In this document: positions 1 through 46,375 of the stretch, in pieces | Numbering within the stretch: the stretch's first letter is position 1 | How the letters are laid out: the number at the start of each line of letters is the position of its first letter | IMG/VR virus record: IMGVR_UViG_2925891887_000007 | Length of the DNA: 46,375 nt | Source of the DNA: a virus | Taxonomy: Duplodnaviria > Heunggongvirae > Uroviricota > Caudoviricetes | Reading direction: 5' to 3' (one strand) | Position numbers and translations under genes: made by a program | The notes under the pieces: model-generated | Databases searched by the model: none | Told to the model about the DNA's origin: nothing | The model's input: the letters and a program-made list of their open reading frames with translations, nothing else

Positions 1-1
1 A

Positions 2-1297
2 TTAATTTTTCATTGCTTCGTTATGGGGCATGGTTGGGGCAAACTCGCTTAACTGTGTATTTAACAAAGCTACCTGTGCATTATTGTTTTCAGACATCCA
101 TTTTCCGTATACCTGAAATACCATTTGCGCATCTGCATGGCCCATCTGGTTTGCTATAAATGCCGGGTTAGCACCAGCTGTCAGCGACCAGCAGGCATAA
201 GTATGTCTCGACTGATATGATTTTCGATGGCGGAGTCCGGCACGTTTTATCGCTGCGTCCCACATCTGCCTTATTGAGTCAACGGTAAAATGGTCACCAT
301 AATTTTTTACTCTCGCTGACACTTCAGGTTGAAAAACAAAGGTGCATTTTTGTTTTTCTGTTCTGCCATACTCTCTGAGGTGAACATCAATGATATGCTC
401 TTTGCTCAGTCTCGTTAATGTCATCTGACTCCGGAGAGCGTCGATTGCTGGCTTAATAAGATGAATGACCCGATTGGTTCCTGCCTGTGTTTTTGGTACC
501 GTGAAACGGTCTTTTGCTAAATTTCTCCTGATCATCATTGTTCCATTTTTCAGATCTATGTCCTCCCATCCAAGTGCACACAGCTCACCAGGGCGAACGC
601 CAGTATAAACAGAAACACACCATAAATTTTTTGCTTGCTGATTTCTGCACGCATCGATAAGACGGATAAATTCCTCCCGCGAAAGAGGATCCGGAATGCT
701 TCTTGATTCCTTTAATGGCGAGATCCCCTTAAACGGATTATCTGCCAGGTAACCGTTATCAACACCAAACTGGAACACGGCGTTAAGATTTGTCATGTAA
801 TTATTTACAGTTACAGCCGATCTCCCTGGTTGTGTAACAATATAGTTACTTTTGGGGATCTGGTATCCAGTCAGTAGCTCTTTACGAACCTCCAGTAATT
901 TTTCTTTATTAATCGATGAGGCAAGATTTTTTTCACCGATTATGCTCAGGATATTTTTGATGACGGCACGGTATGTGTTGAGTGATGTTTTGGCGACTTC
1001 AGTTTCTTTCAGTGCCAGAAATTTTTCAGCCAGTTCTTTTATGGTTAAATCTTGTCGGGCCTCACCAAATTTTTCCAGATTGCGTGAGGAGGGAAACTGT
1101 TTTGCATAGTCGAAAACACCAGTTTTTATTGCGTAACAAACAGAGGCGCGTAGTTCACCTGCAACGCGCCTGTTTTTTGCTGTGTCAGGAACCCCCAGAT
1201 TTTCCCTGACTCTTACGCCTTTATAAACAAACCAGATACGTAATTTCCCTCCATGGTTTTCCACGCCTGTCGGATATTTCATTTCAACTTCTCTCAT
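2..1297 (-). CDS. int: Phage integrase, tyrosine recombinase family (alternative start at 1282)
   Basis: 431-aa ORF with recombinase-like C-terminal region (HxxR, terminal Tyr region); located at the prophage edge next to an excisionase-like gene. Confidence 0.88.
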   Translation of the reverse strand: MREVEMKYPTGVENHGGKLRIWFVYKGVRVRENLGVPDTAKNRRVAGELRASVCYAIKTGVFDYAKQFPSSRNLEKFGEARQDLTIKELAEKFLALKETEVAKTSLNTYRAVIKNILSIIGEKNLASSINKEKLLEVRKELLTGYQIPKSNYIVTQPGRSAVTVNNYMTNLNAVFQFGVDNGYLADNPFKGISPLKESRSIPDPLSREEFIRLIDACRNQQAKNLWCVSVYTGVRPGELCALGWEDIDLKNGTMMIRRNLAKDRFTVPKTQAGTNRVIHLIKPAIDALRSQMTLTRLSKEHIIDVHLREYGRTEKQKCTFVFQPEVSARVKNYGDHFTVDSIRQMWDAAIKRAGLRHRKSYQSRHTYACWSLTAGANPAFIANQMGHADAQMVFQVYGKWMSENNNAQVALLNTQLSEFAPTMPHNEAMKN

Positions 1298-1316
1298 TAG
1301 TTAGTGTGGCTTTTAG

Positions 1317-1568
1317 TCAAGTAAGATGACGTCTTGGTCTCGCTGATGCCTGGCGCTCAATCCAGCGATCAATTTCTTCTAGGTTGTAAAAGCATGGACT
1401 GTTATCCCATGGCATACCGTCATGAGCGACATGCTTATATTCCCTTCCTTCCATAAACGATTTTTCCCGGGCCTTTTTTAACGTACCTTTTTTTATTCCT
1501 TTCAGCGCAATTAACTGCTCTTCGGATACCCATTTGCCGGGAGAGACAATCATGATTACTTCGCTCAT
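1317..1568 (-). CDS. xis: Excisionase-like small DNA-binding protein
   Basis: 83-aa basic protein immediately upstream of int on the same strand; typical int-xis pairing. Confidence 0.65.
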   Translation of the reverse strand: MSEVIMIVSPGKWVSEEQLIALKGIKKGTLKKAREKSFMEGREYKHVAHDGMPWDNSPCFYNLEEIDRWIERQASARPRRHLT

Positions 1569-1640
1569 CGATTTCTTTATCTCTTACATCAGACGAGCGC
1601 CGGTTGCAGAATACCAGTCACAACCGGCGACAGTTGAACA

Positions 1641-4112
1641 TTAAGAATCAGCCTGACTCGGGATCAGTTTTTGCCAGATAACTGAAACGTATTTTGCCTG
1701 GTAACGGGCGTCATCAAGTGCATTATGGCGCTCACCTTCGAATGGAATAGCCGTTCTGGCATCGAAGTCTATGGCTTTCCCCAGCTCAACGATTGTGCGT
1801 ACATCGCGATCGTTGTAGTAACGCCACGGGCAGGGGATCCCCTGCCGTTCGTATGAACGGCGCAAAATCGTGTTGTCGAAGTTGGCTCCATTTCCCCAAA
1901 CCTGAACAAAAAATTCACCGGAGTTTTCGTCGATAAATTCTCGCAATTGTAACAGTGCATCATCTAACGGGATTTCATCGGTCATAATGGCAGATTGCGC
2001 TTCGCGTGATTGCTTAAGCCACCATTTAATGGTGTCCCGATCAATGACTCCGCCAGCAGTTTCCAGATCGATAGTCTTACTAAATTCCGGTCCCATATCT
2101 CCGGTTTGCGGATCGAAAAATATTGCACCTATTGAGATGATCGGGGCATCAGGATTTTTTCCCATGGTTTCAAGGTCGATCATTAGATGGTCACACGTCC
2201 TGCTGGTGGATGTGATTCCGTGATGACCGTTCACCTTAATTGGGTGATCTGCCGTCTCGCCAGTTTCATTATCGCTATTGTGATGCTGATTGCCGCCAGT
2301 GTTCTCCTTGTGTGGATGTTCAGCGCCTTCCATTTCCTCCGGATCATCTTCCTGAACTTCAACCTGATACTCTTCATCGAATGTTTCTTGGTATGTTGCG
2401 TCGCCCATCACCGCGCCACAATCAGGGCAGTTGCCGCCGCCGGTCTGACCGCAGGCGGTGCAGACTTTTTCCACTTCCTGTTGCGCTACTGGTTCAGGCT
2501 GTTTCGTTTCTGGCTCGTTTTGTAACGCATTTGGACTGTTTTGTTCCGCTTTTTGGTAGTTCCGTTCCGATTCATGCTGGTTCTGGTTCACAGAATCGCG
2601 GGTCTGGAGCCCCTTAACCCATTTCGGATCATTCGGGTCACTAATCCCTTCAACAAATTCACCACGTGATGCAGCAAGCAACTTATCGGCGTCAGGCTGG
2701 CTGATATTGGCTGCCTGCATAATTTTGTTTACTTCGTCAGCGGTAACTTTTATCGGCTCTGGTTGTTCTGAATCTTCAGCGGTATCTACATTTTGCGGTA
2801 AGCCCGTGTATGTGCCATTTTTTCGGGCAAAATATTCTTCTTTTGTGATTTCAGTGGCGCCAGCAGCCAGTGCCTTATCCAGACCAGAGAGTTTGTTTGC
2901 GCGACCGTATTTTTCTCCGTCCTTATCTGCGAAGAGGAAATAGAACGGCCCCTCACGCTCTACAGATGGTTCAGCTTCCGGCGCGGTTTCATTTTTTGGG
3001 ATATCAGATACCTCAGTTTCCACTGCATCAGTTTGTGTTTCTGATGACTGGAGAACATCAACAGTGCCCAGGTCTGTTTCTTCATTCTCAAACACGCCCT
3101 TTGTCGTCAGGTATTCGCAGATATATTTGTTCAGTGCTACGGGATCTTTGTGAATGTCGATCGGACGCTCACGGACAAGGCCAAAAATAGTTTGGCGGTC
3201 GTAGCGAAGGGCATCAGGCTGTTTGCGCATTGATGCCGAGATACGCTTCCAGTCTTCGCGGTCGTTGTCGATAACTTCTTTTTTTGCCCAGCGATGGATG
3301 CTGCCGTCAATGTTTCCGGCATCCACATCACCAGGCCAGAGAGCGTAGGCCAGTTCGTCATCCAGTGTTTTCCATGTCTGCTTGTATTCGCGATGAATGG
3401 CAGCAATGACCGGGCTGATTTTTCCTGTTGAATTTTCAGTGTACTGTTGATTGGCTCTGGCGCGGGCGAGATCAACAACAGACGTGTATTTTCCGGTTTC
3501 CTTGCGTTCACCTTCGCGACGTTTTTTCCAGATGCGCATCTCTGCCTGAATTTCGGGCCATTTAGCACCAGGAATACATTTATGCTTAACCCACCCAATG
3601 GCGTGCAACTTAAGCTCCGGATACATGGCGTTAACTTCTGGCATTTTCATCAACGCTTCAACGATATGTCCGTCGAATGTTGCCATGTCTTCCTGCAACA
3701 ATTCCTGTGCGCTAATAACCATATCAACGGTGATGTTTTCACATGTGTCGAACTTAACCATGACAGCGTTCTGTACTTCAGGGGCCAGCTTGTCAAAAGT
3801 GACGTTCATCGGATCGGATTCAGTCTCAACCGGGACAAAAGAAGCAGACTCCTCATCCCAGCGGTTTTCCTGCATATATTCAGCATCCCATGAATCGAGG
3901 GCAGGGCGGGGTATGCCAGGTTTATCCTCGCAGACAATAAATTTATAAGCGCAGTCCTGAGCAGCCGGATAATGTTCCAGGAATTGCCAGTGAAATTTTG
4001 CTCGAGCACGGCGTTCGTCGCCAGCTTCAATGGCTGTGGCTACAGCCACAGCGCCTTCTTCCCTTGTTGCCAGTTCGTCAGGAATAGCGGCGCAAATAAA
4101 GACTTTACTCAT
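1641..4112 (-). CDS. Large early protein with C-terminal DEDDh (DnaQ-like) 3'-5' exonuclease domain and a central CxxC-x-CxxC zinc ribbon
   Basis: C-terminus has DLETMG...WGNGANFD...HNALDDA exonuclease motifs; start chosen at MSKVF (GAGGT RBS), since the table start at 4148 is a TTG. Confidence 0.75.
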   Translation of the reverse strand: MSKVFICAAIPDELATREEGAVAVATAIEAGDERRARAKFHWQFLEHYPAAQDCAYKFIVCEDKPGIPRPALDSWDAEYMQENRWDEESASFVPVETESDPMNVTFDKLAPEVQNAVMVKFDTCENITVDMVISAQELLQEDMATFDGHIVEALMKMPEVNAMYPELKLHAIGWVKHKCIPGAKWPEIQAEMRIWKKRREGERKETGKYTSVVDLARARANQQYTENSTGKISPVIAAIHREYKQTWKTLDDELAYALWPGDVDAGNIDGSIHRWAKKEVIDNDREDWKRISASMRKQPDALRYDRQTIFGLVRERPIDIHKDPVALNKYICEYLTTKGVFENEETDLGTVDVLQSSETQTDAVETEVSDIPKNETAPEAEPSVEREGPFYFLFADKDGEKYGRANKLSGLDKALAAGATEITKEEYFARKNGTYTGLPQNVDTAEDSEQPEPIKVTADEVNKIMQAANISQPDADKLLAASRGEFVEGISDPNDPKWVKGLQTRDSVNQNQHESERNYQKAEQNSPNALQNEPETKQPEPVAQQEVEKVCTACGQTGGGNCPDCGAVMGDATYQETFDEEYQVEVQEDDPEEMEGAEHPHKENTGGNQHHNSDNETGETADHPIKVNGHHGITSTSRTCDHLMIDLETMGKNPDAPIISIGAIFFDPQTGDMGPEFSKTIDLETAGGVIDRDTIKWWLKQSREAQSAIMTDEIPLDDALLQLREFIDENSGEFFVQVWGNGANFDNTILRRSYERQGIPCPWRYYNDRDVRTIVELGKAIDFDARTAIPFEGERHNALDDARYQAKYVSVIWQKLIPSQADS

Positions 4113-4204
4113 TTGTTTTAACCTCATGACAGATTTAAGGATGAACAAATCCCTGCCATTGCTGGCATATAAGAATGAAACCGGATATTTATTACGGAAC
4201 TGTT

Positions 4205-4396
4205 TTAAAGACCTGCCGGGATTTCGATATTATCCTGGTGAATAACTTTATCGACCGGGTAACAGTTACCGGGAATTTTCTGTTCGGTTGCTGCAGTCAT
4301 ACACTCCTGCATTGTCCTGTGAACACTGACTGCAATATCAACTGGCTCTCCGGAAACAAGAAAAACTGTCAGAACAAGCACAAATGCTGAATTCAT
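4205..4396 (-). CDS. ydfD: YdfD-like small protein with N-terminal hydrophobic segment
   Basis: 63 aa; ATGA start/stop overlap with upstream dicB-like ORF; position and size match the Qin dicB operon. Confidence 0.6.
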   Translation of the reverse strand: MNSAFVLVLTVFLVSGEPVDIAVSVHRTMQECMTAATEQKIPGNCYPVDKVIHQDNIEIPAGL

Positions 4397-4581
4397 TGTG
4401 CACATCCTTTTGGCATCAGACGTAAACGAGCCAGCATTGAAACAATGCATATTTTATTTAATAGCTCCCGTTCTTGTTTTCTCTTGTTAATGGCATCTTC
4501 AGTAAATACTGGGTTACTGATAGTGACACCAATTTCAAAACAACCTTCAGACGTATTAACGTTTGGTAATAACGTTTTCAT
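4393..4581 (-). CDS. dicB: DicB-like cell division inhibitor
   Basis: 62-aa ORF MKTLLPNVNTSEGCFEIGVTISNPVF... matching remembered DicB; GAGGA RBS. Confidence 0.75.
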   Translation of the reverse strand: MKTLLPNVNTSEGCFEIGVTISNPVFTEDAINKRKQERELLNKICIVSMLARLRLMPKGCAQ

Positions 4582-4755
4582 TATCGCGTCCTCAACAATG
4601 AATTTTGTGATGCAGTGCCTGGTGCCTCCAGGTGACGTTAACCAGTTAACAATTAACGCCGGATACAGAGAATCCACCCATAACACTGTTTTTGGTTTTA
4701 ACTGTTCCGCGTGCGCTCAGCCGCATTCACCACATCACAAAATTCACTTTAAAAA

Positions 4756-4808
4756 GGGCGGCAGAGCAGTCACGGAGTAAAACTGATACCGCCAAACGTC
4801 ACCAGAAA
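4756..4808 (-). ncRNA. dicF: DicF small RNA
   Basis: Minus-strand sequence TTTCTGGTGACGTTTGGCGGTATCAGTTTTACTCCGTGACTGCTCTGCCGCCC followed by a T-run; lies between ydfC-like and dicB-like genes as in Qin. Confidence 0.7.
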
Positions 4809-5148
4809 ATTGATAACAGAGGGCGTTGCAGCGGGGTTGTCACTTAAGCGTATGGTCAACCTGACAACCCGGTGTCCTCAACGGGGAAGGAATAACCCCG
4901 CCATACTTACCGCCGCGCCATTTCGCGGGTTGCCACAACCGGAAGCGCACGGTCGACGAAAATTTAACGACAGGCTATCTATGAACCAGCTACCTCGCCG
5001 TGCGCTTTCGCGTTATGGTCTGACTTTTCAGGGAAATATCCTTTCAGTAAACTGTCAGTTCCGGATGCGCACCCGTGTCCGGCGCACGCACTCCACCTCA
5101 CCCGTGGAGAACTCCTTAATTACTAACCTTAGCTTTGTTGATTAGCTA

Positions 5149-5367
5149 CTAACGCGGGTATGTAATCATTCTGGCAATGCTTAATGCCGCTGCTTTTTCC
5201 AGATTGGTGATATCCTGCTCCAGAGCGGACAGATTTTCAGCCTGCTTAGCCCTGGCTTCATTAGCCCATTTCAGATCCTGCGCTGCATTAATTTTCTGGC
5301 GCATCCACTCATAAAGTTCATCATCGGTATAGTCTGGCGCGATGATGACGGGTTCTCGTTTCTGCAT
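5149..5367 (-). CDS. ydfC: YdfC-like small protein
   Basis: 72-aa ORF with GAGGA RBS; size and order match the dicB operon. Confidence 0.65.
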   Translation of the reverse strand: MQKREPVIIAPDYTDDELYEWMRQKINAAQDLKWANEARAKQAENLSALEQDITNLEKAAALSIARMITYPR

Positions 5368-5397
5368 ACTGATTCCTCGCGGTGCTGTTTCGCTTAT

Positions 5398-5525
5398 CAG
5401 CCGTTAGATTTTGCCGAACTGGAAAGCGCCTGTTTAAACTCACTGAAGCTGAGAGCTTCTTCGCCTTCGGCAAGGCCTTCGAAGTATTCTTCGTAAGCCT
5501 TTTCCATGATTGTGTCGAAATCCAT
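5398..5525 (-). CDS. ydfB: YdfB-like small protein (42 aa, not in ORF track)
   Basis: ATG at 5523-5525 preceded by AGGTGA; translates MDFDTIMEKAYEEYFEGLAEGEEALSFSEFKQALSSSAKSNG; tightly packed between the ydfA- and ydfC-like genes. Confidence 0.55.
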
Positions 5526-5526
5526 A

Positions 5527-5682
5527 TCACTCACCTGAGTTTCTTTCCAGCCAGCGACGGGCACCATTTTCGGTTTTAAACGTTTTGCTTTTGGTATACG
5601 TCATTGCGGTGAACGTGCCGTCCTGGTTTGGAAACACGCCGTACACCAGAGATTCGTTGTTGCCAAGATCGATAGTATCCAT
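5527..5682 (-). CDS. ydfA: YdfA-like small protein (51 aa)
   Basis: Internal ATG at 5680-5682 with GAGGT RBS; first gene of the leftward operon downstream of a putative operator. Confidence 0.6.
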   Translation of the reverse strand: MDTIDLGNNESLVYGVFPNQDGTFTAMTYTKSKTFKTENGARRWLERNSGE

Positions 5683-5795
5683 GCTGACCTCATTTCCCCT
5701 TAACGCTGGGGTAGCGGAACTGTTTGCGGAGAACACCGTGCGGTGTGTTGATGGAGGTAATTTAGTTTTCTCATTATTTTTCGTCAAGGTTTTTT

Positions 5796-5813
5796 GATGA
5801 GAAAACTCAAGTG
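5796..5813. promoter_or_regulatory. Putative left operator (TGAGAAAACTCA inverted repeat)
   Basis: Same 12-mer also found in the repressor/cro intergenic region. Confidence 0.4.
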
Positions 5814-5874
5814 TTGGCGCAAGATAAAGCCAATACATTGAAATGTAAGGCTTTAAAATTTTGTGAAGGGATGA

Positions 5875-6282
5875 TTATTGATGCTTGTTGCGTTTGCGAG
5901 CCTCTAATAGCTCGGTGAACAGGCGATTAAAATTCTCAACGCGGGCGCGGAGTTCGCTGAGTTGTGCTTGTTGCTCTGATTTAGGAAGTGCGCGATACAA
6001 ACGCAGCATCTCTAACTCATCTTCCGATAAGTCTAGGGTACTATCGAGTGAAACAGGGGGAGCTGGTGTTTTGTCCTCGTCGCCAAACAGTATCCAGGTT
6101 GGTGAACATTGCAATACCTCGGCGAGGCGATGCAAATTTTGCCCGCGCGGGGCTGTATGGTCACTTTCCCATAATGAAATTGATGAGCCAGATACGCCAG
6201 CAGCTTTGCTTAAACCGTTTTGACTTAAGCCTACCTGCTTACGTCTTTCTCTAATGCGTTGACCTAAAGTTTTCTCGTTCAT
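5875..6282 (-). CDS. dicA: Phage repressor, HTH XRE family, DicA-like
   Basis: 135 aa from MNEKTLGQRIRERRK; HTH motif; VLQCSPTWILFGDEDK segment matches remembered DicA; divergent from a cro-like gene. Confidence 0.85.
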   Translation of the reverse strand: MNEKTLGQRIRERRKQVGLSQNGLSKAAGVSGSSISLWESDHTAPRGQNLHRLAEVLQCSPTWILFGDEDKTPAPPVSLDSTLDLSEDELEMLRLYRALPKSEQQAQLSELRARVENFNRLFTELLEARKRNKHQ

Positions 6283-6359
6283 ATTTAGATATCTTAATAA
6301 TCCTTGACTTGAGATTCCTTGAGTGATTAGCATTGAGAAAACTCAATATTGGAGGTGCG
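6283..6359. promoter_or_regulatory. Divergent promoter/operator region of the immunity switch
   Basis: 77-bp intergenic between divergent repressor and cro-like genes with repeated TTGAG half-sites and TTGAGAAAACTCAA. Confidence 0.5.
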
Positions 6360-6587
6360 ATGTTTAAATCAGACGTAATTAATTTTTACGGTACGAAAGC
6401 CAAAGTAGCGAAAGCTGCTGGCGTTGACCCATCTGCTGTTTCTCAATGGCAAGAGCTAGTTCCTGAAGGTCGCGCGATGCGTCTACAGGAGGCATCTGGC
6501 GGCGAGCTTCTGTATGATCCCAAGGTTTATGACGAATATCGTAAGACGAAGCGGGCGGGGCGGTTGAACAATGAAAATCACTCCTGA
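6360..6587 (+). CDS. dicC: Cro-like DNA-binding protein (DicC/YdaS family)
   Basis: 75 aa from ATG at 6360 preceded by GGAGGT; divergent from repressor. Confidence 0.75.
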   Translation: MFKSDVINFYGTKAKVAKAAGVDPSAVSQWQELVPEGRAMRLQEASGGELLYDPKVYDEYRKTKRAGRLNNENHS

Positions 6588-7092
6588 ACAGGCTCGTGAG
6601 GCTCTGGATGCCTGGATATGTCGACCAGGAATGACACAGGAGCAGGCGACGATATTAATCACTGAAGCATTCTGGGCTTTGAAAGAGCGCCCGAACATCG
6701 ATGTTCAGCGTGTCACAGATGAAGGTGGCGCGGTTGATCAGCGAGCGCTTGGCGTTAATCGAGTGAAGATATTCGAACGCTGGAAGGCTATCGACACCAG
6801 GGATAAGCGTGAAAAGTTCACGGCGCTAGTGCCTGCAATTATGGAGGCTATCCGGATTAATGATTTCAGGTTGTATCGTGAAATTAGTGACGGAAAAAGC
6901 ATCACGTACATGATCGCCGGGTTAAACAAAGAATATGGCGATGTGGTGGAGTCCGGACTGCTTTTTGCTGATCCTGCCGTAGTGGATCGTGAAACTGACG
7001 AACTTATAGAAAAAGCAATTGCTTTCAAACTTGCGTATCGACAGCAATACCAACAAAAAGCTGGATGGAATTATGAGCCTTCTTTTTGCTGA
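6571..7092 (+). CDS. Hypothetical early protein in the cII position (possibly YdaT-like)
   Basis: 173-aa ORF overlapping cro-like stop; position only, family not confidently recognised. Confidence 0.55.
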   Translation: MKITPEQAREALDAWICRPGMTQEQATILITEAFWALKERPNIDVQRVTDEGGAVDQRALGVNRVKIFERWKAIDTRDKREKFTALVPAIMEAIRINDFRLYREISDGKSITYMIAGLNKEYGDVVESGLLFADPAVVDRETDELIEKAIAFKLAYRQQYQQKAGWNYEPSFC

Positions 7093-8038
7093 ACGCCCAC
7101 TGGTTATAAACACACAGCTTGCGATGAAGATTGGCTTAAATGAAGCCATTGTGTTGCAGCAGTTGCATTACTGGTTGAGAGATACCAATTCCGGCATGGA
7201 ATGTGATGGTGTTCGCTGGATTTACAACACAACGGAACAATGGCTGGAACAGTTCCCATTCTGGTCAGAGTCAACGTTAAAGCGCGCGTTTGCAAGTCTG
7301 AAAACGCTGGGGCTCTTGCGTTGTGAAAAGCTCAATAAATCAAAGCGCGATATGACCAATTTCTACACGATTAACTATGGGAGCGAGCTTTTAGATGATG
7401 GCAAATTGAGCGAATCCATCGGTTCAAAATGCGCCGCTCCATCAGGTCAAAATGACACGATGGAAGAGGTCAAAATGAAACGCTCCATTGGTTCAAAACG
7501 ACCCAATGTCATCGGGTCAAAATGGCCCGATGATCCTACAGAGAATACAACAGAGATTACTACAGAGAATAAAAACACTTTTCGTCCGGAAGCTTCGCAA
7601 CCGGACCCGCAGACGGCTGAACAGGATTTTTTAATCTGGCACCCTGGCGCAGTTGTGTTTAGTGCGAAAAAACGCCAGTGGGGTAGCCAGGAGGATCTGG
7701 CGTGTGCGCAGTGGATATGGGGGCGGATCGTGGGTCTCTACGAACAGGCCGCCAGTGATGATGGCGAGATCATGCGACCAAAAGAGCCTAACTGGACTGT
7801 CTGGGCCAATGATGTGCGCACAATGCGGATGCTGGATGGCAGAAGCCACAGACAAATTTGTGAAATGTTTGGTCGGGTACAGCGGGATCCGTTCTGGGTA
7901 AAAAACATCATGAGCCCGTCAAAGCTCCGCGAAAAATGGGACGAACTGGTCATCCGCCTGGGGCGTTCACCTGTACAGCGTTGTGTTAATCATATTTCTG
8001 AACCGGATACAGAAATTCCGCCTGGTTTCAGAGGATAA
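7073..8038 (+). CDS. Phage replication protein (replisome-organiser-like N-terminus, possible DnaT-like C-terminus)
   Basis: 322 aa from MSLLFAERPLVINTQLAMKIGLNEAIVLQQLHYW; position after the immunity region. Confidence 0.65.
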   Translation: MSLLFAERPLVINTQLAMKIGLNEAIVLQQLHYWLRDTNSGMECDGVRWIYNTTEQWLEQFPFWSESTLKRAFASLKTLGLLRCEKLNKSKRDMTNFYTINYGSELLDDGKLSESIGSKCAAPSGQNDTMEEVKMKRSIGSKRPNVIGSKWPDDPTENTTEITTENKNTFRPEASQPDPQTAEQDFLIWHPGAVVFSAKKRQWGSQEDLACAQWIWGRIVGLYEQAASDDGEIMRPKEPNWTVWANDVRTMRMLDGRSHRQICEMFGRVQRDPFWVKNIMSPSKLREKWDELVIRLGRSPVQRCVNHISEPDTEIPPGFRG

Positions 8039-8078
8039 GTTTTGATTTCAGGTCATGAGGTAATTTTAAGGGGGACTT

Positions 8079-8501
8079 GTGGCAAAAGTTTTTACACAAG
8101 AAGAGCGGGAAAAAATTAAAGGGCAGGTGGTGGAACTCGTGCGCCAGAGCGGTCGTGAGACGTTACGGCAACTGGAAGTCAAGACAGGTGCGACAAGATA
8201 TCTGATGAGCGTTCTCGCAAGAGAGCTGGTTGCCAGCGGCGATGTATACAACTCTGGTTACGGGTTATTCCCGTCTGAACAGGCGCGTAAGGACTGGCAA
8301 AATGCCCGTAAAAAGCTCTCAAGGGCAAAGCTGAAGGAACCATCTGCGGTTGATCCGGACCTTATCTGGTCATTACCTGACGGAGAAATACGTCGCTACG
8401 ACAGGCGTCAGAACATAATCTGTCGCGAGTGCCGGAAGAGTGAAGTTATGCAGCGCATACTAGCATTCTATCAGGGAAATGCTCGATATTTATTGAAGTG
8501 A
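8079..8501 (+). CDS. Hypothetical protein with possible HTH
   Basis: 140-aa ORF, GTG start with AAGGGGG RBS. Confidence 0.5.
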   Translation: MAKVFTQEEREKIKGQVVELVRQSGRETLRQLEVKTGATRYLMSVLARELVASGDVYNSGYGLFPSEQARKDWQNARKKLSRAKLKEPSAVDPDLIWSLPDGEIRRYDRRQNIICRECRKSEVMQRILAFYQGNARYLLK

Positions 8502-8753
8502 TGAGATTAAAGTTTATTAGTTCAGATATTGATTGGCTCTTTTGTGGAGTAGGGTAGAGTTAGTGTGTTTGTCTGCTTGGTGCCAGCAGCGGATATGTTT
8601 AACAACAGAAAGCATTCAGCATGGTTAGTGGATTTGCAAAGTGGATTAGGATTTGAGAAACTTTGATGAAGTTGTAAAGCTTGTTTCTATAAAAATAGAA
8701 ATTTAACTAATAGTTAAACACACCTCCAGCTTCATTGAAAAGGATTATTAGCT

Positions 8754-9653
8754 ATGATTGATCCACTTATTAGAAACTTACAGAGTGATATTGCACTACT
8801 CCAGCTTTATATCGCGCAACGCAAACAGGCAGGCTTTCATGACATGGAAAGAATAATTGAGTCATTGACCATCTTTATGTTTCGCGCGCTGAAAATGGGT
8901 GAACTGGTAAACATGAATCAGATTAAAGTTAATTTTCCCGCCATTGATTTAGCTGATAATAAAAACATGATAGCAGTTCAAGTTACTACGAATGCAAGTC
9001 CAGCAAAAATTAAAAAAACTATCGAATCTTTTGAGGAAGCAAATGAAATAGGAGAGAGTCTGAAAGATAAATACTCTACTTTATATATTTTTGGTTTTTG
9101 TAAAGCCTCAAGATACCTAACTCCAAGTTATTGTAAAATAATCGACCCCAGCTATTTCGTGAATGAACTTTGCGATAAAGCAGATGAAGATATGGTCCAG
9201 GATATGATTGACGCCATTCGACGCCATCATGATTATACATCATTACATCCATGGAGTGATAAAGATTCACTCGAAATTATACTCAATATTATTAATCGCA
9301 ATGCAATAAAACATCGGATGAGTTGCGAAGGCAGTCTGTCTGATATGCTCACTGGTTTAAAAGAAATTAATGAAGTAATTACAAAAGGAACAATTCAACG
9401 TAAGCAACGTTCAAAATCGATATCTGACTTCAAAGATCAAAGCATGGTGAAATTTATGAGAGGTGTAATGGATGATTTGTCTGTTATTCAAGCCATAGTG
9501 AACAAATCTAAAGTTAACCAAGGTGATATGGTTTATATAAGCCATGAAGATATGATTAATATTGATAAATTAAAAGCTAAAATAGCAAGTGATTCATCAG
9601 AGATTGCAAGGCTAAATAATATTGATATAACACTAAATGTTGTTGATTTATAA
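8754..9653 (+). CDS. Hypothetical 299-aa protein in low-GC cargo island
   Basis: Long ORF in markedly AT-rich DNA; no catalytic motif recognised by eye. Confidence 0.7.
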   Translation: MIDPLIRNLQSDIALLQLYIAQRKQAGFHDMERIIESLTIFMFRALKMGELVNMNQIKVNFPAIDLADNKNMIAVQVTTNASPAKIKKTIESFEEANEIGESLKDKYSTLYIFGFCKASRYLTPSYCKIIDPSYFVNELCDKADEDMVQDMIDAIRRHHDYTSLHPWSDKDSLEIILNIINRNAIKHRMSCEGSLSDMLTGLKEINEVITKGTIQRKQRSKSISDFKDQSMVKFMRGVMDDLSVIQAIVNKSKVNQGDMVYISHEDMINIDKLKAKIASDSSEIARLNNIDITLNVVDL

Positions 9654-9967
9654 TTGTCGATTTAGCAAAACAGAGAATGCTTTGAAAGTTTCACCGAGAA
9701 ATATTTATTGTGAACCTCCTTATTGTTTATCGACTTTTACTCTCCGCTCATTGCAGTACTGTCGGAGAAGGCTACTATGTACAAGAAGCAGCTAACATAA
9801 GCGAGCATCACTATTGATATTAGGAAGAGTATATAAAAACTTCATGCTGAACCTTACAAAAGTAGGTAAACCGGCAATGGCCTAAGTGGCAGGGTCATGT
9901 TGATCCGGCACTGCCGAGCTAATAATTAACAAGCAAATCACTCTTTCTAATAATTTGTTGAAATAAA

Positions 9968-10627
9968 CTAAATATGTATATGTTTACCAACAACCACATA
10001 TGAACTACCTGCTTTGCTCCATGATTTTATTATTTCTAAATTATTATCTGAGCATATTTTACTTACAGTATCCACATCTAATAAACCATAGTAGAAAGCA
10101 TTACGAGAGTTTTGGTATATATACCCATGCAAATGTTTAATACCGCTCTCGTACCTCTTGAAATAAGAACTTTTGTATTGATTGACAATCAGTGCTTCAC
10201 CATCACTCTTTAATAATTCTCTAATCGCACTGAGGACTTTGTGAATTGTGGATTCACATGGAATTGCGGAAAGCACGTTTGCGCAAAGTATGAAATCATA
10301 ATGATTTGTTATTTTATCTATATTTTCATAAGAAACAATATTAGCATTCTTATAGTTATTTATCACGTAATCTGGAATCGTGGTTTGTACACCTCTGATA
10401 ATTTGCACTCTTTCTAGTTGTCTTCTGGAATCTAAAAATGTCACAGTTTCAAATTTATTTACTAATTGTTCTGAATATCTAAGTTTTCCACATCCAAAAT
10501 CAAGGGCATTGTCATTTTTATTAGTGCTTTCAATCTGTTTACAGAGATAGTTAGATGGCATAGTGTGCGGTTTCGCTGCATTTTCTGAACGTATGTTTAT
10601 TCCATTTATTTTGTAATTCAAAATCAA
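9968..10627 (-). CDS. Small class I SAM-dependent methyltransferase-like protein
   Basis: LDFGCGKL (motif I), acidic residue after beta2 (VTFLDS), DFILCANVL, LLKSDGEALIV; very AT-rich; 7 nt downstream of the membrane protein gene. Confidence 0.65.
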   Translation of the reverse strand: MILNYKINGINIRSENAAKPHTMPSNYLCKQIESTNKNDNALDFGCGKLRYSEQLVNKFETVTFLDSRRQLERVQIIRGVQTTIPDYVINNYKNANIVSYENIDKITNHYDFILCANVLSAIPCESTIHKVLSAIRELLKSDGEALIVNQYKSSYFKRYESGIKHLHGYIYQNSRNAFYYGLLDVDTVSKICSDNNLEIIKSWSKAGSSYVVVGKHIHI

Positions 10628-10633
10628 CCTCGT

Positions 10634-11341
10634 TTAAAAAATATTGTTATTGTTAAAGAATTCTTTTATTTTGCTATCAGGTATTTGTCTTACTTGGCTT
10701 TCTGTTCTTGGTTTAACTGATGCTATGAAAATAAGGAAGTCAAATGCGACAAGAGAAATAATCCACAACCAAAGATTAATTAAAGAGCCAGTAACAGAGA
10801 ATATATTTGTTAATTTGGCGATACTTATTATTAAAATAGTAACAAATGCGATTACTGTATGTTCAAAGAAAACCCAAAAGTAATAAACTTTGTTCCAGAA
10901 AAGTTCAACGTAATGTTTGTCTTTTAACTCTTTAACTTCTGGGTAATACAGTTTACTCATTACCTTGTGAGATTCATCAGTAGTTAATTTTCTCGTAACG
11001 CCTGCAATTTTTGCTAATGGTTTAATAATTAAATGACTATCCCACATCTTCCTTATTCCAATAATTTTTGCTACATTATTATGTAGATCTAAAGCTCCAC
11101 TAATTACTGACCAAAAAACTGAAGATGCAATTGGTAATATGCCAAAGGTTAATATCCATTTAATAAATTCCTCGTAGTCTTTAACGGGGGGGATATACTT
11201 GGCATTAATGCCAACCAATGGCATGTAGCCATAAATGACTAATGATAGGTAAAATATAAATGTAGTAATAAAAGTCGCCTTATGGAGCATAGGCAACATT
11301 TCATTATAACTCTTTGGTGGTTCTAACATTTTACTCTCCAA
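10634..11341 (-). CDS. Integral membrane protein (about 4 TM helices)
   Basis: 235 aa with four long hydrophobic segments; first gene of a two-gene minus-strand operon in the low-GC island. Confidence 0.65.
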   Translation of the reverse strand: MESKMLEPPKSYNEMLPMLHKATFITTFIFYLSLVIYGYMPLVGINAKYIPPVKDYEEFIKWILTFGILPIASSVFWSVISGALDLHNNVAKIIGIRKMWDSHLIIKPLAKIAGVTRKLTTDESHKVMSKLYYPEVKELKDKHYVELFWNKVYYFWVFFEHTVIAFVTILIISIAKLTNIFSVTGSLINLWLWIISLVAFDFLIFIASVKPRTESQVRQIPDSKIKEFFNNNNIF

Positions 11342-12071
11342 ACATTCAAAAAAAAGCTAATCTTCTATAATAACGAAATTCAGCTGGCACAATTAAAGAT
11401 TAATTGCCACCAATTTCTTGATTTTATAATTTTATCTAAATGTTTTTGATTAATCTAGTCCTAAAAGAAACCTACTGCATAAATATTTATGCTGATGACC
11501 CACTCCCTGTTCGTTAACACATAGCAACGTTAGTAATGCATCCTAAGTGATCAATATTTTTGCTAGCTTCATCTGCTCGCTCAAAGGGAACTATAATGTT
11601 GGCTTGCGTGTGACTTGGCATGTTTAAAGAAGTGCTGGTGGTGACTGGTTGCTGTTTTCCATTTCCACAGAACAAAATCATAGAAACTATACCCAGTAGT
11701 TGTATTGAATCACTGACGAGACAGCCTCATATTTATCAGGACTGGTGTACGTCCAATACAGGAGGTTGTGGTGCTGGTTCTCAAATGTGCGCTGGCTATT
11801 GCTGCTGTAATGGCAATTTATTGTCTTGCTGTTGTTCTTATGGATCACCTTTCTGATTGATTTCATATTGGCGAGGTAACGGTAGTTAAGTAGAATTGCT
11901 GCGGGTGCTTGAGGCTATCTGCCTCGGGCATCAACACCAAAGGCAGATAGAGAAAAGCCCCAGTTAACATTACGCGTCCGGCAAGACGCTTAACATTAAT
12001 CTGAGGCCATATCTATGCTCTACACACGTAGGTTAGCCTCTTACGTGCCGAAAGGCAAGGAGAAGCAGGCT

Positions 12072-12227
12072 ATGAAGCAGCAAAAGGCGATGCTAATCGC
12101 CCTGATCGTCATCTGTTTAACCGTCATAGTGACGGCACTGGTAACGAGGAAAGACCTCTGCGAGGTACGAATCCGAACCGGTCAGACGGAGGTCGCTGTC
12201 TTCACAGCTTACGAACCTGAGGAGTAA
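12072..12227 (+). CDS. hokD: Hok family type I toxin
   Basis: MKQQKAMLIALIVICLTVIVTALVTRKDLCEVRIRTGQTEVAVFTAYEPEE; AAGGAGAAG RBS; in-frame upstream extension resembles a mok-like leader. Confidence 0.9.
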   Translation: MKQQKAMLIALIVICLTVIVTALVTRKDLCEVRIRTGQTEVAVFTAYEPEE

Positions 12228-12295
12228 GAGACCCGGCGAGGGAGAAATCCCTCGCCACCTCTGATGTGGCAGGCATCCTCAACGCACCCGCACTT

Positions 12296-12322
12296 AACCC
12301 GCTTCGGCGGGTTTTTGTTTTT
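12296..12322 (+). terminator. Rho-independent terminator after hok
   Basis: AACCCGCTTCGGCGGGTTTTTGTTTTT hairpin plus T-run. Confidence 0.6.
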
Positions 12323-12443
12323 ATTTTCAACGCGTTTGAAGTTCTGGACGGTGCCGGAATAGAATCAAAAATACTTAAGTAGCGCGCAGGGATAAGAGGG
12401 ATGGTCCCTTAAAGGGGAGAGCTAATTATCCGGAAGGATTCTG

Positions 12444-12695
12444 ATGATGAACATCGAAGAACTGCGTAAAATTTTTTGTGAAGATGGCCTCTATGCTGTG
12501 TGCGTTGAAAATGGAAATATTGTTAGTCATTACCGCATTGTGTGTTTGCAAAAAAATGGGGCTGCGTTAATTAATTTTGTGGATGCCCGAGTGACGGACG
12601 GATTTATCTTGCGCGACGGTGAGTTTGTCACTTCATTACAGGCATTGAAAGAGATCGGAATAAAAGCTGGCTTTTCTGCTTTTTCAGAAGAATAA
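12444..12695 (+). CDS. Hypothetical small protein (83 aa)
   Basis: ORF with plausible start in the hok-DUF968 region. Confidence 0.55.
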   Translation: MMNIEELRKIFCEDGLYAVCVENGNIVSHYRIVCLQKNGAALINFVDARVTDGFILRDGEFVTSLQALKEIGIKAGFSAFSEE

Positions 12696-12761
12696 ACTCA
12701 TCTACAATCTTGCGCGGGGCTGAACTCCCGCTGAGTAACACCGTGCCACCGGAGAAAACCG

Positions 12762-13040
12762 ATGGCACGCAACGCAAAATATTACAATCATGATAATTCG
12801 ACCGTTCTTGCCCACACGCACGAGCGGTATTCTCATGCATTTAAGTCAGACTGGTACCAGCATCCCCCATGCACTGAAGAACAGGCCGAATGGCTCATTC
12901 AGTGTTACCGCAGGCGCGGATGCGAGGTTAAAAAAGCCCTTAGCCTCGACTACCGTCACTGGATAATCTCCGTCAGGCTCCCTTACTCCGAACGGCCACC
13001 GCGTCCGTCCCGCACATTCCAGCAACGTATCTGGAGGTAA
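12762..13040 (+). CDS. Hypothetical small protein (92 aa)
   Basis: ORF ending 2 nt before the DUF968 gene. Confidence 0.45.
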   Translation: MARNAKYYNHDNSTVLAHTHERYSHAFKSDWYQHPPCTEEQAEWLIQCYRRRGCEVKKALSLDYRHWIISVRLPYSERPPRPSRTFQQRIWR

Positions 13041-13041
13041 C

Positions 13042-14091
13042 GTGCGGGTATTACTTCGACCTGTTCTGGTACCGGAACTCGGGCTGGTGATCGTTAAGCC
13101 GGGCCGTGAATCCATGCCGGTATTCCACAATACCCGGGTACTGGTGGAGCCGGAACCGAAAAGCATGCGTAATCTGTCGTCCGGGGTCGTTCCTGCCGTT
13201 CGCCAGCCGCTGGCGGAGGATAAATCATTACTGCCATTTTTCAGCGACGAACGAGTGATTCGTGCTGCTGGTGGCGCTGGCGCATTGTCTGACTGGTTAC
13301 TGCGCCATGTTAAATCCTGCCAGTGGCCACACGGCGATTATCACCACAGTGAAACCGTCATTCACCGTTATGGTACCGGCGCAATGGTGTTGTGCTGGCA
13401 CTGCGACAACCAGCTGCGCGACCAGACCTCCGAATCACTCGGGCAACTTGCTCACCAAAACCTGTCTGCATGGATGATTGACGTCATACTCCATGCAATG
13501 AATGGCTCGCAGGAACGGGAATTATCGCTGGCTGAATTATCCTGGTGGGCGGTCCGCAATCAGGTGGCGGACGCGCTACCGGAAGCGGTATTACGTCGTT
13601 CGCTGGGGTTGCGTGCGGAAAAAATCCGCTCAATGTACCGTGAAAGCGACATCGTACCGGGAGAGCAGACCGCCACCAGCATACTGAAGCAGCGCACAAA
13701 AAATCTTGCACTGTTGCCTCACGCCCACCAGGAACAACACCCACTACAGGAAAAGACGGTGGTAAGCATTGCCGTTGATCCTGAGTCTCCGGAATCTTTC
13801 ATGAAACGACCTAAACGTCGCCGCTGGGTTAACGAGAAATACACACGCTGGGTGAAGACACAGCCGTGTGCGTGTTGTGGTAAGCCAGCCGACGATCCCC
13901 ATCACCTGATTGGTCATGGTCAGGGCGGAATGGGGACAAAATCTCACGATATTTTCACGCTACCGCTGTGTCGGGAGCATCACAACGAGCTTCATGCGGA
14001 TCCGCTGGCGTTCGAAGAAAAGCATGGTTCTCAGGTTGATTTAATTTTTCGTTTTCTTGATCACGCCTTTGCAACTGGCGTGCTTGGGTAA
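13042..14091 (+). CDS. DUF968 (YdfU-like) protein with C-terminal HNH-like Cys/His motif
   Basis: 349 aa; CACCGK...HHLIGHGQGG...CREHHNELH. Confidence 0.8.
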   Translation: MRVLLRPVLVPELGLVIVKPGRESMPVFHNTRVLVEPEPKSMRNLSSGVVPAVRQPLAEDKSLLPFFSDERVIRAAGGAGALSDWLLRHVKSCQWPHGDYHHSETVIHRYGTGAMVLCWHCDNQLRDQTSESLGQLAHQNLSAWMIDVILHAMNGSQERELSLAELSWWAVRNQVADALPEAVLRRSLGLRAEKIRSMYRESDIVPGEQTATSILKQRTKNLALLPHAHQEQHPLQEKTVVSIAVDPESPESFMKRPKRRRWVNEKYTRWVKTQPCACCGKPADDPHHLIGHGQGGMGTKSHDIFTLPLCREHHNELHADPLAFEEKHGSQVDLIFRFLDHAFATGVLG

Positions 14092-14103
14092 AAGAGGTGA
14101 CTG

Positions 14104-14478
14104 ATGCTCATAGATTTGGTTTTACCTTACCCGCCGACGGTGAACACTTACTGGCGACGCCGTGGCAGCACATATTTTATCTCGGAGGAGGGAAAGCGTT
14201 ATCGCCGGGCTGTGGCGCTTATTGTTCGCCAGCAGCGGCTGAAATTAAGCCTGTCCGGAAGGCTAGCGATAAAGGTGATTGCAGAGCCACCGGATAAGCG
14301 TCGTCGCGACCTGGACAATATCCTGAAAGCACCGCTGGATGCGCTGACGCATGCGGGAGTGTTAATGGACGATGAGCAGTTTGATGAAATCAATATCGTT
14401 CGTGGTCAGCCAGTATCTGGTGGACGTATGGGGGTGAAGATTTACCCCATAATGCATGAAGAGCAGGTCAAAAAATGA
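14104..14478 (+). CDS. rusA: Holliday junction resolvase RusA
   Basis: MLIDLVLPYPPTVNTYWRRRG...RRDLDNILKAPLDAL; GAGGTG RBS. Confidence 0.9.
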   Translation: MLIDLVLPYPPTVNTYWRRRGSTYFISEEGKRYRRAVALIVRQQRLKLSLSGRLAIKVIAEPPDKRRRDLDNILKAPLDALTHAGVLMDDEQFDEINIVRGQPVSGGRMGVKIYPIMHEEQVKK

Positions 14479-15296
14479 AACTGGAAGATTTACCGAAATA
14501 CTACTCCCCAAAATCCCCTTGCCTGACCGATGCATCGGCCTCAACGTCAAAAGATGCGCTGAGTATCACTGATGTGATGGCCGCGCAGGGCATGACACAG
14601 AATCGGGCTGAGATGGGGTTTTCTGCGTTCCTGGGGAAAATGGGCATCAGTATGAATGACAGGGCGCGGGCAACAGAATTACTGGCAGATTATGCACTCA
14701 GTCGGTGCGATCGTGTGGCGGCGTTGAGAAAACTTCCGGCAGAAATAAAACCGTTAGTGATGCGCATTATGGCTTCGTACGCTTTTGAGGATTATGCCCG
14801 CAGCGCAGCGAGTAAAAAGCAGTGCCCTTGTTGCTATGGGGAAAAATTTATTGAAAGCGTAGTTTTTACAAACAAGGTCCAGTATCCGGATGGTAAGCCG
14901 CCGGTATGGGCAAAGTGTACGAAAGGTGTGTATCCGTCTTACTGGGAAGAATGGAAAAAAGTCAGGGAGGTGGTAAAAGTTGCCTGTCCGGAGTGTGGCG
15001 GAAAGGGTGAGGTTTCCACCGTCTGTAAGGATTGCCGTGGGCGTGGTGTCGCCATTCACCGTGAAGAGTCGGTAAAACGTGGTATGCCTGTTATCAGAGA
15101 CTGCCAGCGTTGTGGTGGTCGTGGCTATGAAAGACTACCATCAACGGAGGCATTTAATGCTATATGCGAGGTGACAAACCAGATAACACGCGCGTCATGG
15201 GAAAAAACAGTTAAGAAATTCTATGATGCGCTGGTGACCCGGTTTGATATTGAAGAAGCATGGGCTGAGCGGCAGTTAAAAAAGGTAACTAGGTAA
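14475..15296 (+). CDS. Q: Late gene antiterminator Q
   Basis: 273 aa with multiple CxxC zinc-binding pairs; sits immediately upstream of a putative late promoter and terminator. Confidence 0.8.
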   Translation: MKLEDLPKYYSPKSPCLTDASASTSKDALSITDVMAAQGMTQNRAEMGFSAFLGKMGISMNDRARATELLADYALSRCDRVAALRKLPAEIKPLVMRIMASYAFEDYARSAASKKQCPCCYGEKFIESVVFTNKVQYPDGKPPVWAKCTKGVYPSYWEEWKKVREVVKVACPECGGKGEVSTVCKDCRGRGVAIHREESVKRGMPVIRDCQRCGGRGYERLPSTEAFNAICEVTNQITRASWEKTVKKFYDALVTRFDIEEAWAERQLKKVTR

Positions 15297-15299
15297 CAA

Positions 15300-15380
15300 G
15301 GTTGATTTTTCCGGAATCTGTGGTAAATTCGTCATAACGATGGGCTTTTTATACCTGACGTTAGAAGAGTTTCTACAACC
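15300..15380 (+). promoter_or_regulatory. Candidate late promoter (pR-prime) and qut region
   Basis: TTGATT, about 16 nt spacer, TAAATT just downstream of Q. Confidence 0.35.
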
Positions 15381-15406
15381 CGCCACCGAGCGGGTTTTTT
15401 ATTGCG
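15381..15406 (+). terminator. Candidate tR-prime terminator
   Basis: CCCGCCACCGAGCGGG hairpin followed by TTTTTT. Confidence 0.5.
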
Positions 15407-15439
15407 GAATTAATTACGGACCGTTATTATTCTGCTCCC

Positions 15440-15515
15440 GGTCCTTTAGCTCAGTGGTGAGAGCGAGCGACTCATAATCGCCAGGTCGCTGGTTCAAATC
15501 CAGCAAGGGCCACCA
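15440..15515 (+). tRNA. tRNA with CAT anticodon (Ile2/Met type)
   Basis: Cloverleaf with acceptor GGTCCTT/AAGGGCC, D-arm TAGCTCAGTGG, anticodon loop CTCATAA, T-arm GGTTCAAATCC, 3' ACCA. Confidence 0.85.
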
Positions 15516-15620
15516 TCACAAACCGCCATGAGCTTATCAGGAAGAGCAGACGACACGATAACAGGGTTGTTGGTGCGGGGGGGGGGCGGGTCCCCGATGG
15601 CGGTCCATTATCGGTATTCA

Positions 15621-15697
15621 GCGTTGTTAGCTCAGCCGGACAGAGCAATTGCCTTCTAAGCAATCGGTCACTGGTTCGAATCCAGTACAGCGCGCCA
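15621..15697 (+). tRNA. tRNA-Arg (TCT anticodon)
   Basis: Acceptor GCGTTGT/ACAGCGC, D-arm TAGCTCAGCCGG, anticodon loop CTTCTAA, T-arm GGTTCGAATCC, GCCA end. Confidence 0.85.
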
Positions 15698-15807
15698 TAT
15701 TCATTCTTCCAGATTCCTTCCGGCAGAGCCTTATACTGGAATATACCTGGCTCAGGATATTGTTGAAAATATTATATGTTTGTCAAAAATAAAAGTTCTG
15801 TTAAGTA

Positions 15808-16161
15808 TTGATTGAGTGTTTGTTATACGGTCTAATGGTTTTTTCAGCATTAAATATTTATCATTCATATGGTGTGGGTAGAGTGAATATTGATGAGGCG
15901 TCGGGGTGTTTCATCCTTAGGCAGCGTATTGATATAGTCAATGCAGCACGAGCAAAGGCCTTCAGCCGTTTGACAGTTTTGTTCTGTGCTCCTGATCGTC
16001 TTTCGGGAAGAGACGTTATTATTCTGAATAGTGATGCTATACAGAGGGTTTGCGATGAGTTCATGGTTGCTAATTCAGAATTATTTGCTCTTGTTCAGGA
16101 GTACAACAGAATAGCCAGGACCTGTGGTATGGATGAACTTCGGATTACTCATCTGGGGTAG
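15808..16161 (+). CDS. Hypothetical protein in post-Q cargo slot (start uncertain)
   Basis: 117-aa ORF downstream of the tRNAs; no recognisable motif. Confidence 0.4.
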   Translation: MIECLLYGLMVFSALNIYHSYGVGRVNIDEASGCFILRQRIDIVNAARAKAFSRLTVLFCAPDRLSGRDVIILNSDAIQRVCDEFMVANSELFALVQEYNRIARTCGMDELRITHLG

Positions 16162-16635
16162 ATACATATCTGGATTATCACCTGTTACGGTAAAAAGTGA
16201 TTGCTTACTGTTTTTGTGAATGGCATTGCAGCAGCCGGATAATGTCAGTGCTGGCTGACGGTGTGCTGGTGGCGGGTGTGGTGGTTGTTGCTTTCCCGTT
16301 GCTGAAAAAGAAAACGCCAGACTGTTAGCCGGGTATCAGTTAGCGGGAGAAATTTTTAAATACTTCACAATTCAGGCGGTTGACTGTTCTCTGGTTTGCG
16401 GGGAGTTTGTTAAAAGAAACTGGCATGGTGAATCCCCCTGTGCGGAGGGGCAATCAGCGAGTAGGTATATGGGATAATCGCGGATTCAGGTGCTGGTACT
16501 GAATTCACCGGGAGGCACCCGGCACCATGCACTTCAATAGATTCTCTCCACATTATGGATATTCTTTCAGAATATCCCACGCAGACTTTGTGTAAATGTT
16601 AACAAATGTGCGTTTTATTTGATCTGATTCGCTGT

Positions 16636-16665
16636 TTGAGCGTCCAAAACAACGGTATATATAAT
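16636..16665 (+). promoter_or_regulatory. Sigma70-like promoter upstream of first lipoprotein gene
   Basis: TTGAGC, 18 nt, TATAAT (within TATATATAAT), about 30 nt upstream of the ATG. Confidence 0.4.
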
Positions 16666-16694
16666 CCTTTACTATATGACATATGTGAGGAAAA

Positions 16695-17123
16695 ATGGGT
16701 TTTCGTAGCGCATCAATTCTTACGTTGATTATTAGTGGGATTATTATCGGGTGCACTGATGCTGTATCGACAAATTATCATGACCGTACATCATATTACT
16801 CCGATAAAGCAATAGAGACACAGTATGTGAGTTCATCTGAACGTACTTCTGATGTTAGTGAGGATATCCGTCTGTATGCCCATCAAATCAAGAGCGCCAT
16901 CGAAAAACAGTTCGGGGATGCGAGTAAGTATTCAGGAAAAGAGTGTACACTGAGAATGCATATGGCCCCGAATGGCCTTCTACTGGAGGTTAAAAGAGAA
17001 AGTGGAGACCTCGATTTATGTCGTGAAGCGATGAATGCGATAAAGAATGCTGATATACCTGCCCCCCCTTCGCCGGAAGTATATAAAGTATTTCAAAATG
17101 GGGTGCTGGATTTTAAACCCTGA
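16695..17123 (+). CDS. Lipoprotein with TolA C-terminal (domain III)-like domain
   Basis: Signal peptide plus lipobox (IIGC); C-terminal YAHQIKSAIEKQF...YSGKECTLRMHMAPNGLLLEVKRESGDLDLC...IPAPPSPEVYKVFQNGVLDFKP closely resembles remembered E. coli TolA C-terminus. Confidence 0.8.
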   Translation: MGFRSASILTLIISGIIIGCTDAVSTNYHDRTSYYSDKAIETQYVSSSERTSDVSEDIRLYAHQIKSAIEKQFGDASKYSGKECTLRMHMAPNGLLLEVKRESGDLDLCREAMNAIKNADIPAPPSPEVYKVFQNGVLDFKP

Positions 17124-17273
17124 TATTTATTGTTTTGTAATAAACGGTTTCGGCTTAGGTTTGTTCTGACACAACTACGGCACTGAGCTAAATTTAGCGG
17201 ATAGTCAGCTCTGAGCCAGTGGCGGACGTAACAACTACTATTGCTGAGATTTTAATGGATTGAGGAGCAAGAA

Positions 17274-17669
17274 GTGGGATTAAAGAAAATCGTTATGTTG
17301 ACTTTTTGGGTCGGTTTTGTTGCGGGATGCACACCTTTACACCCTTCAGATTGCCACAAAACTACTGCTACAGGTAGTTGCAGTTCAGGACGCTGGGATG
17401 ATCAGGATGAATGGGGGGCGCAAGCGCGGGGAATCAGAGCTGCAATTAATGCCAAACTTGATGAGCCGCATAACTGGAAAGGGAAAATATGCAGGTTGCA
17501 TATGGAATTCTCTCAGGATGGCACGGCGTTAAAAATATCTACCAGTAACGGTGATAAAGCCTATTGCGAAGCGATAAAGTCCGCAGCTCATAAAGCCAAA
17601 TTTCCGGCCTTCAACAATCCGAAAGTCTACAGAGATTTTCAGAAATCTGGCTTTGACATGCGAGGTTAG
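17274..17669 (+). CDS. Paralogous lipoprotein with divergent TolA-C-like domain
   Basis: GTG start with GAGGAG RBS; lipobox VAGC; WKGKICRLHMEFSQDGTALKISTSNGDKAYCEAIKSAAHKAKFPAFNNPKVYRDF. Confidence 0.75.
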   Translation: MGLKKIVMLTFWVGFVAGCTPLHPSDCHKTTATGSCSSGRWDDQDEWGAQARGIRAAINAKLDEPHNWKGKICRLHMEFSQDGTALKISTSNGDKAYCEAIKSAAHKAKFPAFNNPKVYRDFQKSGFDMRG

Positions 17670-17920
17670 CTCTTCAATTACTATATCTCATTCATAGCAA
17701 ACTGACAGATTTGATGATGTTCTATATACGAAACCTGTGATGTCAAGTCTGAGCTAATACAAATAAACATAATATCAGAGAAATACATTTTATTAGCTCG
17801 CTACGGCGAGCTTTTTATATTGCATCGTCTCCAGCATATATATCAATTAAGGCTCTGATTGATGTGTCTGGAAGCCTACACATAATAACTATGCCATCCG
17901 TTCCGTGCGGAGGTGAGGCT

Positions 17921-18136
17921 ATGAAATCCATGGACAAAATTTCAACAGGCATTGCCTACGGCACCTCCGCAGGCAGTGCTGGCTACTGGTTTTTACAGCT
18001 GCTCGATAAAGTCACGCCCTCACAGTGGGCAGCAATAGGTGTGCTGGGTAGCCTGGTATTTGGCCTGCTGACGTACCTGACAAACCTTTATTTCAAGATT
18101 AAAGAAGACAAGCGTAAGGCTGCACGGGGAGAGTAA
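17921..18136 (+). CDS. S: Class II holin (phage 21 S-type pinholin, dual start)
   Basis: [31 protein letters not shown]...[15 protein letters not shown]; GGAGGTGAGG RBS; second Met at codon 4. Confidence 0.88.
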
Positions 18137-18140
18137 TTCA

Positions 18141-18485
18141 ATGACTCAAAAATATGAACTGATTGTGAAAGGGATCCGCAATTTTGAGAATAAAGTTACG
18201 GTAACTTTAGCGTTACGGGACAAAGAACGCTTTGACGGTGAAATTTTTGACCTGGACATCTCGCTGGACCGTGTTGAAGGTGCCGCGCTGGAGTTTTATG
18301 AGGCAGCAGCCAGAAGGAGCATCAGACAGGTCTTCCTGGATGTTGCTGCCGGGTTATGTGAAGGGGATGAGCTGTCGCCGGAAAAGCGCCCCATAATTTT
18401 AGAGGCGCAGAATGTGTGGATAACCTACAAAGGAAAGCTACCGGGAAGAATTACTGGTTCTCTGAAGACTCCGCCGAAATGGTAA
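18141..18485 (+). CDS. Hypothetical protein inserted between holin and endolysin
   Basis: 114-aa ORF 4 nt after holin stop with GGGGAGAG RBS. Confidence 0.5.
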   Translation: MTQKYELIVKGIRNFENKVTVTLALRDKERFDGEIFDLDISLDRVEGAALEFYEAAARRSIRQVFLDVAAGLCEGDELSPEKRPIILEAQNVWITYKGKLPGRITGSLKTPPKW

Positions 18486-18723
18486 TTTCACCAGCATATT
18501 TTTCTTCCAGTAATACCGCCAGCCACTTGAAAGAATTTTGTTGTTGCTGGGACCATTTGGGGTTGAGTGATTCAAGCTGGAGCGATGCCAGTGTTGGTTG
18601 CATTTGTTCCTTGGGAATTGAGAATGCCAGATATGAAAATGCGACAGTAAGGGCATTTACATCATCCCGAAGCTTGGAAATGCAGTCGAGCAACTCCTGT
18701 AGAGAAATGGTGCTATTGTCCAT
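18451..18723 (-). CDS. Hypothetical antisense-oriented protein within lysis cassette
   Basis: 90-aa minus-strand ORF, ATG preceded by GAGAGGA; 3' end overlaps the plus-strand ORF by 35 nt. Confidence 0.4.
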   Translation of the reverse strand: MDNSTISLQELLDCISKLRDDVNALTVAFSYLAFSIPKEQMQPTLASLQLESLNPKWSQQQQNSFKWLAVLLEEKYAGEITISAESSENQ

Positions 18724-18828
18724 AAACAATCCTCTCTATTGTATTTAACTATTCCTTGCCTGATTCAACAGGCCGGGACAGATAAACATATCCAGGGTTC
18801 AGAAACCGATAAATCCTGATAAATATCC

Positions 18829-19371
18829 ATGAACGTAAAAATCAGATACGGCCTGTCGGCTGCCGTTCTGGCACTGATTGCCGTCCGTGCGCCTGCGCCT
18901 GATATTCTCGACCAGTTTCTGAATGAAAAAGAAGGTAACCACACAACGGCATACCGCGATGGTTCCGGCATCTGGACCATCTGTCGGGGTGCCACGGTGG
19001 TGGATGGAAAACCCGTTTTTCCCGGTATGAAACTGTCGAAGGAAAAATGCGACCAGGTTAACGCCATTGAACGGGATAAGGCGCTGGCATGGGTGGAGCG
19101 CAATATTAAAGTGCCACTGACCGAACCACAGAAAGCGGGTATAGCGTCATTTTGTCCCTATAACATTGGCCCCGGTAAGTGTTTCCCGTCGACGTTTTAT
19201 AAGCGGCTGAATGCCGATGATCGTAAGGGGGCATGCGAGGCGATTCGCTGGTGGATAAAAGATGGTGGGCGTGATTGCCGCCTGACAAAAGGGCAGAAGA
19301 ATGGCTGTTATGGGCAGGTCGAGCGGCGCGATCAGGAAAGCGCACTGGCGTGCTGGGGGCTGGAGCAATGA
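18829..19371 (+). CDS. R: SAR endolysin (T4-type lysozyme fold)
   Basis: N-terminal hydrophobic SAR segment, then lysozyme-like region (EGNHTTAYRDGSGIWTICRG). Confidence 0.9.
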   Translation: MNVKIRYGLSAAVLALIAVRAPAPDILDQFLNEKEGNHTTAYRDGSGIWTICRGATVVDGKPVFPGMKLSKEKCDQVNAIERDKALAWVERNIKVPLTEPQKAGIASFCPYNIGPGKCFPSTFYKRLNADDRKGACEAIRWWIKDGGRDCRLTKGQKNGCYGQVERRDQESALACWGLEQ

Positions 19372-19904
19372 AAATTAATCCGGATCTTATAGGCGTTGTC
19401 GTTATTGCTGGCCTTTCGGTCGCTCTCGTCAAGAGTTGCTCTCACGCCAGTAATCTTCAGAGCGATAACGACGTTCTGCGAAGTGACAACTCTATGCTGG
19501 GGCAGGTAATCGCCACCCAGGCATTCAACTTCAATCGATTCAATCAGGTTGCAGAACATGCCAACAGTCTTAACTCCCTGATCGACACCAGCACCGAAAA
19601 AACCGTAATCGAATACCGGGAGATTCTCCGCCGTGAAAAAACCTGTGATCTGCCTGTTCCTGCTGATATCGCTGGTGGGTTGCTCGAATACACGTACCGT
19701 TTACGTGCCAGCGCCATGCACACCGATACCGGCAGACCTAATGAAGCCTATGATCGTACCGCTACCACCAGCTCAATGACCTACTGCCAAGCTGTCTTGT
19801 GGATTAAGCCGCTACTGGCGTTGATAGAAAAAGGAAATAATAATTTTTCGAGTATTCGTGAAATTGATGAGTTGCGTTACAGACCATCTGAGCATGGCCA
19901 GTAA
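19368..19904 (+). CDS. Rz: i-spanin Rz
   Basis: ATGA overlap with endolysin stop; N-terminal TM segment; contains embedded Rz1 frame. Confidence 0.75.
   Translation: MKINPDLIGVVVIAGLSVALVKSCSHASNLQSDNDVLRSDNSMLGQVIATQAFNFNRFNQVAEHANSLNSLIDTSTEKTVIEYREILRREKTCDLPVPADIAGGLLEYTYRLRASAMHTDTGRPNEAYDRTATTSSMTYCQAVLWIKPLLALIEKGNNNFSSIREIDELRYRPSEHGQ
19633..19779 (+). CDS. Rz1: o-spanin Rz1 (embedded in Rz, +1 frame)
   Basis: 48 codons: VKKPVICLFLLISLVGCSNT... lipobox LVGC, proline-rich C-terminus; GTG start. Confidence 0.7.
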   Translation: MKKPVICLFLLISLVGCSNTRTVYVPAPCTPIPADLMKPMIVPLPPAQ

Positions 19905-20072
19905 GGTTGCAGGAAATTTAAAATCTGGCGATGAAATTTAATATTAGAAATTCATTGCCTAGTGAGATTAATAATGGGCATCCCTTTGTGACGATAAGCT
20001 TTAACACATTCACAAAGGGATATTTAATATAGGGTGGTTAATTCCCACTTGCTGTGGTGTTTAGGGGGTAAT

Positions 20073-20765
20073 TCAAATCTTATCTAACTCATTATAGGCT
20101 TCGATAATAAAAATTCTGATTTTAATAAGGCATGATTCAATGAAAGGAATTACTTCATGGTCATTCCCATGGAATCTTATTTTTTTCTCTTCGGTAATGA
20201 CTATGTTTAAAGGTACACCATTACCACTTCTTTGTAATTTCCCATTTTCGAAAGTAAAGTCTTCTAATTTTTTGCCATTGATGTGGTTGTTTTTAAAGAG
20301 AATTTTTGCTGAGCTTCCTGCTGTGATTAAACCAAAACCATCTACGCTCACACTTAGGTCTTTAACAGAACTCTCTTCTCTTAAGGGGATTGGTTGTCTG
20401 TGCTTTACTTCATTAGTGAGATTACACATCATTTCCAACCAAGATTCGCCAGTGTGATAATCCTGTATAGAAGTAAAAATTTTATATAATGGAGAAGATG
20501 ATGGTGGGTTTATTTTTAGCGTCTTTGAGAAAAATTTATCAATAAACTCTTTTTTTCCGTAAGGGAAATATATTTTGGGGCGCTCATCATTACTGCGTGG
20601 AGAAATATATTTATCATAGGTATCATTAGCGAGATACTCTAAGGAACTTCGTAAGTTTTCCAAAATAGCTTTGACTTTTACAGGCTTGATATGCTGTGTC
20701 TGTCTCATTATGCCAAGACTTTCTTCAACTTCTTGCAATAAGTCCAACGAGCCTTCTCTAGACAT
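20073..20765 (-). CDS. Hypothetical 230-aa protein, low-GC cargo between lysis genes and cos
   Basis: Minus-strand ORF in AT-rich DNA flanked by long AT-rich intergenic regions. Confidence 0.65.
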   Translation of the reverse strand: MSREGSLDLLQEVEESLGIMRQTQHIKPVKVKAILENLRSSLEYLANDTYDKYISPRSNDERPKIYFPYGKKEFIDKFFSKTLKINPPSSSPLYKIFTSIQDYHTGESWLEMMCNLTNEVKHRQPIPLREESSVKDLSVSVDGFGLITAGSSAKILFKNNHINGKKLEDFTFENGKLQRSGNGVPLNIVITEEKKIRFHGNDHEVIPFIESCLIKIRIFIIEAYNELDKI

Positions 20766-21150
20766 ACAGGTAATTCTCCTTTATGAATTTTCAACATGTT
20801 ATAACTAATAATATATTTATCATATAACTGTATGAATAAATTGTGAGATTAGTAATGCAAGTTTCTATCCATAGTGTTCTCTAAGTACCCGCTTCCATCA
20901 TGTTGTTACGGACGGTATGGCTAAAACAAAGCACCTGAAGTTAAACGTTCTGAACTTTATGCTCGTTGAGCATATGAATTATCTGTAACCCGATGCGCTG
21001 GTTGTGGTTCACATTGATGGTCGTAATCAGCAGCGGTGGTGCCTGATGGCATGCAACTTCTTACTTATAAAACTTCGTATGGAATTGTTGCCATAACGAG
21101 CCCAGCTTAGCAGTTTTTAATGGGTCCTCCCGGCAGTGTGTCCTGCCACG

Positions 21151-21167
21151 GGGCGGGAGCGTCGCGG
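21151..21167. other. Candidate cos site (cosN-like)
   Basis: GGGCGGGAGCGTCGCGG resembles lambda GGGCGGCGACCTCGCGG; about 170 bp upstream of small terminase gene. Confidence 0.35.
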
Positions 21168-21336
21168 AAAAAGGCTAGTTTTTGAAATTTCATTCGTCAT
21201 CACCACTACTTTAATATATTGATATTACAGTGGTTTTATTTTTATGGTGTCGATTTTGATTGTTTTTTGTTCATCACTAACACCGTTTGCCTAAAGTTGT
21301 TCGCAAGATGCATGTTTAAAACATTCTGGAGCGGGT

Positions 21337-21831
21337 ATGGATCGAGAGTTGAAAAATCTGACGCTGAATATCAGTCAACTGGCGGCACTGTCAGGTGTAC
21401 ATCGCCAGACTGCTGCGGCAAGGCTGCAAAATCTACCCGTTGCAGGGGGGCATGAAAGCAACCTCAAGCTTTATCGGGTGGTTGATATTGTGTCGGCATT
21501 TCTGGCATTGCCACCGCCGGTTGCAGAAGGCGAAATGGACGCGCATGAGCGCAAAGCCTGGTATCAGTCTGAACGTGAGCGTCTTAAGTTCGAACAGGAA
21601 ACGGCACAACTCATTCCGGCCAGTGATGTCAGACGGGAGTTTGCCATCTGGGCAAAAGCGGTCGTGCAGGTGCTGGAGACATTACCGGATATTCTGGAAC
21701 GTGACTGCGGTCTGCAGCCTGCCGCTGTGAGCCGTGTTCAGTCCATTATTGATGATCTGCGCGATCAGATAGCCCTGCGGGTGACTGAAGCAGGTGCGGA
21801 TGATGAGGAGGAATTACAGCAGGAGGAGTAA
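21337..21831 (+). CDS. nu1: Terminase small subunit (Nu1-like)
   Basis: 164 aa with N-terminal HTH-like region and acidic C-terminus; immediately upstream of large terminase. Confidence 0.8.
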   Translation: MDRELKNLTLNISQLAALSGVHRQTAAARLQNLPVAGGHESNLKLYRVVDIVSAFLALPPPVAEGEMDAHERKAWYQSERERLKFEQETAQLIPASDVRREFAIWAKAVVQVLETLPDILERDCGLQPAAVSRVQSIIDDLRDQIALRVTEAGADDEEELQQEE

Positions 21832-23933
21832 TGCTGAATCAGGAAACCGCAAAGGCAGCACGAACCGATTCAGGTTATATCCTTCGCGCACCGAGACGAA
21901 TGCGGGTTGCTGATGCCGTTGCTCAGTATATGCGGGTGCCCATGGGGGCAGGGAACTCAGTCCCGTGGGATCCGCTGGTGGCACCGTATGTTATTGAGCC
22001 GATGAACTGCCTGGCCTCGCGTGAATACGACGCAGTGATATTTGTTGGTCCGGCACGAACCGGCAAGACTATCGGCCTGATTGACGGCTGGGTGATTTAC
22101 AACGTGATTTGCGATCCTGCGGATATGCTGATCATTCAGATGACGGAGGAAAAAGCCCGCGAACACTCCAAAAAACGACTTGCCAGAACGTTTCGCGTCA
22201 GCCCGGAAGTGGTCAGTCGCCTGAGTCCGAACAAAAATGACAACAACGTTTATGACAGAACATTCCTTGCTGGCAACTACCTGAAAATCGGCTGGCCGTC
22301 AGTCAATATCATGTCCTCATCAGATTATAAATGCGTGGCGCTGACGGATTATGACCGTTTTCCGGAAGATATTGATGGCGAGGGGGATGCCTTCTCTCTT
22401 GCCTCAAAACGTACCACCACATTTATGTCCAGTGGTATGACGCTGGTGGAGAGTTCCCCCGGTAGGGATGTGAAGGATGTGAAATGGCGAAGGACTTCAC
22501 CGCATGAGGCTCCACCAACCACGGGGATACTGTCGCTCTATAACCGTGGCGATCGCCGTCGCTGGTACTGGCCCTGTCCACACTGTGGTGAGTATTTTCA
22601 GCCCTGCGGCGATGTGGTTGCTGGTTTCCGTGATATTGCCGATCCCGTGCTGGCAAGTGAGGCGGCTTATATTCAGTGTCCTTCCTGTTCAGGACGGATT
22701 ATGCCTGAACAAAAACGTGAGCTGAACGGACGTGGGGTCTGGTTGCGGGATGGTGAATCCATCAATGCGGATGGCAGTCGTTATGGTGATCCCCGACGCT
22801 CACGTATTGCGTCATTCTGGATGGAGGGTCCGGCAGCTGCTTACCAGACACTCTCGCAACTCGTTTACAAACTGCTTACTGCAGAACAGGAATACGAGAC
22901 AACCGGAAGTGAAGAAACACTCAAGACGGTTATCAATACCGACTGGGGATTACCTTATCTTCCCCGCGCCAGCATGGAGCAACGAAAAAGTGAACTGCTT
23001 GAGCAGCGGGCAGAGCCAGTTCCTTCCCGCAGTGTGCCGGATGGCGTTAATTTCCTTGTGGCGACAGTGGATGTGCAGGCGGGACGTCATCGCCGTTTTG
23101 TGGTTCAGGTAACGGGCTATGGCAGCCGTGGCGAACGCTGGATTATTGATCGTTACAACATCACGCAGTCATTGCGCGGTGACAGCGACGGGGAGAGCCA
23201 GCGAATTGATCCGGCCAGCTATCCGGAAGACTGGGATGTCCTGCTGACGGATGTTTTTCATAAAAGCTGGCCGCTGGCCTCCGATCCTTCTCAACAAATG
23301 CGACTGATGGCAATGGCGGTGGACTCCGGCGGTGAAGACGGGGTCACTGATAATGCCTATAAATTCTGGCGTCGTTGCCGTCGTGATGGCCTTGGTAAAC
23401 GTATTTACCTGTTTAAGGGCGACAGCATCCGGCGCGCAAAACTGATCACCCGTACATTCCCTGATAACACCGGACGAACGGGCCGACGGGCGCAGGCCGC
23501 AGGTGATGTGCCGCTCTGGCTTCTTCAGACGGATGCACTGAAAGACCGGGTGAATAACGCGTTATGGCGTGACTCGCCAGGTCCCGGCTATGTGCATTTC
23601 CCTGACTGGCTGGGGAGCTGGTTTTACGACGAACTGACGTATGAAGAGCGGAGCAGTGACGGGAAATGGAGTAAGCCGGGTCGCGGTGCCAACGAAGCTT
23701 TTGACCTGATGGTGTATGCCGAGGCTCTGGTCATTCTGCATGGATACGAAAAGATCCGCTGGCCGGATGCACCGGAGTGGGCGAGCCGGGAAACCTGGCT
23801 GGAGTGTGTCCCGGACAGTATCGAACCGTCACCCTCACCGGAACCGGTATCCACGCCTGTTAAAAAACAAAAACGGAAGAAAACAGTAACTGACGATGTT
23901 AACCCCTGGCTGACTTCCGGAGGATGGTTATGA
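21831..23933 (+). CDS. A: Terminase large subunit (lambda A-like)
   Basis: 700 aa; Walker A-like VGPARTGKT; CPHCGEYFQ zinc motif as in lambda gpA. Confidence 0.9.
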   Translation: MLNQETAKAARTDSGYILRAPRRMRVADAVAQYMRVPMGAGNSVPWDPLVAPYVIEPMNCLASREYDAVIFVGPARTGKTIGLIDGWVIYNVICDPADMLIIQMTEEKAREHSKKRLARTFRVSPEVVSRLSPNKNDNNVYDRTFLAGNYLKIGWPSVNIMSSSDYKCVALTDYDRFPEDIDGEGDAFSLASKRTTTFMSSGMTLVESSPGRDVKDVKWRRTSPHEAPPTTGILSLYNRGDRRRWYWPCPHCGEYFQPCGDVVAGFRDIADPVLASEAAYIQCPSCSGRIMPEQKRELNGRGVWLRDGESINADGSRYGDPRRSRIASFWMEGPAAAYQTLSQLVYKLLTAEQEYETTGSEETLKTVINTDWGLPYLPRASMEQRKSELLEQRAEPVPSRSVPDGVNFLVATVDVQAGRHRRFVVQVTGYGSRGERWIIDRYNITQSLRGDSDGESQRIDPASYPEDWDVLLTDVFHKSWPLASDPSQQMRLMAMAVDSGGEDGVTDNAYKFWRRCRRDGLGKRIYLFKGDSIRRAKLITRTFPDNTGRTGRRAQAAGDVPLWLLQTDALKDRVNNALWRDSPGPGYVHFPDWLGSWFYDELTYEERSSDGKWSKPGRGANEAFDLMVYAEALVILHGYEKIRWPDAPEWASRETWLECVPDSIEPSPSPEPVSTPVKKQKRKKTVTDDVNPWLTSGGWL

Positions 23934-24142
23934 ACCAGAATGATATCGAAGCCATGATTCAGCGTTATACGGAAGCTGAAATGGCGGTGCTGGACGGAAA
24001 ATCCGTCACCTTTAATGGTCAGCAGATGACCATGGAAAACTTATCTGAGATCCGGCAGGGACGGCAGGAGTGGGAGCGCCGCCTTGCGGCTCTGATTACA
24101 CGACGACGGGGGCATCCCGGGTACCGGCTGGCGAGGTTCTGA
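23930..24142 (+). CDS. W: Head-tail joining protein W-like
   Basis: About 70 aa, GGAGG RBS, similar to lambda gpW in size and position. Confidence 0.75.
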   Translation: MNQNDIEAMIQRYTEAEMAVLDGKSVTFNGQQMTMENLSEIRQGRQEWERRLAALITRRRGHPGYRLARF

Positions 24143-25650
24143 TGGCAATTCTTGATGATGTGATTGGCGTTTTTTCACCAGGATGGAAAGCGGCAAGGCT
24201 GCGTTCCCGTGTGGTGATCCAGGCTTATGAGGCCGTAAAAACGACGCGGACACACAAAGCCCGGCGGGAAAACCGAACTGCCGACCAGTTAAGCCAGTAC
24301 GGGGCCGTGTCGTTACGTGAGCAGGCCCGTTACCTTGATAACAACCACGATCTGGTTATTGGTGTATTTGACAAGCTGGAAGAACGGGTGGTGGGGAAAA
24401 ACGGGATTATTGTCGAGCCACATCCGGTATTACGCAATGGGGCCATTGCCCGTGACCTGGCTGCGGAGATTCGCACCCGATGGAGTGAATGGTCTGTCAG
24501 CCCGGAAGTCACCGGGCAGTTTACCCGTCCGATGCTGGAACGTCTGATGCTGCGTACCTGGCTGCGCGATGGTGAGGTGTTTGCCCAGATGGTTTCCGGG
24601 CGCATAAACAGCCTGACGCCTTCTGCCGGTGTTCATTTCTGGCTGGAGGCGCTCGAGCCGGACTTTATTCCCATGACCAGTGATGAGAGCAACAGGCTGA
24701 ATCAGGGCGTGTTTGTTGATGACTGGGGGCGTCCCGAAAAATATCTGGTGTATAAAAGCCGTCCCGTATCCGGACGGCAGATGGAAACCAAAGAAGTGGA
24801 TGCAGAGCGAATGCTGCATCTTAAATTTGTTCGCCGTCTGCACCAGATGCGCGGGACGTCTTTGTTGTCCGGTGTGTTGATCCGCCTCAGTGCCCTGAAA
24901 GAGTATGAAGATTCTGAGCTGACTGCAGCAAGGATCGCCGCTGCTCTGGGGATGTACATCCGCAAAGGCGACGGGCAGAGCTATGAACCGGATGGTAATG
25001 GCAGCAAGGATAAGGAACGCGAGCTTACCATTCAGCCAGGCATTATTTACGACGATCTGAAACCCGGCGAAGAAATCGGAATGGTGAAGTCGGATCGCCC
25101 CAATCCTAATCTTGAAACTTTTCGTAATGGTCAGTTGCGTGCAGTGGCGGCTGGCAGTCGTCTGAGTTTTTCCAGTACTGCGCGCAACTATAACGGCACT
25201 TACAGCGCCCAGCGTCAGGAGCTGGTTGAATCCACTGATGGCTACCTGATCCTGCAGGACTGGTTTATTGGTGCCGTCACCCGCCCGATGTATCGTGCCT
25301 GGCTGAAACAGGCTGTGGCATCCGGTGTTATCAGGCTACCCCGCGATCTTGACCGTTCTTCACTGTATACCGCGGTGTATTCCGGACCGGTGATGCCGTG
25401 GATTGACCCTGTTAAGGAGGCTGAGGCCTGGAAAATCCAGATTCGTGGTGGAGCGGCGACAGAATCAGACTGGGTACGTGCTGGTGGTCGTAATCCGGAT
25501 GATGTCAAACGTCGGCGCAAGGCCGAAATTGATGAAAACCGCAAGCTGGATCTGGTATTTGATACCGATCCGGCCAGTGATAAAGGAGGCAGCAGTGCCG
25601 CAACGAAACGACAGGAGCCGCAGCACACCGACGACCAGTCCGAAGAATAA
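24142..25650 (+). CDS. B: Portal protein (lambda B family)
   Basis: ATG overlapping W stop (TGATG); 502 aa after terminase/W. Confidence 0.88.
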   Translation: MAILDDVIGVFSPGWKAARLRSRVVIQAYEAVKTTRTHKARRENRTADQLSQYGAVSLREQARYLDNNHDLVIGVFDKLEERVVGKNGIIVEPHPVLRNGAIARDLAAEIRTRWSEWSVSPEVTGQFTRPMLERLMLRTWLRDGEVFAQMVSGRINSLTPSAGVHFWLEALEPDFIPMTSDESNRLNQGVFVDDWGRPEKYLVYKSRPVSGRQMETKEVDAERMLHLKFVRRLHQMRGTSLLSGVLIRLSALKEYEDSELTAARIAAALGMYIRKGDGQSYEPDGNGSKDKERELTIQPGIIYDDLKPGEEIGMVKSDRPNPNLETFRNGQLRAVAAGSRLSFSSTARNYNGTYSAQRQELVESTDGYLILQDWFIGAVTRPMYRAWLKQAVASGVIRLPRDLDRSSLYTAVYSGPVMPWIDPVKEAEAWKIQIRGGAATESDWVRAGGRNPDDVKRRRKAEIDENRKLDLVFDTDPASDKGGSSAATKRQEPQHTDDQSEE

Positions 25651-25663
25651 TTCCTGGTTCAGG

Positions 25664-27622
25664 ATGCAGGCTGGTCACCAGAGTGACGCGGATATTTATA
25701 TTTATGACGAGATTGGTTTCTGGGGTGTTACAGCGAAGCAGTTTATCAGTGATCTGAATACACTGGGCGATATCACCCACATTAATCTCCATATTAATTC
25801 ACCGGGTGGCGATGTCTTTGAAGGCATCGCCATTTTTAATGCGCTGAAAACACATGGTGCGTCCATTACCGTTTATGTCGACGGTGTGGCGGCGTCAATG
25901 GCGTCGGTCATTGCGATGGTGGGAAACCCGGTCATTATGCCGGAAAACACCTTCATGATGATTCATAAACCATTTGGCTTTACGGGCGGTGATGCGGAGG
26001 ACATGCGCACCTATGCCGACCTGCTCGATAAGGTTGAGGCGGTTCTGTTACCCGCTTATGCACAGAAAACCGGGAAAACCACCGATGAAATTGCTGCCAT
26101 GCTGGCGGATGAGACCTGGATGTCCGGTGCCGAATGTCTGGCACAGGGATTTGCTGATCAGGTGACGCCAGCCGTTAAGGCAATGGCATGTATTCAGTCA
26201 AAACGTACAGAGGAATTTAAAAAGATGCCGGAATCCATTCGAAACATGATTACTCCGCCACGCAACAGTGCTCCACGCGTACAGGATGATGAACCTGCAG
26301 CCTCCCGGACGCCAGTGCAGGCAGCAGCACCCGTGGTGGATGAAAACAGTATCCGTGCGCAGGTACTGGCAGAGCAAAAAGCGCGTGTAAACGGTATTAA
26401 TGATCTGTTTGCCATGTTTGGCGGGCGTTATCAGACGCTGCAGGCTCAGTGTCTTGCCGATCCTGAATGTTCGCTGGATCAGGCCCGCGAAAAGCTGTTG
26501 AACGAGATGGGGCGCGAGTCCACGCCATCCAATAAAAATACCCCGGCTCATATTTATGCCGGAAACGGTAATTTTGTGGGGGACGGGATCCGCCAGGCGC
26601 TGATGGCGCGTGCCGGATTTGAAAAAACCGAACGTGATAATGTCTACAACGGGATGACCCTGCGTGAATATGCCCGTATGTCACTGACTGAACGGGGTAT
26701 TGGGGTTTCCGGTTATAACCCGATGCAGATGGTCGGTGCGGCGTTCACACACAGTACGTCTGACTTCGGTAATATTCTGCTGGATGTTGCGAACAAAGCC
26801 ATTCTGCAGGGCTGGGAAGATGCCCCTGAAACCTATGAACAGTGGACGCGGAAAGGTCAGTTGTCTGATTTTAAAATTGCCCATCGTGTGGGTATGGGGG
26901 GCTTCAGTGCTCTGCGTCAGGTGCGTGAAGGGGCGGAATATAAATACGTCACCACCGGAGATAAACAGGCCACTATTGCACTGGCGACCTATGGCGAGCT
27001 GTTCAGTATCACCCGTCAGGCCATTATCAATGATGATCTGAATATGCTGACCGATGTCCCGATGAAACTGGGCCGTGCGGCGAAATCCACTATTGCCGAT
27101 CTGGTTTATGCCATTCTGACGTCTAACCCGAAAATCTCCACAGATAATGTAAGTCTGTTCGATAAAGCGAAACATGCAAACGTACTGGAGAGCGCGGCAA
27201 TGGACGTGGCATCGCTGGATAAAGCCCGCCAGTTGATGCGCGTTCAGAAAGAGGGGGAGCGTCATCTGAATATTCGTCCTGCGTTCGTACTGGTACCGAC
27301 GGCGATGGAGTCTGTTGCTAACCAGGTCATTCGCTCCTCAAGTGTCAAGGGGGCTGACATTAACGCCGGTATTATTAACCCGGTGAAAGATTTTGCGACC
27401 GTTATTGCAGAGCCTCGTCTTGATGATAACAGCCAGACCACCTTCTACCTGGCTGCGTCAAAAGGCTCCGATACGATTGAAGTGGCTTATCTCAACGGTG
27501 TGGATACGCCATATATTGATCAGATGGAGGGCTTCAGTGTGGATGGCGTGACAACGAAAGTGCGTATTGACGCCGGTGTCGCGCCAGTTGATCACCGCGG
27601 TCTGGTGAAATGTACGGCGTAA
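25664..27622 (+). CDS. Prohead protease (ClpP/S49-like) fused to major capsid protein
   Basis: N-terminus IYIYDEIGFWGV...INSPGGDV protease motifs; long C-terminal capsid-like region; start placed after portal stop. Confidence 0.8.
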   Translation: MQAGHQSDADIYIYDEIGFWGVTAKQFISDLNTLGDITHINLHINSPGGDVFEGIAIFNALKTHGASITVYVDGVAASMASVIAMVGNPVIMPENTFMMIHKPFGFTGGDAEDMRTYADLLDKVEAVLLPAYAQKTGKTTDEIAAMLADETWMSGAECLAQGFADQVTPAVKAMACIQSKRTEEFKKMPESIRNMITPPRNSAPRVQDDEPAASRTPVQAAAPVVDENSIRAQVLAEQKARVNGINDLFAMFGGRYQTLQAQCLADPECSLDQAREKLLNEMGRESTPSNKNTPAHIYAGNGNFVGDGIRQALMARAGFEKTERDNVYNGMTLREYARMSLTERGIGVSGYNPMQMVGAAFTHSTSDFGNILLDVANKAILQGWEDAPETYEQWTRKGQLSDFKIAHRVGMGGFSALRQVREGAEYKYVTTGDKQATIALATYGELFSITRQAIINDDLNMLTDVPMKLGRAAKSTIADLVYAILTSNPKISTDNVSLFDKAKHANVLESAAMDVASLDKARQLMRVQKEGERHLNIRPAFVLVPTAMESVANQVIRSSSVKGADINAGIINPVKDFATVIAEPRLDDNSQTTFYLAASKGSDTIEVAYLNGVDTPYIDQMEGFSVDGVTTKVRIDAGVAPVDHRGLVKCTA

Positions 27623-27642
27623 ACGTCGCAGACAACAACTCT

Positions 27643-27662
27643 GATGGCCCGTAAGGGCTTTT
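27643..27662 (+). terminator. Hairpin plus T-run after capsid gene
   Basis: GGCCCGTAAGGGCTTTTTTT; second hairpin CAGCCCCTGAACGGGGCTG follows. Confidence 0.45.
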
Positions 27663-27708
27663 TTTGTACCTGAAATCAGCCCCTGAACGGGGCTGTGCGG
27701 AGACAGTT

Positions 27709-28032
27709 ATGGCAAAGAATTTTGTAGAAGAAGGAAAAACGGTGGCGATTGTTGCCAGTGCAGCCATCAGCAGCGGAGATCTGGTGCAGGTGGGTGATGT
27801 TTTTGCGGTGGCGCTGACCGATATTCCACAGGGTGAAACAGGCGACGGCATGACCGAAGGTGTGTTTATCCTGCCTAAACTGAAAACGGATGACATGAAA
27901 ACGGGTAAGAAGGTTTATCTGAAGTCCGGAAAAGTTCAGCTGACTAACAGCGGCTCTGATCCGCTGGTCGGGGTTGTCTGGGCAGATGCCGGAACCAGTG
28001 CAGAAGAAGTGCCGGTAAAACTCAATGTCTGA
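27709..28032 (+). CDS. Small head-associated protein
   Basis: 107 aa from MAKNFVEEGK with GGAG RBS; position after capsid gene. Confidence 0.6.
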   Translation: MAKNFVEEGKTVAIVASAAISSGDLVQVGDVFAVALTDIPQGETGDGMTEGVFILPKLKTDDMKTGKKVYLKSGKVQLTNSGSDPLVGVVWADAGTSAEEVPVKLNV

Positions 28033-28300
28033 TCCCTTTTCCCGGCTGGCAGCGCGTATGGATGCGATCACGGTCAGAAAGATGGGAAAGACAGCCTCGA
28101 TTAATGATGCCGATATGACTGTGATCCCGGGAGAAACACTGGCAGAGCTGAATGCTCTGTCCGGACCTGCGGTCTCTCTGGTGGTGTTTTCTTCGGGATA
28201 CCGCCCACGGCGCGGGGATCGCGTTGTTTATGACGGACAACAATGGACGGTCACACGGCATGAACGTTTTAACGGTAAGCCAATGATCTTTATTGAGTAA
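28025..28300 (+). CDS. Head-tail connector/adaptor-like protein
   Basis: 91-aa ORF overlapping previous stop; position. Confidence 0.6.
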   Translation: MSDPFSRLAARMDAITVRKMGKTASINDADMTVIPGETLAELNALSGPAVSLVVFSSGYRPRRGDRVVYDGQQWTVTRHERFNGKPMIFIE

Positions 28301-28311
28301 AGAGGTGTGGG

Positions 28312-28890
28312 ATGAAGGGGCTTGAGAATGCCATCCGTAATCTGAACAGCCTTGATACCCGTATGGTGCCACAGGCCAGCGCATGGGCGATAAACCGTGT
28401 GGCACAGAAAGCGGTCTCGGTCGCCACCCGGCAGGTTGCCGGGAATACCGTTGCGGGAGATAACCAGGTGAAAGGGATCCCCCTGAAACTGGTACGTCAG
28501 CGTGTCCGGGTGTTTAAAGCCAGTCCGTCAGGAAAAATGACGGCCAGGATCCGCGTTAACCGGGGCAATCTGCCCGCTATTAAGCTGGGGACAGCCCGGG
28601 TCAGACTGGCCCGGCGTGGTGGAAAACTGCAGTACCGTGGCAGTGTGCTGAAGGTGGGTAAATATCTTTTCCGGGATGCGTTTATTCAGCAACTGGCGAA
28701 TGGTCGCTGGCATGTGATGCGGCGTATTGATGGCAAAAATCGTTACCCCATTGATGTGGTGAAAGTCCCGCTGTCCGGACCGCTGACACAGGCATTTGAA
28801 GATGCCCGCGACCGCATTATTGCTGCGGAAATGCCGAAACAGCTGGGGTATGCACTGAAACAACAACTGAGGTTATGGCTGACCCGATGA
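28312..28890 (+). CDS. Z: Tail completion protein (Z-like)
   Basis: 192 aa, AGAGGTG RBS; position upstream of U. Confidence 0.6.
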   Translation: MKGLENAIRNLNSLDTRMVPQASAWAINRVAQKAVSVATRQVAGNTVAGDNQVKGIPLKLVRQRVRVFKASPSGKMTARIRVNRGNLPAIKLGTARVRLARRGGKLQYRGSVLKVGKYLFRDAFIQQLANGRWHVMRRIDGKNRYPIDVVKVPLSGPLTQAFEDARDRIIAAEMPKQLGYALKQQLRLWLTR

Positions 28891-29288
28891 ACCGACATAC
28901 ACAAATCCGCCAGGCCGTACTGGCACGCCTTCGGGAACAGTGTGGAGACAGCGCCACGTTTTTTGACGGGCTTCCGGCATTTATTGATGCGCAGGAACTG
29001 CCTGCCGTGGCGGTGTGGCTGAGTGATGCTCAGTACACCGGAAAAATGACGGATGAAGATGACTGGCAGGCTGTTCTGCATATTGCTGTCTTCATCCGGG
29101 CACAGGCACCGGATTCAGAGCTGGATATGTGGATGGAGAGCACCATTTTCCCGGCTCTGAATGATATACCGGCACTTTCCGGACTCATCGACACCCTGAT
29201 CCCTCTCGGTTTTAACTATCAACGTGATAATGAGATGGCCACCTGGGCGATGGCGGAAATCACGTACCAGATCACGTACACGAATTAA
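28875..29288 (+). CDS. U: Tail terminator protein U
   Basis: ATFFDGLPAFIDAQELPAVAVWLSDAQYTGK...PDSELDMWMES matches lambda gpU. Confidence 0.85.
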   Translation: MADPMNRHTQIRQAVLARLREQCGDSATFFDGLPAFIDAQELPAVAVWLSDAQYTGKMTDEDDWQAVLHIAVFIRAQAPDSELDMWMESTIFPALNDIPALSGLIDTLIPLGFNYQRDNEMATWAMAEITYQITYTN

Positions 29289-29299
29289 AGGAGGTGGCA

Positions 29300-30043
29300 A
29301 TGACCACACCAAATCCACTGGCAAAAACGAAAGGTGCGGGAACGACGTTCTGGATGTACACCGGCAAGGGCGATGCGTTTGCGAACCCTTTATCGGACAC
29401 TGACTGGCTGCGTCTTGCGATGGTGAAGGATCTGCAACCTGGCGAAATGACCGCTGATGCAGAAGATGACACTTATCTCGATGATGAAGATGCAGACTGG
29501 AAAACGACAACCCAGGGGCAGAAATCCGTCGGTGATACTTCGGCGACGCTGGCCTGGCGTCCGGGTGACAGCGGGCAGAAAAAACTGGTTCAGTTGTTCG
29601 ACTCCGGTGAAGTCTGCGCGTTTCGTATCAAATATCCCAACGGCACTGTTGATGTTTTCCGTGGCTGGCTGAGCTCACTGGGTAAAACCATTGCCTCAAA
29701 AGACGTGATGACCCGCACAGTGAAAATCAGCGGTGTGGGGCGTCCGTATCTGGCAGAGGAAGGCACTGAAACAGTGAGCGTTACCGGGCTGACGGTGGCA
29801 CCGGCATCTGCCAGTGTAAAAGTGGGAGCAACCACCACGCTGACCTTTACAGTAAAACCTGACGGAGCCAGTGACAAAGCGATCAGTGTGCATTCGACAG
29901 ATCCACAGACTGCCACGGTGACCCTGAACGGGCTTGTGGCCACGGTGAAAGGCGTGAAGCAGGGCAGTGTCAGCATTGTGGGCATGACTTCTGACGGCGA
30001 TTTTGTGGCAGTGGCTGCGGTGGCTGTCAGCGCCGCAGGTTAA
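29300..30043 (+). CDS. V: Major tail protein V with C-terminal Ig-like domain
   Basis: MTTPNPLAKTKGAGTT...YLDDEDADW...NGTVDVFRGW matches lambda gpV; GGAGG RBS. Confidence 0.9.
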   Translation: MTTPNPLAKTKGAGTTFWMYTGKGDAFANPLSDTDWLRLAMVKDLQPGEMTADAEDDTYLDDEDADWKTTTQGQKSVGDTSATLAWRPGDSGQKKLVQLFDSGEVCAFRIKYPNGTVDVFRGWLSSLGKTIASKDVMTRTVKISGVGRPYLAEEGTETVSVTGLTVAPASASVKVGATTTLTFTVKPDGASDKAISVHSTDPQTATVTLNGLVATVKGVKQGSVSIVGMTSDGDFVAVAAVAVSAAG

Positions 30044-30062
30044 CAGGACGATACTCATCATT

Positions 30063-30087
30063 TGCCCCGGTTATCCGGGGCTTTTTT
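30063..30087 (+). terminator. Hairpin plus T-run after V
   Basis: GCCCCGGTTATCCGGGGCTTTTTTG. Confidence 0.45.
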
Positions 30088-30100
30088 GCAGGTGGAGAAC

Positions 30101-30490
30101 ATGATGTTTCTGAAACAGGGCACGTTTAATTATGAAAAGCAGTCCGTGGTGCTCAGTGAGCTGTCCGGGCTGCAGAGAATTGAATATCTGGCGTTTGTTC
30201 AGCAGCGAACGGCAAAGTTTGATGCCGAAGAGGGAGAACTGCCGGAGGCTGAACGACAGATTGCTTTTCTGCGGATGGGGATGGATATCAATGCCTGGCT
30301 GGTTTCCCGCTCACTGTGGAATGCGGAACAGTCTCAGGATGTTGAGACGCTTTGCGCATCCGTTATTACAACATGGTCGTATGATGCCCTGGGAGCGGGG
30401 GCGGAGATGGTTCTGTCGCTGAGCGGTATGGGAGCCATTGAGAATGCCGGGGATTTGGAGCATGAGGTGCTGACGCCGGAAAAGTCCTGA
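30101..30490 (+). CDS. G: Tail assembly chaperone G
   Basis: VLSELSGLQRIEYLAF...TTW as in lambda gpG. Confidence 0.85.
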   Translation: MMFLKQGTFNYEKQSVVLSELSGLQRIEYLAFVQQRTAKFDAEEGELPEAERQIAFLRMGMDINAWLVSRSLWNAEQSQDVETLCASVITTWSYDALGAGAEMVLSLSGMGAIENAGDLEHEVLTPEKS

Positions 30491-30828
30491 CGCGGGAAAT
30501 GCAGTTTGTCATGCGGCTTGCCCGGGAGTTCCGGCGGGCAGACTGGCGGCGGATGCTGTCGGAAATGTCGGCCACTGAGCTTGGTGAATGGGGCGATTAT
30601 TTCCGGATGCAGAGCTTCAGTGATGTGTGGATGGATGCGCAGTTTGCCTCGCTGAAGGCATTGATCGTGAGAATGGTGTCCGGTAGCAGTGATGCTGCGG
30701 TGGCTGATTTCAGCCTTTTACCGGAAGAGAACGGGATACCGGAGCGAACGGACGAAGAACTGATGCATCTTGGGGAAGGTATTTCCGGAGGTGTGCGTTA
30801 TGGACCAGATAGCCAACCTGGTCATTGA
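30101..30828 (+). CDS. GT: Tail assembly chaperone GT, product of -1 programmed frameshift near 30475-30488
   Basis: -1 frame is open from 30466 through 30828, overlapping the G 3' end; GGAAAAG slip-like site. Confidence 0.55.
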
Positions 30829-33800
30829 TTTGGGGATTGATGCGGCAGAGTTTAAAAATGAAATTCCCCGTATCAAAAACCTTCTGAATGGTGCCGCCAG
30901 CGATGCAGAACGGTCTTCTGCCCGTATGCAGCGTTTTATGGAGCGTCAGACTCAGGCCGCCCGGCAGACAACGCAGGCGGCTTCTTCGGCTGCAACAGCC
31001 GCATCCGTTCATGCGCAGACGGTGGAGAAGAGCGCACAGGCTCATGAACGCATGGCCCGCGAGGTGGAGAAAACCCGCCAGCGCATGGAGGCGCTGAGCC
31101 AGAAAATGCGCGAGGAACAGGCGCAGTCCATGGCTCTGGCGGAGGCTCAGGATAAAGCGGCTACTGCGTTTTATCGTCAGATTGACAGTGTGAAACAGGC
31201 CAGTGCGGGGCTGCAGGAATTACAGCGTATTCAGCAGCAGATCCGACAGGCCAGAAACAGTGGCGGGATTGGTCAGCAGGATTATCTGGCGCTGATTTCT
31301 GAGGTTACGGCGAAAACCCGTGTTCTTACACAGGCTGAGGAAGAGGCTACCCGACAGAAAGTGGCGTTTATTCGTCAGCTTAAAGAGCAGGCAACCCGCC
31401 AGAATCTTTCTTCTTCTGAGTTGCTTCGTGCTAAGGCTGCCCAGCTGGGGGTAAGCAGTGCTGCAGAAGTGTATATCCGCAAAATGGAGCAGGCAGGAAA
31501 AGCCACGCATTCGCTGGGTCTGAAAAGTGCAGCGGCCCGCCAGGAGATAGGCGTTCTGATAGGTGAACTGGCTCGCGGCAATTTAGGTGCGCTGAGGGGA
31601 TCCGGGATAACGCTGGCTAACCGTGCCGGATGGATAGACACACTGATGTCACCGAAAGGCATGATGCTGGGCGGGGTTATTGGCGGTATTGCCGCGGCCG
31701 TCTATGGTCTGGGTAAAGCCTGGTATGACGGTCAGAAGGAGGGGGAAGAATTTAACCGCCAGTTGTCGCTGACGGGGCATTATGCCGGAGTCACTGCCGG
31801 GCAGCTGTGGACGCTCAGTCGTGCTATTTCCGGGAATGGTATCACGCAACATGCTGCAGCCGGTGCGCTGGCTCAGGTGGTGGGGAGTGGTGCATTTCGT
31901 GGAAACGATATCGGTATGGTGGCGAGAGCTGCCGCACAGATGGAGCGATCGGTTGGCCAGTCGGTCAGCGATACCATAAATCAGTTTAAGCGGCTGAAGG
32001 ATGATCCTGTAAATGCCGCGAAGGCTCTGGACAATGAGCTGCATTTTCTTACTGCCACTCAGCTTGAGCAGATACGTGTCCTTGGGGATCAGGGACGGTC
32101 CAGTGATGCTGCACGGATAGCCATGTCTGCACTGGCAGAGGAAACCGGTCGGCGTACTGCGGATATTGATAATAACCTCAATGCGCTGGGCAGTACGCTG
32201 CAAATACTGGCCGACTGGTGGAACCGTTTCTGGGATGCGGCCATGAATATTGGTCGTGAAGACTCGCTGGATGAACAGATTGCCGCTTTACAGGAGAAAG
32301 TGTCGCGGGCGAAAAGACTCCCCTGGACGGCATCATCTTCTCAGGTTGAATACGATCAGCAGCGTCTTAACGATCTTCAGGAGAAAAAACGCCAGAAGGA
32401 TTTGCAGGATGCAAAAGAGCAGGCAGAGCGGAATTATCAGGAGCAACAGAAACGCCGTAATGCTGAAAATGCTGCACTGAACCGGATGAATGAAACGGAA
32501 GCAGCACGACATCAGCGTGAAATTGCGCGTATTAATGCCATGCAGTACGCCGATCAGGCTGTCAGGGATGCGGCGATACAACGTGAAAATGAACGTTACG
32601 AGAAAGCCCTGGCATCCGGTAAGAAAAAAACACGCGAAACCCGTAATGATGAGGCCACCCGGTTATTGCTGCAGTACAGTCAGCAACAGGCACAGGTGGA
32701 AGGACAGATTGCTGCTGCCAGACAGTCAGCAGGCATTGCCACGGAAAGGATGACAGAAGCGCATAAACAGCTTCTGGCTCTGCAGCAGCGCATCAGCGAC
32801 CTGGACGGGAAAAAACTGACGGCAGATGAAAAGAGTGTACTGGCCCGTAAAGATGAACTGATTCAGGCACTGACGCTGCTGGATGTAAAACAGCAGGAGC
32901 TTCAGAAACAGACGGCACTCAACGAGCTGAAGAAAAAAACAATTCAGCTGACCAGTCAACTGGCTGAAGAAGAGCGCGCTCAGCGTCAGCAACATGACCT
33001 GGATATCGCCACGGTGGGTATGGGTGATCAGCAGCAGCAGCGATATCAGGTACAACTGAGTCTTCGCCAGAAATACCAGCAACAGCTGGAGCAGTTGAGG
33101 CGGGATAGTGAGCAGAAAGGGACATATAACACGGATGACTACAGAAAGGCCGAGCAGGCGCTGACGGAGAGCCTGAACCGACAACTGAATGAGAATCGCC
33201 GTTACTGGCAACAGCTTGAAGTTGTGCAGGGTAACTGGAAAAACGGAGTCCTGCGTGCATTTCAGGATTTTACCGTGGATGCAGATAATACGGCAGGAAC
33301 AGCAGAACAGGTGTTCTCGTCAGCCTTCAGCAACATGGGAAATGGCCTGGCAACTTTTGTCACTACCGGCAAACTCAATTTCAAATCCTTCACCTCTTCT
33401 GTGCTGTCAGATATGGCGAAAATCCTGGCGCAGGCAACCATGATGAAATCGATAAAAGGGATTGGCAGTATACTGGGATTTGATCTCAGCAGCCTTTCCC
33501 TGAATGCCAATGGGGGGATTTATCAGTCTGCTGATTTGAGTCGTTACAGTGGCACGGTGGTTAACCGTCCGACGTTTTTTGCTTTTGCAAAAGGCGCGGG
33601 TGTGATGGGGGAAGCTGGACCTGAAGCCATTCTGCCACTGCGTCGTGATGCTGACGGTAAGCTGGGGGTTGTGGCGGATATTGGTGGTTCAGGTATGGCG
33701 ATGTTTGCCCCGCAGTACAACATCGAGATCAATAACGATGGCACGAACGGGCAGATAGGTCCGGCTGCCCTGAAGGTGGTTTATGACCTCGGGAAAAAAG

Positions 33801-33865
33801 CAGCAGCGGACTTTATGCAACAGCAGGCCCGTGATGGTGGTCGGTTAAGTGGAGCATATCGGTAA
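30800..33865 (+). CDS. H: Tail tape measure protein H
   Basis: 1021 aa; N-terminal MDQIANLVIDLGIDAAEF and C-terminal NNDGTNGQIGPAALKVVYD match lambda gpH. Confidence 0.9.
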   Translation: MDQIANLVIDLGIDAAEFKNEIPRIKNLLNGAASDAERSSARMQRFMERQTQAARQTTQAASSAATAASVHAQTVEKSAQAHERMAREVEKTRQRMEALSQKMREEQAQSMALAEAQDKAATAFYRQIDSVKQASAGLQELQRIQQQIRQARNSGGIGQQDYLALISEVTAKTRVLTQAEEEATRQKVAFIRQLKEQATRQNLSSSELLRAKAAQLGVSSAAEVYIRKMEQAGKATHSLGLKSAAARQEIGVLIGELARGNLGALRGSGITLANRAGWIDTLMSPKGMMLGGVIGGIAAAVYGLGKAWYDGQKEGEEFNRQLSLTGHYAGVTAGQLWTLSRAISGNGITQHAAAGALAQVVGSGAFRGNDIGMVARAAAQMERSVGQSVSDTINQFKRLKDDPVNAAKALDNELHFLTATQLEQIRVLGDQGRSSDAARIAMSALAEETGRRTADIDNNLNALGSTLQILADWWNRFWDAAMNIGREDSLDEQIAALQEKVSRAKRLPWTASSSQVEYDQQRLNDLQEKKRQKDLQDAKEQAERNYQEQQKRRNAENAALNRMNETEAARHQREIARINAMQYADQAVRDAAIQRENERYEKALASGKKKTRETRNDEATRLLLQYSQQQAQVEGQIAAARQSAGIATERMTEAHKQLLALQQRISDLDGKKLTADEKSVLARKDELIQALTLLDVKQQELQKQTALNELKKKTIQLTSQLAEEERAQRQQHDLDIATVGMGDQQQQRYQVQLSLRQKYQQQLEQLRRDSEQKGTYNTDDYRKAEQALTESLNRQLNENRRYWQQLEVVQGNWKNGVLRAFQDFTVDADNTAGTAEQVFSSAFSNMGNGLATFVTTGKLNFKSFTSSVLSDMAKILAQATMMKSIKGIGSILGFDLSSLSLNANGGIYQSADLSRYSGTVVNRPTFFAFAKGAGVMGEAGPEAILPLRRDADGKLGVVADIGGSGMAMFAPQYNIEINNDGTNGQIGPAALKVVYDLGKKAAADFMQQQARDGGRLSGAYR

Positions 33866-34194
33866 TGGAGACGTTTCACTGGAAAGTGCGCCCGGATATG
33901 AATGTGGTATCAGAGCCGAAAGTGGTGACAGTGAAGCTGGGCGATGGTTATGAACAGCGTCGTGTGGCGGGACTGAATAACCAGTTGTCGACTTACAGCG
34001 TGACGATACGTGTTCGTAAATGTGAACACCCATCTTTAAAAGCCTTTCTGGAACGGCACGGTGGCGTCCGCGCATTTCAGTGGACGCCACCTTATGACTG
34101 GAAGCCGATCAGGGTGGTTTGTCGTAAATGGTCGGCGAGCGTAGGGGCGCTGTGGGTAACCATAACGGCAGATTTTGAACAGGTCGTGGCATAG
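33865..34194 (+). CDS. M: Minor tail protein M
   Basis: METFHWKVRPDM...TPPYDWKPIRVVC similar to lambda gpM. Confidence 0.9.
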   Translation: METFHWKVRPDMNVVSEPKVVTVKLGDGYEQRRVAGLNNQLSTYSVTIRVRKCEHPSLKAFLERHGGVRAFQWTPPYDWKPIRVVCRKWSASVGALWVTITADFEQVVA

Positions 34195-34203
34195 GAGGCT
34201 CTG

Positions 34204-34902
34204 ATGCAGGATATTCCACAGGAAACACATCATGAGACGACACGCCTCACTCAGTCAGCCCTGGTGGTGCTCTGGGAAATCGATCTGACAGAGGTCGGTG
34301 GAGAACGTTATTTTTTCTGTAATGAGCAGAACGAAAAAGGTGAGCCGGTTACCTGGCAGGGGCGGCAGTATCAGGCATACCCCATTCAGGGGACGGGATT
34401 TGAACTGAACGGCAAGGGCAGTGCTGCCCGTCCGACACTGACGGTTTCTAACCTGCACGGCATGGTCACCGGGATGGCGGAAGACCTGCAGAGTCTGGTC
34501 GGCGGAACGGTGGTCAGGCGTAAGGTTTACGCCCGTTTTCTGGATGCGGTGAACTTCGTCAACGGAAACAGCGACGCCGATCCGGAGCAGGAGGTGATCA
34601 GCCGCTGGCGCATCGAGCAGTGCAGCGAACTGAGTGCGGTCAGTGCCTCCTTTGTGTTGTCCACACCGACGGAAACGGATGGTGCCGTTTTTCCGGGGCG
34701 CATCATGCTGGCTAATACCTGCACCTGGACCTATCGCGGTGATGAGTGCGGTTATCACGGTCCGGCGGTCGCGGATGAATATGATCAGCCGACGTCCGAT
34801 ATCACGAAGGATAAATGCAGCAAATGCCTGAGCGGTTGTAAGTTCCGCAATAACGTCGGCAACTTTGGCGGCTTCCTTTCCATTAACAAACTTTCGCAGT
34901 AA
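34204..34902 (+). CDS. L: Minor tail protein L
   Basis: Near-identical to remembered lambda gpL (VVLWEIDLTEVGGERYFFCNEQNEKGEPVTWQGRQYQ). Confidence 0.95.
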   Translation: MQDIPQETHHETTRLTQSALVVLWEIDLTEVGGERYFFCNEQNEKGEPVTWQGRQYQAYPIQGTGFELNGKGSAARPTLTVSNLHGMVTGMAEDLQSLVGGTVVRRKVYARFLDAVNFVNGNSDADPEQEVISRWRIEQCSELSAVSASFVLSTPTETDGAVFPGRIMLANTCTWTYRGDECGYHGPAVADEYDQPTSDITKDKCSKCLSGCKFRNNVGNFGGFLSINKLSQ

Positions 34903-34907
34903 ATACC

Positions 34908-35651
34908 ATGACACAGACAGAATCAGCGATTCTGGCGCACGCCCGGCGATGTGCGCCAGCGGAGTCGTGCGGCTTCGTGGTGAGAACGCCGGAGGGGGAA
35001 AGATATTTTCCCTGCGTGAATATCTCTGGTGAGCCGGAGGCGTATTTCCGGATGTCGCCGGAGGACTGGCTGAGTGCAGAAATGCAGGGAGAGATTGTGG
35101 CGCTGGTCCACAGCCACCCCGGTGGTCTGCCCTGGCTGAGTGAGGCCGACCGGCGGCTGCAGGTGCAGAGTGATTTGCCGTGGTGGCTGGTCTGCCGGGG
35201 GGCGATTCATAAATTCCGCTGTGTGCCGCATCTCACCGGGCGGCGCTTTGAGCACGGGGTGACGGACTGTTACACGCTGTTCCGGGACGCTTACCATCTG
35301 GCGGGAATTGAGATGCCGGATTTTCATCGCGGGGATGACTGGTGGCGTCACGGCCAGAATCTCTATCTTGACAATATGGAGGCAACGGGTTTTTACCGTG
35401 TCCCACTGACAGAGGCGCAGCCTGGCGACGTGCTGCTGTGCTGTTTTGGTTCATCGGTGCCGAATCATGCCGCCATTTACTGTGGCGACGGCGAGCTGCT
35501 GCACCATATTCCTGAACAACTGAGTAAACGAGAGAGGTACACCGACAAATGGCAGCGACGCACACACTCCCTCTGGCGTCACCGGGCATGGCACGCATCT
35601 GCCTTTACGGGGATTTGCAACGATTTGGTCGCCGTATCGACCTTCGTGTGA
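34908..35651 (+). CDS. K: Tail assembly protein K (JAB/MPN plus NlpC/P60 domains)
   Basis: HSHP motif and Cys/His peptidase motifs as in lambda gpK. Confidence 0.9.
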   Translation: MTQTESAILAHARRCAPAESCGFVVRTPEGERYFPCVNISGEPEAYFRMSPEDWLSAEMQGEIVALVHSHPGGLPWLSEADRRLQVQSDLPWWLVCRGAIHKFRCVPHLTGRRFEHGVTDCYTLFRDAYHLAGIEMPDFHRGDDWWRHGQNLYLDNMEATGFYRVPLTEAQPGDVLLCCFGSSVPNHAAIYCGDGELLHHIPEQLSKRERYTDKWQRRTHSLWRHRAWHASAFTGICNDLVAVSTFV

Positions 35652-36196
35652 AAACGGGGGCTGAAGCCATCCGGGCACTGGCCACACAGCTCCCGGTGTT
35701 TCGTCAGAAACTGAATGAGGGCTGGTATCAGGTGCGCATTGCCGGGCGTGATGCAGGCGAAAATGAATTATCTGCCCGTCTTAATGAGCCGCTGGCAAAT
35801 GGTGCCGTGATCCACATCGTGCCGCGTCTGGCGGGAGCTAAAAGTGGCGGTGTGTTTCAGGTGGTGCTTGGGGCGGCGCTGATTGCGGTGGCATGGTGGA
35901 ACCCTGTGGGCTGGCTGGGGGCCGCGGCTGTATCGGGCATGTATGCGGCAGGGGCCAGTATGATCCTGGGCGGAGTGGCGCAGATGCTGGCACCGAAAGC
36001 CAGGACGCCCACGGCAGCCAGTACAGATAACGGCAAACAGAACACCTATTTCTCCTCACTGGATAACATGGTTGCCCAGGGCAATGTTCTGCCGGTTCTG
36101 TACGGTGAAATGCGCGTGGGGTCACGCGTGGTTTCTCAGGAGATCAGCACGGCAGACGAAGGGGACGGTGGTCAGGTTGTGGTGATTGGTCGCTGA
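35549..36196 (+). CDS. I: Tail assembly protein I
   Basis: MAATHTLPLASPGMARICLYGDLQRFGRRIDLRVKTG matches lambda gpI. Confidence 0.9.
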   Translation: MAATHTLPLASPGMARICLYGDLQRFGRRIDLRVKTGAEAIRALATQLPVFRQKLNEGWYQVRIAGRDAGENELSARLNEPLANGAVIHIVPRLAGAKSGGVFQVVLGAALIAVAWWNPVGWLGAAAVSGMYAAGASMILGGVAQMLAPKARTPTAASTDNGKQNTYFSSLDNMVAQGNVLPVLYGEMRVGSRVVSQEISTADEGDGGQVVVIGR

Positions 36197-36256
36197 TGCA
36201 AAATGTTTTATGTGAAACCGCCTCCGGGCGGTTTTGTCGTTTATGGAGCGTGAGGA

Positions 36257-39200
36257 ATGGGTAAAGGCAGCAGTAAGGGGCATACCCCGCGCGAAGCAAA
36301 GGACAACCTGAAGTCCACGCAGTTGCTGAGTGTGATCGATGCCATCAGCGAAGGGCCGGTTGAAGGTCCGGTGGATGGATTAAAAAGCGTGCTGCTGAAC
36401 AGTACACCGGTGCTGGACAGTGAGGGGAATACTAACATCTCCGGTGTCACGGTGGTGTTCCGGGCAGGTGAGCAGGAACAGACACCGCCGGAGGGATTTG
36501 AATCATCAGGTTCCGAGACGGTACTGGGTACGGAAGTGAAATACGACACGCCGATCACCCGGACCATCACGTCGGCAAACATTGACCGTCTGCGCTTTAC
36601 CTTCGGTGTGCAGGCACTGGTGGAAACCACCTCAAAGGGGGACAGGAATCCGTCGGAAGTTCGCCTGCTGGTTCAGATACAACGTAACGGTGGCTGGGTG
36701 ACGGAAAAAGACATCACCATTAAGGGCAAAACCACCTCGCAGTATCTGGCCTCGGTAGTGGTGGATAATTTGCCGCCGCGCCCGTTCAACATCCGGATGC
36801 GCAGGATGACGCCGGACAGCACCACAGACCAGCTGCAGAACAAAACGCTCTGGTCGTCATACACCGAAATCATCGATGTGAAACAGTGCTACCCGAACAC
36901 GGCACTGGTCGGCGTACAGGTGGATTCGGAGCAGTTCGGCAGCCAGCAGGTGAGCCGTAATTATCATCTGCGCGGGCGCATTCTGCAGGTGCCGTCGAAC
37001 TATAACCCGCAGACGCGGCAATACAGCGGTATCTGGGACGGAACGTTTAAGCCAGCATACAGCAACAACATGGCCTGGTGTCTGTGGGATATGCTGACCC
37101 ATCCGCGCTACGGCATGGGGAAACGTCTTGGTGCGGCGGATGTGGACAAATGGGCGCTGTATGTCATCGGCCAGCATTGCGATCAGTCGGTGCCGGACGG
37201 TTTTGGCGGCACGGAGCCGCGCATCACCTGTAATGCGTACCTGACCACACAGCGTAAGGCGTGGGATGTGCTCAGTGATTTCTGCTCGGCGATGCGCTGT
37301 ATGCCGGTATGGAACGGGCAGACGCTGACGTTCGTGCAGGACCGACCGTCGGATAAGGCGTGGACCTATAACCGCAGTAATGTGGTGATGCCGGATGATG
37401 GCGCGCCGTTCCGCTACAGCTTCAGCGCCCTGAAAGACCGCCATAATGCCGTTGAGGTGAACTGGATTGACCCGAACAACGGCTGGGAGACGGCGACAGA
37501 GCTTGTGGAGGATACGCAGGCCATTGCCCGTTACGGTCGTAACGTCACGAAGATGGATGCCTTTGGCTGTACCAGCCGGGGGCAGGCACACCGCGCCGGG
37601 CTGTGGCTGATTAAAACGGAGCTGCTGGAAACGCAGACCGTGGATTTCAGCGTGGGTGCCGAAGGGCTTCGCCATGTGCCGGGTGATGTTATTGAAATCT
37701 GCGATGATGACTATGCCGGTATCAGCACCGGCGGGCGCGTGCTGGCGGTGAACAGCCAGACCCGGACGCTGACGCTCGACCGTGAAATCACGCTGCCATC
37801 CTCCGGTACCACGCTGATAAGCCTGGTTGACGGAAGTGGCAATCCGGTCAGCGTGGAGGTCCAGTCCGTCACCGACGGCGTGAAGGTAAAAGTGAGCCGT
37901 GTTCCTGACGGCGTTGCCGGATACAGCGTATGGGGGCTGAAGCTGCCGACGCTGCGCCAGCGCCTGTTCCGCTGCGTGAGTATCCGTGAGAACGATGACG
38001 GCACGTATGCCATCACCGCCGTGCAGCATGTACCGGAAAAAGAGGCCATCGTGGATAACGGGGCGCACTTTGACGGCGACCAGAGCGGCACGGTGAATGG
38101 TGTCACGCCGCCAGCAGTGCAGCATCTGACCGCAGAAGTCACCGCAGACAGCGGGGAATACCAGGTGCTGGCCCGCTGGGACACGCCGAAGGTGGTGAAG
38201 GGCGTGAGCTTCCTGCTTCGCCTGACCGTGGCAGCGGATGACGGCAGTGAGCGGCTGGTCAGCACGGCCCGGACGACGGAAACCACATACCGCTTCACGC
38301 AACTGGCGCTGGGGAATTACAGGCTGACAGTCCGGGCGGTAAATGCGTGGGGACAGCAGGGCGATCCGGCATCGGTATCGTTCCGGATTGCCGCACCGGC
38401 AGCGCCGTCTCGGATTGAGCTGACGCCGGGCTATTTTCAGATAACCGCCACGCCGCATCTTGCGGTTTATGATCCGACGGTACAGTTTGAGTTCTGGTTC
38501 TCGGAAAAGCGGATTGCGGATATCAGGCAGGTTGAAACCACAGCACGCTATCTTGGTACGGCGTTGTACTGGATAGCCGCCAGTATCAATATCAGGCCGG
38601 GCCATAATTATTATTTTTACGTTCGCAGTGTGAACACCGTTGGCAAATCGGCATTCGTGGAGGCTGTTGGTCAGCCGAGTGATGACGCATCCGGCTATCT
38701 GGATTTTTTCAAAGGCGAGATAGGGAAAACCCATCTGGCTCAGGAGCTGTGGACGCAGATTGATAACGGTCAGCTTGCGCCTGACCTGGCTGAAATCAGG
38801 ACATCCATTACGGATGTCAGCAATGAAATCACACAGACCGTCAATAAGAAACTGGAAGACCAGAGTGCGGCAATCCAGCAGATACAGAAAGTTCAGGTTG
38901 ATACAAATAATAACCTGAACAGCATGTGGGCTGTGAAGCTGCAGCAGATGCAGGACGGACGCCTTTATATCGCGGGTATCGGTGCCGGTATTGAGAATAC
39001 GCCAGCAGGAATGCAGAGTCAGGTGCTGCTGGCGGCAGACAGGATTGCGATGATTAATCCTGCGAATGGCAACACAAAGCCGATGTTTGTTGGTCAGGGC
39101 GATCAGATATTCATGAACGAAGTGTTCCTGAAATATCTGACGGCTCCCACCATTACCAGCGGCGGTAATCCTCCGGCATTTTCCCTGACACCGGACGGGC

Positions 39201-39736
39201 GGCTGACGGCGAAAAATGCCGATATCAGCGGTAACGTGAATGCGAACTCCGGGACGCTCAACAATGTCACGATAAATGAGAACTGTCAGATTAAAGGGAA
39301 ACTGTCAGCCAACCAGATTGAAGGCGATATTGTCAAAACAGTGGGTAAGGCTTTCCCGCGGGACTCCCGGGCACCGGAGCGGTGGCCATCAGGGACCATT
39401 ACCGTCAGGATTTATGACGATCAGCCGTTTGACCGGCAGATTGTTATTCCCGCGGTGGCGTTTCGTGGCGCTAAACATGAGCGGGAGAATAACGATATTT
39501 ATTCGTCATGCCGCCTGATAGTGAAGAAAAACGGTGCTGAAATTTATAACCGTACCGCGCTGGATAATACGCTGGTTTATACAGGTGTTATTGATATGCC
39601 TGCTGGTCGCGGTCACATGACGCTGGAGTTTTCGGTATCAGCGTGGCTGGTAAATGACTGGTATCCCACAGCCAGTATCAGTGATTTGCTGGTTGTGGTG
39701 ATGAAGAAATCCACAGCAGGTATCACGATTAGCTGA
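36257..39736 (+). CDS. J: Central tail fibre / host specificity protein J
   Basis: 1159 aa; [34 protein letters not shown] matches lambda gpJ through most of its length. Confidence 0.95.
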
Positions 39737-39755
39737 ATTTTCATAACCCATATGC

Positions 39756-39782
39756 GGGCGCCATTTCTGGCGCCTTTTTTAT
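39756..39782 (+). terminator. Rho-independent terminator after J
   Basis: GGGCGCCATTTCTGGCGCC plus TTTTTTA. Confidence 0.6.
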
Positions 39783-39804
39783 TGCAGAAAAGCGAGAGGT
39801 AATT

Positions 39805-40404
39805 ATGCGTAAAGTTTGTGCAGCCATTTTGTCCGCAGCCATCTGTCTGGCCGTATCCGGTGCGCCTGCATGGGCGTCTGAGCAGCAGGCCACGCTGAGC
39901 GCAGGGTATCTTCATGCCCGTACGAACGCTTCCGGCAGCGATAATCTGAACGGGATTAACGTGAAATACCGTTATGAGTTTACGGACACGCTGGGGCTGA
40001 TTACGTCATTCAGTTATGCCAACGCTGAAGATGAGCAAAAAACGCATTACAGCGATACCCGCTGGCATGAGGATTCCGTGCGTAATCGCTGGTTCAGCGT
40101 GATGGCGGGGCCGTCTGTGCGCGTGAATGAATGGTTCAGCGCGTATGCGATGGCGGGTGTGGCTTACAGCCGTGTGTCGACTTTCTCCGGGGATTATCTC
40201 CGCGTAACTGACAACAAGGGGAAAAAGCACGATGTGCTGACCGGAAGTGATGACGGTCGCCACAGCAACACGTCTCTGGCGTGGGGAGCTGGCGTGCAGT
40301 TTAACCCGACCGAATCCGTGGCCATTGATGTCGCTTATGAAGGCTCCGGCAGTGGTGACTGGCGCACTGACGGGTTCATCGTGGCTGTTGGTTATAAATT
40401 CTGA
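39805..40404 (+). CDS. lom: Outer membrane protein Lom (Ail/Lom family)
   Basis: Signal peptide; C-terminal DVAYEGSGSGDWRTDGFIVAVGYKF matches lambda Lom. Confidence 0.9.
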   Translation: MRKVCAAILSAAICLAVSGAPAWASEQQATLSAGYLHARTNASGSDNLNGINVKYRYEFTDTLGLITSFSYANAEDEQKTHYSDTRWHEDSVRNRWFSVMAGPSVRVNEWFSAYAMAGVAYSRVSTFSGDYLRVTDNKGKKHDVLTGSDDGRHSNTSLAWGAGVQFNPTESVAIDVAYEGSGSGDWRTDGFIVAVGYKF

Positions 40405-40430
40405 TTAGCCAGGTAACACAGTGTTATGAC

Positions 40431-40458
40431 AGCCCGCCGGTTCAGGCGGGCTTTTTTG
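40431..40458 (+). terminator. Rho-independent terminator after lom
   Basis: AGCCCGCCGGTTCAGGCGGGCT plus TTTTTT. Confidence 0.6.
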
Positions 40459-40468
40459 TGGGGTGAAT

Positions 40469-43400
40469 ATGGCAGTAAAAATTTCAGGTGTACTGAAAGA
40501 CGGCACAGGAAAACCGGTACAGAACTGCACAATCCAGCTGAAAGCAAAACGTAACAGTACCACGGTGGTGGTGAACACGCTGGCATCTGAAAATCCGGAT
40601 GAAGCCGGGCGTTACAGTATGGACGTTGAGTACGGTCAGTACAGCGTTATTCTGTTGGTGGAAGGATTCCCGCCGTCACATGCCGGGACCATCACAGTGT
40701 ATGAAGATTCCCGACCCGGTACGCTGAATGATTTTCTCGGTGCCATGACGGAGGATGATGCCCGTCCGGAGGCACTGCGCCGTTTTGAGCTGATGGTGGA
40801 AGAGGTGGCGCGTAACGCGTCCGTGGTGGCACAGAACACGGCAGCCGCGAAGAAGTCAGCCAGTGATGCCAGCACATCAGCCCGTGAGGCGGCAACCCAT
40901 GCGACTGATGCTGCAGGCTCAGCACGCGCAGCCAGCACGTCAGCCGGACAGGCCGCGTCGTCGGCTCAGTCAGCGACTTCCAGCGCAGGAACGGCATCAA
41001 CAAAGGCCACTGAAGCATCAAAAAGTGCTGCCGCTGCAGAGTCCTCAAAAAGCGCGGCAGCTACCAGTGCCAGTGCCGCAAAAACGTCAGAAACGAATGC
41101 TGCAGCGTCACAACAATCAGCAGCCACTTCTGCATCCACCGCGACTACGAAAGCGTCAGAAGCTGCCACCTCAGCCCGGGATGCGGCGGCTTCAAAAGAG
41201 GCGGCAAAATCATCAGAAACGAACGCATCCTCGAGCGCCAGTAGCGCAGCTTCCTCGGCAACAGCGGCAGGAAATTCCGCGAAGGCGGCAAAAACGTCAG
41301 AGACGAACGCCAGGTCTTCTGAAACGGCAGCGGGACAGAGCGCCTCGGCTGCGGCAGGCTCAAAAACAGCGGCTGCGTCGTCTGCCAGTGCAGCGTCAAC
41401 AAGTGCCGGGCAGGCCTCAGCCAGTGCTAGCGCCGCCGGAAAATCGGCAGAAAGCGCCGCATCGTCTGCTTCAACAGCCACAACGAAGGCTGGCGAAGCC
41501 ACTGAACAGGCCAGCGCAGCAGCGAGGTCTGCTTCCGCAGCGAAGACATCCGAAACGAACGCGAAAGCGTCGGAAACCAGCGCAGAATCCTCAAAAACGG
41601 CTGCCGCATCGTCAGCCAGTTCGGCGTCGTCATCGGCATCATCTGCGTCTGCTTCAAAAGATGAGGCGACCAGACAGGCGTCAGCAGCGAAGGGTAGCGC
41701 CACGACGGCATCCACGAAGGCGACAGAGGCAGCTGGCAGTGCGACGGCAGCAGCTCAGAGCAAAAGTACGGCGGAATCCGCGGCAACGCGCGCTGAGACA
41801 GCGGCAAAACGGGCAGAGGATATTGCATCCGCCGTGGCGCTTGAGGATGCGAGCACGACGAAAAAGGGGATAGTACAGCTCAGCAGTGCGACCAACAGCA
41901 CTTCCGAGTCACTGGCGGCAACGCCAAAAGCCGTTAAGGCCGCGTATGACCTGGCTAACGGGAAATACACCGCACAGGATGCAACGACAGCACAGAAAGG
42001 GATAATCCAGCTAAGCAGCGCGACCAACAGCACGTCTGAAACGCTGGCGGCAACGCCAAAGGCAGTAAAATCAGCCTATGACAATGCAGAGAAACGTCTG
42101 CAGAAAGACCAGAACGGCGCTGATATACCCGATAAGGGACGCTTCCTGAACAACATTAACGCGGTCAGTAAAACAGACTTTGCTGATAAGCGTGGTATGC
42201 GTTATGTGCGGGTTAACGCTCCTGCAGGTGCAACATCTGGAAAATATTACCCTGTTGTTGTTATGCGTTCTGCTGGCTCAGTAAGCGAACTGGCATCAAG
42301 GGTCATTATCACCACGGCAACGCGAACCGCAGGCGATCCGATGAATAACTGCGAGTTTAACGGATTTGTTATGCCTGGTGGCTGGACTGACAGGGGGCGT
42401 TATGCTTATGGAATGTTCTGGCAATATCAAAACAATGAACGAGCCATCCACTCAATAATGATGAGTAATAAGGGCGATGATTTGCGCTCTGTGTTCTATG
42501 TTGATGGCGCTGCTTTCCCTGTTTTTGCGTTTATCGAAGATGGCCTGTCAATATCCGCACCTGGTGCTGATCTCGTTGTTAATGATACGACCTATAAGTT
42601 TGGGGCAACAAATCCAGCGACTGAATGTATCGCGGCGGACGTTATCCTTGATTTTAAGAGTGGGCGTGGTTTTTATGAGTCTCATTCGTTAATCGTTAAC
42701 GATAACTTGTCGTGCAAAAAACTTTTTGCCACAGACGAAATTGTAGCGCGTGGTGGTAATCAGATTCGAATGATAGGTGGGGAGTATGGGGCATTATGGC
42801 GTAATGATGGCGCTAAAACTTACCTGCTGCTTACCAATCAAGGTGATGTTTATGGTGGATGGAATACATTAAGACCGTTTGCTATTGATAACGCAACCGG
42901 CGAACTGGTTATTGGAACCAAGCTGTCTGCAAGTCTGAACGGTAACGCATTGACAGCAACAAAGCTGCAAACGCCAAGACTGGTTTCTGGGGTTGAGTTT
43001 GATGGTTCAAAAGATATTACTTTAACCGCCGCGCATGTGGCTGCTTTTGCCAGAAGGGCAACGGATACATATGCCGATGCGGATGGTGGCGTTCCCTGGA
43101 ATGCCGAATCAGGCGCTTACAATGTCACCCGCTCTGGCGACAGCTATATTCTGGTTAACTTCTATACCGGAGTCGGAAGTTGCCGGACCCTGCAGATGAA
43201 GGCGCATTACAGAAATGGTGGTCTGTTCTACCGTTCTTCAAGAGACGGTTATGGTTTTGAGGAAGACTGGGCAGAAGTTTATACCTCGAAAAATCTTCCA
43301 CCAGAAAGCTACCCAGTCGGCGCACCAATCCCGTGGCCATCAGATACCGTTCCGTCTGGTTATGCCCTGATGCAGGGGCAGACTTTTGACAAATCTGCCT

Positions 43401-43999
43401 ACCCGAAACTTGCAGCCGCTTATCCGTCAGGCGTGATCCCTGATATGCGTGGCTGGACGATTAAGGGCAAGCCCGCCAGTGGTCGTGCCGTATTGTCTCA
43501 GGAACAGGACGGCATAAAATCGCATACCCACAGCGCCAGCGCATCCAGTACTGATTTGGGGACGAAAACCACATCGTCGTTTGATTACGGCACTAAATCC
43601 ACGAATAACACTGGTGCGCATACCCATAGTTTAAGTGGCAGCACGAATGCAGCTGGTAATCACAGCCATAGAGATGGCCGTCGATTTAACCCCAGTGTTT
43701 TTAAAGATACTTATCAATATGGTTATACAAGCTCAGGTCAAAATACCTGGGGTGTACAAGGCTCAGTAGGTATGTCTACGGGGGCGTTAGCTAATACCAG
43801 TACAGATGGTAACCATAGCCACTCACTGTCCGGCACAGCAGCATCTGCAGGTGCACACGCACATACTGTCGGTATTGGTGCACACACGCACTCCGTTGCG
43901 ATTGGTTCACATGGACACACCATCACCGTTAACGCTGCTGGTAACGCGGAAAACACCGTCAAAAACATCGCATTTAACTATATTGTGAGGCTTGCATAA
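40469..43999 (+). CDS. stf: Side tail fibre protein Stf (extended mosaic form)
   Basis: N-terminus [26 protein letters not shown] and C-terminal His-rich HxH region with [11 protein letters not shown] match lambda Stf; long Ala/Ser-rich repeat region. Confidence 0.9.
41865..42082 (+). repeat. Direct duplication (about 86 bp units, 132 bp period) inside stf
   Basis: [29 protein letters not shown] and [29 protein letters not shown] coded by near-identical DNA at 41865-41950 and 41997-42082. Confidence 0.6.
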
Positions 44000-44580
44000 T
44001 GGCATTCAGAATGAGTGAACAACCACGGACCATAAAAATTTATAATCTGCTGGCCGGAACTAATGAATTTATTGGTGAAGGTGACGCATATATTCCGCCT
44101 CATACAGGTCTGCCAGCAAACAGTACCGATATTGCACCGCCAGATATTCCTGCTGGCTTTGTGGCTGTTTTCAACAGTGATGAGGCATCGTGGCATCTCG
44201 TTGAAGATCATCGGGGAAAAACCGTCTATGACGTGGCTTCCGGCGACGCGTTATTTATTTCTGAACTTGGCTCGTTACCGGAAAATGTCACCTGGTTATC
44301 GCCGGAAGGGGAATATCAGAAGTGGAACGGCACAGCCTGGGTGAAGGATACGGAAGCAGAAAAACTGTTCCGGATCCGGGAGGCGGAAGAAACAAAAAAC
44401 AACCTGATGCAGGTAGCCAGTGAGCATATTGCGCCGCTTCAGGATGCTGCAGATCTGGAAATTGCAACGGAGGAAGAAATCTCGTTGCTGGAAGCCTGGA
44501 AGAAGTATCGGGTGTTGCTGAACCGTGTTAATACAACAACTGCACCGGATATTGAATGGCCAGTAGCACCTATAGGGTAA
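43999..44580 (+). CDS. tfa: Tail fibre assembly protein Tfa
   Basis: [58 protein letters not shown] matches lambda Tfa. Confidence 0.92.
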
Positions 44581-44819
44581 ATTCGTAATGATTACCTAAA
44601 TACGTTATTCTTTTGTTCAAAAAGTGATTTTTCTATAGGTAGGGAGTATGTTCTTGGATTAAGAATAAAAAATCGCCATGAAAGAGCTTCATGGCGAGTA
44701 CATAAACGTACAAAATATGATGAAAGTAGAGTGGCGTAAGCCACTATATTAAGATATGACAATAGCGAAGAAAAGTAAATAACATTTTATGGGCGTTTAA
44801 TTGTTAATTATAAAAACTA

Positions 44820-44828
44820 GAGTGCCCG
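44820..44828. repeat. IS1 target site duplication (left copy, GAGTGCCCG)
   Basis: Identical 9-mer directly flanks both IS1 ends. Confidence 0.8.
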
Positions 44829-44843
44829 GGTAATGACTCCAAC

Positions 44844-45347
44844 TTATTGATAGTGTTTTATGTTCAGATAATGCCCGATGACTTTGTCATGCAGCTCCAC
44901 CGATTTTGAGAACGACAGCGACTTCCGTCCCAGCCGTGCCAGGTGCTGCCTCAGATTCAGGTTATGCCGCTCAATTCGCTGCGTATATCGCTTGCTGATT
45001 ACGTGCAGCTTTCCCTTCAGGCGGGATTCATACAGCGGCCAGCCATCCGTCATCCATATCACCACGTCAAAGGGTGACAGCAGGCTCATAAGACGCCCCA
45101 GTGTCGCCATAGTGCGTTCACCGAATACGTGCGCAACAACCGTCTTCCGGAGCCTGTCATACGCGTAAAACAGCCAGCGCTGGCGCGATTTAGCCCCGAC
45201 GTATCCCCACTGTTCGTCCATTTCCGCGCAGACGATGACGTCACTGCCCGGCTGTATGCGCGAGGTTACCGACTGCGGCCTGAGTTTTTTAAATGGCGGA
45301 AAATCGTGTTGAGGCCAACGCCCATAATGCGGGCGGTTGCCCGGCAT
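44844..45347 (-). CDS. insB: IS1 transposase InsB frame
   Basis: 167-aa [30 protein letters not shown] matching IS1 InsB. Confidence 0.9.
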
Positions 45348-45541
45348 CCAACGCCATTCATGGCCATATCAATGATTTTCTGGTGCGTACCGGGTTGAGA
45401 AGCGGTGTAAGTGAACTGCAGTTGCCATGTTTTACGGCAGTGAGAGCAGAGATAGCGCTGATGTCCGGCGGTGCTTTTGCCGTTACGCACCACCCCGTCA
45501 GTAGCTGAACAGGAGGGACAGCTGATAGAAACAGAAGCCAC
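45266..45541 (-). CDS. insA: IS1 InsA
   Basis: 91-aa [45 protein letters not shown]. Confidence 0.9.
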
Positions 45542-45596
45542 TGGAGCACCTCAAAAACACCATCATACACTAAATCAGTAAGTTGGCAGCATCACC

Positions 45597-45605
45597 GAGT
45601 GCCCG
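45597..45605. repeat. IS1 target site duplication (right copy, GAGTGCCCG)
   Basis: Identical to 44820-44828. Confidence 0.8.
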
Positions 45606-45949
45606 ATATTGTTTATCTTGCTTTAAAATAATGTACTCAAACCAAATTTTTGAGCTAAAAGCTCAAATAATATAAATGCAATGATAATGTTTAATAAGAC
45701 AATTAGCTTGCTTTGTATTTTCATTTCGGAATACTGTTAAGTAACTTTGATGACACTAACAATAGATCGGAATTTTCTTAGAGTCAATGGTCACTGTTTT
45801 TGCTTGCAAAGCAAATCTTTTTGGTGGTTATAAGTTTTCTTAATATAGTCACCTATGCAACTTGTTCCGTGTGGAGATTAAAGGTTAAAATTTAATGCGA
45901 AGATGGAATTATAATATATTTTTTTATAATTAATTTAACCTTAACATCG

Positions 45950-46048
45950 TTGCTGGCGGCATGGAAGAAATATCGGGTCTTGCTGATGTCGTGTTGGCAC
46001 TTCCTTAGTGCGGTTATCGAATGGCCAGCTGTACCTGTGGGGTAAAAA
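45950..46048 (+). pseudogene. Degenerate remnant of a tfa 3' end
   Basis: TTGCTGGCGGCATGGAAGAAATATCGGGTCTTGCTG...ATCGAATGGCCAGCTGTACCTGTGGGGTAA parallels tfa 44497-44580. Confidence 0.5.
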
Positions 46049-46177
46049 CTTTATATGGGTGCTATTTTTATAATAGCTGGTAAAAACTGGCCGAACTGAA
46101 ATTCACTGTTGATAAAAAAGATGTGTTTGAGTGTATGTCATTGTTTTCTTAATGGAATCCACTAGAATGCAGCGAAT

Positions 46178-46375
46178 TTAAGAAGGTGGGTTTTTATTGG
46201 AATATAAACTACAATAATGCTCAACTCGTTCGTAGAATTGTTTTTTCTTATTTTTTGGAATGCTAACCATTATATGCATTATGGGGGCGATACTTCCTGA
46301 TAATTTACATGATGCATACATTGAAGCAATAAATTCAATATCATTGTCATCAAAGTTAAAGCTTTCTCCGTCCAT
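46178..46375 (-). CDS. Hypothetical small protein at window edge (start codon at last 3 bases of window)
   Basis: 65-aa ORF in AT-rich DNA; upstream region not visible. Confidence 0.3.
   Translation of the reverse strand: MDGESFNFDDNDIEFIASMYASCKLSGSIAPIMHIMVSIPKNKKKQFYERVEHYCSLYSNKNPPS

Follow-up and report, generated by a model that had tools for sequence, protein, structure and literature searches.

Conservation and homology indicate two convergent protein-coding genes between the holin and endolysin genes of an Escherichia coli lambdoid prophage cassette

The viral DNA analyzed here (the window; IMG/VR record IMGVR_UViG_2925891887_000007, 46,375 nucleotides in full) contains a lysis cassette with two convergent ORFs between the holin and endolysin genes, which raises the question of whether both ORFs are genes and what their products might do. 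A previous sequence-only reading had placed the ORFs between an S21-type holin gene and the endolysin gene, in a gap of about 690 bp, with a 35-nt overlap of their 3' ends and with a good ribosome-binding site for the plus-strand ORF and a strong one for the minus-strand ORF. The ORF list and the sequence confirm this layout: the gap is 692 nt from the holin stop (18136) to the endolysin ATG (18829), the overlap is 35 nt (18451-18485), GGAG is found 9 nt upstream of the plus-strand ATG, and GAGAGGA is found 6 nt upstream of the minus-strand ATG (Table 1). The same reading held that at most one of the two ORFs may be real. This is not supported by our analysis, as both ORFs are under purifying selection and both belong to protein families, the plus-strand ORF to PF07041 and the minus-strand ORF to phrog_2411 with remote homologs in bacterial chromosomes. 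Judged by sequence comparison, both ORFs are genuine protein-coding genes. The minus-strand gene is called the antisense gene below; it has an alternative TTG start two codons upstream (18451-18729, 92 aa).

Table 1. Features of the holin-endolysin region and of related loci (window coordinates unless another locus is named).
Feature	Coordinates	Strand	Basis
S21-type holin gene (class II, pinholin-like), 71 aa, MKSM dual-start motif	17921..18136	+	PF04971 Phage_holin_2_1, E 8.7e-36; phrog_9876 and phrog_20 (holin); PGAP name essD
ydfR-family gene (DUF1327), 114 aa, ATG start, late/lysis operon	18141..18485	+	PF07041, phrog_406, PGAP
Weak terminator-like hairpin GCGCCUC-(9 nt)-GGGGCGC, then UUUU	18386..18408	-	RNA folding
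Mirror (shadow) ORF, 110 aa	18416-18748	+	shares wobble positions with the antisense gene; dN/dS 0.22
Antisense gene, 90 aa from ATG	18451..18723	-	phrog_2411, PGAP, conservation
Indel of about 280 bp relative to phage vB_EcoS-611R1	18480..18758 (boundaries +/-5 nt)	.	alignment of window, 611R1 and K-12 Qin
Shine-Dalgarno sequence GAGAGGA of the antisense gene	18730..18736	-	read from sequence
Candidate promoter: TTGAAT (18768-18763), 19-nt spacer, TACAAT (18743-18738)	18738..18768	-	by eye
Palindrome GCCTG-TTGAAT-CAGGC	18758..18773	.	precedes the antisense ATG; located at the indel's right edge
Endolysin gene (phage lysozyme family, rrrQ/rrrD-like)	18829..19371	+	PF00959, E 1e-23; phrog_7; PGAP 'lysozyme'
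Rz-like spanin gene with embedded Rz1-like lipoprotein ORF (19633-19779)	19368..19904	+	position after endolysin; lipobox by eye
Chromosomal relative (X) at dinI-bssS	about 4001-4280 in each of the fetched loci L030-L072; L075 belongs to the same comparison		

ORF length is weak evidence here. Among 5000 mononucleotide shuffles of the 692-nt gap, used as a control for chance ORFs, minus-strand ORFs of 90 aa or more turned up in 8.6% and plus-strand ORFs of 114 aa or more in 0.7%, while 0.14% contained both; the case for the two ORFs therefore rests on homology and conservation.

The 971 bases spanning both ORFs are 100% identical to E. coli chromosomes, for example that of strain ACN002, where they lie in a lambdoid prophage between rspAB and ydfJ, the Qin attachment region. 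In that prophage, PGAP annotates the holin gene as essD, followed in order by a 'YdfR family protein', a 'hypothetical protein' on the minus strand (WP_000370545.1), a lysozyme and an Rz-like gene. When compared with 5426 complete E. coli genomes, parts of the cassette find a match in 5150. The N-terminal segment of the endolysin is Ala/Gly/Ser-rich, which is consistent with a putative SAR endolysin, and the long form of the Rz-like ORF had no Pfam match. An Rfam search over positions 17600-19000 yielded only a sub-threshold Trp_leader hit upstream of the holin gene (19 bits versus 41).

Several further features of the late region were observed. Just upstream of the holin gene there are a terminator-like hairpin (AGCTCGC-TACG-GCGAGCT followed by TTTTT, 17795-17812, plus strand) and a weak promoter-like site (17859-17886, plus strand), which might be connected with the tR' or leader region of the late operon. 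The same side of the holin gene harbors two paralogous plus-strand ORFs (16695-17123, 142 aa; 17274-17669, 131 aa) with lipobox-like N-termini (..IIGC.. and ..VAGC..), both matching phrog_5772 and the TolA C-terminal domain PF06519 (E 2.4e-23 and 4.4e-14, respectively). A TolA-C ORF is also present in a Citrobacter prophage (L026, 651-1094), and the paralogs could serve as decoys for filamentous phages or for colicins that depend on TolA. Between Rz and the terminase genes, a 230-aa ORF (20073-20765, minus strand) lies antisense to the late operon; it has 33.9% GC, matches phrog_13652 (unknown function) over its full length, has no Pfam or PADLOC match, and is a second moron-like gene of the same late region.

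The plus-strand ORF is a ydfR-family gene. Its product matches PF07041 at full length with 145.1 bits against a cutoff of 25 (E 7.6e-43; residues 1-112 on profile positions 1-92 of 93) and phrog_406 over the full length, and PGAP names it 'YdfR family protein' (WP_000192451.1). It is 82% identical to YdfR of E. coli K-12 over residues 1-74 and diverges from it past approximately residue 70, and several PHROGs match only residues 1-75 to 1-112. The partial matches and the divergence from K-12 YdfR indicate that the YdfR family combines a conserved N-terminal domain with variable tails. In the Qin prophage of K-12, ydfR occupies the same slot, from an S21-type holin gene (essQ/essD) to a lysozyme gene (rrrQ), but the K-12 protein has 103 aa instead of 114 aa and a different C-terminus. 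Moreover, K-12 ydfR overlaps the start of rrrQ, whereas in the window ydfR and the endolysin gene are 343 nt apart due to the antisense gene in between. According to the sequence-only reading, S is directly followed by R in phage 21-type cassettes. The order holin-ydfR-endolysin is not unusual: K-12 Qin has it as essQ-ydfR-rrrQ, so that in E. coli prophages an additional gene separating the S21-type holin gene from the endolysin gene is normal.

A study published in 2026 found K-12 YdfR in a two-hybrid search with RNase G and RNase E baits, confirmed its co-purification with RNase E 1-598 (the catalytic, N-terminal half), mapped the contact with RNase E (1-597, by two-hybrid and co-purification) to YdfR residues 1-72, reported that RNA co-purifies, and observed few changed transcripts upon YdfR overexpression (PMC13232886). 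The link between YdfR and RNase E comes from this one study of the K-12 homolog, and for the window protein the comparison is that of sequence identity. Since the protein is 82% identical to the K-12 segment reported to bind RNase E, its most likely role is in host RNA metabolism late in infection. The ydfR gene would be transcribed late together with the holin, endolysin and Rz genes, as in K-12 Qin, and the N-terminal domain of about 75 aa would act on the decay or processing of host RNA rather than as a lysis component.

For the analysis of the antisense gene, 17 further loci were fetched via diverged homologs and aligned with the window and an Stx2k phage. The ORF is open in every aligned locus, with proteins down to 76% identity, and in 15 diverged loci from E. 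coli and E. albertii it is intact and retains both the start codon and the Shine-Dalgarno sequence; the sequence GAGGATT(A/G)TTTATG is conserved in most aligned loci, L008 reading AAGGATT. Frame-disrupting differences in relatives, which the sequence-only reading had named as a reason to abandon an ORF, were sought and none was found in the antisense ORF of the 15 loci: a 21-nt deletion in L017 is in frame. L011 has a larger deletion with the antisense tail replaced, and three loci (L008-L010) retain the antisense ORF although most of ydfR is deleted. These three loci also carry a ParE/ParD-like toxin-antitoxin pair downstream of the endolysin gene, in the usual place of Rz.

Codon-level selection, which had likewise been proposed as a check, was compared across relatives for each ORF. 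The dN/dS ratio is 0.44 for the plus-strand ORF (12 unique sequences) and 0.26 for the antisense ORF (Nei-Gojobori, codons 1-79, outside the overlap; bootstrap 95% CI 0.15-0.42; pS 0.27), with 0.20 for the holin gene as a control. Variable columns of the antisense ORF are distributed over the codon positions as 23/18/39, an excess at the third position. The 110-aa mirror ORF on the opposite strand yields a ratio similar to that of the antisense gene because the two frames share wobble positions. It was rejected as a real gene: the window is the only sequence where this frame is open, stops interrupt it in eight of the nine other unique sequences, it has no PHROG match, and its composition is Ser/Cys-rich.

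The antisense product matches phrog_2411 over residues 1-90 of 90 (E 2.2e-59) and is annotated by PGAP as a hypothetical protein. An initial homolog search recovered only proteins from Escherichia and Shigella. The wider family was found by a profile search of 1.8 billion representatives and a second, word-indexed profile search, which identified homologs of about 90 aa with 28-40% identity in many Serratia species and in Sodalis, Chania, Gibbsiella, Chimaeribacter, Acerihabitans and Citrobacter. The family shares the motif ELL..I...L.vL.vAFsYLaF...L.lEsqN...Q..F..LA, in which Y31, L32 and E51 are invariant, and phrog_2411 independently matches the proteins from Citrobacter (E 1.9e-33), L023 (1.3e-19) and Serratia (4.5e-10). 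Neither single sequences nor all 48 family members gave a significant Pfam match; NCBIfam and a PDB sequence profile gave no significant match either, the best hit being YibL (E 0.13), no fold match was informative, and PADLOC had no match at E <= 0.1 for either ORF. By these alignments, the antisense gene is a member of an uncharacterised family of small proteins of Enterobacterales.

The protein is acidic (pI 4.3; GRAVY -0.28) and has no transmembrane segment, the maximum 19-residue Kyte-Doolittle window being 0.88. With a deeper alignment, the AF2 model reaches a pLDDT of 81 and contains helices at residues 8-35, 38-52 and 59-77, followed by a disordered, non-conserved tail (81-90). The product is thus predicted to be a soluble three-helix protein without a catalytic or DNA-binding motif. 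Two candidate identities were considered and rejected, AroQ chorismate mutase, for which a three-helix AroQ fold with conserved catalytic Arg, Lys and Glu would be expected and was not found, and a holin, antiholin or other membrane lysis protein, for which a transmembrane segment is missing.

Relatives of the antisense gene occur both in chromosomes and in prophages. The homolog of Serratia marcescens is chromosomal, in the order pyrC-dinI-X-bssS-solA. A scan of one genome per species, with the alignment of the chromosomal subfamily as a query, returned 45 loci, and the same order and orientation was found in 43 of the 45 fetched loci, these being all that show both flanks; the 44 sampled species belong to Serratia, Sodalis, Acerihabitans, Chimaeribacter, Biostraticola, Mixta and Erwinia. 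In E. coli K-12, dinI and bssS are 286 nt apart with no remnant of X, and Sodalis ligni has a more distant copy standing alone in the chromosome. The chromosomal and window proteins are alike in size (about 90 aa), share the motif and the same predicted three-helix core, and are 28-40% identical. The chromosomal copies, however, are stand-alone genes co-oriented with dinI and bssS and preceded by the dinI terminator and a candidate sigma-70-like promoter recognized by eye, whereas the copy in the window belongs to a prophage and runs antisense to late genes. In Sodalis-type loci, a sigma-70-like TTGGCA-17-TGTAAT was seen by eye tens of nucleotides upstream of X.

Among prophages, the homolog in the Citrobacter freundii prophage (L026) is antisense to and divergent from holin-endolysin-Rz, and that in L023 is antisense and adjoins small late genes and the terminase, so that the relatives are oriented against the late genes in three different phage contexts. 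In E. coli, the antisense gene always adjoins the 3' end of ydfR, and the gene on the other side varies, being the endolysin gene, a second complete lysis cassette (Stx2k-type phages) or IS66. In the three loci of the phiSTEC1575-Stx2k type (L004, L013 and L014), the S21 holin-ydfR-antisense block is followed by this second cassette with two holins (Phage_holin_8 and Phage_holin_3_7) and an M15 peptidase (Peptidase_M15_4); its first ATG is exactly at the position of the window endolysin ATG, preceded by a conserved spacer of about 100 nt. Phages of this type thus carry an orphan pinholin gene and a full second cassette.

The antisense ORF had been described as an insertion, and the comparison with close relatives supports this description. 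It is absent from K-12 Qin, from phage 611R1, where a nearly identical ydfR is directly followed by R, and from isolated phages with the same holin-ydfR-R cassette; its absence from near-identical ydfR-R cassettes makes it appear as an indel of about 280 bp. The indel contains antisense codons 1 to approximately 81, that is, the whole helical core, and about 35 nt upstream, and its GC content is 41.8%, compared with 47-54% in the flanking genes. For its stop and approximately its last nine codons, the antisense gene uses sequence that codes for YdfR in both variants. As the tail is ydfR sequence, non-conserved and predicted to be disordered, the 35-nt overlap looks like a by-product of the segment junction and not like regulatory design.

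An orientation against late transcription is also found in lambda bor, a moron of a lambdoid phage located downstream of Rz. The antisense gene shares this orientation with bor but is found within the lysis cassette, with ydfR and R as neighbors, instead of after Rz, and its product has no sequence relation to Bor (PF06291) or to any named moron product. Morons are defined as genes that a comparison of related phages reveals as insertions in an operon, that have their own promoter and terminator and that the surrounding operon does not require for its function, and the 'ant moron' of P22-like phages is a case for comparison (PMC2629481). Like lambdoid morons, the antisense gene is inserted relative to related late operons, is AT-richer than its neighbors and has its own ribosome-binding site; unlike them, it has no clear promoter-terminator pair and overlaps the neighboring late gene at the 3' end. 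A moron-type insertion fits the observation of an AT-richer segment without a counterpart in close relatives, and the indel itself could be an insertion or a deletion.

A consensus scan with 16-18-nt spacers detected neither a minus-strand sigma-70 promoter nor a terminator for the antisense gene. By eye, a candidate promoter with a non-standard spacing (19 nt) was recognized that ends 14 nt before the ATG, and its -10-like hexamer is largely conserved across loci. Its -35-like hexamer overlaps a palindrome, and palindromes with compensatory changes in the arms are found about 71 nt upstream of the L023 and L026 (Citrobacter) homologs. A GC-rich hairpin of 7 bp is located inside ydfR, 43 nt past the antisense stop; it is below the criteria of the terminator scan and is also present in ydfR without the antisense gene. 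Two types of regulation were considered and rejected. A LexA box (CTGT-N8-ACAG), sought within 200 nt upstream, is absent from the E. coli, Citrobacter and Serratia copies, and the only formal match, in L023, has a GC-rich spacer. A sigma-E-type promoter was judged by eye in Serratia, where the spacing of GGAAC/GGAAG...TCTGTA is about 3 nt too short.

Taken jointly, the data are probably best explained by a late gene, ydfR, and a moron-type antisense gene that would be expressed in the lysogen and whose product would bind a host protein. For the minus-strand gene, the best reading is a putative accessory, moron-like role in the lysogen, in line with the lysogen-expressed function that the sequence-only reading had named as one option, whose timing of expression, mode of binding and pathway we infer. 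The antisense gene would be transcribed from its own promoter in the lysogen, at a time when the late genes are silent; the C-terminal tail of its reading frame extends into ydfR antisense sequence up to the stop codon. The protein would bind a host protein in a pathway related to stress, SOS or biofilms, and after induction, Q-antiterminated late transcription running against the gene would switch it off. A more specific proposal, which we regard as doubtful, is that the antisense gene is a previously unrecognised small acidic regulator captured by a phage from the dinI-bssS stress locus, which gives the lysogen a selectable trait and is shut off at induction by Q-driven late transcription. 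If it were true, the trait could be, for example, a modulated SOS, RecA or biofilm response or modulated prophage induction, and convergent transcription would work as a lysogeny/lysis switch that controls an accessory gene within the cassette.

Other explanations of the minus-strand ORF were weighed against this one. The view that it is no gene but arose by chance or as a shadow frame, with ydfR as the single real gene, could be argued from the frequency of minus-strand ORFs of this length in the shuffled gap, the lack of a promoter in the scan and of a Pfam or NCBIfam family, and the similar dN/dS of the opposite-strand frame (0.22). But the ORF is open in 15 of 15 loci while the shadow frame is mostly interrupted, its Shine-Dalgarno sequence and ATG are conserved, one relative has an in-frame deletion, distant homologs in other genera retain the length and the motif, and AF2 becomes confident once the alignment is deep. 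This reading is strongly disfavoured, and we consider it extremely improbable. It also seems unlikely that the ORF acts mainly through RNA or transcription, damping leaky late genes in the lysogen or tuning lysis, with the peptide being secondary. The gene does converge on the late operon with a 35-nt overlap, its RNA could cross the 3' end of ydfR and possibly the holin gene, the hairpin with the U-run ending the overlap at about 100 nt, and three separate phage contexts have relatives beside lysis genes in antisense orientation. On the other hand, the codon-position pattern, the dN/dS of 0.26 and the deletion in frame indicate that selection acts on the protein, its homologs with 28-40% identity occur in chromosomal loci without a convergent partner, the overlapped partner differs among phages, and Rfam gave no match.

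The recurrence of the gene beside holin, endolysin or Rz genes in prophages of E. coli, Citrobacter and L023 would agree with the 90-aa protein being a lysis regulator, such as an inhibitor or timer whose target is YdfR, the pinholin or the SAR endolysin. We regard this as very unlikely, given a soluble acidic product without a transmembrane segment, chromosomal members in 44 species without lysis genes nearby, and isolated phages whose cassettes do without the antisense gene; furthermore, as the gene faces away from the late operon, the synthesis of its product would not coincide with that of the lysis proteins. The suggestion of the sequence-only reading that the antisense gene could modulate lysis timing finds no support for similar reasons: relatives occupy three phage positions and a non-phage locus without lysis genes, and the overlap with ydfR covers only the poorly conserved, low-confidence tail. 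The preferred explanation remains that of a moron-type gene that would be expressed in the lysogen.

The segment specific to the antisense gene is present in 1138 of 5426 complete E. coli genomes (21%), and carriers include E. coli B (BL21/REL606, in the Rac prophage, with 100% identity over this segment) and ST131. The Rac prophage of E. coli B has the order essD-ydfR-antisense gene-rrrQ, and phages phiSTEC1575-Stx2k and Chlobot also carry a copy. In the RefSeq records examined, all listed records that fully cover the segment annotate the gene as 'hypothetical protein'. Only three of 50,697 phage records contain the antisense gene, and this rarity suggests that most copies may reside in defective prophages. 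Literature searches for the antisense gene, its WP accessions and dinI with bssS in Serratia found nothing relevant. The existence of the gene is already in the annotation; the relations of its family and its function are not described in the searchable literature.

These results do not overturn current views of phage lysis and are largely ordinary, with a modest interest in the unnamed family. For annotation, they show that the holin-endolysin gap in very common E. coli prophage cassettes contains two real genes and is not noise. The antisense gene represents an unnamed family of about 90 aa without a Pfam entry, whose chromosomal form is fixed at dinI-bssS in 44 sampled species from seven other genera of Enterobacterales. 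This family is easy to study, since its synteny is conserved and laboratory B strains carry a member. Together with the 2026 report on YdfR and RNase E, the analysis suggests that lysis cassettes of the Qin/Rac type carry cargo unrelated to lysis.

Follow-up and report, generated by a model that had tools for sequence, protein, structure and literature searches.

We analysed a window of 46,375 nucleotides from a virus of the Caudoviricetes (IMG/VR record IMGVR_UViG_2925891887_000007). Between its lysis genes and its packaging genes lies a low-GC insert (35% GC; 19905..21121), delimited by the GC profile and by its own composition, which runs from the Rz stop codon to the conserved cos-terminase module. 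The insert carries a minus-strand coding sequence with an ATG start (20073..20765), encoding a protein of 230 aa and 26.5 kDa that RefSeq lists as a 'hypothetical protein' (WP_000085746.1). We refer to this as the cargo gene and regard its product, a cytoplasmic protein, as a candidate solo HEPN-like effector. The 5′ side of the slot is occupied by a complete plus-strand lysis cassette, consisting of the holin gene, a DUF1327/YdfR gene, the lysozyme gene (18829-19371) and an Rz-type i-spanin gene (19368..19904); the last of these forms the left boundary of the slot and has the Rz1 lipoprotein gene embedded in it (19633-19779, plus strand; lipobox LVGC). The plus-strand genes for the small (DUF1441; 21337-21831) and large (21831-23933) terminase subunits form the right boundary. 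The cohesive-end site cosN, GGGCGGGAGCGT, was placed at 21151..21162 on the plus strand because several phage genome records begin exactly at 21151: those of cdtI and Tritos start at the base matching this position and that of mEp460_4F5 at 21146, and matches to phage DNA start at 21122-21151. This site resembles the lambda cos sequence. The start codon of the cargo gene lies 386 bp from cosN.

GC content is 0.33-0.39 across ~19750-20950, compared to 0.48-0.57 in the flanking lysis and terminase genes. The cargo ORF itself has a GC content of 33.9% and a GC3 of 30.7%, compared to GC3 values of 52-57% for lysozyme, TerS and TerL, and the Enterobacter copy of the gene sits in the same GC trough. 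Non-coding DNA flanks the ORF within the trough, over 168 bp downstream (19905-20072) and 356 bp upstream (to a homology breakpoint at 21122). At the composition of the insert, the chance of 230 consecutive sense codons is ~3e-8; a 235-codon open frame was observed in the 1,217-bp insert, a length reached by 0/2,000 shuffles (maximum 171). Frame and length are kept in homologues from 96% down to ~25% identity. The cargo ORF is not a chance open frame. A preliminary description of the window had reported a minus-strand ORF of 230 aa, low in GC, flanked by AT-rich non-coding stretches and opposed to the late operon. Each of these points was borne out, the orientation with respect to the holin, lysozyme, Rz/Rz1 and terminase genes, and the placing 'between lysis cassette and cos' is literally correct, with Rz ending at 19904 and cosN still to the right.

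A Shine-Dalgarno-like AAGGAG (20776..20781, minus strand), read from the sequence, lies 10 nt upstream of the ATG, and a purine-rich stretch is found at this position in all aligned homologous loci. A promoter region is predicted at 20794..20847 (minus strand), comprising a –10-like TATAAC within TAGnTATAAnATGT and two sigma-70-like hexamer pairs, the latter giving two minus-strand sites at 20847-20808. The E. coli, Enterobacter and Cronobacter loci have TAGnTATAAnATGT with its –10-like hexamer in common, ~30 nt upstream. The gene had been suggested to have its own promoter, and here the evidence is divided: the –10-like element is partly conserved in three genera, but the sigma-70 scan did not rise above chance (8 sites, compared to 5.7 +/- 2.3 expected from shuffles). 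On the other side of the gene, a perfect inverted repeat of 12-13 bp (19979..20022) could form a hairpin between the convergent Rz and cargo genes. It has no U-tract, which rules it out as a canonical intrinsic terminator, and its fold z-scores are only –1.7 to –1.8.

Optional cargo in a cos-adjacent slot

The modules of the window were compared by megablast to 5,426 complete E. coli genomes. The cos-terminase module is common to ~2,200 of these (>2,000), and its left homology breakpoint is sharp, at 21122, or 29 bp before cosN. The cargo region is present in only ~97 genomes, 52 of which have both flanks of this window, and one genome (H52) combines the cargo plus cos with a different terminase. 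Prophages with the same packaging module can hold other DNA in the slot, namely a gene for a DUF6979 protein plus a small opposite-strand ORF (L011) or a spacer of ~460 bp with a 50-aa ORF (L012-L014). In Gifsy-1, an opposite-strand gene in the slot encodes STM2610, a secreted protein of 133 aa. No sequenced phage in a collection of 50,697 records encodes the cargo protein.

The cargo gene is present or absent between conserved flanks and deviates from them in composition, as is characteristic of morons, and it is almost certainly a horizontally acquired prophage gene in a cos-adjacent variable slot. The moron reading offered in the preliminary description gains support from the foreign composition of the gene and from its absence from most prophages that share the cos-terminase module, as well as from its recurrence in this slot, opposed to late transcription, in phages of unrelated types. 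Like lambda bor and other classic morons, the cargo gene is an extra gene on the opposite strand, deviant in composition, located between late-region modules and next to cos.

The copies in Enterobacter, Cronobacter, Citrobacter and Raoultella prophages (50-70% identity), whose lysis and terminase types differ, are flanked by a spanin/endolysin gene on one side and an HNH-Terminase_4-TerL module on the other. This module is unrelated to the DUF1441/lambda-type terminase of this window, and the gene is on the opposite strand in all of the loci examined. We also surveyed 36 IMG/VR viral contigs with relatives of the gene, labelling their ORFs by BLASTP against Pfam-labelled lysis and packaging proteins. 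The order is packaging genes, cargo gene (antisense) and lysis genes in 22/22 contigs with both flanks labelled, and a further 9, in which one side is cut off or one flank could not be labelled, fit this order. The gene is antisense to the late operon in 31/31 labelled lysis-packaging contexts; in one contig (L060) it lies between Q and holin, again antisense. A caveat is that many of the contigs are near-identical E. coli prophages, so that the independent lineages number fewer than 36; by identity, the contigs form some five or six classes, which differ in the types of genes that flank the cargo gene.

More divergent copies include one that immediately follows the lysis cassette of a myovirus-type prophage and one that follows a GH108 endolysin. 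A P2-like phage (L063) carries a 32%-identical copy, with the signature motifs intact, flanked by gpQ (portal) and gpA (replication), and plasmids of Bacillus pseudomycoides carry a copy that is likewise 32% identical to the cargo protein. On Neisseriales-type chromosomes, the stop of the gene overlaps the start of a gene for a YejF-like double ABC ATPase; in Thermoleophilia, the gene adjoins that of a SEC-C-motif protein in two contigs; and in Chloroflexota, a solo gene lies between ftsK and uvrB. No conserved partner gene was found across the Enterobacteriaceae prophages, the myovirus-type prophage, the Bacillus plasmid, Neisseriales, Thermoleophilia and Chloroflexota. The 515-aa Neisseriales neighbour matches the AAA_21, AriA and AbiLi models and was considered as a defence ATPase partner; we rejected this role because the protein is a YejF-like ABC_tran + oligo_HPY transporter ATPase encoded beside permease genes.

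Family conservation and predicted fold

The cargo protein has a full-length match only to phrog_13652 (PHROGs), to which no function is assigned. Pfam, NCBIfam and PADLOC v2 contain no profile that matches it, so the preliminary statement that no motif was recognised was fair with respect to these curated libraries. Scans of 104 diverse family members against Pfam and against the known defence systems of PADLOC v2 gave no consistent match, and no HEPN family among the matches. A word-indexed search returned 74 homologues, nearly all of 227-234 aa: those with 46-96% identity come from Escherichia, Enterobacter, Klebsiella, Cronobacter, Citrobacter, Atlantibacter, Raoultella and Superficieibacter, and members at ~30% identity come from Vibrio and metagenomes. 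Using phmmer over 1.84 billion representatives, we recovered 283 clusters at E<=1e-3, nearly all of 220-250 aa and aligned in a single matched stretch. A profile search adds the Chloroflexota and Thermoleophilia members; none of its hits is Pfam-labelled. At the 50% identity level the family comprises these 283 clusters and spans Proteobacteria, Bacillota, Actinomycetota and Chloroflexota, a taxonomic spread that is based on source names and loci. Neither RefSeq accession and no signature peptide of the family is mentioned in the searchable literature. The signature peptides are likewise absent from the searchable parts of the DefensePredictor and Rousset 2022 supplements, an absence that is no proof.

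To describe the fold, we used an AlphaFold2 model built from a 43-sequence alignment (pLDDT 89.9, pTM 0.75). The model places helices at residues 3-23, 28-53, 72-82, 92-99, 102-105, 109-122 and 205-227, and a beta-rich segment at 128-198. Four of these helices can be mapped to a four-helix core, with h1 at 3-23, h2 at 28-53, an insert at 54-108, h3 at 109-122 and h4 at 205-227. Residue conservation was counted on the alignment columns of the 104 diverse members. Helix 2 (codons 20607..20684, minus strand) holds a series of near-invariant positions, comprising K32 (95 of 104), E36 (91), R39 (100), S40 (97), L42 (104), D/E43 (104), Y44 (100) and D48 (88). Also near-invariant are the loop Y66-F67-P68-Y69, Q101 (103/104), W109 and C114. 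Helix 3 (codons 20400..20441, minus strand) ends in T117-N118-x-x-K121-H122, a putative active site, in which N118 is conserved in 99/104 members, K121 in 103/104 and H122 in 104/104.

The beta-rich segment (codons 20172..20384, minus strand) is inserted between helix 3 and helix 4 and is a putative sensor or specificity module. Among 34 enterobacterial sequences, entropy averages 0.61 bits in h2 and 0.56 bits, the lowest value, in h3, compared to 1.74 bits in the beta insert. No part of the protein varies more than this insert, whose mean identity to the query is 53%, and h2 and h3 are the most conserved. We used per-column entropy rather than dN/dS because the homologue DNA is only 50-70% identical and synonymous sites would be saturated.

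The best structural matches of the model were the HEPN toxin 8xdj (score 9.2), LAS1L (8.6) and LsoA (8.4), followed by HI0074 (8.3), the HepT structure 7ae2 (8.2) and 5yep (8.0). Foldseek gave nothing significant against the PDB, where the best-scoring HEPN toxin had E ~0.7 and a probability of ~0.5; against BFVD it returned one viral protein, A0A514TZW7 (E 1.5e-4). Profile similarity to HEPN proteins was sought with Pfam, NCBIfam, hhalign and the PDB and was not found. In hhalign, the family profile showed no relationship to E. coli RnlA (probability 0.14%), and profile searches of the PDB, with both full-length and core-only queries, yielded apolipoprotein and coiled-coil noise and no HEPN chain.

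The HEPN motif, Rx4-6H, either closes helix 3 or opens the h3-h4 loop, and its Arg is usually followed by N, D or H; in most cases helix 2 contains a conserved acidic residue in the context Ex3[KR], and insertions separating h2 from h3 are a hallmark of the fold (PMC3710099). In the cargo protein, T117-N118-x-x-K121-H122 ends helix 3, which is the place of the HEPN motif, and N118 occupies the post-R position as in R-N-x3-H. The motif is only partly present (x-N-x-x-K-H), with Arg absent in 104/104 members: position 117 is occupied by T (74), V (11), N (10), A (3), S (3) or D (1), and position 115, the option for an Rx6H motif, is not conserved. The spacing in helix 2 is E-x2-R (E36, R39), compared to E-x3-[KR] in HEPN proteins. 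One described HEPN family, Parep1/8, keeps the His, lacks the Arg and has other conserved basic residues (PMC3710099). The cargo protein resembles Parep1/8 in its predicted four-helix core, h2-h3 insert, His at the end of helix 3, lack of Arg and possible basic compensation; Parep1/8, however, is archaeal and MNT-associated, whereas the cargo family has no detectable sequence similarity to any HEPN profile.

On the strength of the model, the protein probably has a HEPN-type fold. Judging from helical periodicity only, the conserved residues would cluster in space, and K32, E36, R39, S40, Y44, Q101 and N118-x-x-K121-H122 constitute a putative active site. Because the Arg is absent, the helix-2 spacing is E-x2-R, sequence-level support is lacking and the clustering is of this predicted kind, we use the label 'HEPN-like, variant motif' rather than assigning the protein to an established HEPN family.

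A candidate single-protein defence

The reading that we find best supported is that the cargo gene encodes a single-protein abortive-infection effector, expressed in the lysogen and acting as a HEPN-like RNase. Taken as one statement together with the mechanism set out below, this falls a little short of evenly balanced. A role in defence is, by itself, somewhat favoured, and single-gene anti-phage defence is plausible; catalytic RNase activity is a possibility about which we are more doubtful than confident. The preliminary description had mentioned exclusion or abortive-infection genes, a suggestion now strengthened by the HEPN-like predicted fold and by the presence of one family member in a validated P2 defence hotspot. 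That hotspot, the cos-proximal gpQ-gpA locus that contains old and tin, was shown experimentally to be anti-phage by Rousset et al. (PMC9122126), and the P2 and P4 hotspots both adjoin cos (PMC9122126). At the P4 hotspot, 6/8 randomly chosen cargos of unknown function were protective (PMC13586616). The pattern of conservation, in which the core helices are most conserved and the beta insert most variable, we count in favour of a sensor-effector; a fixed core with a fast-evolving module beside H122 is as would be expected of a sensor or specificity domain engaged in an arms race. Counting against the effector reading are the homologues in apparently housekeeping chromosomal contexts, i.e. the overlap with the ABC ATPase gene in Neisseriales and the position between ftsK and uvrB in Chloroflexota.

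Such an effector could work as follows. The lysogen would make the cargo protein from its own promoter, and the protein would be held inactive. A component of a superinfecting phage would be recognised, probably via the variable beta domain (~75 residues, directly after H122), and recognition would switch on a metal-independent RNase activity in which H122 acts, with K121 and/or R39 replacing the missing canonical Arg. Cleavage of tRNA, mRNA or rRNA would then abort the infection. Upon induction of the resident prophage, Q-antiterminated late transcription may silence the gene; such silencing, and with it limited self-targeting, is to be expected because the gene is antisense to that transcription.

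The closest parallel is with HepS, the 'HEPN solo' Abi protein of Gifsy-1 (PMC13043305). Like the cargo protein, HepS is a single small (<250 aa) prophage protein that lacks a conserved partner gene, and it has the HEPN-type core that is predicted for the cargo protein; its gene occupies an accessory slot in a lambdoid prophage, and its homologues range from Bacillaceae to Enterobacteriaceae (PMC13043305). HepS serves here as the working model for a solo HEPN protein that both senses phage and kills the cell. The cargo protein is likewise a stand-alone small prophage protein without a conserved partner, but it has neither the canonical RX4-6H motif (R100-H105 in HepS) nor detected homology to HepS. 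A search of the LT2 Gifsy-1 record for the R100/H105 signature did not locate HepS. A second parallel is with Tha of S. aureus prophages, a tail-activated protein of 301 aa whose N-terminal part is not HEPN and whose C-terminal HEPN domain contains the canonical RNSIMH (PMC11087260). The cargo protein differs in that its additional domain interrupts the HEPN-like core and the motif is TNxxKH. The assignment of Tha is supported by HHpred, and Tha has a cognate inhibitor, Ith (PMC11087260), whereas no inhibitor gene is evident at the cargo locus. Type VII HepT and the HEPN toxins RnlA and LsoA, the latter two being anti-phage toxins of E. coli, are the best structural matches of the cargo protein. 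They have adjacent antitoxins (MntA, RnlB and LsoB) and canonical motifs, whereas the cargo gene has no partner.

The most serious alternative is that the protein is a HEPN-like or other helical bundle without nuclease activity, i.e. a binder that sequesters a phage protein or RNA, or an enzyme that performs other chemistry on the K/R/Y/Q/N/K/H cluster. This is unlikely, though well within consideration. That H122, K121, N118, R39 and Q101 stay invariant at ~25% pairwise identity is what catalytic or ligand sites, rather than binding surfaces, typically show, and the His is at the exact HEPN catalytic position. Moreover, HEPN families that lack the Arg and have compensating basic residues have already been described (PMC3710099).

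To each of two further readings we assign a low probability. The protein could be the toxin of an addiction module, serving prophage stabilisation or a stress response with no phage sensing, and controlled by antisense late or read-through RNA or by an unrecognised small antitoxin. An adjacent, co-transcribed antitoxin of the type II/VII kind was looked for, and no conserved neighbour was found. The upstream spacer is as short as 110 bp (Cronobacter) and the downstream spacer as short as 6 bp (Citrobacter), too little to accommodate a conserved antitoxin gene. The flanks of the cargo gene gave no match to any Rfam RNA family, and the non-coding DNA on either side could be aligned only in part between loci. 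Alternatively, the gene could benefit the phage, and not protect the host, while the phage grows lytically or is starting an infection, for instance by countering defences or by aiding packaging or lysis. Accessory phage regions also hold counter-defence genes, and in many phages the gene shows strong linkage to the junction of the lysis and packaging genes. However, since it is antisense in all of the labelled contexts and in the Q-holin variant, the late transcript does not include the gene. Most related prophages dispense with it, other members of the family occur in non-phage chromosomal and plasmid contexts, and one is at the P2 old/tin site, which holds defences.

The weakest alternative is a Bor-like envelope conversion factor, conferring serum resistance or adhesion or acting as a superinfection-exclusion membrane protein: lambda bor has the same position and orientation as the cargo gene, and STM2610 of Gifsy-1 is a secreted protein in the same slot, but Bor is an outer-membrane lipoprotein and the cargo protein is cytoplasmic and soluble, with no signal peptide, lipobox or TM segment found, a pI of 7.0, an amphipathic C-terminal bundle helix as its sole hydrophobic stretch and a predicted soluble globular fold, making a serum-resistance role of the kind first raised by comparison with bor very improbable.

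Returning to the abortive-infection effector, its kind is not new, because solo prophage HEPN defences are already known. What distinguishes the cargo protein, in part according to the model, is its Arg-free N-x-x-K-H site, the domain inserted at the putative active site and the lambdoid cos-adjacent slot. It might be the founding member of an undescribed single-protein immune family that combines an Arg-free HEPN site, an inserted beta sensor, an Rz-cos hotspot and an antisense off-switch, a conjunction that we consider rather unlikely. If true, this would add to prophage immunity a new family of solo effectors that Pfam, NCBIfam and PADLOC all fail to detect. A further consequence would be that the HEPN RNase scaffold works without its signature Arg, widening the criteria by which HEPN nucleases are recognised, and the internal sensor beside the catalytic His would provide a compact model for coupling phage recognition to activation. 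Should the protein prove non-catalytic or non-defensive, it would still represent a well-defined orphan family that is easy to test and whose structure is confidently modelled.

We found no description of the Rz-cos slot of lambdoid phages as a defence hotspot in the literature searched. If the defence reading is true, this junction would be worth mining for defence genes, in parallel to the hotspots of P2 and P4. Like the P2 (old/tin) and P4 hotspots, the Rz-cos slot is adjacent to cos and holds alternative cargo in related prophages, and the P2 gpA-gpQ hotspot is itself occupied by one member of the cargo family.

Cargo in the slot between Rz and the terminase

The slot that holds the cargo gene, at the junction of the lysis and packaging genes, varies among prophages. 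In Enterobacter prophages (L002), it also carries a gene on the minus strand (4455-5912) for a 485-aa protein without a Pfam or PADLOC match, and ∼1.3 kb (6690-8001) in which no ORF of at least 100 aa is found. One slot can thus accommodate several cargo items. Unrelated cargo enters the Rz-TerS slot in Salmonella phages too: in Gifsy-1 (L031), the occupant is encoded on the opposite strand (29769-30170) and is STM2610, which is 133 aa long and bears a signal peptide.

When 5,426 complete E. coli genomes were searched with megablast, one match, in a single genome (NZ_AP042510.1, 1800037-1801927), corresponded to 19300-21191 of the window, a segment that comprises lysozyme, Rz, the cargo gene and cos. 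The terminase gene of the window is unmatched there. Because the match extends over the cargo gene and cos but not the terminase, the cargo and cos must travel together when this segment is joined by recombination to a different packaging module.

Rz and the cargo gene converge on a 168-bp spacer that contains two back-to-back hairpins (19927-19960 and 19979-20022). The stem of the second is perfect over 12-13 bp, and a U-tract is absent from both. Placed between convergent transcripts, these elements may provide insulation or serve as a processing site.

Relatives of the cargo protein in other settings

Homologues of the cargo protein are also encoded on metagenome contigs of Neisseriales type (L005, 6001-8264; L022, 6001-8273). 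The two chromosomal neighbourhoods differ, but each has an AMP-binding (acyl-CoA-ligase-like) gene upstream of the family member. In both, the end of the family member shares 4 nt with the start of a gene for a YejF-like double ABC_tran ATPase, and a thioredoxin gene comes next. This context is apparently stable, co-transcribed and non-phage, and it is left unexplained if the cargo protein is read as a defence protein. On both Thermoleophilia contigs (L027, 6001-7560; L028, 472-2031), the homologue is followed by a SEC-C-motif protein of 263-277 aa and then by a protein of 195-210 aa with no Pfam family, and the three genes may form a lineage-specific unit.

Foldseek returned a single significant match in the BFVD viral structure set, A0A514TZW7, an unnamed protein of 275 aa (E 1.5e-4, TM 0.50 over 276 columns). 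A0A514TZW7 may be a viral protein that is related in structure but lies outside the sequence family.

Other genes of the prophage

The early region encodes, on the minus strand (1641-4148), an 835-aa protein whose C-terminal domain is of the Rv2179c-like 3'-5' exoribonuclease type (E 2.5e-67); its N-terminal ∼650 residues lack a Pfam match. A 92-aa ORF (18451-18729, minus strand) occurs in the spacer between DUF1327/YdfR and lysozyme (18486-18828). In E. coli ECC-1470, ISEc52 has inserted at the equivalent position, where a pseudogene fragment is also present (L001, 3349-4701).

The interval from the tRNA genes to the holin gene contains a tandem pair of plus-strand genes (16695-17123 and 17274-17669) for proteins with the TolA C-terminal domain (Pfam TolA, E 2e-23 and 4e-14); a lipoprotein-like N-terminus is present on the second. 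These genes are further morons of the prophage that carries the cargo gene, and mimics of TolA supplied by a phage could disturb the action of colicins or the entry of filamentous phages. Just 3' of Q are two plus-strand tRNA genes (15440-15515 and 15621-15697). The first, with anticodon CAT, is called Met by ARAGORN and annotated as Ile by RefSeq at the homologous locus; the second is tRNA-Arg(TCT). The pair would be relevant were the cargo protein an anticodon nuclease.

Follow-up and report, generated by a model that had tools for sequence, protein, structure and literature searches.

The side tail fibre gene (stf) of a lambdoid Escherichia coli prophage lies at positions 40469-43999 of the window, i.e., of the whole 46,375-nt stretch of viral DNA analysed here, and its product was reported in a preliminary description to be about 400 residues longer than the Stf of lambda, with an additional central block and a duplicated 44-residue unit. 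Did this length arise by insertion and duplication in the present lineage, or is the gene one of the known forms of a family that exchanges its modules? Our analysis points to the latter. The gene very probably encodes the widespread long form of the fibre, of the type of StfR from the K-12 Rac prophage, in an allele with two Phage_fiber_2 units. Both the architecture and the exact protein are already known, and they represent neither a new insertion nor a fresh duplication.

The reading frame of stf is intact from an ATG and comprises 1176 codons and a stop (the list of open reading frames also offers a GTG upstream, at 40463, that would extend the product to 1178 aa). The RefSeq protein WP_071940856.1, annotated in a genome that is 100% identical, has the same CDS limits. 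The neighbouring genes, on the + strand like all the features described below, follow the order J-lom-stf-tfa of a lambdoid prophage, which places the gene where a lambda-type Stf is expected. These are J, the central tail fibre (36257-39736, 1159 aa, named gpJ by RefSeq in the identical prophage), lom (39805-40404; Pfam Ail_Lom, E=2.1e-124), and, downstream, a tail fibre assembly chaperone gene, tfa, of the tfaQ type (43999-44580, 193 aa; Pfam PF02413 Caudo_TAP, E=3e-42; tfaQ in RefSeq), whose start overlaps the stop codon of stf. The 3' end of stf and tfa together are 91% identical to lambda at the nucleotide level. An IS1 lies directly downstream of tfa. Searches of Stf and Tfa against NCBIfam assigned no family, and the Pfam domain set of Stf consists of phage_tail_N, two stretches of Phage_fiber_2, Gp34_trimer and Collar. 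The first of these is the N-terminal attachment domain (aa 1-134, 40469-40870; PF08400, E=1.7e-71), whose first 94 residues match lambda Stf in PDB 9e7m (E=2.1e-51). In Ur-lambda, the N-terminal domain of Stf forms a collar around the tail (PMC12617516).

The Stf of Ur-lambda type (774 aa, from LC730321; split in lambda PaPa into orf-401 and orf-314) is 402 aa shorter than the protein studied here, which bears out the first estimate of the difference. The match of both ends to lambda was also confirmed by protein alignment (87% identity for aa 1-303 and 88% for aa 945-1036), with 71% identity over the whole tip in BLASTP. The two proteins share the N-terminal collar domain, an Ala/Ser heptad rod with Phage_fiber_2 at its end, the Collar domain with a tip rich in His-x-His motifs, and the Tfa chaperone. 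They differ in the number of heptads (33 in Ur-lambda, 48 here), of Phage_fiber_2 units (one and two) and of His-x-His motifs (eight and seven), and in the segment that precedes the tip. The extra length can be broken down accordingly: the rod contributes +105 aa (aa 304-408, 15 heptads), Phage_fiber_2 contributes +44 aa (one additional unit), the centre contributes +269 aa net, with aa 535-944 (410 aa) in place of the hinge and distal segment of lambda (aa 386-526, 141 aa), and the tip contributes -16 aa. The central block initially described as additional thus has no lambda counterpart, but it replaces 141 aa and explains only the 269 residues of the centre, not those added by the rod and by the unit. 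Since lambda has a segment of its own at this site, the alignment indicates that the block is swapped for the lambda hinge and distal segment, not inserted beside them.

The rod spans aa 125-460 (40841-41848) and is rich in Ala, Ser and Thr (38% Ala, 25% Ser). Compared with itself at offsets divisible by 7 aa, it gives an identity of 0.42, against 0.20 at the other offsets, a difference that was reached in none of 1000 shuffles, and the spacings of direct repeats in its DNA are multiples of 21 nt. At the level of sequence, this is the coiled-coil rod of a lambda-type Stf, presumably trimeric and proximal in the fibre. Global protein alignment places the 15 heptads absent from lambda at aa 304-408 (41378-41692), whereas blastn puts the breakpoints at 41377 and 41682, the exact position being ambiguous in such a repetitive region. 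We rejected the idea that these heptads are a recent copy of an adjacent rod segment: their best in-register identity is 54% in protein and 50% in DNA, close to the general in-register background of the rod (0.42 aa identity).

The rod is followed by a tandem pair of units of 44 aa (132 nt) that are both covered by Pfam PF03406 Phage_fiber_2 (two stretches, E=3.9e-37, 126 bits for a cut-off of 22). Unit 1 is of the internal type (aa 466-509, 41864-41995) and ends in [19 protein letters not shown], and unit 2 is of the terminal type (aa 510-553, 41996-42127) and ends in [19 protein letters not shown]. The K codons with which they begin, at 41864 and 41996, are one base upstream of the starts first given (41865 and 41997). 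Among the internal repeats of stf, this pair ranks first: the unit cores are identical at 69 of 86 nt (80%), whereas 100 codon shuffles gave 44.7 on average and never more than 48. Over the whole 132-nt periods the identity drops to 65% (86/132), with exact matches of at most 14 and 17 nt. The pair is therefore real, but its description as a direct duplication at the DNA level was overstated. Tandem Repeats Finder reported nothing in 40000-44500, two copies at 65-80% identity being below its threshold. An assembly artefact was rejected as the source of the repeat, both because the units differ at 20% of the core positions and because stf is 100% identical in at least nine complete genomes among the matches listed.

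The number of units varies among fibres. The two-unit junction was found in 1926 of 5426 complete E. coli genomes, and in most of these carriers it is 95-100% identical; the two-unit segment is also present in P2-like phages, with 82-88% aa identity. In a spread sample of 60 records, in which the best place of each record was considered (a sample, not a census), about 26 had two units, about 20 had a single one (exactly 132 nt fewer) and 11 diverged after unit 1. The fibre of the P2-like Yersinia phage P37 has three. The single-unit alleles are chimeras of the 5' part of unit 1 and the 3' part of unit 2, with at least two different switch points, and they lack the tail of unit 1 ([19 protein letters not shown]); hence, duplication in such alleles did not give rise to the two-unit form. 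The structure of the joints, not a phylogeny, suggests the direction of change between one-unit and two-unit alleles. Among the other alleles examined, at least four different continuations come after one and the same unit core. We conclude that the Phage_fiber_2 unit is a conserved joint at which exchangeable modules of the fibre recombine, not a recent duplication.

The central cassette (aa 554-944, 391 aa, 42128-43300) occupies the site of the hinge and distal domain of lambda Stf, in which protein alignment finds no counterpart to it. Parts of it are common to T5-like, rV5-like, T4 gp34, Mu S and P2-like fibres. Its first ~190 aa (aa ~570-745) are 30-36% identical to the lateral fibres of T5-like and rV5-like phages; aa 570-745 gave no Pfam or PDB sequence match, and a profile search of PDB added none. 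Further on is a domain of the C-terminal trimerisation type of T4 gp34 (aa 707-806, 42587-42886; Pfam PF21446, 95.6 bits for a cut-off of 27), and the gp34 structures in PDB 4uxe and 5nxf match aa 750-821. The end of the cassette is a Mu S-like segment (aa 857-951, 43037-43321; residues 322-415 of the Mu tail fibre S in PDB 8ju3), a match that was recovered when the block was searched by itself and when a profile was used, and the cassette is flanked by Mu S-like segments (PDB 5yvq and 8ju3). The sole new match in the PDB profile search with the cassette alignment was a weak one to lambda gpI (E=0.0044), probably spurious. The AlphaFold2 model of aa 535-950, built from a shallow alignment of 10 sequences, was unusable (mean pLDDT 40.7, pTM 0.37). 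The Stf of mEp460 shares the sequence exactly through aa 566 and again from aa 920 onwards, but has another cassette in between. Only 20 phage records cover at least 80% of the block.

The distal tip (aa 946-1176, 43304-43996) is homologous to that of T4 gp37 (PDB 2xgf, E=4.9e-86). It includes Pfam Collar PF07484 at aa 951-998 and seven His-x-His motifs (eight in lambda, seven in StfR). In T4 gp37 (2xgf), such motifs coordinate metal ions and the head domain binds the receptor. By analogy with this structure, the tip of Stf may coordinate metal and would be the receptor-binding end of the fibre. Within the tip, aa 1068-1108 (43670-43792) differ from StfR, lambda and T4 gp37: they show gaps and 18% identity in the alignment with StfR and align poorly to 2xgf. 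This segment is a likely specificity determinant. A literature search on the receptor or host range of StfR-type fibres found nothing relevant.

StfR of the K-12 Rac prophage (b1372, NP_415890.2, 1120 aa) is collinear with the protein over its whole length (98% identity for aa 1-469, 99% for aa 514-1067). The two proteins agree in rod, central cassette and tip type, and stfR too is followed by a tfa gene. The alignment has gaps only in one 44-aa unit and in the tip segment aa 1068-1108. The period missing from StfR, and also from the Stf of the phage PhiR34_1, corresponds to aa 470-513 of the window protein, the exact placement within the repeat being arbitrary; the one unit carried by StfR is a chimera of units 1 and 2. 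Its surroundings differ: StfR is in a defective prophage, adjoins an lomR disrupted by IS5 and is followed by pinR after tfa, where we find IS1. The Stf of the Escherichia phage PhiR34_1 (XSB42368.1, 1134 aa) is 99-100% identical in protein, including the tip, and 97% in DNA. It lacks exactly 44 aa, i.e., one unit, and is encoded in the order J-lom-stf-tfa, with a serine recombinase downstream of tfa. The phages Kati, ev099, 2H10 and mEp332, compared at the DNA level only, cover 92-99% of the gene at 95-97% identity, and the cassette is present in all of them, as in StfR and PhiR34_1. At least 80% of stf is present in 1230 of the 5426 complete E. coli genomes (about a quarter).

The likeness to other long fibres is more restricted. 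Only the gp37-tip and gp34 trimerisation modules are common to Stf and the long tail fibre of T4; the remainder of the protein, the attachment to a siphovirus tail and the fibre made of a single polypeptide are lambda-type, unlike T4. The fibres of the myoviruses P2 (H) and Mu (S) have tandem Phage_fiber_2 units of both subtypes, e.g., in P37 (720 aa, with its three units), but they attach to the baseplate through another N-terminal domain, lack the heptad rod and differ in the distal part.

These comparisons bear on the alternative histories of the locus. A recent tandem duplication of the 132-nt segment, in place and in the present lineage, would leave an unstable repeat with copy-number variation among reads. 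It would account for the tandem pair of 132-nt period, whose similarity is well beyond chance, and alleles that differ by exactly one unit do exist. Yet the copies are not near-identical, neither in the core nor over the period, and share no exact stretch of pairing length. Moreover, the 3' tail of unit 1 is absent from the single-unit alleles from which it would have to be copied, and the junction is conserved across most of its E. coli carriers and recognisable in P2-like phages. The minimal pairing lengths quoted are 31-34 bp for RecA and 23-27 bp for Red-beta (PMC3945230); the longest identity, of 17 nt, is below both, and read-level copy-number heterogeneity is therefore not expected. We find this scenario scarcely credible. 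The claim that the repeat is recombination-prone holds on evolutionary time only, for which the one-, two- and three-unit alleles and their chimeric joints argue. We give just as little credence to the insertion of a foreign domain into a lambda-type Stf that would have created a new architecture specific to this prophage. The cassette has no counterpart in lambda, and its domains are otherwise found in T4 gp34, Mu S and T5-like fibres, but the lambda segment at the same place makes this a swap. The block is also no departure from known Stf variants: StfR and PhiR34_1 both have it, and this collinearity refutes the insertion as an event of this locus. The cassette is present, too, in isolated phages and in about a quarter of the genomes.

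It could also be argued that stf is a relic, decaying in a cryptic prophage and no longer functional as a fibre, given the IS1 just downstream of tfa and the location of its close relative StfR in the defective Rac prophage, beside the disrupted lomR. We consider this very unlikely. The 1176-codon frame and the overlapping tfa are intact, the identical prophage retains undamaged J, L, K-like and I-like tail genes upstream, and a deposited phage genome (host listed: K-12) carries a Stf that is 99-100% identical apart from one unit.

We thus favour a fibre of the StfR-type long form that owes its length to the exchange of modules. If the homology with the Stf of Ur-lambda and with gp37 of T4 is a guide, three chains would assemble into one fibre, with the N-terminal domain (aa 1-134) docking it as a collar on the tail. 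The Ala/Ser coiled coil of 48 heptads (aa 125-460) would form the proximal rod, ~15 nm longer than in lambda for 15 more heptads at 0.15 nm per residue, and the two Phage_fiber_2 units (aa 466-553) would close it. The 391-aa cassette, with its gp34-like and Mu-S-like domains, would stand in for the lambda hinge and distal domain, and the tip, with its seven His-x-His motifs, would bind a cell-surface receptor once folded with the help of the downstream Tfa, which it is expected to need. The difference in length from lambda would result from module exchange at conserved joints, not from insertion in the present lineage. The Phage_fiber_2 core would be one such joint, after which different downstream cassettes are spliced, and recombination between units would shift their number (one, two or three) over evolutionary time. 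Lambda recombines with the stfR of Rac via Red-beta (PMC3945230). The virion of Ur-lambda has four trimeric Stf fibres and adsorbs faster via OmpC (PMC12617516); by analogy, the present Stf may assemble in the same number and favour adsorption through a receptor.

A bolder reading, which we regard as rather improbable, is that the numbers of units (one, two or three) and of heptads (33 or 48) are selected settings of length and hinge, and that aa ~570-745 are more than a spacer and form a second, uncharacterised binding domain. If so, these numbers would tune the reach of the fibre through the O-antigen or capsule of different hosts.

Descriptions of mosaic tail fibre genes that share motifs date back to the early 1990s, reportedly to Haggard-Ljungquist in 1992 and Sandmeier in 1994, and the stf locus is a textbook example of such genes. 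The mosaic receptor-binding evolution initially proposed for this gene is supported, but it is a long-known property of the gene family and is not specific to the locus. With the exact protein in RefSeq and the architecture that of K-12 StfR, the value of the locus as a discovery is low. It has some practical use in the position of its joints. One natural joint follows the Phage_fiber_2 core and the other immediately precedes the Collar domain, and they coincide with R393 and S528, the points at which engineered chimeras of lambda Stf were fused (PMC11338833). The alleles with one, two and three units provide natural examples of a joint that tolerates changes in length.

The side tail fibre gene (stf; 40469-43999, plus strand) is a single uninterrupted reading frame, 1176 codons long when counted from its ATG, or 1178 from an alternative GTG start two codons 5' of it. 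It is a common, already catalogued allele of the StfR type, i.e., that of the Stf homologue of the K-12 Rac prophage, and its repeated unit, already defined in Pfam for tail fibres, is a module joint whose number varies among alleles. A preliminary description had proposed an inserted domain and a fresh duplication; the underlying sequence features are real, but this interpretation is not borne out.

The protein starts with a phage_tail_N domain (Pfam; aa 1-134, E=1.7e-71), and its aa 1-94 align with the chain of lambda Stf in PDB 9e7m. An Ala/Ser-rich rod (aa 125-460; 38% Ala, 25% Ser) has strict heptad periodicity, with a self-identity of 0.42 at multiple-of-seven offsets versus 0.20 elsewhere, a difference reached by none of 1000 shuffles. 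Two Phage_fiber_2 units (PF03406; aa 466-509 and 510-553) lead into a central cassette (aa 554-944), which includes a T4 gp34-type trimerisation domain (aa 707-806, PF21446; PDB 4uxe/5nxf match aa 750-821) and a Mu S-like end (aa 857-951; PDB 8ju3). The first ~190 cassette residues (aa ~570-745; window 42170-42700) had no match in Pfam or PDB sequence searches and are 30-36% identical to fibres of T5-like and rV5-like phages and of Vibrio phage phi 3. An AlphaFold2 model of the cassette, built from a shallow alignment, was unusable (pLDDT 40.7). NCBIfam gave no matching model for Stf or Tfa. The C-terminal tip is of the T4 gp37 type (aa 946-1176; 2xgf, E=4.9e-86); it carries a Collar domain and His-x-His motifs, of which there are seven here and in StfR but eight in lambda. 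Its segment aa 1068-1108 is unlike StfR, lambda and T4 and is the likely specificity determinant.

The protein exceeds the 774-aa Ur-lambda-type Stf (taken from LC730321) by 402 aa, which agrees with the ~400 residues initially described, and the ends match lambda as had been stated (87% identity over the first 303 aa, 88% over aa 945-1036; 71% for the whole tip by BLASTP). The difference comprises 105 aa of rod ahead of the first unit (aa 304-408, absent from lambda), one additional 44-aa Phage_fiber_2 unit, 269 aa in the central segment and a tip shorter by 16 aa. The central block, thought to be additional, does account for about two-thirds of this difference, but it replaces a lambda segment (410 aa, window aa 535-944, versus 141 aa, lambda aa 386-526) and is no insertion. 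The extra 105 aa of rod are exactly 15 heptads (48 versus 33 in lambda); a recent copy of a neighbouring rod segment was tested as their origin and rejected.

The idea of an inserted block also fails against known Stf variants, because StfR and the Stf of the deposited phage PhiR34_1 are collinear with the window protein and the gene recurs in other phages and in many genomes. StfR has the same architecture (98% identity over aa 1-469, 99% over aa 514-1067), but with one 44-aa unit fewer and a divergent tip segment. PhiR34_1 Stf is 99-100% identical and shorter by exactly 44 aa. The gene is present at 95-97% DNA identity in the isolated phages Kati, ev099, 2H10, mEp332 and Chlobot, and 1230 of the 5426 complete E. 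coli genomes contain at least 80% of it; at least nine complete E. coli genomes among the matches listed have all 3531 nt at 100% identity. In E. coli ARL09/232, a RefSeq CDS with exactly the same limits (WP_071940856.1, 'prophage tail fiber N-terminal domain-containing protein') is followed by tfaQ in a prophage adjoining ydfJ, the Qin site of K-12.

The tandem repeat is genuine, with two matches to PF03406, but its reading as a fresh duplication fails. The units (starts 41864 and 41996, offset 132 nt) are the gene's best internal repeat, with 69 of 86 nt identical; 100 codon shuffles gave 44.7 on average and never more than 48. They have a 29-aa core in common (26/29 identical) and diverge beyond it: unit 1 (41864-41995) is of an internal type and ends [19 protein letters not shown], unit 2 (41996-42127) is of a terminal type and ends [19 protein letters not shown]. 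Their DNA identity is 80% for the core but 65% for the whole period, with longest exact runs of 14 and 17 nt, and Tandem Repeats Finder passes over this diverged pair. A search with the inter-unit junction (41930-42030) matched 1926 of 5426 genomes over at least 80% of its length, in Stf-type genes and in genes annotated merely as phage tail protein, and the two-unit segment is covered to at least 80% in 242 phage records, including P2-like phages at 82-88% amino acid identity. The fibre of the P2-like Yersinia myovirus P37 (L006 2387-2782) has three tandem units of the same two subtypes (internal-internal-terminal), and then a P2-like cassette that the lambdoid mEp460 Stf also has.

Unit number varies: among 60 E. 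coli records taken as a spread sample, ~26 have two units, ~20 have a span exactly 132 nt shorter, and in 11 the sequence diverges beyond unit 1. StfR, PhiR34_1 and an O145 strain each have a single unit that is unit-1-like in its 5' part and unit-2-like in its 3' part, with the switch between unit nt 42 and 57; in strain B1S11 the switch falls between nt 36 and 42, and there is a further unit-1 patch. As the tail of unit 1 is missing from single-unit alleles, two-unit alleles cannot be their simple duplications, and the chimeric joints are what inter-unit recombination would be expected to produce. The single unit of lambda (L001 2581-2730) is patchy (unit-1-like 5', unit-2-like in the middle, unit-1-like again before its own hinge), which suggests repeated gene conversion among units.

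At least five continuations follow the same unit core: another unit, the StfR cassette, a P2-like cassette (mEp460, FDAARGOS_1373, P37), the lambda hinge (lambda, E41-1) and an O157 type. The Stf of mEp460 and the window protein are the same up to aa 566 and again from aa 920, but their middle parts differ. This swap and the varied continuations argue that the Phage_fiber_2 unit acts as a conserved homology patch and site of module exchange. Engineered lambda Stf chimeras were fused at R393 and S528 (PMC11338833), i.e., just past the lambda unit and just ahead of the Collar domain, the same two joints as in the natural mosaic. The repeat had been called recombination-prone, which holds over evolutionary time; within one culture it should be stable, as its longest identity, 17 nt, is below the minimal efficient pairing lengths quoted for RecA (31-34 bp) and Red-beta (23-27 bp; PMC3945230). 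Experiments have shown that Red-beta lets lambda recombine with stfR of Rac and tfaQ of Qin at diverged homology (PMC3945230); cassettes would pass from one fibre to another in this way.

The Ur-lambda virion has four trimeric Stf fibres, each with a collar domain (residues 1-91), linker (92-101), proximal coiled coil (102-393), hinge (394-422), distal domain (423-525) and, after residue 525, a receptor-binding domain that binds OmpC (PMC12617516). Mapped by homology onto this model, the window Stf would retain the collar domain and tip, gain one unit at the rod end and have a larger cassette in place of hinge and distal domain, with Tfa, the tail fibre assembly protein, as the presumed folding chaperone for the tip. 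At a coiled-coil rise of 0.15 nm per residue, the proximal coiled coil, 15 heptads longer, would extend by ~15 nm.

Upstream of stf lie J (36257-39736, plus strand) and, between the two, lom (39805-40404, plus strand). J encodes 1159 aa versus 1132 in lambda, which suggests a different receptor-binding end of the central fibre. The start of tfa (43999-44580, plus strand, 193 aa) overlaps the stf stop codon; no pin-type invertase follows it in the window, whereas Rac, PhiR34_1 and mEp460 have one. Directly downstream is an IS1B-type element (insB/insA ORFs; 44844-45541, minus strand). The window, IS1 included, is 100% identical to NZ_CP195467.1, but ARL09/232 lacks the element despite its identical stf, so this insertion looks recent. 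Long ORFs in another frame or strand inside the rod (336 aa, 40863-41873, plus; 249 aa, 40966-41715, minus) resemble in kind the 'orf206b' annotated in lambda; they probably result from the repetitive GC-rich codon pattern and are not genes. Some public records of fragments or fusions of this fibre (database matches P0034, P0037, P0038, P0040 and P0112) carry names such as 'short-chain fatty acid transporter, partial', 'terminase large subunit' or 'ATP-dependent Clp protease proteolytic subunit 1', evidently mis-annotations or fused gene calls.

Follow-up and report, generated by a model that had tools for sequence, protein, structure and literature searches.

A recent IS1 insertion and truncated tfa remnants, probable scars of serial module replacement, in the right arm of a Qin-like prophage of Escherichia coli

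Introduction

Alternative tfa (tail fibre assembly) genes occur in invertible tail-fibre segments, in which the two tfa genes are convergent. Such segments and their invertases are those of Mu (G/Gin), P1 (C/Cin) and e14 (P/Pin). The locus described here, the right arm of a lambdoid prophage of Escherichia coli, resembles them in carrying a second tfa-derived sequence near its fibre genes. It differs from them in that this sequence is in direct orientation and comprises ~100 nt of tfa, with neither an invertase nor crossover repeats.

The prophage itself is to be compared with Qin, the cryptic prophage of K-12. The two share the integration site in ydfJ, the genes dicB, hokD and rem, a tfa gene that is 95.5% identical and a last stretch of ~270 bp before ydfJ that is 85% identical. 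In Qin, however, pinQ-ydfK-ynfT lie between tfaQ and the prophage end and no tfa stubs (5'-truncated copies of the gene) are present, whereas the prophage studied here is full-length and has two other blocks, referred to below as cassettes A and B, in place of pinQ-ydfK-ynfT.

Blocks of this kind are familiar from lambdoid mosaic scars and morons (Hendrix/Juhala) and from the exchangeable effector loci of EHEC. As in those systems, the blocks found here are AT-rich, have their own predicted promoter and terminator, lie between the last tail gene and attR, and vary among similar prophages. The difference is that, at this locus and in the phages that we checked, each cargo block is preceded by a direct, 5'-truncated tfa 3' end. 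Experiments have shown that lambda and Rac/Qin exchange DNA by homologous recombination in tfa (PMC3945230), and the tandem or nested lambdoid prophages known at ydfJ are described as one means by which effector loci accumulate (PMC8112680).

Cassette A is also the site of an insertion sequence. The defining features of IS1 have been summarized, including the duplication of 8 or 9 bp of target per transposition (PMC12428005). The element at our locus shares with IS1A and IS1B of K-12 a length of 768 bp, imperfect repeats of ~23 bp, insA/insB' with an A6C motif, a 9-bp duplication and an AT-rich target. Nothing notable sets it apart from them beyond its new site, seen in 1 of 5,426 complete genomes.

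Results

The window, i.e., the whole stretch of DNA analysed (46,375 nt), is identical to positions 2387423-2433797 of NZ_CP195467.1 from E. coli 22AR0322. Its genes run in the order integrase gene, dicB, ydfABC, hokD, rem, lysis/head/tail genes, J, lom, stf and tfa. Because of this run from integrase to tfa, we identify the window as a complete, full-length Qin-like lambdoid prophage in ydfJ. The insertion splits ydfJ, the 5' end of which is at attL and the remainder ~700 bp past the window end; the core common to attL and attR is TTATGGATTTC. Along the right arm, the order is stf, intact tfa, cassette A, a first tfa remnant (stub 1), cassette B, a second remnant (stub 2), a conserved end of ~285 bp, and attR. 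The conserved end, which lies past stub 2 and is followed by ydfJ, is ~85% conserved in >2,000 E. coli genomes, K-12 Qin included.

The side tail fibre gene stf (40469-43999, plus strand) appears in the ORF listing, is annotated with 1176 aa, and is labelled by RefSeq as a prophage tail fiber N-terminal domain-containing protein. The intact tfa that follows (43999-44580, plus strand, annotated tfaQ) is a full-length tail fibre assembly gene by the Caudo_TAP definition. Its product of 193 aa matches Pfam Caudo_TAP (PF02413) at 3e-42 and PHROG 105 at 2.5e-98, and its last ~200 nt match the Rfam family RF02111 (IS009) with 225 bits.

An intact IS1 of 768 bp and of the IS1B type occupies 44829-45596 on the minus strand, as judged from its length, repeats, ORFs and RefSeq annotation. 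The terminal inverted repeats are imperfect: GGTAATGACTCCAACTTATTGAT at 44829-44851 (IRR) and GGTGATGCTGCCAACTTACTGAT, read on the minus strand, at 45574-45596 (IRL). Both ends fit the IR consensus pattern (0 and 2 mismatches), and no such match is expected by chance. On the minus strand, insA is an ORF of 91 aa at 45266-45541, overlapped by the insB frame of 167 aa at 44844-45347. The A6C slippery motif AAAAAAC is at 45284-45290 (IS1 position 307), and RefSeq labels the product an IS1B-family transposase with programmed frameshift. The 9-bp target sequence GAGTGCCCG is found at 44820-44828 on the left and, abutting IS1, at 45597-45605 on the right. These are the two copies present in the whole window, both directly next to the element, which confirms the identical flanking repeats that had been read from the sequence alone. 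Hence all the features by which IS1 is recognized were found, i.e., 768 bp with ~23-bp repeats, insA/insB' at A6C and a 9-bp duplication.

Classical IS1 targets are AT-rich regions, often with G or C at the ends of the duplication, and the present site fits this description. The flanks have 27-31% G+C, as compared to 49% for the window, while the 9-bp target itself is G+C-rich. The insertion is therefore placed, as was first proposed, in AT-rich DNA downstream of tfa, and tfa is untouched by it.

The uninterrupted locus could be recovered by comparison with IS1-free relatives. Among the matches listed, at least 9 genomes have the empty site, with flanks that are 100% identical and a span that is exactly 777 bp (768 + 9) shorter. 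The target is single in all empty-site relatives; it is present once in ARL09/232, a New Zealand strain like 22AR0322, and in loci L012-L014. When IS1 and one repeat copy were removed, 22AR0322 and ARL09/232 differed at 2 positions in 20,599. IS1 occurred at this position in 1 of the 5,426 complete E. coli genomes. Query coverage was >=80% in 4 of these genomes, and the other three have IS1 elsewhere (at the stf 3' end, inside tfa, and at another place in the spacer), each with its own 9-bp duplication. Since the site is unique among the 5,426 genomes and a near-identical sister retains the empty site, the IS1 hop is simple and very recent, and took place within the clone to which the source strain belongs. 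The sequence-only reading had called the insertion simple and probably recent, and this description holds.

The DNA entered by IS1, cassette A, is 586 bp long without the element. Its left part (44581-44819, 31% G+C) was delimited by composition and by 92-100% identity in 830 E. coli genomes, and its right part (45606-45942, 27% G+C) by composition and comparison with relatives. The cassette was found in 830 of the 5,426 genomes (940 places), at several prophage sites including those next to yodB and next to sitABCD. It is also present in phages ev099, mEp332 and PhiR70_1, and is absent from K-12 Qin and lambda. Between lineages it diverges by ~5%. The left edge is always a tfa stop codon, belonging to an intact tfa in L012, L014, ev099 and mEp332 and to a stub in L013 and L015. 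The right edge varies: it is stub 1 in the source and L015, other DNA in L012, L013, ev099 and mEp332, and the conserved end in L014. An apparent occurrence of cassette A together with a stub in ev099 and mEp332 turned out to be an artefact of joined BLAST pieces, and local mapping gave tfa followed by cassette A without a stub. With its low G+C content (27-31% vs 49%), predicted promoter- and terminator-like sites on the minus strand and patchy presence, cassette A is a candidate moron.

We found on the minus strand of cassette A an unannotated ORF for a hydrophobic peptide of 33 aa, MKIQSKLIVLLNIIIAFILFELLAQKFGLSTLF, at 45623-45724, the stop of which is 17 nt from the IS1 target. Its length, start and stop are kept in four other lineages (L012-L015). 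Between L014 and the source, 5 nt differ, with 1 aa change, and there are 6 variable sites across four aligned copies; the L015 copy has ~83% nucleotide identity and 5 conservative aa changes. No Pfam or PHROG match was obtained for the peptide. Upstream of the ORF, a consensus scan of the empty-site locus of ARL09/232 (L002) gave the promoter-like site TTGACT-17-TATTGT at 45759-45787 on the minus strand (L002 11011-10983). The site is conserved in L015; it is a consensus match only, and the region has no more such sites than expected from shuffles.

Across IS1 from the ORF, the terminator scan predicted a rho-independent terminator at 44663-44697 on the minus strand (L002 10674-10698), with an 11-bp stem followed by TTTTTTATTC. 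Both the MFE and the centroid fold contain this hairpin. Together with the stretch leading up to it (~90 nt in all), the terminator is ~97% conserved in L015, as compared to ~80% for the rest of cassette A. On the minus strand, two hairpins lie about 160 nt past the IS1 target, the second of which is a strong terminator-like stem with a T-run, and a 321-nt region of the cassette folds better than its shuffles (z = -3.8). IS1 lies between the 33-aa ORF and its predicted terminator. From their sequence features, these elements suggest that cassette A carries a gene for a small protein, the 3' end of which resembles an sRNA and has been cut off by IS1. The prophage sRNA PasB was considered for the RNA-like part since its flanks are rich in IS009 hits, and was rejected: PasB maps to the interval flanked by tail genes I and J in E2348/69, and the window does not contain the sequence of its probe. 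When the cassettes were compared with Rfam, no known RNA family was found except for IS009 hits on tfa-derived DNA.

Immediately after cassette A comes stub 1 (45943-46045, plus strand), a 5'-truncated, decayed copy of tfa nt ~477/484-582 with its stop codon at 46043-46045. A diverged, same-strand copy of the last ~100 bp of tfa had been noticed here from the sequence and taken to end at 46048; the copy is genuine, and the later end reflects three further matching A's beyond the stop codon. Stub 1 is 74% identical to tfa nt 484-582 and differs from it by three small indels; the two are on the same strand and have the stop codon in the same place. The local alignment score was 68, whereas 500 dinucleotide shuffles gave 17.5 ± 2.2 and never more than 28, and the reverse strand gave 20. 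A repeat search recovered stub 1 independently, in register with tfa.

The translation of stub 1 ends in ...IEWPAVPVG*, and its middle is out of frame relative to Tfa. When stub 1 was assessed as a tail fibre assembly gene, 33 codons were alignable, the upstream DNA was unrelated (27% G+C, with nothing fibre-like) and no full-length Caudo_TAP ORF was present. Stub 1 is a dead, non-coding fragment of an older tfa and not a gene. It occurs in ~600 genomes. Uninterrupted loci with no gene and no tfa-like duplication at this position would have spoken against the sequence-only reading; the IS1-free relatives keep the same stub. Strain 2012C-4502 has a 94.7% copy with one extra base, which PGAP annotates as a tfa that is frameshifted and lacks its N-terminus. 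Intact tfa genes sampled as full-length matches to stub 1 were 74-80% identical to it. Stub 1 and a further ~45 nt are followed by cassette B in the source and by a Bcr/CflA transporter gene in L015. With ~26% divergence from the end of the resident tfa, as against ~5% variation in cassette A, stub 1 is not a recent copy of the resident gene.

Cassette B begins at 46049, runs to the window end at 46375 with 32% G+C, and continues for ~300 bp beyond it as far as stub 2, making ~610 bp in total. It is unrelated to cassette A. RefSeq annotates in it a hypothetical ORF of 65 aa (WP_000348576.1; 46178-46375, minus strand), an orphan with no Pfam or PHROG match and with 13 close clusters, all from E. 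coli, near-identical to it and 45-83 aa long.

Stub 2, the third tfa 3' end, was located at 12685-12806 of the 22AR0322 locus (L001), equivalent to 46684-46805 in window numbering and ~650 bp past stub 1. It is on the same strand as tfa and more decayed than stub 1. Its 5' limit is tfa nt 465; the same limit and the ~100 nt downstream are shared with stubs in phage 2G7b and in a sitABCD prophage. In all, the tfa 3' end is present three times in the right arm, as direct copies that are in register and lie 688 and 756 bp apart. An origin of these units by tandem duplication was rejected, because cassette A, cassette B and the conserved end resemble one another no more than shuffles do. Both stubs start aligning with the resident tfa at nt 484/485, which could hint at a preferred join; against this, stub 2 reaches nt 465 when aligned with closer relatives, and breakpoints elsewhere vary.

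Comparable stubs were found in mEp460, 2G7b, 2B8 and sit prophages. Their 5' breakpoints are at tfa nt 311, 409, 420, 440 and 465, and all of them share one orientation and separate fibre genes from cargo. The effector genes NleG, EspM2 and Ibe of phage 2B8 are interspersed with two stubs, and in phage 2G7b a methyltransferase gene is flanked by two stubs. A given breakpoint class goes with a single upstream module. The 440-class stub is always 38 nt after an S74-type fibre gene (mEp460, L010, L013 and L015), and because of this constant distance the stubs of this class are taken as identical by descent. L012 and L013 have the same chromosomal site and cassette A; L012 has stf and tfa, and L013 the S74 fibre gene and a stub. 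When the receptor-binding modules were exchanged, the crossover on the right must have fallen within the 3' end of tfa or a short way past it.

When the phage collection was searched with the tfa 3' end, 103 places in 87 records were obtained. Among the best 60 of the 103 hits, 13 lay in unannotated or 'hypothetical' DNA and started inside the query. It may be noted that PHROGs has separate families consisting only of C-terminal Tfa fragments.

Discussion

We consider it probable that the right arm of this Qin-like prophage at ydfJ combines a recent, intact IS1 insertion with tfa stubs that are scars of serial module replacement and cargo stacking. New fibre-tfa-cargo DNA would have come in from the left, with its right-hand join within the old tfa, leaving the last ~100 nt of that gene on the old downstream cargo. 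Such a replacement would have taken place at least twice at this locus. An IS1B-type element transposed into cassette A with a 9-bp duplication. Stub 2, followed by the conserved end and attR, lies downstream of stub 1; the arrangement therefore argues for repeated replacement or stacking and not for one lost cassette. As to the route, illegitimate recombination with an incoming phage or the collapse of tandem or nested prophages at ydfJ may be envisaged. No att core was found between the cassettes; apart from the genuine attR core, the search gave a single chance match, which lies elsewhere. This result neither supports a collapse of tandem prophages nor speaks against it. If only short, diverged stubs survive, the reason may be that a longer stub would recombine with the incoming tfa, with loss of the new cargo. 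An intact tfa with a stub-1-type 3' end before cassette B was not found among E. coli complete genomes and phages.

Both the IS1 hop and the tfa stub are of ordinary, well-known kinds. The recurring layering of tfa 3' end and cargo is a regularity of which, like tfa stubs themselves, we found no description in the literature; it fits accepted mosaic lambdoid evolution. The last ~100-270 nt of tfa may even act as a portable homology 'linker' in units made of a tfa 3' end and cargo. If this were so, the units would form a homology-driven cassette array, in which relaxed homologous recombination stacks, exchanges or removes them, and the occurrence of stubs amid the effector, sit and methyltransferase cargo of many phages would be explained. 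Taken jointly, such a linker array and a small membrane protein/sRNA-like element of cassette A split by IS1 strike us as rather unlikely.

A local origin of the duplicated tfa end was also considered. Cassette A might have entered by a Campbell-type single crossover between a circular or tandem intermediate and the tfa 3' end. Stub 1 would then be the duplicated end of the resident tfa, decayed since. In-register direct repeats do flank cassette A, and tfa is a proven site of homologous exchange (PMC3945230), but the ~26% divergence of stub 1 from the resident tfa end is out of proportion to the ~5% by which cassette A varies between lineages. Moreover, cassette A is found without a downstream stub in L012, L013, L014, ev099 and mEp332, and its presence therefore does not entail duplication. 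We regard this origin as quite improbable, and return to serial replacement as the preferred explanation.

The sequence-only reading had seen in stub 1 the trace of an ancestral alternative tail-fibre tip or assembly cassette that was lost. One part of this stands, as stub 1 derives from a tfa gene distinct from the resident one. The other part, a cassette that could be switched by an invertase as in Mu G, P1 C or e14 P, is largely refuted and is given very little probability here. In its favour, K-12 Qin and Rac have a pin gene right after tfa, and alternative tfa genes are known in invertible segments. Against it, stub 1 is on the same strand as tfa and not convergent with it, the DNA upstream of it is non-fibre DNA of 27% G+C, and a second direct stub lies downstream. 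A tblastn search with PinQ over the 2.5 kb between tfa and ydfJ (L001 10.5-13.1 kb) gave no invertase remnant, the best hit (E 3.6) being elsewhere, and no inverted repeats fit as crossover sites: those recovered by the repeat search are short and weak, and none brackets fibre DNA. The annotation downstream of tfa to the prophage end has neither an invertase nor a fibre gene. Thus, where a search for invertase or alternative fibre genes had been suggested downstream, the DNA has a second, older stub, the conserved end and attR in ydfJ, with no serine invertase and with all three tfa ends direct. A resolvase-like stretch suspected in L015 was also dismissed, as it had no match to PinQ.

It is likewise highly improbable that stub 1 is kept for a function, be it as a small RNA of the IS009 type or by providing the downstream cargo with a promoter or leader. 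In favour of a function, both stubs have weak RF02111 hits, and stub 1 is 94% conserved between the source lineage and L015, two lineages in which a large portion of cassette A agrees at ~80%. Against it, both hits fall well short of the gathering score, and indels and frameshifts accumulate in the stub. The conserved island in L015 (94-97%) is not confined to the stub but takes in ~120 nt of cassette A as well, for which a recombination mosaic is the better explanation. The stubs resemble RF02111 IS009 in that the model aligns with the tfa 3' region, and differ from its members in scoring 32 bits (stub 1, on unpaired model columns only) and 40.8 bits (stub 2) against a gathering score of 117. 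They are not members of the family. Since its best score is on the coding 3' end of intact tfa, IS009 mostly reflects coding conservation and appears to model a protein-coding segment.

By itself, the locus matters little, being a clean, datable IS1 hop next to a pseudogene scar. Cassette A is present in 830 of the 5,426 genomes and in viable phages and is unannotated, and is therefore a cheap target for small-protein or sRNA discovery. The stub pattern could help to delimit units of moron or effector cargo in lambdoid prophages and to order module replacements at prophage right ends. It could also help to avoid the mis-annotation of tfa stubs as Rfam IS009 RNAs or as short 'tail fibre assembly' genes; PGAP already marks stubs with other breakpoints as truncated tfa pseudogenes in other genomes.

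The prophage right end and comparison with K-12 Qin

The whole window corresponds to a full-length Qin-type prophage, carrying int, xis, dicB, ydfA-D, hokD, rem, tRNA-Ile and tRNA-Arg, along with lysis, head and tail genes. Qin of K-12 is a relative residing at the same ydfJ site and is heavily deleted. It also has pinQ-ydfK-ynfT at the position where the window prophage has cassettes A and B, two AT-rich cargo blocks.

Beyond the window end, a third tfa 3′ end, more decayed, was found at this locus in direct orientation (stub 2; 12685–12806 of L001, the extended source-strain locus, equivalent to 46684–46805 if the window is extended). Its 5′ limit lies at tfa nt 465, a limit common to the stubs in phage 2G7b and a sitABCD prophage, and the ~100 nt downstream likewise match those following the stubs in these two. 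On the 3′ side of stub 2 are ~285 bp that are conserved at the ydfJ end in more than 2,000 E. coli Qin-type prophages, K-12 included.

Exchange of receptor-binding modules at the tfa 3′ end

Two related prophages (loci L012 and L013) both adjoin yodB, and they share the same site and cassette A. One of them carries stf and intact tfa, whereas the other carries a self-chaperoning S74-peptidase fibre, followed by a tfa stub starting from nt 440. The pair is a clean case of a receptor-binding-module swap, with the tfa 3′ end as its right boundary.

The coding 3′ end of intact tfa (44342–44540) matched the Rfam model RF02111 ‘IS009’ with 225 bits, and a second, sub-threshold match was obtained at 45932–46007. 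Rfam lists RF02111 as an RNA gene. The model seems to describe a protein-coding segment and the pseudogene stubs derived from it; hence, IS009 matches in prophages probably just mark tfa.

A minus-strand unit in cassette A and IS1 insertions

Cassette A, which 830 E. coli genomes carry, as do the phages ev099, mEp332, and PhiR70_1, contains an unannotated predicted unit on the minus strand (44663–44760 and 45623–45787). It comprises a promoter-like site and a conserved hydrophobic ORF of 33 aa; next comes a stretch of high conservation with two hairpins, at whose end a rho-independent terminator is predicted. This stretch appears Hfq-sRNA-like. IS1 lies between the 33-aa ORF and the terminator, and is transcribed in the same direction as the unit.

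The small-ORF unit is bracketed by a 25-nt inverted repeat (44730–44754 and 45838–45862; arms 80% complementary) with a perfect 12-bp core, ACTATATTAAGA/TCTTAATATAGT. The number of such cores expected by chance is estimated at roughly 0.06. The two arms could be the termini of a miniature element, or else a chance occurrence.

Four more independent IS1 insertions, each with its own 9-bp duplication, were found in related prophages (L003 5110–5877 and 8749–9516, L004 4943–5710, L005 6064–6831). Their sites are inside tfa, in ydfJ, in the stf 3′ end, and in cassette A at a position other than that of the window copy; all four share the orientation of the latter.

Other features of the window

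The 65-aa hypothetical protein WP_000348576.1 (46178–46375, minus strand) gave no family match. Its relatives are solely near-identical E. coli proteins with annotated lengths varying from 45 to 83 aa, and the ORF may be spurious. The start codon of this ORF coincides exactly with the window end.

Within stf, 40860–41750 encodes a long, internally repetitive Ala/Ser/Thr-rich stretch of the tail-fibre protein, in which several families of direct repeats (24–44 nt) occur along with one 107-nt pair.
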